Part shown: positions 1-33,827 of the stretch, one piece after another
How positions within the stretch are numbered: the stretch's first letter is position 1
How the letters are laid out: every line of letters begins with the position of its first letter
IMG/VR virus record: IMGVR_UViG_3300031853_000169
Strand: one strand, 5' to 3'
Length of the DNA: 33,827 nt
Source of the DNA: a virus
Notes under the pieces: model-generated
What the model was told of the DNA's origin: nothing
The model's input: only the letters and a program-made list of their open reading frames with translations
Database searches by the model: none
Program-made: the position numbers and the translations under genes

Positions 1-127
1 AAGAAAACAAGGATTGGAAAGAAGAATATGCATATATTAACAAAGTCAGTTACGGCTATTACAAAGAACTGAAAGAAGCAAAGCGACTTCTGAAAGCGGC
101 GGTTGAGGATTTCAGGATATTAGGAAC
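1..127. repeat. 127-bp exact direct repeat of the window ends (1-127 = 33701-33827); overlap signature of a circular or circularly permuted assembly
   Basis: Compared base by base; all 127 nt are identical. The repeat lies inside an ORF, so it is an assembly overlap rather than a non-coding terminal repeat. Confidence 0.95.
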
Positions 128-269
128 TATGCTTGAAGACGGACACGGTCACTGCACAGCAGAAATAAGCTGTGATGAATGTATGCTTGGCGGTGGAAAC
201 TTAGCTGATGATTGCCAGTGGCGGCACGAAGCTGAAGTCCTGAAGCTGATAGAGGAGGAAGAAGAATGA
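1..269 (+). CDS. 3' part of a junction-spanning hypothetical protein (continues from 33592-33700; codon phase starts at position 3)
   Basis: The frame is open from position 3 to TGA 267-269. The stop overlaps the next ATG (ATGA at 266-269). Total length is 125 aa on the circular map. The C-terminal part has a Cys/His cluster (HGHCTAEISCDECMLGG...DDCQW). Confidence 0.6.
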   Translation, partial: ENKDWKEEYAYINKVSYGYYKELKEAKRLLKAAVEDFRILGTMLEDGHGHCTAEISCDECMLGGGNLADDCQWRHEAEVLKLIEEEEE

Positions 270-676
270 AGTCAATCAACTGTTCCGCTTGCCGGAAAAA
301 GATATACAAGGAAGCAGAAGATGCGTACTTGAAGAACGAGTTCGCATACTTCGAGAACGCTGCTTACAGCATGGCTATTTTTGCCACTATAGCGGCACTA
401 TCTGTACAGCATAGGCGTGGCAGGTCAGCAGCATATATACGCAAGTTCTTCGATGAAATGTGCTTTATATTCGATTATCCAGAATTCTTTGGAAAGAGAC
501 TCGACATGATTGAAATGAAGCAGTTCTTTGAGAGTAGATACGGAATAGACTTTAACAAGATAAAACTACATCTTGAATCCGAAAAAGAATTCATTCACGA
601 TGTAAAAAAAGGAGATTTGAGAAAGGTAGGAGGAGCTTTGGAGTTGACCGAAGAGGGCGGTGATCCGGGTGACTGA
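266..676 (+). CDS. Hypothetical protein (136 aa), function unknown
   Basis: ORF-track entry. The ATG overlaps the upstream stop, and GAGGAGGAAGAAG lies upstream as a ribosome-binding site. An N-terminal CSAC motif is followed by a hydrophobic stretch. No family recognised. Confidence 0.6.
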   Translation: MKSINCSACRKKIYKEAEDAYLKNEFAYFENAAYSMAIFATIAALSVQHRRGRSAAYIRKFFDEMCFIFDYPEFFGKRLDMIEMKQFFESRYGIDFNKIKLHLESEKEFIHDVKKGDLRKVGGALELTEEGGDPGD

Positions 677-839
677 GCGGAAATTCAAGACTCTCCGCAA
701 GAGAAAGCCGAAAGGATATGTCCCCTACCCTCAGAGAATGACGATACCTGAGATAATCCGGGAATGTAACCGTCTTGGCATCACCTATGGGGAGTTCCAG
801 GCAAGGAGGCGAGCTGATGACCGAAAAAGAAATGCGTGA
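669..839 (+). CDS. Possible small ORF (up to 56 aa; alternative starts GTG 660, GTG 669, ATG 738), absent from the ORF track
   Basis: Hand translation gives VTERKFKTLRKRKPKGYVPYPQRMTIPEIIRECNRLGITYGEFQARRRADDRKRNA. It fills the 676-817 gap and is basic with a short helix-turn-helix-like segment. Start signals are weak. Confidence 0.3.
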   Translation: MTERKFKTLRKRKPKGYVPYPQRMTIPEIIRECNRLGITYGEFQARRRADDRKRNA

Positions 840-1230
840 CTTCCTTGAAAGCCACTTTTATGCAAGCAAGAAGATAACCGCACTCGAAGCCGAACGCAGA
901 CAGCTCAGAATGAACGCTGCAGGCGGTGCAGTCAGTTACGAGGGTAATTATACTCCCCTGCACTCAAACGGCACAGAACGCATCCTGATGCGTCTTGCAG
1001 ACGAAGAGGAAGCGATCGATGAGCAGATAGTTCAGCTAAGGGAGCAGCAGCACAAGGTCAGAGTCCTGATATCAGAGCTGCATGACAACGATCTCGAAGC
1101 GGTTCTGATCTACCGGTACATACTTCATCATACGATAGAACAATCAGCAGAGCAGCTCGGCTATCATCCGAATACGGTCAAAGGAAAGATCAAAAAGGCA
1201 GTTGCAAAACTTTGTACCAAAATGTCTTGA
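817..1230 (+). CDS. Sigma-70 region-4-like DNA-binding protein, candidate late-gene activator (DUF1492/ArpU-RinA-like)
   Basis: AAGGAGG at 803-809 sits 7 nt before ATG 817, whereas the track start TTG 775 lacks a ribosome-binding site. The C-terminal NDLEAVLIYRYILHHTIEQSAEQLGYHPNTVKGKIKKAVAKL looks like a sigma region-4 HTH. The gene sits directly upstream of the structural genes. Confidence 0.6.
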   Translation: MTEKEMRDFLESHFYASKKITALEAERRQLRMNAAGGAVSYEGNYTPLHSNGTERILMRLADEEEAIDEQIVQLREQQHKVRVLISELHDNDLEAVLIYRYILHHTIEQSAEQLGYHPNTVKGKIKKAVAKLCTKMS

Positions 1231-1309
1231 AATGTCCGTTGATAAGTGCTAAGATGATATCATGAGATGAACAACAAAGGACATTTTGAACCTCCTGAAA
1301 TGATCAGAG

Positions 1310-1339
1310 TACCGCCGCAATAGTGGCGGTATTTCTGTT
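1310..1339 (+). terminator. Weak intrinsic-terminator-like hairpin after the regulator gene
   Basis: TACCGCC-gcaatagt-GGCGGTA (7-bp stem, 8-nt loop) followed by TTTCTGTT. Confidence 0.35.
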
Positions 1340-1440
1340 ATAGGGGGGAGGGGTACCCTTGCCTTGCTCCCTCCGGAGTTCACAGCGTCACTGCTCAAAT
1401 TTCTCGCTGAATAGCTGCTCGAAGAGGTGAAAAGGGAAAT

Positions 1441-2670
1441 ATGAAAATATATGGAATGCCATATCTCAAAAGTAAACTTGCAAATAAAAGCAGCCGTGTA
1501 AAAATGCGGTACAACTACTATGAAATGAAGAATAAAATGCGGAAGATAAATGCTCTGATACCGCCGGAGTTCCGAAGTCTGACGTACTCTCTTGGCTGGT
1601 GTGCGAAAGCTGTTGACAGTATCGCTGACCGCCTTATCTATGACGGCTTCAGTGATGATGATTTCAGGATAGGGCAGATATATGCACTGAACAACTCTGA
1701 TGTGCTTTTTGACAGTGCGAACTTATCGGCTCTGATTTCATCATGCAGTTTCCTTTACATAGATATCAACGGAAACGACTATCCACGTATTGAGTGCATT
1801 GACGGAGAAAACGCTACAGGAATCATTGACACAGCTACCAATATGTTGACTGAAGGCTACGCTGTTCTTGAACGTGATGAGTATGGAAAGCCTATTTCAG
1901 AAGCCTATTTTCTGCCGTTCCGGACGGAGTATTATGAATCCGGTGAACTGGTTGATGTATATGAGCATACAGCACCTTATCCGCTTCTTGTACCGATAAT
2001 CAACCGACCGGACGCAAAGCGTCCCTTTGGACATTCGAGGATATCACGCACCTGCATGGATATCGTGCAGAGTGCATTCAGGACGATGCAGAGGTCAGAA
2101 GTCAGTGCTGAATTTTATTCAGTCCCGCAGAAATATGTTGTTGGGATCTCACAGGACGCTGAATTTGATAACAGAAAAGCAACTCTCAGCTCATTCCTGA
2201 AATTCACCAAAGACGATGAAGGAGGCAAGCCATCTCTCGGACAGTTCGAGCAGCAGTCGATGACTCCGCATCTGGAACACATGAAGATGCTCGCTTCGAT
2301 GTTTGCCGGGGAGACAGGCCTGACGCTCGATGATCTCGGCTTCAACACCGGAAATCCTGCAAGCTATGACGCTATCAGAGCAAGCCACGAACAGCTCCGC
2401 CTGACTGCACGGAAAGCTCAGAGGACTTTCGGAGTCGGATTCCTGAATGCCGGATATCTCGCTGCCTGTATACGTGATAATATCACATATGAAAGATATG
2501 CCTTTGCTGGCTGCAAGTGTCAGTGGTATCCCATATTCGAGCCTGACGCTACCGCCCTCGGTGCTGCCGGTGATGCGATCTATAAGATTAACGAAGCCGT
2601 TCCCGGTTTTATCGGTGCTGAGAATATCCACCGTCTGACAGGCTTGGAGAGTGATACAAATGACCGCTGA
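1441..2670 (+). CDS. Portal protein (SPP1 Gp6-like)
   Basis: 409 aa. Sequence character is typical of SPP1-type portals (e.g. RPDAKRPFGHSRISR, SVPQKYVVG). Its 3' end overlaps the MuF-like gene. The call rests on recalled homology plus synteny. Confidence 0.85.
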   Translation: MKIYGMPYLKSKLANKSSRVKMRYNYYEMKNKMRKINALIPPEFRSLTYSLGWCAKAVDSIADRLIYDGFSDDDFRIGQIYALNNSDVLFDSANLSALISSCSFLYIDINGNDYPRIECIDGENATGIIDTATNMLTEGYAVLERDEYGKPISEAYFLPFRTEYYESGELVDVYEHTAPYPLLVPIINRPDAKRPFGHSRISRTCMDIVQSAFRTMQRSEVSAEFYSVPQKYVVGISQDAEFDNRKATLSSFLKFTKDDEGGKPSLGQFEQQSMTPHLEHMKMLASMFAGETGLTLDDLGFNTGNPASYDAIRASHEQLRLTARKAQRTFGVGFLNAGYLAACIRDNITYERYAFAGCKCQWYPIFEPDATALGAAGDAIYKINEAVPGFIGAENIHRLTGLESDTNDR

Positions 2671-4024
2671 CGACCTCATCAGACTCATAGAAATGCGTAC
2701 TTCACTGAAGCTGCGGAGCTTGCAGAAACGCATTGAAAGCGGCACGGCAACGCTCCGGGATTCGTTTGAATATTCGGCAGCAGTCGCCGGTATAACCGGA
2801 CTCGTTTTGTCGGAAAACATCATCGGCATCACTCCGGAAGAACGTGAGCTGATATGCACTGCACTTCTCCGGCAGAACCACCGGGAAGTCAATGATATCT
2901 TCGCTCAGGTCCAGGAGAATATCGACCGCAGGAACGGTCTGACGCTCCGTCCCCGGCAGGGAGAATTTCCGGCTGAAAGAGTGCAGCAGTTCGCACACTC
3001 GCTCGTGGATCCGACCGTGGAAGAAAGTGTTATCCGCCGGCGTGCAAGGAGCGGAACGGAAAATATCACGCTCTCTTTCCACGATGACAGCGTCCGGGAG
3101 AACGCAAAGTTCCGCAATGATGCTGGTCTGAAATGCTACATAGAGCGTATCGGTTCAAGCTGCTGCGACTGGTGTACCGAGGTCGCCGGAAAATATCTTT
3201 TCGGAACTCAGCCGAAAGACATCTTCCGCAGACACGATAACTGCGACTGCGTTATCATCTATGACAACAAGGTTCTTCGGGGAAAGCTCAACGAAAAAGG
3301 TGAAAGCACCAAAACTTGGGAGGAAGTTCCCGATACCGAACGAGCCGACTACACTCCCGAAAGACTTTCCCGACAGCAGGCGGAAAAGCTACAGAATCAG
3401 AAACTTTCCCAAATTCGTGGAATACGTGTTGACAATTCCGGCAGAAGTGGTATAATATCAAGTAGAGGAAGCGGAAAAAATCCACAGCAAAGTGAACATA
3501 TAGTTGAAAGAATCGGAGAATTAGATTTCAATGATAAAAGAGCTATCGCAAAGTCTTTACAAGAATTTGAATATAAGTATAAAGACAGCAGAATTGAACA
3601 TTGCATAGTTTTTTGCACAAATGGCGAAGTTTATGAAGTACATGGCGACCTTGATACTGTTGATACTGAATTGCTTGGCGAGAAAATGAAAGGTAGTACT
3701 AATGAACATAATCATGTTACCGGAGAAAGTCAGTATTCATTTAGTTGGGAGGATCTTAGTTCTTCAGCAAAAGACGGTTCACATATTGTTATGGCTTATG
3801 ATGAAAAATACCGATATTCAATGATATTTCCTGAATATAAACTTAATCTCGATGAAGTAGAGCAGGCATATATTGATGCTGATAATGAAGTTGGAACTAT
3901 TAATTCAATAAGCTATACATTAAGACAACAAAAAGAAATATCTGATGAAGATTATCAACATGAAGTAATAAAGCGTGCTTGTGAAAGGCTTGGTGTTAAA
4001 TATGAACGAAAACGAAAGGCTTGA
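2660..4024 (+). CDS. Head-morphogenesis protein, SPP1 gp7 / Mu F family, fused to an unrecognised ~190-aa C-terminal domain
   Basis: The N-terminal ~255 aa carry the family Cys/His cluster SSCCDWCTEVAGKY...RRHDNCDCVIIY. A G/S-rich linker (SGRSGIISSRGSGKN) follows, then an AT-rich-encoded C-terminal domain. ATG 2660 is preferred (GGAGAG 8 nt upstream); GTG 2651 is an alternative start. Confidence 0.8.
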   Translation: MTADDLIRLIEMRTSLKLRSLQKRIESGTATLRDSFEYSAAVAGITGLVLSENIIGITPEERELICTALLRQNHREVNDIFAQVQENIDRRNGLTLRPRQGEFPAERVQQFAHSLVDPTVEESVIRRRARSGTENITLSFHDDSVRENAKFRNDAGLKCYIERIGSSCCDWCTEVAGKYLFGTQPKDIFRRHDNCDCVIIYDNKVLRGKLNEKGESTKTWEEVPDTERADYTPERLSRQQAEKLQNQKLSQIRGIRVDNSGRSGIISSRGSGKNPQQSEHIVERIGELDFNDKRAIAKSLQEFEYKYKDSRIEHCIVFCTNGEVYEVHGDLDTVDTELLGEKMKGSTNEHNHVTGESQYSFSWEDLSSSAKDGSHIVMAYDEKYRYSMIFPEYKLNLDEVEQAYIDADNEVGTINSISYTLRQQKEISDEDYQHEVIKRACERLGVKYERKRKA

Positions 4025-4217
4025 AGAATATAAAAACAAAATATATGCTGCTCAGGAAAATTATAAAAAAGAGTTTTCAGAGTTTATGAAACGCAGAAAA
4101 AATTACACTAAACTTGATGAAGGTGTTCGTGAGGAAAAAGAAATTCGTAAGAGATTTTTTGATAAACTTGAAGCACTTTCAAACGAATATAAAGATGTAC
4201 TTGAAACCGCCCATTAA
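4002..4217 (+). CDS. Small K/E-rich helical protein (71 aa); candidate partner or immunity protein for the MuF C-terminal domain
   Basis: ATG 4002 overlaps the MuF 3' end; alternative GTG/TTG starts exist from 3975. It has the same AT-rich composition as the MuF C-terminal region. Its stop codon lies in the loop of a terminator hairpin. Confidence 0.55.
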   Translation: MNENERLEEYKNKIYAAQENYKKEFSEFMKRRKNYTKLDEGVREEKEIRKRFFDKLEALSNEYKDVLETAH

Positions 4218-4228
4218 GGCGGTTTTTT
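4204..4228 (+). terminator. Rho-independent terminator 1
   Basis: AAACCGCC-cattaa-GGCGGTTT followed by a T-run (TTTTTT). Confidence 0.75.
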
Positions 4229-4245
4229 CATACCCAAACGCAAAA

Positions 4246-4268
4246 AGCACCGCAAAGGTGCTGTTTTT
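4246..4268 (+). terminator. Rho-independent terminator 2 (in tandem with terminator 1)
   Basis: AGCACC-gcaaa-GGTGCT followed by GTTTTTA. Confidence 0.65.
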
Positions 4269-4288
4269 ATACCCGAAAGGAGAATCCC

Positions 4289-4642
4289 ATGCAGAAATCA
4301 AGAGATGCACCCTGCAAACGTCCTGACCACAACGGCACTCAGAGGGCGCAGTTTGAATCCAACAAGAAAAAGATATATGCAACGCAGGAAATATGCGGAA
4401 TCTGCGGAAAACCTGTTGATTTCGGGTTTAAATTCCCGCACCCGATGAGTCCGTGTATCGACCATATCATTCCGGTAGCCAAAGGCGGACACCCGTCCGA
4501 TATCAGCAACTTGCAGTTAGCCCATATGTGCTGCAACCGTCAGAAGTCCGACAAGCTCATGCCGAAACAGCAGTTCAGCACTGCTCCGGAAGTCGTTTCA
4601 AACAGGCTTCTGCCTCATACTTTCGACTGGAAGAATATATAA
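4289..4642 (+). CDS. HNH endonuclease, terminase-associated
   Basis: CGICGKPV...CIDHIIPVAKGGHPSDISNLQLAHMCCNRQKSD shows an HNH motif with a Cys zinc site. AAAGGAGA ribosome-binding site. The stop shares a base with the terminase start (TAATG). Confidence 0.9.
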   Translation: MQKSRDAPCKRPDHNGTQRAQFESNKKKIYATQEICGICGKPVDFGFKFPHPMSPCIDHIIPVAKGGHPSDISNLQLAHMCCNRQKSDKLMPKQQFSTAPEVVSNRLLPHTFDWKNI

Positions 4643-6051
4643 TGCCTGAAAGAACAGGAAAACAAACTCCGACAGTTTCCGTTGTTCTGCCTTATACCGA
4701 ATCCTGCGGAACAGAAGCAGCGGAGATATACAACCGTTCCGGACGAACTGCACAGCCGTGGCAGGAGCTTATGCTTGAAGATATCATGGCGGTAAACGAG
4801 GACGGACTCTGGGTGCACATGAAATTCGGCTGGTCTATCCCCAGACGAAACGGAAAATCCGAACTGCTGATAATGCGTTCACTGTGGGGAATAACTCATG
4901 GCAGACGTGTGCTTTATACTGCTCACAGAACAACGACTTCTCACGGGGCATGGGAAAAAGTCATCGAGCGTCTTGCAAAAGCCGGATATATCGAGGGCGA
5001 GGACTTCAAAACAACAAAGCAGTTCGGCCTTGAACATATCGAATGGCTGTCCTCAGAGGCAGTAATAAATTTCAGGACACGTTCTTCAAAGGGTGGTCTT
5101 GGTGAGGGTTACGATGACCTTATAATTGACGAGGCACAGGAATATACATCAGATCAGGAATCAGCTCTAAAATACGTTGTCACTGATTCAAAGAACCCTC
5201 AGACGCTTATGTGCGGAACTCCACCGACCGCTGTTTCTTCCGGTACAGTTTTTGTCACCTACAGGCAGGAATGCTTGTCAGGCGATGCTCAGGACTGTGG
5301 CTGGGCGGAATGGTCTGTTCCGGCTCTTACCGATGCTCATGATCCGGAACTCTGGTATGAAACAAATCCTTCACTTGGCTATATCCTGACAGAAAGAACT
5401 ATCCGTTCAGAGCTTGGGAAGGATCAGGTCGATGATAATATCCAGCGTCTTGGACTGTGGCTCAGATACAATCAGAAATCGGCTATTTCAGAAGAAGAAT
5501 GGCAGCAGTACAAACTTAAATCAGCTCCAGTACTGCCGGAAGATATCAGACTATATTATGGCATAAAATACAGGAATGGCAGTGTTTCTCTTGCTGTTGC
5601 AGTCCGGACGGCTGATGATAAGATATTCGTTGAAGATATCGACTGCCGTTCCGTTCGTGACGGGAATTCGTGGATAATTGACTATCTGCGGAATCCTCAT
5701 ACTGCTTCTGTTGTGATAGACGGTGCAGGAGAACAGACGATTCTTGCAAATGATATGAAAGATGCTGATGTTAAATGCAAGCCGGTTCTGCCGGCTGTCA
5801 AGGAAGTGATCTCTGCGAACGCTCTCTTTGAAAAGAAACTTTTCGAGGGACTTATCTGCCATACCGGACAGCCTGCACTTGTTCAGGCTGTTTCCAACTG
5901 TGAACATAGAGCTATCGGAAACTCCGGCGGATTCGGATATGTCTCTATTTTAGAGGGAACTGATATCTCACTGCTTGAAGCCGTACCTCTGGCTGTATGG
6001 CAGTGCAGCAGTTCAAATAAAGTCAAGAAAAAACAAATCATTACATATTGA
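4642..6051 (+). CDS. terL: Terminase large subunit
   Basis: Walker A-like PRRNGKSE and Walker B LIIDEAQEY, with a C-terminal nuclease-type half. The track start at 4453 lies inside the HNH gene and was rejected in favour of ATG 4642. Confidence 0.9.
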   Translation: MPERTGKQTPTVSVVLPYTESCGTEAAEIYNRSGRTAQPWQELMLEDIMAVNEDGLWVHMKFGWSIPRRNGKSELLIMRSLWGITHGRRVLYTAHRTTTSHGAWEKVIERLAKAGYIEGEDFKTTKQFGLEHIEWLSSEAVINFRTRSSKGGLGEGYDDLIIDEAQEYTSDQESALKYVVTDSKNPQTLMCGTPPTAVSSGTVFVTYRQECLSGDAQDCGWAEWSVPALTDAHDPELWYETNPSLGYILTERTIRSELGKDQVDDNIQRLGLWLRYNQKSAISEEEWQQYKLKSAPVLPEDIRLYYGIKYRNGSVSLAVAVRTADDKIFVEDIDCRSVRDGNSWIIDYLRNPHTASVVIDGAGEQTILANDMKDADVKCKPVLPAVKEVISANALFEKKLFEGLICHTGQPALVQAVSNCEHRAIGNSGGFGYVSILEGTDISLLEAVPLAVWQCSSSNKVKKKQIITY

Positions 6052-6066
6052 AACAGGAGGAATAAC

Positions 6067-7017
6067 ATGGATAAAGCAACACTTGAAAAGATAAATCAGT
6101 TTACACGCCGTGAATTTACGGAAGAAGAGCTGTATATCTTCCCTGTCAAACTTTGCGGAAATGAAATTGACCGTGACGGTGAATGCTTTTCAGATAATGC
6201 ACTTGAAAAGATGAAAGAACTGTTTATCGGCACAACTGTTATCTGCGACCATAATCCGAGTACAGATAATCAGACCGCACGTATCTTTGATACAGAGGTC
6301 ATAGCTGATGCCGGAGCTGTTACAAAATACGGTCAGCCTTACAAGTACCTCAAAGGTATGGCTTACATGGTGCGTACCGATAAAAACAAGGACATAATCA
6401 CCGAAATAGATGCCGGTATCAAAAAAGAAGTAAGTGTCGGCTGTTCAGATTCAAAGAGGATATGTTCTGTCTGCGGTTCTGAGGTCGGAGCTGAAGGCTG
6501 TCTGCATCAGAAAGGCAAGATATACGACGGCAAACTTTGCTATCATATTATTGATAACATAACAGATGCCTATGAATTAAGCTTTGTTGCTGTTCCGGCT
6601 CAGGCTGATGCCGGAATTACAAAGAAATACGAAACTAAAGGAGGAAATGACATGGAGAATACCTACACACAGGAACAGCTCAATGAAGCTGTAAAGGCTG
6701 CTGAAATGAAGTATGCAGGCTGGATATCTCCGGAAGATCACCAGAAAGCTATTGATATGCTTTCCGCTGAAAAGAAAAGCTCTGAACTCGCTCTGCTCAG
6801 GCTCAAAACAGCAAGTGAAACCGGACTTCCGTCCGAACTCGCTGACCGCCTGACAGGTTCTTCCGAGGAAGAACTGAAAAAGGATGCTGAAAAGCTCGCT
6901 TCACTTATCAAACCCGCACATCAGACACGCTCACGCTCGACAGAATCAGGCAGCGGACTTTCCGGAGTAGAAGCAGCTTTCTACGCTAAAAACCCCGAAC
7001 TCAGAAAGGAGAACTAA
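6067..7017 (+). CDS. Prohead protease (HK97 S78/U35-like) fused to a scaffold-like C-terminal region
   Basis: AGGAGG ribosome-binding site. The N-terminal DRDGECFSDNAL...VICDHNPS pattern resembles prohead proteases and contains a CSVCG...GCLH zinc knuckle. The C-terminal ~110 aa are charged and helical (ELALLRLK, EEELKKDAEKLAS). Confidence 0.7.
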   Translation: MDKATLEKINQFTRREFTEEELYIFPVKLCGNEIDRDGECFSDNALEKMKELFIGTTVICDHNPSTDNQTARIFDTEVIADAGAVTKYGQPYKYLKGMAYMVRTDKNKDIITEIDAGIKKEVSVGCSDSKRICSVCGSEVGAEGCLHQKGKIYDGKLCYHIIDNITDAYELSFVAVPAQADAGITKKYETKGGNDMENTYTQEQLNEAVKAAEMKYAGWISPEDHQKAIDMLSAEKKSSELALLRLKTASETGLPSELADRLTGSSEEELKKDAEKLASLIKPAHQTRSRSTESGSGLSGVEAAFYAKNPELRKEN

Positions 7018-7020
7018 ACT

Positions 7021-8127
7021 ATGGCACATGAAGCACAGGAAAGATATTCCGACCTTGTACTTGAAAAGCTCCGCAGTGAGCTTGTACTTGCAGACGGATT
7101 CGTTTTCAACAACGACTATGAAGGCAGCCCGAAAGCCGGAGCTGTAAAGATCCCGAAGCGTGATACAGAAGTACAGGTTTCCGACTACGACAAGGCTAAT
7201 GGAGCAACAGCAACAACAGGCTCTACAGAGTACATTACACTCACAATAACAAAGGACAAGGCAGTCAATGAGATAATTGACGGCTATGATGCAGAAGCCG
7301 TTCCTGATGATCTTGTGGCTGACAGACTCGATTCCGCAGGCTACAGCCTCGCACGCAGAATAGACACAGACGGCGGTTCCAAGCTCCTCTCTGAGGGTAC
7401 TGTTGTGAATATCGACTCTCTCTCAAAGTCGAACATCTATGATGCTATCGTTGATATCCGCAAGGACATGACAAAAGCCAATGTCCCGAACGACGGCAGA
7501 CGCTATCTCCTTGTAACTCCGGACGTATTCTCTCTTATTCTCAAATCTCCGGAATTTATCTCTGCATCTGATCTCGGAGATTCCGTCAAGCAGTCCGGAA
7601 TTCTCGGTAAAATCGCCGGTTTCCTTGTCAAGGAATGGAACGACGATACAGCAAATCTCGCCATGATCGCCGGACACCCTCGCTTTGCTACAAGAGTAAA
7701 AGAGTGGGACGTTCCGGTTCATATTCAGGACTTAAATGGTTCTGGTACGTATATCGGAGCTTGTGCTGTTCAGGGGCGTTTCGTATATGATCACAAAGTT
7801 CTCCGCAGTACAGCAGTACGCTGCGTATATGCTCCCGGAAGCCTCACAGCTTCTCTCGCAGCAGCCACAGGCGAAGGTGCTTCAGGCAAGACTGTTGTTA
7901 CCGTCACAGCCGGAAATACAGGCACTACATATGCTTACAAGGTAAATCCCTCCGAGAGAGCGACTTTCGATATGACTTCTTCTGCATACGGCGGAACTTC
8001 TCTCACCTCCGGAACGACAGCTATCGCTGTTTCTGCCGGTGATATCATCGAGGTCGTGAACCTCAGCTCATCGAAGGTCAAGGCTGTCACATATCTCACC
8101 GTTACAGCCTCAGATATAGCTGAATAA
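7021..8127 (+). CDS. Major capsid protein with a C-terminal Ig-like extension
   Basis: 368 aa, immediately after the protease/scaffold gene. The N-terminal ~270 aa resemble capsid proteins of Firmicutes siphophages. The last ~95 aa are T/S/G/V-rich beta-strand-like sequence. Confidence 0.8.
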   Translation: MAHEAQERYSDLVLEKLRSELVLADGFVFNNDYEGSPKAGAVKIPKRDTEVQVSDYDKANGATATTGSTEYITLTITKDKAVNEIIDGYDAEAVPDDLVADRLDSAGYSLARRIDTDGGSKLLSEGTVVNIDSLSKSNIYDAIVDIRKDMTKANVPNDGRRYLLVTPDVFSLILKSPEFISASDLGDSVKQSGILGKIAGFLVKEWNDDTANLAMIAGHPRFATRVKEWDVPVHIQDLNGSGTYIGACAVQGRFVYDHKVLRSTAVRCVYAPGSLTASLAAATGEGASGKTVVTVTAGNTGTTYAYKVNPSERATFDMTSSAYGGTSLTSGTTAIAVSAGDIIEVVNLSSSKVKAVTYLTVTASDIAE

Positions 8128-8531
8128 TGGGTGCAGTATATGCGACTGTCAGCGATATCACAGCTATCGGCGTAACACTTACGCCTCAGCAGTCAGATTC
8201 GGCGGAAGTCCTGCTCTCTCAGGCTTCCGCACGTCTGAGGACTGTTGCTAAGAAGTTCGGGACAAGCATTGACGACCGTATCTCTGCTGACGAGGATTAC
8301 GGCGAGTCAGTCAAAAGCATCGTTGTTCAGGCTGTTGTCAGGGCAATAAATTCCATATCAAACAACAGTCCTGTACTCTCTCAGGGTTCTGAAACAAACG
8401 GCCAGTACAGCGTATCAATGACGTTTCTGAATGCAGGACAGTCTCTTTACTTCCTGAAAAGCGAACTCAAAGAGCTTGGTATCATGCGTCAGACCTACGG
8501 AGCGATAGAGCTTTACAATACAGGAGAGTGA
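8127..8531 (+). CDS. Head-tail connector (gp6/SPP1 gp15-like)
   Basis: 134 aa. ATG overlaps the capsid stop (TAATG). Position and N-terminal sequence (TVSDITAIGVTLTPQQSDSAEVLL) are typical of DNA-packaging connector proteins. Confidence 0.6.
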   Translation: MGAVYATVSDITAIGVTLTPQQSDSAEVLLSQASARLRTVAKKFGTSIDDRISADEDYGESVKSIVVQAVVRAINSISNNSPVLSQGSETNGQYSVSMTFLNAGQSLYFLKSELKELGIMRQTYGAIELYNTGE

Positions 8532-8535
8532 TAGT

Positions 8536-8859
8536 ATGTTTACAAACTGTCCATGCCTGACTATCTATGAAAAAACTGTTGTGAATCGTGCGCCTGCATA
8601 CGTCCGGCATATCACGGCAGATGTATACTGGCAGCCGTTTATAGGACAGACAGACGGCAAAGAACGCACTCCTGATGCGAAGATTTTTGTAAATATTCCG
8701 GCGGCATCAACGGATTATCTCCCGAAGCGTGACGACAGAGTTGTGAAAGGAGAATGCGTTGATACTGCTCCGCCGAATGATGCTTATGCAGTAATGAGCG
8801 TCCGTGACCTGCGTTACGGCTCACCCAAAGTACAGCACATAGAACTTGACTTAGGTTAG
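8536..8859 (+). CDS. Head closure / neck protein
   Basis: 107 aa. The call rests on synteny between the connector and the tail genes. Confidence 0.5.
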   Translation: MFTNCPCLTIYEKTVVNRAPAYVRHITADVYWQPFIGQTDGKERTPDAKIFVNIPAASTDYLPKRDDRVVKGECVDTAPPNDAYAVMSVRDLRYGSPKVQHIELDLG

Positions 8860-9200
8860 TGATATTTATGATTAGATTTTCAGGACTTGATATGGCTCGT
8901 GATTTCGCTGAAAATGTAAAGGAATTTTTCAAGACAGCGCAAAGCTATGTTGATACTCAAACCATTAAGTATCTTGAAAATTATACTCCGATAGCTCAGA
9001 GCCGCTTTCGGAATGCCGGAAAAATGAGTAAGTCGCATAAGACTTCCTCACCCGGCATTATTATCAATACAGAACCGAAAGCACGACATGAATACTACAC
9101 AAACAAAGGCTTTTCCGGTGCAAATCGTGGCAAACTGTGGCTCGAACGCATGAAAGCAGACCATAAGGAGGATATCCTGAAAGGACTGCTGAAAAAATAA
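8859..9200 (+). CDS. Neck / tail-joining protein (minor-capsid-2 or HK97 gp10-like position)
   Basis: 113 aa. GTG 8859 overlaps the upstream stop; ATG 8868 is an alternative start. Synteny-based call. Confidence 0.45.
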   Translation: MIFMIRFSGLDMARDFAENVKEFFKTAQSYVDTQTIKYLENYTPIAQSRFRNAGKMSKSHKTSSPGIIINTEPKARHEYYTNKGFSGANRGKLWLERMKADHKEDILKGLLKK

Positions 9201-9215
9201 TAAAGGGGGACTTGA

Positions 9216-9632
9216 ATGAGCATCATCGAAAGCATAAGGGATTATATCATGACATTTCCGGAGCTGAAAGACGGATGTCTGCTTCTTGTTGATACGCTCG
9301 GGGCGGAATCAGTTGAGTATGCTGTGGAAGCTGTACCGGCTGATCCGGTCTATAAGGTCTACACGGACGGCGAAAAGGTCAAACAGTTCCTTTTTGTTTT
9401 CGCAAGCCGTGAGTTCCTGAATGCAGATATCAATACAGGCATTGAGAATCTGCATTTCTATGAAAAATTCGAGGATTGGATAGAAGAAAACGATCACAGC
9501 GGAATCTATCCTGAGCTTGACGGAAAAGAACCGGTATCACTTGAAGTCCTGACGAAAGGCTATGTCATATCGTCGGAGGACGGAACAGCTAAGTATCAGA
9601 TACAGTTAAGACTTATTTATGAGGAGGATTAA
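9216..9632 (+). CDS. Tail terminator / tail completion protein
   Basis: 138 aa with a GGGGGA ribosome-binding site, immediately upstream of the major tail protein gene. Confidence 0.5.
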   Translation: MSIIESIRDYIMTFPELKDGCLLLVDTLGAESVEYAVEAVPADPVYKVYTDGEKVKQFLFVFASREFLNADINTGIENLHFYEKFEDWIEENDHSGIYPELDGKEPVSLEVLTKGYVISSEDGTAKYQIQLRLIYEED

Positions 9633-9635
9633 TTT

Positions 9636-10142
9636 ATGCCAGAAACTATCGTACAGAGACATAAAATAGTAGCATTTTATGGTGTGACTACTGAAACAAC
9701 ATCAGGCGGAACTACCACCACAACTACTACTTTCTACAGAATGAAGAAATTCACTCAGACATCGAAGGCACAGAACCCTATAGAGTACAGCCGTCAGTAT
9801 GTTGATGAACCTTTTCAGCAGACAGATGTTGTGGGATATAATCCGTCGATTTCCTATGCTTTTGACAAGCACAGGAACAACCCTGTACTTGAAGATATCG
9901 TTGACATTACCAACAACGAAAAGCTTGGTGACGATGCAGTGAGAACTATCATCATCGTTGATACAGACAACGGTGAAGCTTACAAGCGTGATTATGCTGT
10001 TATCCCTAACTCAGAGGGCGACAATATCAATGTCTACACCTACAGCGGCACTTTCAAATGCAAGGGTGAGCTGATAAAGGGTACTGCCGCAACAACAGAC
10101 GACTATCAGACTATCACTTTCACCGAAACAGCAGCCGGTTAG
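9636..10142 (+). CDS. Major tail protein
   Basis: 168 aa with a GAGGAGG ribosome-binding site, positioned before the chaperone/tape-measure block. It is followed by a short GGGACT-gaaagc-AGTCCC hairpin at about 10147-10164. Confidence 0.7.
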   Translation: MPETIVQRHKIVAFYGVTTETTSGGTTTTTTTFYRMKKFTQTSKAQNPIEYSRQYVDEPFQQTDVVGYNPSISYAFDKHRNNPVLEDIVDITNNEKLGDDAVRTIIIVDTDNGEAYKRDYAVIPNSEGDNINVYTYSGTFKCKGELIKGTAATTDDYQTITFTETAAG

Positions 10143-10204
10143 GTAGCCGGGACTGAAAGCAGTCCCGAAGAACCAGAAGAACCAGCGGAACAGGAGGATA
10201 ATTC

Positions 10205-10558
10205 ATGAAATGGGATATAAGCGGCTTATCAATCAGTTTTGATATAACCGATGCAGTCAACGCTGAAAGATATGAGAAAGCTTACAAGAATCTGTCTGAT
10301 GCTAAGAACTCAATATCAAACTCCGGAATAATCTCTGACTATATTCGTTCATTCTGCGACATAATCAAGAGTTTCTTTTCGGACCTTTTTGATTCCGAAA
10401 CAGCCGATCTGATTTTTTATGATACTCCGGTAAGCATAAACGCATATGCAGAAGTTTATGCAGGATTCATAAGCTTTATAGAAAAACAGTTCGCCGAAAC
10501 AAGAAAACGTGCTGAAACGCTTCATAAGTATATCCCGAATGCTGAATCCTCTGTATGA
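10205..10558 (+). CDS. Tail assembly chaperone-position protein
   Basis: 117 aa, acidic, AGGAGG ribosome-binding site, located between the major tail protein and Gp15/tape measure genes. Confidence 0.5.
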   Translation: MKWDISGLSISFDITDAVNAERYEKAYKNLSDAKNSISNSGIISDYIRSFCDIIKSFFSDLFDSETADLIFYDTPVSINAYAEVYAGFISFIEKQFAETRKRAETLHKYIPNAESSV

Positions 10559-11120
10559 AAAATTCCCTGATTTTGTGAGAATAAACGGCAGAAAATACCG
10601 CATTATCACAGATTTCAGGGAATGGATAAGATTCGCAGATATGTTCTGCGACAGACAGCTTGCACCGGAGGAAAAACTCACACTTCTTGCGGCATGGTTC
10701 ATAGAAAAGCCGGAAATCCTGACTGATGAAACCATAGAGAAGCTTGTTGACTTCTACAAAGCCGGACTTCTTGAACCTGATACTCCCGAAGATGATGATT
10801 CCGGAGAAACACCGGAAGCGAATTCTCCTCCGGTGTTTGACTGGAAAATTGATGCTCGTTTTATCATCGGAGATTTCCTTCATTATTACGGAATCGACCT
10901 GCTTAATGCAAAGATGCACTGGTGGCATTTTCGCAGTCTGCTGACAGCTCTCCCCGAAGATTCGCAGTGCAAAAAACGCATGGCTTACCGTTCCGTAAAC
11001 CTTGGCGAGATCAAGGACTCAAAGGAACGGGCAAGGATTCTGCGTATACAGCGAAGTATTGCTATCCCGTTTGAGCTTGATGATGAAGATATAGGCGCAG
11101 TTTTCGGAAATTTTAAATAA
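10539..11120 (+). CDS. Bacteriophage Gp15-family protein (second tail-assembly protein)
   Basis: The N-terminus MLNPLYEKFPDFVRINGRKYRIITDFREWIRF matches my memory of Pfam Phage_Gp15. GTG 10509 is an alternative start. It overlaps the upstream ORF in the +1 frame. Confidence 0.6.
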   Translation: MLNPLYEKFPDFVRINGRKYRIITDFREWIRFADMFCDRQLAPEEKLTLLAAWFIEKPEILTDETIEKLVDFYKAGLLEPDTPEDDDSGETPEANSPPVFDWKIDARFIIGDFLHYYGIDLLNAKMHWWHFRSLLTALPEDSQCKKRMAYRSVNLGEIKDSKERARILRIQRSIAIPFELDDEDIGAVFGNFK

Positions 11121-11131
11121 GGAGGCTTGCT

Positions 11132-13552
11132 ATGGCTTTTGACGGCACGTTAAAATTCGATACAAAAATTGACGATTCCGGATTCAGCAAAGGTCTTGAA
11201 GCTATCGGGAATTTAGCCAAAAAGGGTATGGCTCTTGTAGCTGGTGCGACAGTTGCCGCTTCCGGAGCTATGGTTGCTCTCGGAAAATCTGCACTTGATG
11301 CCTATGCCGACTATGAACAGCTTACAGGCGGTGTCGAGACACTTTTCAAGACTTCTGCTGATGTTGTGAACGCTTATGCCGCTAACGCTTACAAGACTTC
11401 CGGACTGTCCGCAAATGAGTATATGGAGACGGTCACAAGCTTCTCGGCGGCACTTATCTCCTCGCTGGACGGAGATACTGCGAAAGCCGCTGAAATAGCT
11501 GACAAAGCAATAACCGATATGTCGGACAATGCCAACAAAATGGGTTCTTCTATGGAGTCCATTCAGACTGCATATCAGGGTTTTGCAAAGCAGAATTACA
11601 CCATGCTTGATAATCTGAAGCTCGGCTATGGCGGCACTAAATCCGAAATGGAAAGGCTTCTTGCTGATGCCGAAAAAATCAGCGGAATACATTATGATCT
11701 TGAAAGCTATGCAGACATCGTTGATGCTATCCATGTGATACAGACTGAAATGGATATTACCGGAACGACAGCAAAGGAAGCGGCTTCAACTATATCCGGA
11801 TCTGTGGGGATGACTCAGGCAGCATGGAAAAATCTTGTTGTCGGCATAGCTGACGATAATCAGGATTTTGACAAGCTGATGCAGGACTTTGTTGAATCTG
11901 CGACAGCAGCGGCTACAAACATTCTTCCGAGAGTTGAGATAATAATCGGTGGTCTTGGAAAACTTGTCAGCGGTATGGGTGATGTCCTTTCACAAGCTTT
12001 GCTTAGTATCACTGATATACTTCCGGAGCTTGTTTCTGCCGGTATTTCACTTGTGCAGACAATAGCCTCAGCAATATCCCAGAACTCTGACAAAATAGTT
12101 TCAGCAGCAATGGAAATAGGCATGACGCTGATAAAAGGTATGTCGGATATACTGCCTGTGATACATGATACCGGTTTGAATATCCTTGCATCACTCATTA
12201 AGGGGATAACGGCAAATATCGGTATGATCGCACAGCAGGCAGCTTCAACAGTAAAACAGTTCGCACAGATCATCATAACCAATGCTCCGGTACTGCTCGA
12301 AGCTGCCGCTGAACTTATAGCAGAGGTCATACAGGCTGTCACAGATGATCTCCCGGAATTTATTGAAACGGCGATAGAGGTCATATCGTCGATAGCACAA
12401 GCTCTGATCGATAATGCACCGATCATTATCGATGCGATCATTGAAGCTCTGCCGATGATCCTTGACGCTTTGCTTGATAATCTGCCGCTGATGATACAGA
12501 CGATAATGACTATCGGTGTGCAGCTTATCCAGTATATCCCGAAAATATTCGACCAGCTCATTATGATGCTTCCTGATCTGATAGGACAGATCATAGCTGC
12601 GGTCATAGACAATGCTCCGCTCATGCTGGAGGCTTTTACTGCACTGTTTTCGGAAGCACTCATCGCTCTCGGAGAAATGTGGAACAGCCTTTCTGCGGCA
12701 CTTGATGAGGCTATCGCAAAGATAGCAGAGTATTTCAGTATAGGATTCAGTGACATAAAAAAATTCTTCTCCGACATTTACAGCGAAATAAAAGAGGAGA
12801 TCTCAAAAACATGGTCTGCGGTCAAAAAATGGGGAGCAGACATGGTGAACAGTGCCGTGAAAACTGCACAGGATTTTCTTGATAATATCGTAAATTCCTT
12901 CGTGAAGATCCCGAACAAAGTCAAGGGATCGCTTTCGGACGCTTTTGATAAAGTTACCGACTGGGGCAGTAATATCATCAGCAAGATCACTGATATCGGC
13001 AAAAATCTTGTCAAGGGCATATGGGACGGTATCCAGAATATGAAGCAGTGGATAAAGGAGAGGATCCTCTCTTTCGGTGACGTTATCCTCGATTCATTCA
13101 AAAGCGTTTTCGGTATTCATTCACCGTCAGCCGTGATGCGTGACAGTGTAGGAAAATACCTCGCTCAGGGTATCGGAGTAGGATTTTCGGAGGAGATTCC
13201 GGAAGTCGGAAAGAACGCTCTGAAAGCCTTTGAAAGCCTGAAATTCTCCTCTCCGGAGATAGGATTCAAGGCAGTTCCGGAAATTGACAGCTCTGCATTT
13301 TCAGCATTGAGCAAGCAGAATCTAAGCATAGACAGCTCACTTGTACAGCCTGATATTTCCTCTGTGATAAACAATTACACGTATAACAGCAGTGCAGAAG
13401 CTCCTCAAAATCCGCAGGAAGTAGTCATAAATGCACATTTTTCTGTGGGTGAGGAAGTCGTTGCTCAGGGTGTAGGCAGAATACTCCTGAACGAAGCCGA
13501 TAAACAGCAGGGCATTGATATCCAGCTAAAGAAAAGAGGTCTGACAACATGA
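11132..13552 (+). CDS. Tape measure protein
   Basis: 806 aa with an AAGGAGG ribosome-binding site. It has a TP901-type core (AYQGFAKQNYTMLDNLKLGYGGTKSEMERLL) and a long A/I/L-rich helical repeat region. Confidence 0.9.
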   Translation: MAFDGTLKFDTKIDDSGFSKGLEAIGNLAKKGMALVAGATVAASGAMVALGKSALDAYADYEQLTGGVETLFKTSADVVNAYAANAYKTSGLSANEYMETVTSFSAALISSLDGDTAKAAEIADKAITDMSDNANKMGSSMESIQTAYQGFAKQNYTMLDNLKLGYGGTKSEMERLLADAEKISGIHYDLESYADIVDAIHVIQTEMDITGTTAKEAASTISGSVGMTQAAWKNLVVGIADDNQDFDKLMQDFVESATAAATNILPRVEIIIGGLGKLVSGMGDVLSQALLSITDILPELVSAGISLVQTIASAISQNSDKIVSAAMEIGMTLIKGMSDILPVIHDTGLNILASLIKGITANIGMIAQQAASTVKQFAQIIITNAPVLLEAAAELIAEVIQAVTDDLPEFIETAIEVISSIAQALIDNAPIIIDAIIEALPMILDALLDNLPLMIQTIMTIGVQLIQYIPKIFDQLIMMLPDLIGQIIAAVIDNAPLMLEAFTALFSEALIALGEMWNSLSAALDEAIAKIAEYFSIGFSDIKKFFSDIYSEIKEEISKTWSAVKKWGADMVNSAVKTAQDFLDNIVNSFVKIPNKVKGSLSDAFDKVTDWGSNIISKITDIGKNLVKGIWDGIQNMKQWIKERILSFGDVILDSFKSVFGIHSPSAVMRDSVGKYLAQGIGVGFSEEIPEVGKNALKAFESLKFSSPEIGFKAVPEIDSSAFSALSKQNLSIDSSLVQPDISSVINNYTYNSSAEAPQNPQEVVINAHFSVGEEVVAQGVGRILLNEADKQQGIDIQLKKRGLTT

Positions 13553-14265
13553 AAGCAGGGATTTCAGTAAACGGAAAGCACTCTTATCATTCCTTCGGAC
13601 TGCGAATGCTCAAACGCTCTGTAGGCTCTCCGCCGAAAGACGACCACACAGCAAGAGTGCCGTTCTCAAACATAACGTATGACTTTGACAGCGTTCTCGG
13701 ACGAAGCTACGGTGAAAGAACACTCTCTTACAAGCTGGAGCTTATCTGCTTCAATGTCCGTCATGCCCGTGACAGAATAATTGACATAATCAACTGGCTT
13801 CACTGGAACGACCGCCTTGACCTGACTGACGATATGTTTCCCGGCTATTATTTTGAAGTCCGTGAGCCGTCTGTTGAGTACAGTGAGTCTCACGGAGTAT
13901 ATACTTTCAGCATCGTATTCAAGGCATCACCGGAGATGAAAACGCTGCCGGAAGTACGAAAGTACAACGCATCTACGGTCACAGTTCCGGACATAAACGG
14001 CGACGGAACAGTCGATTCATCTGACGCATCTATCATTCAGGAGGCATATGCCAAGATCATCGCCGGGGAAGATACCGGACTTACTCCGAAGCAGTTGAAA
14101 GCCTGTGATGCAAATATGGACGGCAGCATTGATTCCGCTGATGCTTCTTTGGTCATGACATTTTATGCAGATGCGACTTCCGGAAAATATGCCGGTCTAA
14201 CCATTCAGCAGGCTTGGGCGGAATTTCTTACCGAACATTTTGAGACAGGAGATGATGTTCTGTAA
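13549..14265 (+). CDS. Distal tail protein (Dit, siphovirus tail family) with a C-terminal type-I dockerin module
   Basis: The ATGA overlap with the tape measure gene and the N-terminal ~130 aa are Dit-like. The C-terminus has two Ca-loop/helix repeats: DINGDGTVDSSDASIIQEAYA and DANMDGSIDSADASLVMTFYA. Confidence 0.75.
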   Translation: MKAGISVNGKHSYHSFGLRMLKRSVGSPPKDDHTARVPFSNITYDFDSVLGRSYGERTLSYKLELICFNVRHARDRIIDIINWLHWNDRLDLTDDMFPGYYFEVREPSVEYSESHGVYTFSIVFKASPEMKTLPEVRKYNASTVTVPDINGDGTVDSSDASIIQEAYAKIIAGEDTGLTPKQLKACDANMDGSIDSADASLVMTFYADATSGKYAGLTIQQAWAEFLTEHFETGDDVL

Positions 14266-16187
14266 TGTACGAAATAACCATTAAAAACGGCTCTGCTGCG
14301 GCTGTTCTTCACGACGGAAAGAATATCTTTGCATCAGCCGGAAATTTCACGGAAGAAGTCAACTGCATACCGTCAGCAAATATTGATATCCTGCGGAATA
14401 ATCTCTGCTGGGACTTGCTCCACGACAGGAAAACAGTTGTTGAGATAAGGAACATCATCGCTGATGAGATCGAGTTTGAAGGAACGCTCCTGCGGAGTAC
14501 CGACAAGATGACAACCTCCGGACAGGTCGTGAAATCGCTTATCTGCGAGGGATTTCTCGGATATCTGTGTGACAGTATACAGCCTTATCACCACTATGAA
14601 AACACCACCGCAGAAGCCTTTGTGGAAGCTCTCCTGAGCGTTCACAACTCCATGATGCCGGAGGAAAAGAGGATCTATCTCGGCTCTTGCGATATCGTCG
14701 GAGACACCGCCAGCAGCAAGACGACAGCCTACAGAAATACTCTTGAAGAGATCAAAGTCAATCTCCTTGACAGGATAGGCGGAGAAATCAGAATCCGGAA
14801 AGCTAACGGACGGCTTGTTCTCGACCTGCTGACGCAGTACGGAACGCAGACCAACACGACCATTGAGCTTGCGAAAAATATCCGTTCGCTCGAAGTTTCG
14901 TCCGATCCGGCGAACATCATCACACGGCTTATCCCGCTCGGCACACAGCTTGATGCTTCCGCTTCGGCGGAACGCCTGACTATAGCAGAGGTCAACGGCG
15001 GAAAGCTCTACATCGACGATGAAAACGCAATTGCAAAATACGGCATCATTGCCGGAACTGCGGTATTTGACAACATCACTATCCCGGCGAACTTAAAGAC
15101 AGCCGGTCAGGATTATCTCATAAACAATAACCGTGTCAAAAAGTCATACTCTGCAAATGTTCTTGACCTGTCCGTTCTTGATCCGTCAGAGCAGAGCATT
15201 CGTGCCGGAAATACCTACAGATTCAGGAATTCGTTCATCGGTCTTGACGAAGAGTTAAGACTGATGAAACGTAAAGTCAACATTTTCGAGCCGTATGCTC
15301 CGGAAGTCGAAATAGGCGACAAAGCCGAAAAAATGACTGATATTGCCGTCAGGACAGCTCAGCTCATAGAATACGAAATGCCAAAGCAGAAGCTTGATAT
15401 CCTTGCATCAGCAAAGGAAACAGCGACGGCTCTTATCGACGCAGGGATAAACGGCTATTGTGTTATCAATAAAAACGAGATATTAATTATGGATTCTCCC
15501 GACAAGGAAAATGCCGTCCATGTTTGGCGTTGGAACGCAGGCGGATTCGGCTACAGTTCCACCGGATATCACGGCACATACGGTACGGCAATCACTATGG
15601 ACGGTGCGATCGTGGCTGACTTCATCACCGCCGGAGTCCTGCGAGGTATGGAGATAATCAACGGAAACGGAACTTTCCATGTTGATACACAAGGAAATGT
15701 TACCGCTACAAGTATGAGCATCAACAATGGAAACGGCACATTTTGTGTTCTTCCAAATGGAACTGTTCAGGCTTCTGCTATTGAAATAACCGGCGGAAGA
15801 ATAAATATGACAACAAATTCGGCTAATTACGACGCTATAAGCCTTAGTTATCAGGATTTGAATACAGTTATGCGTTCAGGTGAATTTAAAGCTAAAAATT
15901 CCACTTCAAAGCATCAGATAGTTGTTCAGTCACAAGGACTGTGGGCTTGGAACGATTATGACGGTTCGCCAACATTTTCTGTCAGTTCGTCAACAGGCAA
16001 TGTCACAATAAGCGGAACTCTGACCGCAGAGGCAATAATTTTCAAACTGAACGGCACAAACAGCGGTCTTGAAGCTACCATAAACGGAATAAACAATTAC
16101 ATCGACGCAGAGGCTCGGATACTGAACGGCGCACTCGACAGCATCAGAGACCTTGACAGACGTGTAAGTGCATTGGAGGGGAACTAA
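14265..16187 (+). CDS. Tail-associated (Tal-like) minor structural protein / tail tip
   Basis: 640 aa with a TAATG overlap. The N-terminal region resembles the phage minor structural protein N-terminal domain (Prophage_tail type). Also present are an internal NGNGTF tandem repeat and a C-terminal coiled coil (LDSIRDLDRRVSALEGN). Confidence 0.75.
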   Translation: MYEITIKNGSAAAVLHDGKNIFASAGNFTEEVNCIPSANIDILRNNLCWDLLHDRKTVVEIRNIIADEIEFEGTLLRSTDKMTTSGQVVKSLICEGFLGYLCDSIQPYHHYENTTAEAFVEALLSVHNSMMPEEKRIYLGSCDIVGDTASSKTTAYRNTLEEIKVNLLDRIGGEIRIRKANGRLVLDLLTQYGTQTNTTIELAKNIRSLEVSSDPANIITRLIPLGTQLDASASAERLTIAEVNGGKLYIDDENAIAKYGIIAGTAVFDNITIPANLKTAGQDYLINNNRVKKSYSANVLDLSVLDPSEQSIRAGNTYRFRNSFIGLDEELRLMKRKVNIFEPYAPEVEIGDKAEKMTDIAVRTAQLIEYEMPKQKLDILASAKETATALIDAGINGYCVINKNEILIMDSPDKENAVHVWRWNAGGFGYSSTGYHGTYGTAITMDGAIVADFITAGVLRGMEIINGNGTFHVDTQGNVTATSMSINNGNGTFCVLPNGTVQASAIEITGGRINMTTNSANYDAISLSYQDLNTVMRSGEFKAKNSTSKHQIVVQSQGLWAWNDYDGSPTFSVSSSTGNVTISGTLTAEAIIFKLNGTNSGLEATINGINNYIDAEARILNGALDSIRDLDRRVSALEGN

Positions 16188-16526
16188 ATGATTACTTTTT
16201 ACGATAAGCTCCCGGATATGGAATGTCTCGCCGGTGACACGCTCCCGACTTTCACGGTCGAAGTCGAAGCTGACAGTCTTTCCGGCTGTACGATGCAGAT
16301 CATAGTTGCAAAGTCCTCAGACATAACCTCGGCTGTTATCTGCAAGGAATGCGAAGCGGTCGAGGGCGGATTTGCTGTAACTCTCACCAGCGAAGACACA
16401 CAGGAGCTTTCCGAGGGTGCGTATATGATACACTTCCGGCTGATAGGTGCGGACGGATTCAGCCGGAGAAAGCTCGCAGGCGACCTCTACATCGTGGGAG
16501 CTGCCAAAGGAGATGATGTCTCATGA
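16188..16526 (+). CDS. Small tail-tip protein, possibly an Ig-like (BppU-N/DUF2479-like) fold
   Basis: 112 aa; its ATG directly follows the Tal stop. The pattern AGDTLPTFTVEV...LTSEDTQELSEGAYMIHFRLIGADG resembles phage Ig-like baseplate domains. This is weak recall. Confidence 0.4.
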   Translation: MITFYDKLPDMECLAGDTLPTFTVEVEADSLSGCTMQIIVAKSSDITSAVICKECEAVEGGFAVTLTSEDTQELSEGAYMIHFRLIGADGFSRRKLAGDLYIVGAAKGDDVS

Positions 16527-17278
16527 AATTCAGCATATCAGATAATATGAAGTTCTCCGCTGATATCAAAAACATGAAATTCGGAATGAATGTCGGATAT
16601 GTCCAGCCGCAGAAAAACGGTGTCGGTCAGGCAGTAGATTCGGCGGTCAGCGGAAACGCAAGAATAGGAATATCAGGCAGTGCATTGGTTTTGCCCTGGG
16701 TGTATACTCAGGAAACAGATGATAATGCGAAAATATCAGCCACTCTTACGATAAATCCGACTGCTGACTGTCTGCTGGTTGTGGCTGCTATGAGCCGTTC
16801 GGAAGCTTCGGTTTCCGGTGACGGCTGGACGAAGATCACATCAGGAACAGTGACACTTTCTCAGAGAATAACAGTCTGGTACAAGAAAGTATCTGCCGGA
16901 ACGCATACTGTGACCGTCACTCTGACCGACAATGCGAGAATGAGCCTGAAACTGCTGTGCATTTACAATGCCGAAAGCCTGACGGAAGTTGATAACATAG
17001 TCGCTTCAAGTGTGCCGATAAATCCGACAGCAACGACGACAAAGCGTAGGTTGTATTTGTTATCGAGTGTATATGCTTCAACAGACGGAACACCTGCTGC
17101 TGTCACGGTTTCTGATAACGGTGTGGCTTTAGAAGCTGCCGAGGAACTTCGTTTTTCTGCGTTTTACGATGATGAACCTGAAAGTGGAGTAACTCCGACA
17201 TTCGGCTATTATAGCAGCAATTACACAGCAAATTCTATCAACATGATCTCTTTTGATATTGAGGAGGCAACTACATGA
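16523..17278 (+). CDS. Hypothetical tail-tip protein, receptor-binding candidate
   Basis: 251 aa with ATGA coupling. Beta-rich sequence; no family recognised. Confidence 0.45.
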   Translation: MKFSISDNMKFSADIKNMKFGMNVGYVQPQKNGVGQAVDSAVSGNARIGISGSALVLPWVYTQETDDNAKISATLTINPTADCLLVVAAMSRSEASVSGDGWTKITSGTVTLSQRITVWYKKVSAGTHTVTVTLTDNARMSLKLLCIYNAESLTEVDNIVASSVPINPTATTTKRRLYLLSSVYASTDGTPAAVTVSDNGVALEAAEELRFSAFYDDEPESGVTPTFGYYSSNYTANSINMISFDIEEATT

Positions 17279-17979
17279 GCATATCGGTTTTTTCACAGAG
17301 CAGAACAAAAGATATGTCTGTTCTTAAAGCGTTCCTTGACGAAAACAAAGCAGGGACTTTCTTAGAGGACGCAACGCTTGAACTATCGACAACAGCGGTC
17401 GAAAATGACACACTGACAATTACTCTCGGTGATTCTCAGCTTAAATTAGCGGCTACAGCATCAGGTAACTATAATGACATCGAATACACCGGAAGCAATA
17501 TGACAGTTTCGTTCAAGGGTAATGACGGATACGGAGGATCATATCCGTATATCTCGAAGCTCATGTTTTGCAAAAATGGCATCGTATTTGAGTATATGAG
17601 AAGGAATACCGGTGACTCTGCTTACGGCACAGAACATATCATATATCCTGTTGCTGTTACTGTGGACAGTGCCGGAAATCTTGCGATGATATACTGGGGA
17701 ATAAATGGTTTGTCTGTAGCTAATGCCTATACATCGAACATTTACTATGCTGTAACATACAGCAGTATTTCTGTATCTGCTGTTACAGTGATCCCTCAGA
17801 ATTCCGCACAGTTTACATCGCTTGCACCTATAGTTGCAAACACCAGTGATAATGCTGTATCTCTGCCGTATGCTTATGCTGCTGTACATCAGCAGGTCGC
17901 CGGTCTTGGTCTGACAAAAGTCGTCATGGACGGAACGTACTATATAACTAACGGTCTATGGTACATCAAGGACGAGTGA
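17275..17979 (+). CDS. Hypothetical tail-tip protein, receptor-binding candidate
   Basis: 234 aa with ATGA coupling. It is the last structural ORF before the lysis genes; no family recognised. Confidence 0.45.
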   Translation: MSISVFSQSRTKDMSVLKAFLDENKAGTFLEDATLELSTTAVENDTLTITLGDSQLKLAATASGNYNDIEYTGSNMTVSFKGNDGYGGSYPYISKLMFCKNGIVFEYMRRNTGDSAYGTEHIIYPVAVTVDSAGNLAMIYWGINGLSVANAYTSNIYYAVTYSSISVSAVTVIPQNSAQFTSLAPIVANTSDNAVSLPYAYAAVHQQVAGLGLTKVVMDGTYYITNGLWYIKDE

Positions 17980-17987
17980 GGTGCAGC

Positions 17988-18251
17988 ATGGAAAGCATAA
18001 TTGTATCAATAATCACAGGAATAATCACTATCATAACAGTTATAATCAACACAAAAGCTTCAAACCGGGAAATCCAGCATAAATTGGAGACACAGCAGGC
18101 GGTCTTCGAGACCAAGCTCGACAATCTGACCTCAGAGGTTCGGGAGCACAACAACTTCGCCCGGCGAATGCCGGTCGTCGAGGAGCAGATCAAGGTTATC
18201 AATCACAGACTGGAGGATCTGGAGCATGAAATTCAGAGACCGCATAGCTAA
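17988..18251 (+). CDS. Membrane-anchored coiled-coil protein of the lysis cassette (XhlA-like position)
   Basis: ATG 17988 with a GAGGTG ribosome-binding site; the track start at 17958 overlaps the upstream gene. An N-terminal TM helix (IIVSIITGIITIITVIINT) is followed by a coiled coil. Confidence 0.55.
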   Translation: MESIIVSIITGIITIITVIINTKASNREIQHKLETQQAVFETKLDNLTSEVREHNNFARRMPVVEEQIKVINHRLEDLEHEIQRPHS

Positions 18252-18411
18252 GATGATCGATGTGAAATCCGTCGTCACGCTCATTCTGACGGGGGTTTTC
18301 GCTGTGCAGACCGTCAGGGGAAAAGTTTCCGGGGAGCAGTTCCTCACGGTATTTACTGTCGTGATAAGCTTCTACTTCGGGACACAGTATCAGAAAAATA
18401 TCAAGGAGTGA
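18226..18411 (+). CDS. Holin (phi LC3 / SPP1-type small holin)
   Basis: 61 aa with two hydrophobic segments (VVTLILTGVFAVQTV, FLTVFTVVISFYFGT), located immediately upstream of the endolysin gene. Confidence 0.75.
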   Translation: MKFRDRIAKMIDVKSVVTLILTGVFAVQTVRGKVSGEQFLTVFTVVISFYFGTQYQKNIKE

Positions 18412-18416
18412 AAAAG

Positions 18417-18971
18417 ATGAATTACAAGTACAATGATAAGACCCAGCTCGCAGAACATTTCAACGTGCAGGAATTCCGCTGCAAGTGCGGCGGGACTCAC
18501 GATATTCTTGTGAATCCGGAGCTTCCGGCTAAGCTCGAAAAGCTTCACAAGGCTCTGCACTGCTCGAAGATAATAATTAACTCCGGCCATCGCTGTGCAG
18601 CTCATGATCGTGCAGTAGGAGGTTCTGGAAGCGGTCAGCACGTTTCCGGAAATGCCGCTGATATTGTCTGCTTCGACAAGGACGGAAACCGCATAGATTC
18701 AAGAAAAGTTTCCTGTGCTGCTCAGGATATCGGGTTCAAAGGTATAGCCAACATTGACAAGCAGTATAATGCCACTCATGTCGATGTCCGTCCGTCCGGA
18801 TCCTGGCTCGGTGATGAGGTCGTGACTACTGCTTACAGTGTGACCGATGATTTCTACAAGTATTATAAGCTTAGTAAGGCTGACGTTTACGGCTCTGCTC
18901 CGGCTGATACGATCGATATTTCTATCACGCTGGACGGGAAGACTTACTCAGGAACGCTCACAGCAGAATGA
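18417..18971 (+). CDS. Endolysin, zinc peptidase M15A family (D-Ala-D-Ala carboxypeptidase-like)
   Basis: Motifs FNVQEFRCKCGG, INSGHRCAAHDRAVGGSGSGQHVSGNAADI and ATHVDVRP. AAGGAG lies 8 nt before ATG 18417; GTG 18408 is an alternative start. Confidence 0.85.
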   Translation: MNYKYNDKTQLAEHFNVQEFRCKCGGTHDILVNPELPAKLEKLHKALHCSKIIINSGHRCAAHDRAVGGSGSGQHVSGNAADIVCFDKDGNRIDSRKVSCAAQDIGFKGIANIDKQYNATHVDVRPSGSWLGDEVVTTAYSVTDDFYKYYKLSKADVYGSAPADTIDISITLDGKTYSGTLTAE

Positions 18972-19519
18972 AACGGCTTTCAGATCTGATGCTGCTGTCG
19001 AATTTTCTCAGCACGCTGTTTTATTCTGCATCATATCCGTACATCTATGCGGAGATCGTAAAGGTCATCAGCAGGCACTATATCAGCTTCGAGCAGATAG
19101 TCTCCTGCATCGGAATAGTTGTTTTCGGTTCTATCTGGAATAAGTACGGCGACCGGCTCTTTCAGCATTACATTAAGTTCGTGCTCCTTGAAATCGCCGC
19201 AGATACGCTGCTGTTCGCTGATGTGCTGATCCGGCACGACCTCAAATTCTACTTTCTGCTGAATGTTATCATCTACACTCTCATCACAAAAAACATGAGC
19301 TGCGGCGGCATCAAGATGCGAGCCAAAGTCAATCCGACTGAGGAGCTTCGGGAACGCTATGACAATAACTCAAATAGCATCTATGCCATAGCTACTATCG
19401 CCGGAACGATCATCGCTGCGGTTCTCGGTGCAAGTCTTGACGTTCTCTTCGTCCTCGCTCTGATAGGCAACACCGTCGATAATTTCTTCTATCTCTATAT
19501 CTATAAGCGAATACAATGA
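18968..19519 (+). CDS. Six-TM integral membrane protein (half-MFS-like), accessory gene
   Basis: 183 aa with about 6 hydrophobic helices and an ATGA overlap with the endolysin gene. It is followed by a strong terminator and lies between the lysis cassette and the integrase gene. Confidence 0.6.
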   Translation: MKRLSDLMLLSNFLSTLFYSASYPYIYAEIVKVISRHYISFEQIVSCIGIVVFGSIWNKYGDRLFQHYIKFVLLEIAADTLLFADVLIRHDLKFYFLLNVIIYTLITKNMSCGGIKMRAKVNPTEELRERYDNNSNSIYAIATIAGTIIAAVLGASLDVLFVLALIGNTVDNFFYLYIYKRIQ

Positions 19520-19522
19520 AAG

Positions 19523-19559
19523 AAGCCGTCCGGGATTCCGGGCGGCTTTTTTTTATTTT
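19523..19559 (+). terminator. Strong rho-independent terminator ending the late operon
   Basis: AAGCCGTCCGG-gatt-CCGGGCGGCTT (11-bp stem with one G-U pair) followed by TTTTTTTATTTT. Confidence 0.9.
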
Positions 19560-19560
19560 G

Positions 19561-19591
19561 AAAGAAAATACCGTCTGAAAATCAGACGGTA
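19561..19591 (-). terminator. Terminator for the integrase gene (convergent with the late-operon terminator)
   Basis: TACCGTCTGA-aaa-TCAGACGGTA is a 10-bp stem containing the int stop codon. On the - strand it is followed by TTTTCTTTC. Confidence 0.65.
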
Positions 19592-21084
19592 ATACTCAAA
19601 GGCAGTATCACTATGATGTGCCCTTTTGCGTATAATGGTGTGGTTGGTGGAGGCGATGCGATATTACACTTATCTTTTGAATTAAATGGTATTTTAATTT
19701 TATCGGGATCGCTGCCGTCAACATCGAACAGTCTGAAGTAAACAACAATATAATCATGAAAGTAATCAATGCGGCTGATAACAGTATTAACAAGTGTGGC
19801 TGACGGAGTTTCAGCAAGATTTTTGACAGCGGCCATGAACATTTCAAGAGTGAATTCCGGTGCACGCTGCCGGAGCATATTCTCACGAGCGAGAAGGTCG
19901 GTTTTCTGGGCTTCAAGTTCGGTGATAGTATTCTGTATAGTCTCTGAGTTCAGGCCGCTCAGAATGGCGTTTACGGCGTTGTTGAGTTTCTTTTCGATCT
20001 GCTTCAGCTCTTTCTGTACCGCATTCAGCTCGGACGTATCAAGGATCTGCTTCTTATATTCGTCAAAAGCAGTTTTAGCGATCGAGGCTGTTTTATCGGA
20101 CTGTAAATACTCATCGATAGTACCCAGCACCGTTTCTTCAAGGGTGTCGGCATCGATGCGGCCGAAGTGCTTATTCTGGCAGTGATAGTAGTAGTACCGC
20201 TTGCCGTATCTTGATGTTCCACCTGTGCCTGTCATACGTTTCCCGCACTCTCCGCAGTAAAGGACTCCCGAAAGCAGATATGTATGGTTCTTCCTGTGGC
20301 GATGTTTGGTCTGTGATTCACCAAGTTTCTTTTGGACGATGCTGAACAGCTCGTCGCTGACTATTCTCGGACACTCAGCCACCTCATCGATACCCTTGAT
20401 AGTATACCTTCCGATATACCTTTCATTGCTCAGAATACGGCTGATGCTGCTTTTGTTGTAAGGGTTTCCCCTGCTCGTTTTCAGTCCTGTGCTGTTCAGT
20501 TCCGTGATGATCTCGGCAAAGGTACTCCCCTCTGCATACATCTGGAAAATCTTTCTTACAATAGCAGCCTGCTCCTCGACGATCTCGAAGCATTTGTCAG
20601 CACCTATCCGATATCCCAAGGCGATATTTCCGCCTGTGGTCTTGCCTTTGATAACGTTCTCACGCATACCCCGCCTGATCTTCTGGGAGAGTTCAGCGGA
20701 GTAGTACTCGTTCATAGCTTCCAGCAGACCTTCCATGATGATACCTTCGGGACTGTCTGTGATCTTCTCCATTGCTGACAAGAGCCTGATACCGTGCTGT
20801 TTCAGCTTCGCCTTATAGATTGCACTGTCATAGCGGTTACGGGCAAAGCGGTCAAGCTTATACACAATGACATAATCAATATCAAGGTGCTGACAGTCTG
20901 ACATCATACGCTGGAACTGTGGCCGGTGGTCTGTAGTTCCGGAAATGGCTCTGTCGATGTACTCCCCTGTTATCGTGATGCCTTCACGCTCTGCGAACTC
21001 CTGACATACTCTGAGCTGTCCCTCAATGCTCTGCTCGGTCTGACGCTCGGAGCTGTACCGGGCATAGATTATCGCTTTTTTCAT
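19582..21084 (-). CDS. int: Large serine recombinase (integrase)
   Basis: The N-terminal resolvase domain (AIIYARYSSERQ...SIEGQ) is followed by a recombinase domain, a zinc ribbon (CGECGKRMTG...YYYHCQN) and a coiled coil. AAGGAG ribosome-binding site 6 nt upstream. Confidence 0.95.
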   Translation of the reverse strand: MKKAIIYARYSSERQTEQSIEGQLRVCQEFAEREGITITGEYIDRAISGTTDHRPQFQRMMSDCQHLDIDYVIVYKLDRFARNRYDSAIYKAKLKQHGIRLLSAMEKITDSPEGIIMEGLLEAMNEYYSAELSQKIRRGMRENVIKGKTTGGNIALGYRIGADKCFEIVEEQAAIVRKIFQMYAEGSTFAEIITELNSTGLKTSRGNPYNKSSISRILSNERYIGRYTIKGIDEVAECPRIVSDELFSIVQKKLGESQTKHRHRKNHTYLLSGVLYCGECGKRMTGTGGTSRYGKRYYYYHCQNKHFGRIDADTLEETVLGTIDEYLQSDKTASIAKTAFDEYKKQILDTSELNAVQKELKQIEKKLNNAVNAILSGLNSETIQNTITELEAQKTDLLARENMLRQRAPEFTLEMFMAAVKNLAETPSATLVNTVISRIDYFHDYIVVYFRLFDVDGSDPDKIKIPFNSKDKCNIASPPPTTPLYAKGHIIVILPLSITV

Positions 21085-21094
21085 AACATTCTCC

Positions 21095-21123
21095 TTGCAT
21101 TTTAATAAAGGATATGCTATAAT
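21095..21123 (+). promoter_or_regulatory. Sigma-A-like promoter on the + strand (TTGCAT-17 nt-TATAAT), antisense to the int leader
   Basis: TTGCAT at 21095-21100 and TATAAT at 21118-21123, with a 17-nt spacer. The -10 element lies in the left arm of the 15-bp inverted repeat. Confidence 0.3.
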
Positions 21124-21157
21124 ACAATTGTCAAGGTTGTGCTTATAGCATATCCTT
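21108..21157. other. Perfect 15-bp inverted repeat with a 20-bp spacer; candidate attP core or int regulatory site
   Basis: AAGGATATGCTATAA (21108-21122) and TTATAGCATATCCTT (21143-21157). The 50-bp total lies 11 nt upstream of the int ribosome-binding site. Confidence 0.35.
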
Positions 21158-21159
21158 AT

Positions 21160-21198
21160 CCCCTTGCGGTGTTTCCGGTACCGTGAGGGGATTTTTTT
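21160..21198 (+). terminator. Intrinsic terminator oriented on the + strand between int and cI
   Basis: CCCCTTGCGGT-gtttccggt-ACCGTGAGGGG (11-bp stem with two G-U pairs) followed by ATTTTTTT. There is no T-run in the - strand orientation. Confidence 0.5.
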
Positions 21199-21199
21199 G

Positions 21200-21925
21200 T
21201 TATCTTACAGCTTTCCCGATGATGATACCGCACGGTATGATCTCGCCGTTTTCGGGGTAGATATCGTCATACTCCGGATTCAGGGACATGAGGCGGTCTT
21301 CGCCTGCTTTCTTGATGTACCCTTTGCCGTTCTGGATAAAAAGGCCTATCTTTCCGACGGGGACTTCATCTGACTTCACGACATAGACGATATCGCCGTT
21401 CTCGAAGTCCGGGAGCATACTGTCACCGTCAACTTCGACGGCAAAATCCGCTTCGTGCAGTTCGGGAGTATCGACAACTTCTACCGATCGCCACTGATCG
21501 CTGTCTTCGAGATCGTATCCGCAGCCGGCACTTGCCTTGTGGACAGACAGCATATCAAAGATGACTTTCTTGATATCAGACCTGATCTGTTCGGGACTGT
21601 GATTTTTCAGGACTGCGGCTCTGATGCTGTCATAGAGCAGCTTGCGGTATTCCTCCGGCATACTGCGGTAAATGCTGAGCAATTCTTCCTCAAAACGTGT
21701 ATCCTCCGATGTCATTTCGGGGGATTTTTTCTTTTCACGTCCGAGAAGATAGTCGGTAGTTACGCCGAATACATCAGCTATTTTTTGAAGAGTGTCTATA
21801 TCAGGTTTGTTTATACCATATTCATACTTCTGATACGAACTTGCACTTACGCCGATAGCTGCTGCTGCCTGTTGCATCGTTAATTTCTTTGACTTTCTTG
21901 CTTCTTTCAGATTATCAGGATTCAT
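21200..21925 (-). CDS. CI-like repressor: XRE-family HTH plus LexA/S24 autopeptidase domain
   Basis: N-terminal LTMQQAAAAIGVSASSYQKYEYG HTH. A putative Ala-Gly cleavage site (ASAGCG). GDSMLPDF serine motif and a downstream Lys (GYIKKAG). GGAGGTG ribosome-binding site. Confidence 0.9.
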   Translation of the reverse strand: MNPDNLKEARKSKKLTMQQAAAAIGVSASSYQKYEYGINKPDIDTLQKIADVFGVTTDYLLGREKKKSPEMTSEDTRFEEELLSIYRSMPEEYRKLLYDSIRAAVLKNHSPEQIRSDIKKVIFDMLSVHKASAGCGYDLEDSDQWRSVEVVDTPELHEADFAVEVDGDSMLPDFENGDIVYVVKSDEVPVGKIGLFIQNGKGYIKKAGEDRLMSLNPEYDDIYPENGEIIPCGIIIGKAVR

Positions 21926-21946
21926 TTATTTCACCTCCATGTATTA

Positions 21947-21975
21947 ATTTTATCATCACTGATGATAATTGTCAA
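21947..21975 (-). promoter_or_regulatory. Repressor-gene promoter (leftward): TTGACA-17 nt-TAAAAT with TGn
   Basis: On the - strand the sequence reads TTGACAATTATCATCAGTGATGATAAAAT. The -35 element is the complement of 21970-21975 and the -10 the complement of 21947-21952. Confidence 0.7.
21951..21967. promoter_or_regulatory. Operator O1: TATCAT-N5-ATGATA palindrome inside the leftward promoter spacer
   Basis: TATCATCACTGATGATA has perfect 6-bp (in fact 8-bp) arms. Confidence 0.65.
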
Positions 21976-21991
21976 TAGATGTTCTCGAAAC

Positions 21992-22029
21992 AAGATGCAC
22001 AAGATTAGTGTGAAAAAATTGTGCATCTT
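21992..22029. promoter_or_regulatory. Second class of inverted repeat (11-bp perfect arms, 16-bp spacer) between the divergent promoters
   Basis: AAGATGCACAA (21992-22002) and TTGTGCATCTT (22019-22029). The repeat lies between the two -35 boxes, so it acts at the DNA level. Confidence 0.5.
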
Positions 22030-22030
22030 T

Positions 22031-22047
22031 TCACATAGAAAATGATA
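22031..22047. promoter_or_regulatory. Degenerate third operator-like site (TCACAT-N5-ATGATA)
   Basis: The right half-site is perfect and the left matches 4 of 6. Its centre is 33 bp from the O2 centre. Confidence 0.3.
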
Positions 22048-22055
22048 AAAAGTAC

Positions 22056-22084
22056 TTGACAATTATCATTTGCAATGATATAAT
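22056..22084 (+). promoter_or_regulatory. Early rightward promoter: consensus TTGACA-17 nt-TGnTATAAT
   Basis: TTGACA at 22056-22061 and TATAAT at 22079-22084, preceded by TG at 22076-22077. Confidence 0.8.
22064..22080. promoter_or_regulatory. Operator O2: TATCAT-N5-ATGATA inside the rightward promoter spacer
   Basis: TATCATTTGCAATGATA. The 14-mer TTGACAATTATCAT is shared, in mirror orientation, with the leftward promoter. Confidence 0.65.
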
Positions 22085-22169
22085 TTCTTTGAAAGTTCAC
22101 AGTGACAATGTGAGTTTTCAGCATTCAACAGTTAAAACCCCATAGGAAATAAGACAAGGAGGTATCTGC

Positions 22170-22370
22170 ATGGAAGACATCAGACACGAAACCACGACCA
22201 CAGATGCAATGCACACCCTGTACAACAGCGGAGTCCTTGCAAGGTCGCCGGAAGAAGCCGAGCTGCTTGACTGGTTCCGCCAGCTCGCACCGGACGAACA
22301 GCTATTAGAGCTCGCAAGAGCCAAGGGAATGGCTCAGGCTATGAGCTACGTTAAAATGAAAGGAGCATGA
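22170..22370 (+). CDS. First early gene (66 aa), in the Cro position but with no recognisable HTH
   Basis: AAGGAGG ribosome-binding site 7 nt upstream. It is the first ORF downstream of the rightward promoter. Function unknown. Confidence 0.6.
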   Translation: MEDIRHETTTTDAMHTLYNSGVLARSPEEAELLDWFRQLAPDEQLLELARAKGMAQAMSYVKMKGA

Positions 22371-22516
22371 CTATGACACAGAATGATATCAATATCCTGA
22401 TCAAGCTCATAAAAGCGTACTGGACACCGGAGCGTATCAAGCTCTGGCATGAGTATGAAAAGACAGACCGCTCGCTGACATGGAGAGAATATGAGCGGCT
22501 GCACAGTGCAGACTAA
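22367..22516 (+). CDS. Micro-ORF (49 aa), hypothetical early protein
   Basis: Absent from the ORF track. AAAGGAG ribosome-binding site. ATG 22367 overlaps the upstream stop; ATG 22373 is an alternative start. Hand translation: MTMTQNDINILIKLIKAYWTPERIKLWHEYEKTDRSLTWREYERLHSAD. Confidence 0.5.
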   Translation: MTMTQNDINILIKLIKAYWTPERIKLWHEYEKTDRSLTWREYERLHSAD

Positions 22517-22543
22517 AAGAACAAAAGCAAAGGAGAACCCAAC

Positions 22544-22693
22544 ATGAGAGATATAGGCATCGCACTGATAATCATTCCGTTCGCAGCGATAGCGAGCGGA
22601 TTCTTCGCAGGACTTATCGAGACGATATGCAGCGGAGATATCAAGGACGATATTGCAGAACTGAAAAGGAGACACAGACATGACCGCACATGA
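22544..22693 (+). CDS. Micro-ORF (49 aa), single-pass membrane protein
   Basis: AAAGGAGAA ribosome-binding site. MRDIGIALIIIPFAAIASGFFAGLIETI forms a TM helix, followed by a basic tail. Confidence 0.5.
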   Translation: MRDIGIALIIIPFAAIASGFFAGLIETICSGDIKDDIAELKRRHRHDRT

Positions 22694-22829
22694 CAAGGCA
22701 TCAGCGATAGCAGGAAAACTCCGCAGGATCAGACTCGACATCATGGTCACTGCGGAGGATGTCCTGCTCAAGGTATCAGATAAGCGGGAGCTTGAGTTCT
22801 GGTTCAGAAAACTTGTTCTCGGAGAATGA
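22680..22829 (+). CDS. Micro-ORF (49 aa), hypothetical early protein
   Basis: AAAAGGAGA ribosome-binding site. It overlaps the previous ORF by 14 nt. Hand translation: MTAHDKASAIAGKLRRIRLDIMVTAEDVLLKVSDKRELEFWFRKLVLGE. Confidence 0.45.
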   Translation: MTAHDKASAIAGKLRRIRLDIMVTAEDVLLKVSDKRELEFWFRKLVLGE

Positions 22830-22844
22830 AAAAGGAGTAAGAGT

Positions 22845-23129
22845 ATGAAAGCATTAAAACTTGAAGGACGCAGCGTCAGCGAGCTCGAGATAGAGAACAC
22901 TCTGGAAGCATTGCAGAAGGAAGTTGAGGGATACATCGAGACGCTCACTATCGCACCGGACAAAGCAGTGATGATCGTCAATGAGGAGGGGCAGCTCCGT
23001 GGTATGGCACCGAACCCGATAGCCTCTGGCTACACAGGTATCGGTATCGTAGGCCCTGCTCTGATCGTGGGCGTTGACGGAGATGAATTCTGCGATGTTC
23101 CGGCGGAGATCATCAGTCAGCTCACATAA
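22845..23129 (+). CDS. DUF3846-like protein
   Basis: 94 aa with an AAAAGGAG ribosome-binding site. The pattern MIVNEEGQLRGMAPNP...GPALIVGVDGDEF resembles DUF3846 as I recall it. Confidence 0.5.
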   Translation: MKALKLEGRSVSELEIENTLEALQKEVEGYIETLTIAPDKAVMIVNEEGQLRGMAPNPIASGYTGIGIVGPALIVGVDGDEFCDVPAEIISQLT

Positions 23130-23145
23130 AGCTGAGGTGGGCGTG

Positions 23146-23409
23146 ATGAAAGTCGATGAATCGTTCACAGACAGGCACGGACGCAGCTGTCTCGTGTTCT
23201 CAGGCGTGAAGAAGTTCTCCGACGTGTACGACTGGCTGTTTGACCACTACAACGGCTACAAGTTTGGCATAGTGCTCGACTGTTCTGTGTCTGAGCACCC
23301 CGGAACGGAGAATCAGATATACGTTCACTTCCTGGACGAGCTCCACGATGAAGTGGCACTCGAGGCAGGATATATCCGAAAGGACAAGGACACATATGTC
23401 CGCAGATAA
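23146..23409 (+). CDS. Hypothetical protein (87 aa)
   Basis: ATG 23146 is preceded by GAGGTG. The track start at 23074 overlaps the upstream gene. Confidence 0.55.
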   Translation: MKVDESFTDRHGRSCLVFSGVKKFSDVYDWLFDHYNGYKFGIVLDCSVSEHPGTENQIYVHFLDELHDEVALEAGYIRKDKDTYVRR

Positions 23410-23410
23410 A

Positions 23411-23433
23411 GAAAAAAGCTCCCCGCAGGGAGC
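23411..23433 (-). terminator. GC hairpin with its U-run only in the - orientation (possible antisense-transcription stop)
   Basis: The + strand reads GAAAAAA-GCTCCC-cgca-GGGAGC. On the - strand the hairpin is followed by TTTTTTC. Confidence 0.3.
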
Positions 23434-23475
23434 AGAAAATAATAACCACTTAGATAATACCATAATTTCAATCCA

Positions 23476-23495
23476 CTCCCTCCGGGTGGAGGGAG
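23476..23495. other. GC-rich hairpin CTCCCTCC-gggt-GGAGGGAG in the gap before the replication module
   Basis: 8-bp perfect stem with no T-run. It shares the decamer CTCCCTCCGG with 1367-1376. Confidence 0.4.
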
Positions 23496-23543
23496 ACAAT
23501 TATACTGCTTAAATACTATCATACAAAAGGAGGAATGTCAAGC

Positions 23544-24599
23544 ATGAAAACATTAGAAGACCTCAACCTGAGCGTCAGGGCTTACAATGCAGTCAGGAGG
23601 TATGGCATCGACACGGTAGAGGAACTTTCTGAGCGGATAGATGAATTCAGCAATCATGCACCGAAGTACGGAGCAGAGGCAAGGAAGGCTCTCGAAGCTT
23701 CTGCTCTTCCGCAGATAGTAGAAAGTCCGGAGTATACAAGAGCTGTCGCCTTGCATCAGAAAATATGCACCAGTGCGGAGCTTGCACAGCAGAATCTTTA
23801 TGAGATGTGCAGAGGACTGAAAGAAATGCGTGACGAGAAGCTTTACAGGGAAATCGGATATCAGAATTTCGAGAACTACTGTAAAGCAGAGTTCAACATG
23901 ACAGACAGAAGTGCAAGGAACTATATTGCTATTATTGAAAATTTGTCAGAAGAAAACCGGAAAACGTTTTCCGGTTTGCAAGCATCAAAGCTCTTTCTCC
24001 TCGCAAAGCTCGACGAGCCTCAGAGAGAGGAGATTCAGCAGGCTGTAAACGTGGAGGAAGTCTCCGTCAGGGAGCTGAAAAAGCAGATAGCTCAGCTTGA
24101 AAAGGATCTCAAAGATCAGCAGGGAAACTATGCTATGCACACTAAACGCCGTGAAGATGAGATCGCCGGTTATAAAGAACGCCAGGACAAACTGCTCACC
24201 CGGAATAAAGAGCTTGTAAATGAACTGGAACGGACTGAAGAAAAACTGGATCAGGCCGAGAACGATCTCGATGAAGCCAATGAGACGGTGCAGAGCCTTT
24301 CACGGCAGCTTGAAGAACTCGAATCCCGTCCCCGTGACAGCTATGAGGATACTACCAAGATCGAAGAACTGAAAAAACAGCTTGCAGAAGCTGAACAGCG
24401 TGCCGGGGAAGCTAACAGGTCTGCGTACAGTGACAACGCTGTATTCAATGCGTATGCGTCAGCGGCTACAGATGCTATGCGTCGCCTTACTCAGTTTTGT
24501 GAGCAGCACAGCAGCAGCTCTGAAAAGACTGTATTCGTCACCAAGTTAAAAATGATCGTAACGCTCACCGGGCAGACGATAGAAAAATTAGGAGGTTAA
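23544..24599 (+). CDS. Protein with an N-terminal RNA polymerase alpha-CTD-like HhH domain, a DUF3102-like middle region and a long coiled coil
   Basis: LEDLNLSVRAYNAVRRYGIDTVEELSE closely resembles the bacterial RpoA C-terminal domain motif. Next comes KLYREIGYQNFENYCKAEFNMTDRSARNYI, then about 150 aa of coiled coil. AAGGAGG lies 10 nt before ATG 23544. Confidence 0.6.
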   Translation: MKTLEDLNLSVRAYNAVRRYGIDTVEELSERIDEFSNHAPKYGAEARKALEASALPQIVESPEYTRAVALHQKICTSAELAQQNLYEMCRGLKEMRDEKLYREIGYQNFENYCKAEFNMTDRSARNYIAIIENLSEENRKTFSGLQASKLFLLAKLDEPQREEIQQAVNVEEVSVRELKKQIAQLEKDLKDQQGNYAMHTKRREDEIAGYKERQDKLLTRNKELVNELERTEEKLDQAENDLDEANETVQSLSRQLEELESRPRDSYEDTTKIEELKKQLAEAEQRAGEANRSAYSDNAVFNAYASAATDAMRRLTQFCEQHSSSSEKTVFVTKLKMIVTLTGQTIEKLGG

Positions 24600-24600
24600 T

Positions 24601-25893
24601 ATGTCAGTAAAGATCAACACACTGGAACTTGAAAATGTAAAGCGTATCAAGGCACTCACCCTTGAACCCTCGCCCACCGGCCTTACCGTTATCGGAGGCA
24701 GAAACAACCAAGGCAAGACCTCAGTGCTGGACGCTATCTGCTGGGCATTGGGCGGCGAGAAGTACCGCCCGTCACAGGCTCAGCGTGAGGGAGCTCTCCT
24801 TCCGCCGGCACTGAAAGTCACTCTCAGCAACGGGATCATTGTAGAACGCAAAGGCAAAAACAGTGCTCTGAAAGTCACCGATCCCTGCGGAAATAAGTCA
24901 GGGCAGCAGCTCCTGAACAGCTTCCTTGAACCGCTCGCTCTTGATCTGCCGCAGTTCATGAACAGCAGCAATAAAGATAAGGCAAACACGCTCCTCCGTA
25001 TCATCGGCGTAGGAGATAAACTGTTCGAGCTGGAACGCCGGGAAAAGGAAATGTATGACAAGCGTCGTGCTATCGGTCAGATCGCAGACCAGAAAGCAAA
25101 GTACGCAAAAGAAATGGTCAGCTATGAGGGCGTTCCTGAAATGCCGGTATCCGCTTCTGAACTTATATCGCAGCAGCAGGCTATACTTGCAAGAAACGGT
25201 GAAAATCAGCGTAAGCGTCAGCTGAAAGCACAGTACGACTATGAGCTGGAGCAGGCTCGTCAGGCTCTTGATGAAGCAAAAAGGCGTTTTGCACAGGCCC
25301 AGATGAACGCTCAGGCTGCTGCCAGGTCAGCCGAGGATCTTGCAGATGAATCTACTGCGGAGCTTGAAAAGAATATCGCTGATATTGATACCGTCAACGC
25401 CAAGATACGTGCCAACCTTGACAAAGCAAAAGCTGAAGAAGAAGCCAGAGGCTACCACGAGCAGTATGACGCACTGACATTGCAGATAGAAAATGTCCGC
25501 AGAGAAAAGTATGAGCTGCTGAACAATGCTGACTTACCTCTGAAAGGCCTGTCTGTTGCTGACGGCGAGCTGACATTCGAGGGACAGAAATGGGATAATA
25601 TGAGCGGATCGCAGCAGCTCAGAGTCGCAGCCGCCATAGTCCGCAAGCTCAATCCCGAATGCGGATTCGTACTCCTGGACAAGCTTGAACAGATGGATAC
25701 CGATACACTGACAGAGTTCGGCCAGTGGCTTGAATCCGAAGGCTTACAGGCTATCGCTACAAGAGTCTCTACCGGAAACGAATGCAGTATCATCATTGAA
25801 GACGGATATATCGCAGGCAGCAGCATTCATGCTGAAGAACCCCCTGCCCCCGAACCGCCTAAGACAACTCCGTGGGGCAATGGAAAATTCTGA
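24601..25893 (+). CDS. SMC/RecF/SbcC-like ABC-type ATPase (AAA_23-like)
   Basis: Walker A GGRNNQGKTSVLDAI, a central coiled coil, the signature-like MSGSQQLRVAAAI and Walker B GFVLLDKLEQMD. Confidence 0.75.
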   Translation: MSVKINTLELENVKRIKALTLEPSPTGLTVIGGRNNQGKTSVLDAICWALGGEKYRPSQAQREGALLPPALKVTLSNGIIVERKGKNSALKVTDPCGNKSGQQLLNSFLEPLALDLPQFMNSSNKDKANTLLRIIGVGDKLFELERREKEMYDKRRAIGQIADQKAKYAKEMVSYEGVPEMPVSASELISQQQAILARNGENQRKRQLKAQYDYELEQARQALDEAKRRFAQAQMNAQAAARSAEDLADESTAELEKNIADIDTVNAKIRANLDKAKAEEEARGYHEQYDALTLQIENVRREKYELLNNADLPLKGLSVADGELTFEGQKWDNMSGSQQLRVAAAIVRKLNPECGFVLLDKLEQMDTDTLTEFGQWLESEGLQAIATRVSTGNECSIIIEDGYIAGSSIHAEEPPAPEPPKTTPWGNGKF

Positions 25894-25907
25894 AAGGAGA
25901 AACGAAT

Positions 25908-27011
25908 ATGATTTTTGAAGAAGTAAACGGCATCCAGACAGGCAGCGGTCTGAAAGTCGTTATCTACGGACAGGAGGGTGTAGGCAAGTCGACGCTTGCT
26001 TCACAGTTTCCGGGAGCTGTATTCATTGACTGTGAAGGCAGCACATCAAGAATGAACGTCCGCAGACTGCCGAAGCCTACAAGCTGGAAGATGTTCACGG
26101 ATGAATTCGAGTACATTCTCAGCTCGTGCAAGGCTAAGGGATATCAGACTGTTATCGTTGATACTTTCGACTGGGCTGAACGGCTGGCACTGGAAACGCT
26201 CTGCACCGAACACAATATCACAGGCATTGAGGGAATGAACTACGGAAAAGGCTGGGAATACGAAAAAGAAATGATAGGCCGTTTCCTCGACGGTACTGAC
26301 CGCCTTATCAAAGAAGGCGTGAATATAGTGCTCCTCTGCCATGCTATAAGCAGAAAGACAACGCTTCCGGAAGAGACGGAGGAATTTGACCACTGGGAAT
26401 TGAAACTCGGCAACAAGACCACTAACAAGATCGCTCCGCTCCTGAAGGAATGGTCTGATATGACTCTTTTCCTCGCCTTCCGCACCAACATTATCGCAGT
26501 TGACGATAAAGGAAAAAAACACAAAGCAACGTCCTGCGAACGTATCATGTATACCACGAAAACTGCGTGGTGGGACGCAAAAAACCGCTTCGGAATGCCT
26601 GACAAGCTCCCTCTCGCCTGGGAAAGCCTTGCACCGATCTTCGGCAGCGTTCCCGCTGCTGAGGCAGCACCGCCTGTAAATACTCCGCCTGCACAGCAGA
26701 TCATAGAAAAAGCTCAGCAGGCAGGCATTCAGACAGAGATGACCGATGCTGACGGTTTCGTGGATATCACACCGGCACCGCTTCCGTACCAGCGTGTACA
26801 GGGCATTCCCGATGCTCTTGCAGATCTCATGCAGCAGAGCAATGTCACGGCGGAACAGATCGAATATGTCAGCATCGATGTCCGTCACTACATGGCAAAC
26901 GGCATGAAAATACAGCAGTTTCCGACAGATTATCTTATGTACCTGACAACCATCTGGGATCAGGTCGTACAGCTCATCATTGAAAACTGCGACGACTACG
27001 TTCCATTCTAA
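25908..27011 (+). CDS. Sak4-like / AAA_24 RecA-fold ATPase
   Basis: VVIYGQEGVGKSTLAS Walker A and TVIVDTFDW Walker B. AAAGGAGA ribosome-binding site before ATG 25908; the track start at 25872 overlaps the upstream gene. Confidence 0.75.
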   Translation: MIFEEVNGIQTGSGLKVVIYGQEGVGKSTLASQFPGAVFIDCEGSTSRMNVRRLPKPTSWKMFTDEFEYILSSCKAKGYQTVIVDTFDWAERLALETLCTEHNITGIEGMNYGKGWEYEKEMIGRFLDGTDRLIKEGVNIVLLCHAISRKTTLPEETEEFDHWELKLGNKTTNKIAPLLKEWSDMTLFLAFRTNIIAVDDKGKKHKATSCERIMYTTKTAWWDAKNRFGMPDKLPLAWESLAPIFGSVPAAEAAPPVNTPPAQQIIEKAQQAGIQTEMTDADGFVDITPAPLPYQRVQGIPDALADLMQQSNVTAEQIEYVSIDVRHYMANGMKIQQFPTDYLMYLTTIWDQVVQLIIENCDDYVPF

Positions 27012-27023
27012 GGAGGAATAATT

Positions 27024-27608
27024 ATGGATTATCAGAACAACTACAGCAACCCCTACAGCAGCTATCAGCAGCAGGCTCAGACACAGCCTCAGTCAGACGG
27101 AGTGTTCGGCTGGGACGACGAGATCAAAGAGGAAAGCAGCTTCACACTGCTCCCGGAAGGCGACTATTCATTCACTATCAAGAAGTTTGAAAAGGGCAGA
27201 TATGACGGCGGTGAAAAGATACCTGCCTGCCCGAAAGCTATCGTCACATTCACCGTATACACAAATGACGGTCAGAGCGTCGACCTTCAGGAAAACTTCC
27301 TGCTTCACAAGAAAATGGAGTGGAAGCTGTCGGAGTTCTTCGCATCGATCGGATTGAAAAAGAAGGACGAACCTGTCCGTATGCTCTGGACTCCCGAACT
27401 CATCGGCAGGCAGGGCATCTGCAAGGTGATCGTACATAATTACAAGAAGGACGGTGAAAACAGACAGACTAACCGTATCGAGAAGCTCTATCCCAGTTAT
27501 AATCAGCCTGTACTTGCACCACCGGCTCAGCAGGCACCGCCTCAGCAGTACCAGCAGCCGTATACACCGCCTCAGCAGACGCAGCCGTGGCAGCAGGGCT
27601 GGAAATAA
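27024..27608 (+). CDS. DUF669-like protein (SSB-like partner of AAA_24 ATPases) with Q/P-rich termini
   Basis: The core FTLLPEGDYSFTIKKFEKG...GICKVIVHNYKKDGENRQTNRIEKLY and its position after the Sak4-like gene support the call. AAGGAGG ribosome-binding site. Confidence 0.6.
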   Translation: MDYQNNYSNPYSSYQQQAQTQPQSDGVFGWDDEIKEESSFTLLPEGDYSFTIKKFEKGRYDGGEKIPACPKAIVTFTVYTNDGQSVDLQENFLLHKKMEWKLSEFFASIGLKKKDEPVRMLWTPELIGRQGICKVIVHNYKKDGENRQTNRIEKLYPSYNQPVLAPPAQQAPPQQYQQPYTPPQQTQPWQQGWK

Positions 27609-27632
27609 CGAAGGCATTAAAGGAGGTTAAAA

Positions 27633-29222
27633 ATGGAACTCAGACCATATCAGGAAGAAGCACGGAAAGCGGTCTGGGGAGAATGGGAACAGGGCAGAGA
27701 TAAAACTCTGCTCGTTCTTCCCACAGGCTGCGGGAAAACTATCGTATTTGCGACTATCGCAGAAGATTCAGTCAAAAAAGGCAGTCGTGTCCTCATACTC
27801 GCCCACCGTGGAGAGCTGCTTGATCAGGCTGCCGATAAGATAATGAAAGCTACCGGCCTCGGCTGCTCGGTCGAAAAAGCTGAACAGAGCTGTCTCGGTC
27901 AGTGGTACAGAGTGACTGTGGGAAGCGTTCAGACTCTTATGAGAGCAAAGCGTCTTGAGCAGTTCAGCCGTGATCATTTCGGCACTATCATCATTGATGA
28001 AGCTCATCATGCCGTATCCGAAAGCTATCAGGTCATACTCAGGTACTTCGACAAGGCTAAGGTACTCGGAGTTACAGCAACTCCCGACCGTGGAGATCAG
28101 AAGAATCTCGGTAAGGTATTCGACAGCCTTGCCTATGAGTACACACTCCCTCAGGCTATAAAGGAAGGTTATCTCACGCCGATCAGAGCTTTGACTGTCC
28201 CGATAAAGATAGACTTCACAAAGGTCGGAACGTCCGCAGGCGATTACAAGCCCAATGACATTGCAACAGCTCTCGATCCGTATCTCGAACGTATCGCAGA
28301 AGAAATGGCAAATCACTGCACCGGCCGCAAAACGGTCGTATTTCTTCCGCTTATCAAGACATCGCAGAAATTCCGTGACATTCTGAACAGACACGGCTTC
28401 CGTGCCGCAGAAGTGAACGGCAATTCCGATGACCGTGAGCAGATACTGAAAGACTTCGCTGACGGCAGATACAACGTGCTGTGCAACTCAATGCTCCTGA
28501 CCGAAGGCTGGGACTGTCCGGAAGTTGACTGTATCGTGGTGCTTCGCTCCACAAAGGTGAGAGCGTTGTACTGTCAGATGGTAGGCCGTGGGACGAGACT
28601 TGCCAAGGGAAAGGATCATCTGCTGCTGCTCGACTTCCTGTGGCACACCGAACGCCATGAACTATGCCGTCCCGCCTGCCTTATCGCAGAGAGCGAGGAA
28701 ATATCGGAGAAAATAACCGAAAAGATAGCAGAGGCAGGCTGTCCCGTTGATCTTGAAGAAATGGAGCAGGCAGCCAGCGAGGATGTTGTCCGTGACCGTG
28801 AAGCAGCTCTCGCTGAAAAACTTGAAAAACTGAAAAAACGAAAATCAAAGCTGGTAGATCCGATGCAGTATGCTATGAGCATACAGGATAATTCTCTGAG
28901 CAGCTATGTGCCGTCATTCGGATGGGAGCAGAATCCCGTGACAGAATCGCAGAAAAAAGACCTTGAAAAGAGAGGCATTGATCCGAACGCAGTCGATACC
29001 GCCGGCAGAGCCGAACAGATACTCCGTGCCTGTGCTCAGAGGCAGCTTGCGGGACTTGCTACACCAAAGCAGATACGAATGCTCGAACGCTATGGTTTTC
29101 AGCACGTCGGCAGATGGAGCTTCACGGCTGCAACGAATATGATAACACGTATCGCAAGCATAGGCTGGAAAGGTGTTCCGTCAGGTGTTGATCCTATGAC
29201 ATTCGTTCCTCAGGAGGCATGA
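27633..29222 (+). CDS. Superfamily-2 DEAH-box helicase
   Basis: Motif I LPTGCGKT, motif II IIIDEAHHA, motif III VTATPDR, motifs V/VI LTEGWDCP...QMVGRGTR. Confidence 0.9.
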   Translation: MELRPYQEEARKAVWGEWEQGRDKTLLVLPTGCGKTIVFATIAEDSVKKGSRVLILAHRGELLDQAADKIMKATGLGCSVEKAEQSCLGQWYRVTVGSVQTLMRAKRLEQFSRDHFGTIIIDEAHHAVSESYQVILRYFDKAKVLGVTATPDRGDQKNLGKVFDSLAYEYTLPQAIKEGYLTPIRALTVPIKIDFTKVGTSAGDYKPNDIATALDPYLERIAEEMANHCTGRKTVVFLPLIKTSQKFRDILNRHGFRAAEVNGNSDDREQILKDFADGRYNVLCNSMLLTEGWDCPEVDCIVVLRSTKVRALYCQMVGRGTRLAKGKDHLLLLDFLWHTERHELCRPACLIAESEEISEKITEKIAEAGCPVDLEEMEQAASEDVVRDREAALAEKLEKLKKRKSKLVDPMQYAMSIQDNSLSSYVPSFGWEQNPVTESQKKDLEKRGIDPNAVDTAGRAEQILRACAQRQLAGLATPKQIRMLERYGFQHVGRWSFTAATNMITRIASIGWKGVPSGVDPMTFVPQEA

Positions 29223-29223
29223 A

Positions 29224-31455
29224 ATGAACTATAAAAATGATAATTTAGAAGAACTCCTCGATTATATTGATCCTTCTGAGCTTGACTATCAGCAATGGTG
29301 CGGCATAGGAATGGCTCTGAAAGATTCTGGTTATGATGTGTCTGTCTGGGACGCATGGTCAATGCGTGATGCTTCAAGATATCATAAAGGCGAATGTGAA
29401 AAGAAATGGCGTACTTTCAACGGCAGCGACACTCCTGTAACTGCCGGTACTATCGTAAAAATGGCTTTAGACGGCGGATATCATCCTCCGTCCAAAGCTT
29501 CTGACAAAGTGCTTGCCTGGGATGATATTATCGGCGAAGAATACACCGTCACATCTGCCGAGGATACTCAGGAGCTTCCGATACATGAGCCGAAGTTGTG
29601 GGATCCTGCATCAGAGATACGCAGATATATCGAAGCACTGTTCGACATGAACGATATCGTAGGCTACGTGACAGAGGTGTGGAAAGACGAAGCTGACGAC
29701 GGAAAATTCAAGCCGAAAGCCGGAAGCTATGACCGCACCGCTGGTCAGCTTCTACAGGAACTTGCAAGGTACGGCGGCGATATCGAATCGGTATTCGGCA
29801 CTATCAACGAAGAATGTGGTGCATGGATACGCTTCAATCCTCTGAACGGTCAGGGCGTGAAGAATGACTGCGTGGCTGACTACCGCTATGCTCTTGTAGA
29901 ATCAGACAGCATTCCTGTTGCACAGCAGAACGGCATCATGCACGATCTGAAGCTCCCGATCGCTGCACTCGTTTTCACAGGCGGAAAGTCACTGCACGCA
30001 ATTGTCAGGATAGAGGCCGGCAGTTTCAAGGAATACCGTGAGCGAGTCGAATTTCTGTATAAGATATGCGATAAGAACGGACTGCACGTTGACCGAAACT
30101 GCCGCAACCCCTCACGGCTTTCACGTCTGCCCGGTGTGATGCGGAACGGCAAAAAGCAGTTTCTTGTAGAGACCAACACCGGCTTTGCGTCATGGCAGGA
30201 GTGGAAGGAATGGATAGAATCTGTAAACGATGATCTCCCTGACTTCGAGGATATGACTGACACATGGGAGAATATGCCCGAACTTGCTCCGCCTCTCATT
30301 GAGAACGTACTGCGTCAGGGACATAAGATGCTTCTTGCCGGCCCTTCAAAGGCAGGAAAGTCCTTTGCACTCATAGAGCTTGCAATAGCTATAGCTGAGG
30401 GCAGGAAGTGGCTCGGCTGGCAGTGTGCCAAAGGGAAGGTGCTGTATGTGAACCTGGAGCTGGACAAAGCTTCCTGTCTGCATCGTGTAAAAGATGTGTA
30501 CAATGCACTGAAAATACCGCCTCAGAATCTGCACAACCTGCGTATCTGGAACCTGCGAGGCATGACAAAGCCTATGGACAAGCTGGCACCGTCGCTGATC
30601 TGGAGAGCAAAACGTGAAAACTTCCTTGCTGTGATCATCGATCCCATTTACAAAGTCATCACCGGCGACGAGAACTCAGCAGATCAGATGGCACATTTCT
30701 GCAACCAGTTCGACAAGGTGTGTACCGCTCTCGGCTGTGCAGTTATCTACTGTCACCACCATTCAAAAGGCAGTCAGGGCGGTAAGAGGAGCATGGACAG
30801 AGCTTCCGGCAGCGGAGTATTCGCCCGTGATCCGGACGCACTCCTTGATATGGTAGAACTTGAACTGACTGACGGCATCAAAAAGCAGCTGAAGAACAAT
30901 GAAGGCTGTATCGTATGTGCGGAGTATCTCAACAGATACGCTCCTGACGCTGCGAGAGATGCATCTCCGGACGACCTGCTGAATCGCAGCACATCAATGA
31001 AAATATGCTGTGATAATATGGCTCGTGATCCATATGAGCAGCTGAAAATCGCACTTGCTGAATCAGATCAGTATGTAGATCAGCTGACCGCCTGGAGAAT
31101 GGAAGGTACTCTCAGAGAATTCCCGAAATTCGCTCCGAAAAATCTGTACTTCAGGTACCCGATCCATGAGGAAGATAAGGTAGGCGTGCTGAAAGACTTG
31201 CAGACTGATTCAGAACTTGCTTCATGGCAGCGGGGTGCTAAAAAAGGTCATGAACGCCAATCTGCAAATGCTAAAGCGAAAGCAGCTGACAAAAACGCTG
31301 AGCTTATCAATACTTTCAATGCAGTCAACGTTGACGGTAAGGTTTCGGTACAGGAGATAGCTGAATATCTCGGAGTAGAACGCAGAACTATTGAACGCAG
31401 GCTGCAAAAATGCAATGAACTTGAACTCAATAACGGTCAGGTCACACGAAAATAA
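29224..31455 (+). CDS. Primase-polymerase (AEP-type) fused to an AAA_25/RepA-like helicase ATPase, with a C-terminal HTH
   Basis: N-terminal PriCT-2-like WCGIGMALKD...WDAWS. AEP motifs LVESDS, GGKSLHAIV and DRNCRNPSRLSRLPG. Walker A AGPSKAGKSF and Walker B AVIIDPIYK. C-terminal VSVQEIAEYLGVERRTIERRL. Confidence 0.85.
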   Translation: MNYKNDNLEELLDYIDPSELDYQQWCGIGMALKDSGYDVSVWDAWSMRDASRYHKGECEKKWRTFNGSDTPVTAGTIVKMALDGGYHPPSKASDKVLAWDDIIGEEYTVTSAEDTQELPIHEPKLWDPASEIRRYIEALFDMNDIVGYVTEVWKDEADDGKFKPKAGSYDRTAGQLLQELARYGGDIESVFGTINEECGAWIRFNPLNGQGVKNDCVADYRYALVESDSIPVAQQNGIMHDLKLPIAALVFTGGKSLHAIVRIEAGSFKEYRERVEFLYKICDKNGLHVDRNCRNPSRLSRLPGVMRNGKKQFLVETNTGFASWQEWKEWIESVNDDLPDFEDMTDTWENMPELAPPLIENVLRQGHKMLLAGPSKAGKSFALIELAIAIAEGRKWLGWQCAKGKVLYVNLELDKASCLHRVKDVYNALKIPPQNLHNLRIWNLRGMTKPMDKLAPSLIWRAKRENFLAVIIDPIYKVITGDENSADQMAHFCNQFDKVCTALGCAVIYCHHHSKGSQGGKRSMDRASGSGVFARDPDALLDMVELELTDGIKKQLKNNEGCIVCAEYLNRYAPDAARDASPDDLLNRSTSMKICCDNMARDPYEQLKIALAESDQYVDQLTAWRMEGTLREFPKFAPKNLYFRYPIHEEDKVGVLKDLQTDSELASWQRGAKKGHERQSANAKAKAADKNAELINTFNAVNVDGKVSVQEIAEYLGVERRTIERRLQKCNELELNNGQVTRK

Positions 31456-31510
31456 ATTGCGACAAAAATTGCGACAGTTGGCTATTATATATATAGAAAA
31501 AATGTCGCAA
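31454..31510. repeat. Iteron-like repeats flanking an AT-rich tract; candidate replication origin
   Basis: AAATTGCGACA occurs at 31454-31464 and again at 31466-31476 as a tandem pair. An inverted copy TGTCGCAA is at 31503-31510. TATTATATATATAGAAAAAA lies between them. Confidence 0.45.
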
Positions 31511-31535
31511 AAAAAGACAAGTGAATTGAGCTATA

Positions 31536-31564
31536 ACAAATGGCTTAAATAGCCAGCCATTTGT
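31536..31564. other. 10-bp-stem hairpin adjacent to the iterons
   Basis: ACAAATGGCT-taaatagcc-AGCCATTTGT with no T-run. Confidence 0.4.
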
Positions 31565-31602
31565 CATACGCTCTCACATTCACTAAGGCGATCTGAAAGG
31601 AG

Positions 31603-31998
31603 TTGAGTAAAATAGATTTTTTCATAGATATGATACCGCCTACAGCTACTCATCAGCAAAAGGGATATACTGTAGTAAACGGCAAGCGAAAATACTACGA
31701 CAGGAACAATGGCGATGCTGAGCAGAAGCTTACTGCTTATCTTTCACAGCACAGACCGGTCAAGCCATTTACAGGAGCGTTACAGGTAATAGTCAAGTGG
31801 TGCTTTCCGATAAAAGCAAAGCATTACGACGGCGAACCATATACAAATAAGCCTGACGCAGATAACCTCTGCAAGGCTCTCTACGATATCATGACAAAGC
31901 TTGGTTACTGGAAAGATGACAGTCACATCTACAGCAGCATCACAGAAAAGTTCTGGGCTCAGCGTCCGGGACTGTACATCAGGATAGAGGAGATCTGA
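31603..31998 (+). CDS. rusA: RusA-family Holliday junction resolvase
   Basis: The KPDADNLCKALYDIMTKLGYWKDDSHI motif is present. TTG start immediately after AAGGAG, so the exact start is uncertain. Confidence 0.8.
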   Translation: MSKIDFFIDMIPPTATHQQKGYTVVNGKRKYYDRNNGDAEQKLTAYLSQHRPVKPFTGALQVIVKWCFPIKAKHYDGEPYTNKPDADNLCKALYDIMTKLGYWKDDSHIYSSITEKFWAQRPGLYIRIEEI

Positions 31999-32000
31999 CC

Positions 32001-32189
32001 ATGAAAGAACTGCTCATAAAAGCCGCAGAAACTATCCAGAGGCTCGGAGCATCAGCTCAGGACTGCAAGAGCTGTGCAAGGCTGCCGCTGTGCAATGCCT
32101 ACAAGGACGAGAACAACTTCGCAAATTGCGACTACAAGTGGATCCACGAGGAAGAAGTAAGGAGGCTGACTGATGAAAAAGTGCAGTGA
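32001..32189 (+). CDS. Hypothetical small Cys-containing protein (62 aa)
   Basis: ORF-track entry. Contains CKSC...C...C. Confidence 0.5.
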   Translation: MKELLIKAAETIQRLGASAQDCKSCARLPLCNAYKDENNFANCDYKWIHEEEVRRLTDEKVQ

Positions 32190-32418
32190 ATATTGCGGTG
32201 TCGCCTGCACAGACGGAAGCTGCCCGAACGCTCTGAGGGAGGAAAATCCGGAATACTACGAGATGTGCTACGGCACGCTGAAGAAAACGCAGTGCAGACA
32301 CTGTGCCTATAATCACGGCTGCGAGGACTGCTGCATAGCTTTCTACTCTGACAGAACTGTTCAGCAGTGCCAGTCAGATCATGGACTGAGGAGGAAAGCT
32401 GATGATCTCCGGCCGTGA
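32173..32418 (+). CDS. Hypothetical Cys-rich protein (81 aa, 11 Cys)
   Basis: AAGGAGG ribosome-binding site 7 nt upstream. The Cys pattern suggests metal or Fe-S binding. Confidence 0.55.
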   Translation: MKKCSEYCGVACTDGSCPNALREENPEYYEMCYGTLKKTQCRHCAYNHGCEDCCIAFYSDRTVQQCQSDHGLRRKADDLRP

Positions 32419-32548
32419 AACGATATGCTCTCAGCAGCTCCACTGTCTGAGCTGTCCGCTGTCTGTGATCCGGACGGGTAAGGACTGCCGGGAGCTGAGT
32501 TTGCAGGAGATACGGAAAATTATGAAGGAGGATAAAAATAATGCGTGA
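32402..32548 (+). CDS. Micro-ORF (48 aa) with a CxxxxxCxxC motif
   Basis: Absent from the ORF track. GAGGAGG lies 7 nt before ATG 32402. Its stop overlaps the YopX gene start (ATGCGTGA). Confidence 0.5.
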   Translation: MISGRETICSQQLHCLSCPLSVIRTGKDCRELSLQEIRKIMKEDKNNA

Positions 32549-32984
32549 GATATTATTCAGAGGGCAGACAAGACGTAAAGGTGAAAAAGTTTGGATGGAC
32601 GGCAGCCCTGTTGAAAGCAACTGGGTATATGGAGGAGTGTTAAAAGGGAATGGCGACCATTCTATCATTTATCAGACAGAACCTGATATTGCGAAAAAAG
32701 TTGTCTATTCCGATACACTCGGACAATTCACAGGTCTGACCGACAAGAAAGGTGCGAAGATCTTCGAGGGTGACATAGTTGAGTACGAAACTGGGAAAAA
32801 GACTCGGATCGGCAGAGTGTTCTTCTCGGACTTTCGTGCCAGTTTTTCAGTTACAGCGGGGAAGAATGGCAGTGCCAGGATTAATAACGACCTCTTTAAT
32901 TACATACAGAACGGAAACAGCGTCACAGTTATCGGCAATATCTACGATGATCCGGAGCTGATAGGAGGTGCTGAAAATGACTGA
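32541..32984 (+). CDS. YopX-family protein
   Basis: ILFRGQ...WVYGG...TLGQFTGLTDKKGAKIFEGDIV...VIGNIYDDPELI matches the YopX pattern. Confidence 0.8.
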   Translation: MREILFRGQTRRKGEKVWMDGSPVESNWVYGGVLKGNGDHSIIYQTEPDIAKKVVYSDTLGQFTGLTDKKGAKIFEGDIVEYETGKKTRIGRVFFSDFRASFSVTAGKNGSARINNDLFNYIQNGNSVTVIGNIYDDPELIGGAEND

Positions 32985-33252
32985 CACAGATATGCTCTAC
33001 ATGGCAGGCTTGCAGAAACAGCTTGACGATACGCATGAAGAAAACAGAGTGCTTATGAAGGAGGCTGACAGGCTTATCAATGAAAAAGGAAAGCTCATGG
33101 CTCAGAACGAGGAGCTTAAACAGCTTCTTTGCAAAACGCTTCCCGTTCTTCATGCTGCGATATTCGTCAATTACAAGGAGACTCGTAAGGCTGACGAACT
33201 CTATGACGAGATCGTAAAAATAGTCGGGAAAGGCGGTGATACAAATGGCTGA
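32977..33252 (+). CDS. Hypothetical coiled-coil protein (91 aa)
   Basis: AGGAGG lies 8 nt before ATG 32977; GTG 32968 is an alternative start. Confidence 0.5.
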   Translation: MTDTDMLYMAGLQKQLDDTHEENRVLMKEADRLINEKGKLMAQNEELKQLLCKTLPVLHAAIFVNYKETRKADELYDEIVKIVGKGGDTNG

Positions 33253-33595
33253 GTATATAAGCAAAGAAGCGGTGCTTAATCACCTTAATGAGTGTAAGGA
33301 AGATCCATTATTTGATCCTGATATGGCAAGAATATGCTTTGCAATAAGCATATTCATTGAAGATATGCAAGCTGCGGACGTTCAGCCTGTGAAGCATGGC
33401 AAATGGGAAGAAACCCATATATCACTTGTCAAGTATATTCCGGAAGATGAAAAAGAAGAAGGACACTCGTTTTACATGGCAGAATTGAAATGTTCGTGTT
33501 GTGAAAGATATAACGTTGTAACATTTGCCTTGACCTTAAACAAACCGGATTTCTGCCAGTTGTGCGGAGCAAGAATGGACGGTGATGCGGAATGA
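33245..33595 (+). CDS. Hypothetical protein with a C-terminal zinc-ribbon-like motif
   Basis: Contains CSCCERYN...FCQLCGARM. ATG 33245 is preferred; GTG 33236 is an alternative start. Confidence 0.5.
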   Translation: MAEYISKEAVLNHLNECKEDPLFDPDMARICFAISIFIEDMQAADVQPVKHGKWEETHISLVKYIPEDEKEEGHSFYMAELKCSCCERYNVVTFALTLNKPDFCQLCGARMDGDAE

Positions 33596-33827
33596 CACTT
33601 GATGAAGCAATAGCAAGGCTGAACGACAAGCATAATCACACGCTTGTTTTTAACCCGAAACAGCTCGCAGGACTTCTGACAGGACTGAAAGAGCTGAGAG
33701 AAGAAAACAAGGATTGGAAAGAAGAATATGCATATATTAACAAAGTCAGTTACGGCTATTACAAAGAACTGAAAGAAGCAAAGCGACTTCTGAAAGCGGC
33801 GGTTGAGGATTTCAGGATATTAGGAAC
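33592..33827 (+). CDS. 5' part of the junction-spanning hypothetical protein (ends at 269 after circularisation)
   Basis: ATG 33592 overlaps the upstream stop (ATGA). The frame stays open to the window end and continues into positions 3-269. Confidence 0.6.
   Translation, partial: MTLDEAIARLNDKHNHTLVFNPKQLAGLLTGLKELREENKDWKEEYAYINKVSYGYYKELKEAKRLLKAAVEDFRILG
33701..33827. repeat. Second copy of the 127-bp end overlap
   Basis: Identical to 1-127. Confidence 0.95.

Follow-up and report, generated by a model that had tools for sequence, protein, structure and literature searches.

The low-GC region that closes the MuF-type gene on its 3' side in the viral sequence analyzed here (33,827 nt, hereafter the window) is, in our reading, fairly probably an exchangeable cargo cassette, which spans positions 3400-4270 and occupies a "slot" delimited by a predicted promoter and predicted terminators. 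The cargo and the small ORF that overlaps it form a compositionally foreign unit, and sequence comparison indicates that close relatives replace this unit with unrelated pairs of a cargo and a small ORF.

Base composition and cargo exchange at the MuF-like gene

The sliding-window GC content is 0.50-0.59 between positions 2700 and 3300, 0.29-0.34 between 3430 and 4200, which is the lowest anywhere in the window, and 0.46-0.52 past 4250. Compared with windows of the same length, the unit at 3466-4202 has a GC content of 0.318 against 0.470 +/- 0.030 elsewhere (minimum 0.402; z = -5.1). This is not an amino-acid effect, since GC at third codon positions (GC3) drops as well, with values of 0.575 for the trunk, 0.178 for the cargo and 0.225 for the small ORF. 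Normal GC is back from the HNH endonuclease gene onward (GC3 0.59; 81% identity with the closest trunk relative, L212), which is followed by the large terminase gene from position 4642. The G+C counts that the initial annotation gave for five rows (37, 19, 21, 14 and 30 per 60) are all exact, and the AT-rich shift that it described survives both the sliding-window and the GC3 analysis. It had placed this shift after a G/S-rich linker; a sharp boundary does exist, but at ~3465, just past the predicted embedded promoter described below, and not at a G/S linker as such.

The MuF-like gene lies directly downstream of the portal gene and starts inside its 3' end; the portal gene shares 87% nucleotide identity with that of L212 and is homologous to the L001 portal gene. 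The presence of genes for a serine integrase and a CI-like repressor in the window indicates a temperate phage. This siphophage of the gut or rumen probably has Ruminococcus or another member of the Oscillospiraceae as its host. No RNA family was returned by an Rfam search of positions 3200-4500.

The N-terminal part of the protein had been described as a standard gp7/MuF domain, and in this respect the description needs correction. The trunk matches PHROG 2494, annotated as minor head protein, with E = 4.5e-30, and does not reach the PF04233 threshold in hmmscan searches of Pfam. An hhalign comparison of the trunk family with PF04233-positive regions gave a probability of 58-62% (P ~8e-5) over ~80 of 113 columns and aligned the elements R..TE, C..C..dGk and P.HpnCRC, with a reversed control at 0.4%; the probability was 9.5% when a noisy template was used and ~60% with clean, domain-only templates. 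These profile matches indicate that the trunk is a divergent MuF domain and not a standard member of the family.

Twelve relatives (36-75% amino acid identity) share this trunk, and each carries a different low-GC tail, among them an ATLF-like zincin, PBECR2, a C80-like peptidase, a Prok-JAB-like domain and several unknowns. A plausible small ORF overlaps the tail or lies just past it in ten of the twelve, the exceptions being L213 and L218, and phage MT835767 combines the shared trunk with a SprT-like HExxH cargo and a Cys-rich ORF. It had been anticipated that conservation would stop at the linker, and all twelve relatives as well as MT835767 indeed change their cargo past the joint. In a blastn comparison with L212, homology breaks off at 3465 and picks up again at 4203, with no detectable DNA similarity across 3466-4202; such nucleotide-precise boundaries suggest how the modules get swapped. 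An equivalent pattern of varying cargos is observed on the MuF2 trunk, and the position of the cargo is empty in L218 and in cargo-less MuF2 trunks.

Table 1. Coordinates of the cassette and of its neighboring genes within the window
Feature	Position	Strand	Basis
Portal gene (context)	1441..2670	+	ORF; weak SPP1_portal match; 3' end overlaps start of MuF-like gene
MuF-like trunk-cargo gene, 454/457 aa	2651 (GTG) or 2660 (ATG) to 4024	+	ORF
Trunk, predicted divergent MuF-superfamily minor head domain	2651..3428	+	PHROG 2494; signature CCDWC...AGKY...RRHDNCDC
Conserved trunk-cargo joint, encoding ...IRGIRVDNSGRSGIIS	3400..3465	+	83% nucleotide identity with L212, ending at 3465
Sigma-70-type promoter (predicted), in frame within coding sequence	3429..3456	+	12/12 match, extended -10
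Promoter parts	TTGACA 3429-3434; 16-nt spacer; TG 3448-3449; G 3450; TATAAT 3451-3456	+	
Swappable low-GC unit (cargo and small ORF)	3466..4202	+	blastn against L212; GC 0.318
Cargo core, JAB/JAMM-like alpha/beta domain	3491..3838	+	AF2; conserved motif; hhalign to RadC-JAB
Cargo motif codons	E 3596-3598; H 3707-3709; H 3713-3715; S 3743-3745; D 3752-3754	+	
Helical tail at the cargo C-terminus (two helices, one strand)	3839..4024	+	secondary structure of AF2 model
71-aa K/E-rich ORF, putative cognate partner (immunity or inhibitor)	4002..4217	+	ORF overlapping cargo 3' end
Terminator T1 (predicted), 9-bp stem GAAACCGCC/GGCGGUUUU, then U-run	4203..4226	+	small ORF stop codon in loop
Terminator T2 (predicted), AGCACC-gcaaa-GGUGCU, then GUUUUUAU	4246..4270 (hairpin 4246-4262)	+	U-run after hairpin; kept in L212
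HNH endonuclease gene (context)	4289..4642	+	PF01844, E = 2.2e-10; PHROG 338, E = 1.8e-33

The cargo domain and its family

The C-terminal domain was regarded in the initial annotation as a novel orphan. Homology searches instead place it in a large unannotated family with a JAMM/RadC-like motif, whose members are attached to MuF1, MuF2 and portal proteins. There are 42 close and 561 representative homologues (clusters at 50% identity), and carriers identified among 119 representatives comprise 48 MuF1, 25 MuF2 and 2 portal proteins. Five residues (E52, H89, H91, S101 and D104) do not vary among 39 close homologues and, together with G61 and F100, are the only positions conserved in at least 90% of the family (119-141 representatives). 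They define a motif E..HNH(P)..S..D within the family consensus HNHP...YSFSxxD. The dN/dS ratio of the cargo is 0.05.

RadC-like JAB domains (PF04002), JAMM metallopeptidases and Tox-JAB-1 (PF15659) have the motif as well, in the form E...H-N-H-P...S-x-x-D, with its residues ordered alike and placed on what are predicted to be matching secondary-structure elements. Unlike those proteins, the cargo has a spacing of HxH-x9-SxxD, where x7 is usual in JAB/JAMM, an extra helix between strands 3 and 4, and an added helical C-terminal tail.

Checks of this domain by profile and structure comparison, as suggested earlier, gave a divided result, with profile-profile comparison pointing to RadC and Foldseek finding no solved JAB structure. 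Alignment of the cargo family with 117 diverse viral RadC domains by hhalign had a probability of 87.6% (P = 3.5e-6) and brought Glu, HNHP and S..D into register; the probability was 7% for a reversed control and 11% when the motif was deleted, in which case the register was still kept. The viral RadC set was obtained by a motif-based scan of viral contigs, and replaced early reference sets of E. coli YeeS relatives that were too uniform (hhalign 30%). Neither hmmscan nor hmmsearch detected a JAB domain in the window protein or the family consensus using Pfam, PDB and NCBIfam. Weak JAB-clan matches occur in 10 of 119 family members and are the sole recurrent weak Pfam matches over the domain, a few members weakly matching Toxin-JAB1, DUF4329 or Prok-JAB. 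Pfam, PHROGs, NCBIfam and PADLOC returned nothing meaningful when scanned with the cargo, with the family consensus or with the small ORF. In PDB sequence searches no JAB protein came up with either the single sequence or the profiles, and matches to perfringolysin and a RecA linker were judged spurious.

AF2 modelled the cargo with high confidence (pLDDT 88.7 and 90.9) and gave it the topology beta-alpha-beta-beta-(alpha)-beta-alpha-beta-beta, which fits the JAB order of elements. Foldseek searches of the PDB with the full and trimmed models gave E-values no better than 0.015 and 0.2; the best weak matches of the core were to deaminase-fold proteins (TM 0.34-0.39). A deaminase assignment was dismissed for lack of the [HC]xE and PCxxC motifs. 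A search of BFVD gave a single weak match to RadC (E = 7e-3). We read the cargo as a probable metal-dependent hydrolase with a JAMM/RadC-like motif.

JAB peptidases are known to work in phage assembly, lambda tail protein K being an example (PMC1779556), and the domain is common at the C-termini of minor capsid proteins. One could therefore read it as a morphogenetic domain, that is, a head-maturation or self-processing peptidase with the small ORF encoding an assembly factor. We regard this as very improbable, as close relatives hold nucleases, zincins, unrelated domains or nothing at this position, which indicates that the domain is dispensable for assembly. Moreover, foreign GC content, a predicted promoter and terminator of its own and survival without the trunk would be unexpected of a core morphogenetic domain, and we continue with the reading of the domain as an exchangeable cargo.

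Joint, predicted promoter and small overlapping ORF

The joint between trunk and cargo is also present in relatives bearing other cargos, and a trunk-less cassette in L226 is 94% identical from position 3400 onward. Within its coding sequence, this joint contains a predicted consensus sigma-70 promoter, and the conservation is seen in the nucleotides themselves. Sites with at least 11 of 12 matching positions are found at the equivalent place in 17 of 18 JAB-cassette loci, compared with a background of ~0.05 such sites per kb per strand. The predicted promoter also precedes unrelated cargos, for example in L001 and L212, and is found with two trunk families. The cassettes L226 and L227, which lack a trunk, retain it intact, whereas its absence from the more distant cargo-family members L195-L199 counts against the proposed model. 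The early promoter of the phage is likewise a consensus match. In the initial annotation, the conserved promoter-like sequence within the linker had been missed.

The same sequence could be kept for reasons other than transcription, either because the linker peptide is needed (as a processing site or flexible hinge, V/I-D-x-S..S-G-I-I) or because it is a recombination joint. It lies exactly at the recombination breakpoint, part of it encodes the recurring peptide SGII, and no canonical in-frame start follows it. We nevertheless find this explanation improbable. The encoded residues differ between loci (VDNSGRSGII, LTSTKTRGII, LTLAGERDII, VDNNGNDDII) while both hexamers are kept, and the codon ahead of "II" specifies G, A or D yet always ends in T. 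The -35 hexamer is found in two codon phases and the spacer is 16 or 17 nt long; as the spacer is not conserved, this argues against a contiguous recombination site. The sequence is also missing from cargo-less trunks. We thus retain the prediction of an embedded promoter.

In both the window and L226, the stretch from the predicted promoter to the catalytic core contains no in-frame ATG, GTG or TTG, and stand-alone expression of the cargo from the internal promoter was rejected for want of a canonical in-frame restart codon ahead of the core. We also considered AGAGGA, within the "RGSG" codons, as a Shine-Dalgarno site and dropped it because no start codon follows. Since the cargo has no in-frame start downstream of the promoter, the main product in a lysogen would be the small ORF protein. 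The predicted promoter lies ~540 nt upstream of the small ORF, an odd arrangement for the expression of an immunity gene, which counts against the proposed model.

The K/E-rich 71-aa ORF reported by the initial annotation is present and overlaps the main gene, its start sitting within the last codons of the cargo tail. Each of the 16 distinct JAB-cassette loci that have downstream sequence (17 if both members of the near-identical pair L002/L003 are counted) has an ORF of 59-85 aa that overlaps the cargo gene at the equivalent place. There are four database homologues of the 71-aa ORF; identity to those in L200, L209 and L194 is 41-47% in global amino acid alignments and 45-46% in local tblastn alignments, and the L226 version is 94% identical, with an omega of 0.13 that rests on only 5 changes.

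As had been predicted, the downstream ORF changes with the cargo. Its type is specific to the cargo class, zincin cargos being accompanied by a Cys-rich ORF and JAB-like cargos by a K/E-rich helical one. Within JAB cassettes it follows the cargo tail (Spearman rho 0.64) more closely than the core (0.32), and L209 is a recombinant that supports the pairing of tail and small ORF. Since the two overlap, this co-variation may reflect linkage alone. "Toxin" and "immunity" are putative roles, suggested by architecture only.

Both tandem terminator hairpins noted earlier are present, with a folding energy of -24.7 kcal/mol and z = -3.1 in RNAfold. T1 retains 91% identity with L212 despite the different cargo and forms a conserved 3' flank of the slot. 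The cassette unit appears to be closed by conserved predicted terminators.

With the architecture unchanged, the cargo could be an injected takeover or anti-defence effector instead of a toxin against competing bacteria. It might, for example, process nucleic acids in the manner of RadC or act as a JAMM isopeptidase that strips off the ubiquitin-like conjugates produced by defence systems, with the small ORF encoding a chaperone or an inhibitor that silences the cargo in the producer. The MuF and portal anchors have been interpreted as delivery vehicles of early effectors, with RadC-JAB among the domains listed (PMC5512222), and bacterial defences use ubiquitin-like conjugation that is reversed by JAB enzymes (PMC10097602). 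The cargo family is also very widespread and not sporadic, as its 561 clusters indicate. However, PADLOC gives no match, and the predicted lysogen promoter, the cargo-specific small ORF and the survival of trunk-less cassettes suit a toxin-immunity pair at least equally; we consider the effector explanation possible, though on the unlikely side.

Proposed model and relation to known systems

In the cargo-cassette model that we favor, late transcription during lytic growth would yield the trunk-cargo fusion, which the MuF trunk would carry into the capsid in the way described for SPP1 gp7. The fusion would then pass into the next cell together with the DNA, where the JAB-like hydrolase may act on a host protein, an isopeptide or nucleic acid. 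In a lysogen, the embedded promoter would transcribe the cassette independently of the late genes, and the small ORF protein may neutralize the cargo as an immunity factor or inhibitor. The common promoter and terminator flanks may double as homology arms for the exchange of cassettes between phages.

A wider form of the model, which we put forward as speculative and rather doubtful, is that promoter and terminators make up a portable "expression slot" for virion-delivered effectors, in which any inserted pair of cargo and partner would be expressed as a capsid-packaged fusion in lytic growth and as an autonomous module in the lysogen. Its flanks would drive exchange between MuF1-like, MuF2 and portal genes in an integron-like manner. 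The cargo, for its part, would be a JAMM hydrolase of a new, virion-delivered clade, whose members may be deconjugases directed against antiphage defences of the ubiquitin-like type.

Phage "morons", said to have been described by Juhala and colleagues in 2000, resemble the unit in their foreign GC content and in being framed by a promoter and a terminator, here both predicted. Unlike the classical moron, which is a free-standing gene, the unit is a translational fusion.

The initial annotation likened the locus to the MuF polymorphic toxins of temperate phages (Jamet et al. 2017, PMC5576092), and its architecture of a trunk, a variable C-terminus and a small ORF supports this comparison, while a polyvalent virion effector fits it too. 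In common with those toxins, the gene is placed directly past the portal gene of a temperate phage, the conserved trunk is followed by a variable C-terminus and a small downstream ORF, and relatives of this locus bear nuclease and metallopeptidase cargos. In contrast to them, the trunk here is below the PF04233 threshold and the cargo is JAB-like, a type unmentioned in that paper; its text also never uses the terms promoter, GC content, linker or transcription, whereas the present cassette has a conserved embedded promoter and terminators, as predicted from sequence. Polyvalent proteins (Iyer et al. 2017, PMC5512222) are virion-delivered effectors with MuF or portal capsid anchors and effector domains that include RadC-type JAB, PBECR and zincin, and the cargo family described here is similarly found on both MuF and portal proteins. 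Those proteins are giants of 2-15 domains, whereas the protein in the window has two domains and a dedicated small overlapping ORF, and its JAB-like family is undetected by the Pfam RadC and Prok-JAB models.

Internal promoters are known to drive expression of the C-terminal toxin and its immunity gene in rhs loci (Starsta et al. 2020, PMC7043789). The predicted promoter likewise lies inside a delivery gene just upstream of the C-terminal module, where it would allow expression independent of the delivery machinery. It differs from the rhs case in being located in frame in a virion protein gene, at a fixed joint common to many unrelated cargos.

Temperate phages of gut and rumen Firmicutes are believed to deliver enzymes into bacteria largely by way of MuF-anchored cargos, as one major route, and their expression, exchange and safety in lysogens have hardly been studied so far. 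The locus offers a large unannotated cargo family whose catalytic motif is clear and can be mutated. A promoter within coding sequence at the joint is a testable regulatory hypothesis that could explain how partner genes are expressed in lysogens, and the locus also gives annotators a practical rule by which to recognize cargo cassettes in phages of the Oscillospiraceae.

The cargo slot of the MuF gene

The window comprises an entire temperate siphophage with genes for portal, trunk-cargo protein, HNH endonuclease, large terminase (TerL), head and tail proteins, tape measure and endolysin, and it also encodes a serine integrase, a CI-like repressor, a helicase and a primase. Gene order at 1441-6051 is portal, MuF-cargo, HNH, TerL; in the related phage MT835767 (L001:2896-7800) it is HNH, portal, MuF-cargo, TerL. 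Late transcription of the window must pass two terminators before the HNH and TerL genes.

The N-terminal trunk of the MuF-cargo protein (residues 1 to ~260) matches PHROG 2494 'minor head protein' (E = 4.5e-30) and does not reach the threshold of Pfam PF04233. In profile-profile comparison, the trunk family aligned with PF04233-positive regions over almost the whole MuF model (58-62% probability, P ~8e-5; reversed control 0.4%), with the signatures R..TE, C..C..dGk and P.HpnCRC aligned. The MuF superfamily has been delimited by HMM-HMM relationship and by a place directly after the portal gene (Jamet et al., PMC5576092), and since the trunk fits both, we class it on profile and positional evidence as a divergent MuF domain. 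The kinship proposed in the initial annotation therefore stands, while the description as a 'standard' SPP1-gp7/Mu-F domain does not.

The five 60-nt row G+C counts reported for this region are all exact, and the compositional shift they suggested survives sliding-window analysis (GC 0.50-0.59 over 2700-3300, 0.29-0.34 over 3430-4200, and ~0.5 after 4250). The 3430-4200 stretch is the most AT-rich part of the 33.8-kb window, and the GC of 3466-4202 is 0.318 versus 0.470 +/- 0.030 in same-length windows elsewhere (z = -5.1). GC3 is 0.575 in the trunk, 0.178 in the C-terminal cargo, 0.225 in the small overlapping ORF and 0.59 in the next gene; the low GC is therefore not an effect of amino-acid composition. 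Both ORFs and both tandem terminators were likewise recovered, the terminators together folding at -24.7 kcal/mol (z = -3.1). A short direct repeat lies 3' of each terminator (window 4223-4275), TTTTTCATACCCAAA after T1 and TTTTTATACCCGAAA after T2, and may be a remnant of slot construction or duplication.

Predicted features of the slot (window positions) and cargo types recognised in trunk relatives
Feature	Position	Description	Basis
Trunk-cargo ORF	2651 (GTG) or 2660 (ATG) to 4024		
Joint promoter	3429-3456	perfect TTGACA-16-TATAAT, extended -10 TG	promoter scan
Small ORF	4002-4217	71 aa, overlapping; K+E+R+D = 48%	
T1	4203-4226	9-bp stem, loop holds small-ORF stop codon	
T2	4246-4262	U-run directly after hairpin	
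L212 cargo		anthrax-LF-like zincin	Pfam E = 1e-5
L213 cargo		PBECR2 nuclease	Pfam E = 7e-6
L223 cargo		C80-like peptidase	Pfam E = 1e-3
L220 cargo		canonical HNHPGSTRPSGTD JAB-like domain	Pfam E = 0.04

Conservation stops at the linker, as had been anticipated: 12 trunk relatives from viral contigs (36-75% amino acid identity) all differ in their C-terminal tail, which is 21-247 residues long and has a much lower GC (0.32-0.45) than the trunk (0.45-0.62) in 12/12. A plausible small ORF of its own overlaps or just follows the tail in 10 of these relatives, the exceptions being L213 and L218. The cargos not listed in the table gave no Pfam match and are of unknown type. In MT835767, a portal and trunk homologous to those of the window are followed by a SprT-like HExxH domain and an 89-aa Cys-rich ORF, and tail polymorphism is also found on the MuF2 (PF06152) trunk. 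The closest view of the boundaries comes from L212, whose DNA is 87% identical to the window over portal and trunk and 83% over the joint between trunk and cargo (3400-3465), shows no detectable similarity over 3466-4202, and is again 91% identical from 4203 (T1) and 81% through T2 and the HNH gene. This break in homology argues that the exchangeable unit is 3466-4202.

A JAB-like cargo family

The 193-residue C-terminal region has no match in Pfam, PHROGs, NCBIfam or PADLOC. It had been considered novel in identity, which does not hold, as the cargo has 42 close homologues, nearly all from Ruminococcus/Oscillospiraceae MAGs and rumen or gut viromes. An exhaustive profile search returned 561 cluster representatives (50% identity) at <=1e-3, with the domain mostly C-terminal in proteins of 450-650 aa. 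Carriers among 119 representatives were MuF1 (48), MuF2 (25), VG15 (7), portal domain (2) and XkdF protease (1). In one family member, P0165 (652 aa), the cargo is fused C-terminally to a portal protein (PF06381, E = 5e-118) and not to a MuF protein. Compared with a 94%-identical copy, the cargo has a dN/dS of 0.05, and out-of-frame controls gave omega >6, which identifies it as a genuine protein kept by strong purifying selection.

Across 119-141 representatives (22-62% identity), only E52, G61, H89, H91, F100, S101 and D104 (cargo numbering) are at least 90% conserved, with P92 added in the 119-member set, the more divergent one, and the family consensus reads HNHP...YSFSxxD. These residues make up the RadC-like version of the JAMM signature. 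Using hhalign, we compared the family with 117 diverse RadC-type domains, picked out of viral contigs by motif; the probability was 87.6% (P = 3.5e-6), and HNHP, S..D and the upstream Glu fell in register. The reversed control gave 7%, and removal of the motif from both profiles gave 11% with the register retained. Recurrent weak Pfam matches over the domain were only to the JAB-clan families Toxin-JAB1, DUF4329 and Prok-JAB.

Confident AF2 models (pLDDT 88.7 and 90.9) have the order beta-alpha-beta-beta-(alpha)-beta-alpha-beta-beta and, as in JAB domains, Glu opens strand 2, HxH closes strand 4 and S..D lies on the next helix. Foldseek searches with these models retrieved no solved JAB structure, the best core matches being weak and to deaminase-fold proteins. 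In BFVD, other phage 'minor capsid proteins' end in this fold, and one weak match is to RadC. Moderate BFVD matches (E 1e-3 to 1e-6, TM 0.4-0.5) were also seen to uncharacterised giant-virus proteins, including ASFV F317L, Frog virus 3 3R and pithovirus proteins. The cargo is thus probably a divergent JAB/JAMM-like metal hydrolase and a putative member of the fold.

The overlapping small ORF

Of the distinct loci with a JAB-like cassette and downstream sequence, 16/16 (17 with the near-identical L002/L003 pair) have a 59-85-aa ORF overlapping the 3' end of the cargo. These ORFs fall into at least three sequence types with a C-terminal pattern in common. Their ATG overlaps codons conserved in the cargo, which read K-Y-E/G (TAT Gxx) for types A and C and G-D-E-Q-H-E for type B; examples of such starts are at window 3990-4005, L201:5494 and L211:5557. 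Part of the C-terminal conservation of the cargo (Y187, R189) may reflect constraint from the overlapping gene.

The expected co-variation of the downstream pair was observed, as small-ORF type correlates with the C-terminal helical tail of the cargo (Spearman rho 0.64 versus 0.32 for the JAB core). In L209, core and trunk resemble one group, and tail and small ORF another. Between cargo classes the small ORF is wholly different, and three zincin cargos are followed by Cys-rich, zinc-ribbon-like ORFs. These patterns fit a small ORF that is the cognate partner of the cargo, and linkage alone could give the same pattern.

A predicted joint promoter, trunk-less cassettes and a proposed role

The predicted joint promoter coincides with the GC drop, and homology to L212 ends 9 nt further on. 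A site of >=11/12 occurs at the same position in 17/18 loci of the close JAB-cassette subfamily (10/12 in the last), against an off-joint background in the same loci of ~0.05 per kb per strand. Loci anchored at the -10 show conservation of both hexamers and none of the spacer. The encoded peptide varies (VDNSGRSGII, VDSSGKSAII, LTSTKTRGII, LTLAGERDII, VDNNGNDDII), the codon before 'II' is always T-final though the residue is G, A or D, and the -35 is read as xTT GAC A with a 16-nt spacer or TTG ACx with a 17-nt spacer. Fixed hexamers with variable peptide, phase and spacer point to selection on the DNA signal and not on the peptide.

The promoter also precedes unrelated cargos (12/12 in L001, L212, L215 and L218; 11/12 in L214, L219, L222 and L223). 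On MuF2 trunks, 6/16 cargo-bearing genes have a site of >=11/12 and three more have 10/12; none was found in cargo-less MuF2 trunks (n=3) or in the distant cargo-family members L195-L199. In L218 (3694-3762), a perfect joint promoter is followed by merely a 21-residue tail, which looks like an 'empty slot' without cargo.

Such consensus promoters are plausibly active in this host, since the phage's early promoter, next to the repressor gene, matches the consensus perfectly too. That second site, TTGACA-17-TATAAT at 22056 (intergenic 21940-22175, beside the CI-like repressor gene), lies among operator-like inverted repeats ATTATCAT...ATGATAAT, with a strong SD and ATG at 22171, and is probably an early lytic promoter with operators.

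Polymorphic toxin loci typically include trunk-less modules of this kind. Two independent samples yielded L226 and L227, in which the stretch equivalent to window 3400-4235 is kept at 94% nucleotide identity without the trunk, comprising intact promoter, entire cargo frame, small ORF and T1; the frame is open for 218 codons and lacks a canonical start codon. The L226 cassette (987-2078), like that of L227, has 5' fragments of an HNH gene on both sides and adjoins a Rce1/CPBP-like gene. Further copies lie inside degraded prophages (L200). In L002 (3563-4999; also L003, a second sample), a truncated trunk and JAB-like cassette directly follow the last type I-C CRISPR repeat of an array of at least seven repeats (GTCGCCCCCTATGCGGGGGCGTGGATTGAAAT) downstream of cas8c-cas7-cas4-cas1-cas2, with a ParE-like gene 3' of the cassette. 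The trunk-less cassettes show that the block from promoter to terminator behaves as a unit.

At this locus, an exchangeable unit of foreign composition, with a cargo-specific small ORF and a conserved catalytic motif, is joined to a divergent MuF trunk, and the predicted promoter and terminators are conserved in their DNA sequence. Capsid placement is established for SPP1 gp7. For MuF fusions it has been argued by Iyer et al. (PMC5512222) and Jamet et al. (PMC5576092). The fusion protein would be made from late transcription and carried by its trunk into the capsid, then into the next cell with the DNA, where the JAB-like hydrolase would act on a protein, isopeptide or nucleic acid. In the lysogen, the embedded promoter would transcribe the cassette, with the small protein as main product neutralising the cargo, and common flanks would promote exchange of cassettes. 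The cargo would act as a competitor-directed toxin or as an effector of takeover or anti-defence, a choice that sequence cannot decide.

The reading of the locus as a MuF-toxin-type architecture passes its own in silico tests, and the finding is real. As such, this architecture was already known in 2017; the text of Jamet et al. (PMC5576092) never mentions a promoter, GC content or the linker, and the nearest precedent is the internal promoters of rhs genes, which drive expression of CT toxin and immunity (PMC7043789). What is new is the recognition of an unannotated JAB-like cargo family of very large size, along with a predicted promoter-terminator slot with nucleotide-precise boundaries.

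Follow-up and report, generated by a model that had tools for sequence, protein, structure and literature searches.

The locus examined here poses the question of what a dockerin is doing on the tail of a phage, and to which partner it might bind. The window, that is, the whole stretch of 33,827 nucleotides that was analysed (IMG/VR record IMGVR_UViG_3300031853_000169), contains the complete genome of a temperate siphovirus (33.7 kb). Its ends overlap by 127 bp, and the head, tail, lysis, lysogeny and replication modules are all present in full; a tRNA scan of the window returned none. An initial annotation had proposed that one of its open reading frames encodes a distal tail (Dit) protein ending in a duplicated F-hand dockerin of type I, through which the virion might use the cellulosome scaffoldins of a Ruminococcus-like host as a primary receptor or an enrichment matrix. 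The reading frame (13549..14265; this and all features below lie on the plus strand) encodes 238 amino acids followed by a stop, and both it and the two calcium-binding loops were found at exactly the positions claimed, as judged from the ORF list and from a regular-expression search in six frames.

The first part of this protein (about residues 1–130/135; 13549..13938) is a Dit ring, or hub, domain. An AlphaFold2 model was built from 52 homologs (mean pLDDT 84.9), and its N-terminal domain matched the monocin tip protein 9j1k_K (E = 4e-9), TP901-1 4v96 (8e-7) and the SPP1 Dit 2x8k (9e-7) in Foldseek, superposing at 2.0–2.8 Å rmsd over about 135 residues. Many ‘distal tail protein’ models in BFVD were also matched, with E-values down to 3e-11, and in a tblastn search residues 4–130 matched ‘distal tail protein’ genes of Streptococcus and Latilactobacillus. 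The Pfam Sipho_tail model (PF05709) scored below its cut-off for the window protein (18.2 versus 24.2 bits) and was matched by 6 of the 52 relatives at E ≤ 0.01 (best 1.7e-6). Identity as a Dit does not come from a sequence HMM alone; it is established by the predicted ring fold, the BFVD models and the position of the gene, and on this point the initial annotation was right.

The Dit-dockerin gene lies between those for the tape-measure protein (TMP) and Tal, both in the window and at every locus whose flanks were examined. Directly upstream is the TMP gene (11132..13552; 806 aa), which matches phrog_58 and other TMP families (E = 8e-83), and directly downstream is that of the tail-associated lysin/tip protein, Tal (14265..16187; 640 aa; Prophage_tail, 1.3e-27; phrog_3558, 1.5e-102). 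The same triad position is held by the classical Dits of SPP1 (gp19.1), TP901-1 and p2, whose ring domains superpose on that of the window protein; these differ in sequence (11–14% identity) and in carrying a C-terminal galectin/OB-fold domain where the window protein has a dockerin. Neither a galectin domain nor a carbohydrate-binding module (CBM) was found in the window Dit by Pfam, AlphaFold2 or Foldseek, its C-terminal part being all helical in the model and matching dockerin.

Tal is followed by a conserved tail-module protein of about 110 residues (16188..16526; phrog_1084), supported by synteny, which occurs in nearly all Dit-dockerin phages and forms a cluster of 19 loci at 50% identity. 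The next tail-module protein (16523..17278; 251 aa) is a candidate receptor-binding or accessory protein with a weak PKD match (E = 0.013), for which no Pfam or PHROG family and no PDB sequence match was found. It is followed by a 234-residue protein (17275..17979) with 31 homologs, predicted to be all-β (AlphaFold2 pTM 0.85) and a candidate receptor-binding protein; no PDB fold match was found for it below E = 0.05, and it is not a cohesin. In some members of the family the holin and lysin genes come straight after Tal, so that the Dit-dockerin and Tal are the only candidate adhesins of such phages.

On the combined evidence of sequence and predicted fold, the C-terminal module of the window Dit (residues 148–230 of the 238) is confirmed as a real dockerin. 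The HMM search that the initial annotation had proposed gave a significant match of residues 148–203 to Pfam Dockerin_1 (PF00404), with 44.9 bits and E = 1.3e-11 against a gathering cut-off of 22.9, and the same model is matched by 52 of 52 family members. Residues D148, N150, D152, D156 and D159 and, in the second repeat, D187, N189, D191, D195 and D198 occupy calcium-loop positions 1, 3, 5, 9 and 12, and a helix follows each loop. In the AlphaFold2 model the module is predicted to consist of a loop–helix unit, a short helix, a second loop–helix unit and a fourth helix. Foldseek aligned the modelled dockerin with the ScaH dockerin 8ajy_B at a target-normalised TM score of 0.80 and an rmsd of 2.2 Å over 81 columns. 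The profile search, the loop spacing and the predicted fold, which contains the two F-hand units that had been expected, all agree on a duplicated F-hand dockerin fused to a Dit.

The ring and the dockerin are joined by a linker (residues 131–147; 13939..13989) that is variable in sequence, with high column entropy, lacks regular secondary structure in the model and ends at a Pro-Asp pair, P147 and D148, invariant in the 52 homologs. Calcium-binding loop 1, DINGDGTVDSSD (residues 148–159; 13990..14025), leads into predicted helix 1 (residues 157–172; 14017..14064), which was delimited by DSSP on the model and aligns with the ScaH dockerin. A short predicted connecting helix 2 (residues 180–186; 14086..14106), containing the invariant Q182, precedes calcium-binding loop 2, DANMDGSIDSAD (residues 187–198; 14107..14142), and predicted helix 3 (residues 196–210; 14134..14178). 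Both loops were located by regular expression, and strict and loose forms of the pattern matched only these two sites in the six frames of the 33.8-kb window. The two segments are as the initial annotation described them; they do not, however, form the end of the protein, since a predicted fourth helix (residues 219–230; 14203..14238), with a conserved AWAxFLN motif and a nearly invariant W223, and a short tail (14239..14262) ending x-[GE]-V-[YILF] come after them. Alignments show that Dits of 141 residues lacking a dockerin close in a similar way, with EVI or GVI, and we infer from the sequences that the dockerin was probably inserted ahead of a conserved C-terminal tail. The composition profile of the dockerin region is not anomalous.

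The initial annotation had called this module type I. That label is merely the name of the Pfam model; the closest dockerins are those of Ruminococcus flavefaciens group 4 (ScaH, ScaB, CttA, peptidase-Doc and others; PDB 8AJY and 4IU2), which the field classes as type III. Sequence, profile and fold comparisons all rank the ScaH dockerin (ScaH-Doc) first. It was the nearest solved dockerin in a single-sequence search (E = 2e-7), and with the family profile it reached 54.4 bits; the top-scoring type I dockerin (Xyn10B, 2ccl_B) reached 36.8 bits and the R. flavefaciens dockerins of groups 1, 2 and 3 reached 20–31; identity between the window dockerin and ScaH-Doc is only about 28–32%. The repeats of the window dockerin are identical at 11 of 22 positions (50%; family median 45%), and group 4 is the only symmetric dockerin group (Rincon 2010). 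An additional helix 4 is distinctive for group-4 dockerins (PMC12270676); a fourth helix is predicted here, and the Foldseek alignment spans 81 of the 84 residues of 8ajy_B, whereas the profile alignment to ScaH-Doc stops after helix 3. Moreover, in an exhaustive phmmer search with the dockerin module the closest cellular dockerins were carried by LRR, transglutaminase-like, RCC1 and NPCBM proteins, non-CAZyme parents of which LRR-Doc and transglutaminase-like-Doc are listed architectures of group 4b.

The phage protein differs from these cellular relatives in its parent, a virion protein assembled in the cytoplasm, and in having no signal peptide (N-terminal Kyte-Doolittle maximum 0.10, against 2.0–3.2 for cellular dockerin proteins with signal peptides). 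The module would thus reach cohesins only within the released virion.

The group-4 assignment bears on the probable partner. In PDB 8AJY the ScaH dockerin is seen in complex with the ScaE cohesin (CohScaE-DocScaH). ScaE has its anchor in the peptidoglycan, and it is through ScaE that non-cellulosomal proteins with a group-4 dockerin attach to the cell surface. Since the nearest relative of the phage module is the group-4 ScaH dockerin, the likely target is a ScaE-type cohesin of the kind that group-4 dockerins bind. The initial annotation had named cellulosome scaffoldins in general; this has to be narrowed, and a wall-anchored, ScaE-type cohesin is also the more sensible target for a phage.

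The contact residues qualify this picture. The putative recognition dyads (loop positions 10–11) of the window dockerin are Ser157-Ser158 in loop 1 and Ser196-Ala197 in loop 2, unlike the Gly-Arg dyad that FD-1 group-4 dockerins require for ScaE binding and that is absent from the window dockerin; group-4 specificity is known only for FD-1 proteins (Israeli-Ruimy et al.). Within the family a Gly-Arg dyad occurs in one subfamily, represented by the copy in the R. flavefaciens FD-1 prophage (NR/GR, that is, Asn-Arg and Gly-Arg) and by P0022 (GR/GR). The FD-1 prophage dockerin was considered as the member closest to FD-1 ScaH-Doc. This is unsupported, its rank at the level of the whole module being 24 of 52; a comparison of single repeats modestly favours its subfamily as close to FD-1 ScaH-Doc.

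Variation across the family is distributed as it might be in a binding module. The calcium-ligand positions are invariant or limited to D, N or T across the 52 homologs: D148, G153 and D159 of loop 1 do not vary and N150 and D152 alternate only between N and D, while D187, A188, G192 and D198 of loop 2 are likewise invariant. Mean column entropy is 0.60 bits at the calcium ligands, 2.18 at the canonical contact positions and 1.01 elsewhere (Mann-Whitney p = 5e-4), with positions 157 and 158 reaching 2.3 and 3.0 bits. Changes at the contact positions also tend to be matched between the repeats. The residue at loop position 11 is the same in both repeats of 28 of the 52 proteins, with 7 residue types involved, against 7.6 expected from shuffles that ignore phylogeny; by the same shuffles, positions 7, 10 and 14 also co-vary, and no co-variation between repeats was detected at helix positions 15, 17, 18, 21 and 22 of the 52 proteins. 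Such a pattern is what one would expect of a surface that binds in two modes and follows changes in its partner.

A basic tail can do without the dockerin. In a sibling phage that is syntenic and shares the other tail genes, the Dit has 141 residues and no dockerin, which makes the dockerin an accessory module; major capsid protein, TMP and Tal of the dockerin-less sibling L065 are 89, 73 and 67% identical, respectively, to those of dockerin-bearing phages. In such siblings (P0055 and P0056), as in Dits of the lambda gpM type, the whole Dit consists of the ring domain. The sibling rings are 63% identical to that of the window, and what these minimal Dits lack is the insertion of roughly 95 residues. 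The ‘primary receptor’ role that had been proposed for the dockerin is accordingly less well supported than that of an auxiliary adhesin.

This arrangement resembles that of the ‘evolved’ Dits (evoDits) of Lactococcus, Lactobacillus, Streptococcus and Bacillus siphophages, in which a Dit hub between TMP and Tal likewise carries an accessory module at the ring periphery, host-binding in the evoDits, that is present or absent among close relatives. In solved Dits the C-terminal domain is found along the outer edge of the hexamer (PMC7291167), and evoDit modules bind the same host as the bona fide receptor-binding protein and promote adsorption (PMC7291167, PMC10688798). The evoDit modules are CBMs, often of BppA fold, set into loops of the galectin domain and binding cell-wall saccharides, whereas the module here is a calcium-dependent protein–protein domain whose known partners are cohesins, so that the predicted receptor is a protein, and it would mimic a protein of the host.

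The reading preferred here, with a probability of about 60%, is that six dockerins per virion give calcium-dependent, multivalent binding to a cohesin on the host cell surface. Dit rings are hexameric, and the virion would therefore show six dockerins around the tail tip. The Dit keeps its hub-forming ring domain, with a complete dockerin of the group-4 kind (ScaH/ScaB/CttA-like) replacing the usual peripheral galectin-type domain. Each dockerin would offer two near-symmetric faces, and the calcium-rich extracellular medium would support its folding and its binding to cohesin on the host surface. The best candidate for this cohesin would be one of the sortase-anchored ScaE type, the normal tether of the cellulosome and of group-4-dockerin proteins to peptidoglycan. 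A reversible, multivalent and calcium-dependent first contact of this type would keep the tail tip at the wall, where Tal, together with a separate receptor-binding protein where present, would take over for the irreversible step of binding and the delivery of DNA. In functional terms the protein would count as an evolved Dit in which a protein–protein plug copied from the host, and not a CBM, serves as accessory adhesin. On living cells ScaB, CttA and other dockerins normally fill the ScaE cohesins, and access by the phage would thus need exchange or avidity. A possible cost is the trapping of new virions on cohesin-bearing debris after lysis of the cell.

A more far-reaching and less probable proposal is that these phages adsorb by mimicking the surface docking system of their host. 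The Dit dockerin would be a copy of the group-4 dockerins, and the ScaE-type cohesin in the peptidoglycan would be its first receptor, and possibly the main one in phages with minimal tails; the residues at the contact positions would evolve together with cohesin specificities that differ between strains.

The dockerin might instead bind non-anchoring cohesins (ScaA, ScaB, ScaC, ScaH or free scaffoldins) that belong to cellulosomes in the biofilm matrix or on plant fibre. Virions would then accumulate near growing hosts, as has been proposed for phages held in mucus by Ig-like capsid domains, but their tails would not be brought to the wall of the cell. That group-4 dockerins bind ScaH and ScaG cohesins besides ScaE is compatible with such retention, as are the great diversity of the dyads, which may mean that partners differ between phages, the dispensability of the dockerin and the presence in the window of two further tail proteins as candidates for the actual receptor binders. 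We nevertheless consider it unlikely: the module sits on the tail-tip hub, whereas matrix-binding decoration domains are usually found on the capsid or tail tube; its closest relatives belong to the surface-targeting group 4 and not to the enzyme-type groups 1, 3 and 6, which load ScaA, ScaB and ScaC; and shed cellulosomes would be decoys.

The F-hand pair could also be a calcium-dependent structural or sensor module that stabilises or triggers the baseplate, or could bind a ligand other than cohesin, as is suspected for many modules of dockerin type in organisms that have no cellulosome. Dockerin-like domains are widespread outside cellulosomal organisms, 12 of the 52 family members also touch EF-hand models, and calcium-dependent baseplate activation is known in the lactococcal phage p2 (the title of 4v5i reads ‘Activated Conformation with Ca’). 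A pure calcium sensor, however, needs neither hypervariable cohesin-contact positions nor matched changes on both faces; cohesin binding has been demonstrated for the dockerins most closely related to the module, and all hosts identified belong to Ruminococcus, a genus with elaborate cohesin systems. Taken together, these observations make a role independent of cohesin quite improbable.

A cohesin might alternatively be sought in the phage itself, with the dockerin acting in baseplate assembly as an internal adaptor that plugs into a cohesin-like domain of Tal or of a receptor-binding protein. In p2 (the Dit ‘arm and hand’) and in 80alpha, receptor-binding proteins are indeed anchored by the C-terminal domain of the Dit. 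The Pfam Cohesin HMM gave no match in the window tail ORFs, even with the threshold relaxed to E ≤ 10; a set of 96 representative downstream proteins, drawn from 65 loci, was likewise negative at E ≤ 0.01. The AlphaFold2 model of the 234-residue protein yielded no cohesin-like fold match, and neither the 251-residue protein nor the C-terminal part of Tal had a PDB sequence match to cohesins, the latter having none by Pfam either; for these two the check was by sequence only, which leaves the adaptor some room. A sibling phage has the same Tal and 110-residue protein without a dockerin, and the genes that follow Tal differ greatly from phage to phage, in contrast to the constant dockerin, which makes an assembly role very improbable. 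The binding of a host surface cohesin remains the preferred reading.

The Dit-dockerin fusion is a family and not a singular oddity: it occurs in about 53 protein clusters and at least 57 IMG/VR contigs, with an intact architecture of 234–245 residues and identities down to about 31–34%. An origin of the fusion in misassembly, frameshift or prophage decay, of which P0149 (a deletion product) and L022 (a truncated copy next to host genes) might be taken as examples, is already refuted for practical purposes by the recurrence of the intact architecture in those clusters and in 57 independent viral contigs, by the conservation of the calcium ligands across 52 homologs and by the completeness of the window genome with its terminal overlap. 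P0149, a TMP ending in the same dockerin, was considered as an independent graft onto a second tail protein and rejected. Its contig shows Gp15, TMP-Doc and Tal without a Dit gene, and the simplest explanation is that a decaying prophage underwent a deletion that fused the TMP to the dockerin half of the Dit; when viral contigs were scanned with P0149, all matches were ordinary TMP genes, each with a Dit-Doc gene of its own after it.

The distribution of the family also bears out the Ruminococcus-like host that had been predicted. The 90%-identity cluster of the window protein includes a protein from a Ruminococcus sp. MAG, and one Dit-dockerin homolog adjoins a GH9 cellulase. Relatives are present in Ruminococcus genomes, where the initial annotation had suggested looking for the prophage, including that of R. 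flavefaciens FD-1, where the Dit-dockerin (P0040) lies at about 33.3–34.1 kb of ACOK01000073.1 and for which 223 dockerins have been catalogued, with ORF numbers by group in Table S1 (Rincon 2010).

No earlier description of a dockerin-bearing Dit, or of an adsorption device of this kind, was found in the searchable literature, in keeping with the statement that, as far as was known, the mechanism had not been characterised experimentally. Two phage papers that mention dockerins concern other matters: for E. coli phage HSE2 a CBM-like structural similarity, and for Vibrio phage VvAW1 a BLAST match in a non-structural gene.

To our knowledge, almost nothing has been learnt about the receptors used by phages of the principal fibre degraders in the rumen and the human colon, and a dockerin on the tail hub offers a concrete and testable receptor hypothesis for them. 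The published FD-1 cohesin and dockerin constructs, the microarray, ELISA and ITC assays and the CohScaE structures are applicable to the FD-1 prophage. The Dit-borne adhesins known to us so far are all carbohydrate binders; if cohesin binding is borne out, a protein–protein plug would join that repertoire, phage pressure would be linked to the strain-level diversification of cellulosome assembly modules, the contact dyads would become a sequence-readable marker of host range for rumen and gut viromes, and a route for targeting engineered particles to cellulosome-bearing bacteria would be suggested. Were the phage indeed to mimic host dockerins at the ScaE-type cohesin, this would be the first cohesin–dockerin interaction to serve viral entry, and phage predation would be one driver of the unusual cohesin–dockerin diversification in ruminococci.

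For annotation, some ruminococcal ‘dockerin-containing proteins of unknown function’ are prophage tail proteins and not cellulosome components. In the sole deposited ‘phage’ record that matches the dockerin region, MT836339.1, the gene concerned encodes a secreted LRR-dockerin protein beside cellular housekeeping genes, and no structural protein of a phage.

The 238-residue protein encoded at 13549-14265 on the plus strand (Dit-Doc), and both of its calcium-loop segments, lie exactly where the initial annotation had placed them, and a six-frame search of the whole window with the dockerin Ca-loop pattern, strict or loose, returned these two sites only. The proposed dockerin was borne out by Pfam Dockerin_1, which matched residues 148-203 at 44.9 bits (curated cut-off 22.9; E=1.3e-11). 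On the N-terminal half the Sipho_tail model scored 18.2 bits, under its cut-off of 24.2. In an AlphaFold2 model built with 52 homologs as input (pLDDT 84.9), residues 1-135 align structurally with three ring domains, those of the monocin tip protein and of the SPP1 and TP901-1 Dits (rmsd ~2 Å, E 4e-9 to 1e-6), and many predicted viral distal tail proteins also match the model. For the C-terminal part the structural match is the ScaH dockerin 8ajy_B (TM 0.80 target-relative, rmsd 2.2 Å), in line with the fold first proposed. Together, the HMM match and the model superpositions indicate a Dit in which a dockerin stands in place of the usual peripheral galectin/OB domain, and we regard it as virtually certain that this is a real dockerin on a real Dit. 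Ruminococcal dockerin proteins carry a signal peptide in the published view; none is present in Dit-Doc, where N-terminal hydrophobicity is 0.10 versus 2.0-3.2 in cellular dockerin proteins.

The first 127 bases of the window (1-127) recur as an exact direct repeat at its end (33701-33827), which indicates that the phage genome, ~33.7 kb, is complete and was assembled as a circle. Among its products are the large terminase, a portal, a scaffold and the major head protein; for the tail there are completion proteins, a tape-measure protein (TMP, 11132-13552), Dit-Doc, a tail-associated lysin/tip protein (Tal, 14265-16187) and a conserved 112-aa protein. Also present are an M15 endolysin, a replication module, and a serine integrase and CI-like repressor on the minus strand. 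The presence of head, tail, lysis, integrase, repressor and replication genes identifies a temperate siphovirus. The N-terminus of a 354-aa early-region protein (23535-24599, plus strand) matches the RNA polymerase alpha subunit C-terminal domain (E=4.5e-7), and a similar match occurs at the end of L065, a sibling locus.

The fusion is widespread. Protein searches recovered the same architecture in ~53 clusters (234-245 aa, with one of 288 aa), R. flavefaciens- and Ruminococcus sp.-labelled proteins among them, and at 90% identity the window's own protein clusters with one from a Ruminococcus sp. MAG. R. flavefaciens FD-1 and two Ruminococcus MAGs proved to carry the fusion in a genome scan, as did 57 IMG/VR contigs in a virome scan, at identities as low as ~31-34%. 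Its occurrence in human gut (protein P0014 at loci L063/L062; HMP sample SRS053335, MAG GCA_900761275.1) shows that the family is not restricted to the rumen. One locus, on a 739-kb contig, adjoins a GH9/CBM4 cellulase. Where flanks were examined the gene order is TMP, Dit-Doc, Tal, a ~110-aa protein, variable genes and then lysis. The dockerin HMM was passed by 52/52 aligned members, and across 64 loci paired Ca loops occur in the Dit gene only, the sole extra match being a host dockerin protein at L022. Among 50,697 deposited phage records the fusion was found in none, matches being confined to the ring domain.

The sole deposited phage record matching the dockerin region, MT836339.1, was rejected as a cellular LRR-dockerin gene. 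In this record (GenBank 'Bacteriophage sp.', unverified, human faeces; L066 1730-3079) the LRR-dockerin gene, whose product is secreted, has a CCA-adding enzyme and a HAD hydrolase as its neighbours on either side, and this stretch of the scaffold appears to be bacterial rather than viral. At L022 (6064-7497, minus strand, and neighbours) a truncated Dit-Doc (residues 13-237) adjoins minus-strand host genes, not TMP, and one of these genes codes for a 477-aa secreted protein whose dockerin is N-terminal; the prophage here is degraded and its host encodes dockerins. In P0149 (L106 963-3947), found on one contig alone, a 994-aa TMP continues directly into the C-terminus of a Dit-Doc (dockerin, helix 4 and tail), and Tal follows without an intervening Dit gene. 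This is most simply a deletion of the TMP C-terminus and Dit ring domain in a decaying prophage.

The 'Type I' label first attached to the module did not hold, as it reflects only the name of the Pfam model. Among all solved structures the single sequence matches the ScaH dockerin best (E=2e-7). A profile built from the family's dockerin modules scored 54.4 bits against ScaH (group 4), 36.8 against C. thermocellum type I, 33.3 against the CttA XDoc (group 4), and 31.4, 26.8 and 20.5 against R. flavefaciens groups 1, 2 and 3, respectively; by this profile, the ScaH dockerin is clearly separated from the other solved dockerins. An extra helix 4, described as distinctive for group-4 dockerins (PMC12270676), is predicted by the model on a conserved AWAxFLN segment, and 11/22 positions are shared between the repeats of the window's dockerin, an internal symmetry reported as unique to group 4 (Rincon et al.). 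When 1.8 billion representatives were searched exhaustively, the nearest cellular dockerins (~50% identity) proved to be parts of BspA-type LRR, transglutaminase-like, RCC1 and NPCBM proteins rather than of glycoside hydrolases; Rincon et al. give LRR-Doc and transglutaminase-like-Doc as the group 4b parent architectures. The dyads at loop positions 10-11 in the window are Ser-Ser and Ser-Ala, unlike the Gly-Arg used by FD-1 group-4 dockerins, and a subfamily including the FD-1-resident prophage has Asn-Arg/Gly-Arg or Gly-Arg/Gly-Arg. The window's DSSDAS/DSADAS signature also occurs on dockerins of two secreted cellular metagenome proteins.

The Ca ligands hardly vary across the 52 homologs (mean column entropy 0.60 bits), whereas the presumed cohesin-contact positions, which we take from characterised type I complexes to be 10, 11, 14, 17, 18, 21 and 22 of each repeat, average 2.18 bits against 1.01 bits for the remaining positions (Mann-Whitney p=5e-4). 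Position 11 matches between repeats in 28/52 proteins (7.6 expected), with seven residue types among the matches, and in 19/38 distinct loop pairs from the loci (5.6 expected), in shuffles that ignore phylogeny and whose p-values are indicative only. Positions 7, 10 and 14 co-vary likewise and helix positions 15, 17, 18, 21 and 22 do not, which speaks against plain gene conversion between repeats. The alignment pattern favours selection that would maintain two equivalent faces, like the dual-binding mode shown for group-4 dockerins.

The reading we prefer is that the Dit dockerin binds a host cohesin, to which we assign a probability of about 0.65. Homology with solved Dit rings suggests that the periphery of the tail-tip hub would project six dockerins, which would fold once they met extracellular Ca and bind a cell-surface cohesin, most likely a ScaE-type anchor. 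ScaE is covalently attached to peptidoglycan and offers group-4 dockerins, including those of non-cellulosomal proteins, a direct route of cell-surface attachment; ScaH-Doc and the ScaE cohesin are seen together as a complex in structure 8AJY. Assignment of the partner to a ScaE-type anchoring cohesin is nevertheless tentative. Per-site affinity would be modest (~1e6-1e7 M-1 for group-4 and group-2 interactions) and avidity high, and the dockerin step would keep the tip at the wall while Tal or another tail protein finished infection. That the dockerin is the sole or primary receptor binder is unlikely. In some family members holin and lysin genes directly follow Tal, leaving Dit-Doc and Tal as the sole candidate adhesins, and there the dockerin may be more important.

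Less probable roles for the module are retention of virions on the cellulosomal matrix and a Ca-dependent function that involves no cohesin. An internal assembly role would call for a phage-encoded cohesin partner; however, the cohesin HMM failed to match any tail ORF of the window with a threshold as lax as E<=10, or any of 96 representative downstream proteins from 65 loci at E<=0.01. In addition, two 141-aa relatives are Dits of the ring domain alone, and the locus carrying one of them, L065, is syntenic with dockerin-bearing phages and closely related to them (MCP, the major head protein, 89% identity; TMP 73%; Tal 67%; Dit ring 63%), so the dockerin is unnecessary for tail construction. 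The absence of a cohesin from these HMM searches, from a PDB fold search with the 234-aa ORF described below and from sequence searches with the 251-aa ORF and the Tal C-terminus, together with the dockerin-less sibling, makes the assembly role unlikely. That the fusion is an artefact is excluded by the breadth and conservation of the family.

The 234-aa ORF (17275-17979, plus strand) has 31 homologs in a family whose members span 215-236 aa. AlphaFold models it confidently as all-beta (pTM 0.85), a PDB fold search gave nothing below E=0.05, and we consider it a candidate receptor-binding protein whose fold is undescribed. In many phages with a Dit-dockerin, a similar-sized protein ending '...Y.TNG.W.IKD' is encoded after Tal and the 110-aa gene. 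A 251-aa ORF (16523-17278, plus strand) matches no Pfam or PHROG family, gives a weak PKD-like match (E=0.013) and at 50% identity clusters with none of the other downstream proteins from the 65 loci; neither it nor the Tal C-terminus matches cohesin by sequence. In some Dit-dockerin phages (L031-L035 and L045, ~6.6-16.5 kb; others) the downstream genes include a second one that is Tal-like (640 aa) and one for a 934-aa protein. BspA-type LRR domains occur in four representative tail-module proteins (E down to 7e-62) and YadA-head repeats in one; such proteins may be alternative adhesins.

The closest concept is the evolved Dit, where adsorption is aided by inserted carbohydrate-binding modules that attach to the host (PMC7291167, PMC10688798). 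Dit-Doc would work by analogy, but it lacks the defining structural feature, having neither a galectin domain nor a CBM, and its predicted ligand is a protein rather than a carbohydrate. The domain call itself is not new, as one homolog is auto-annotated by NCBI as "dockerin type I domain-containing protein"; our literature search found no paper in which a dockerin is connected with a tail protein of a phage or with adsorption through cohesins, and the FD-1 dockerin catalogue (Rincon et al.) nowhere mentions phage. What makes the Dit-dockerin of real interest is that published FD-1 reagents allow a direct test. FD-1, the model cellulosome strain, itself harbours a ~36-kb prophage with a Dit-dockerin bearing NR/GR dyads (L001 10001-10705, ACOK01000073.1), which was probably counted among the strain's 223 'dockerin-containing proteins'.
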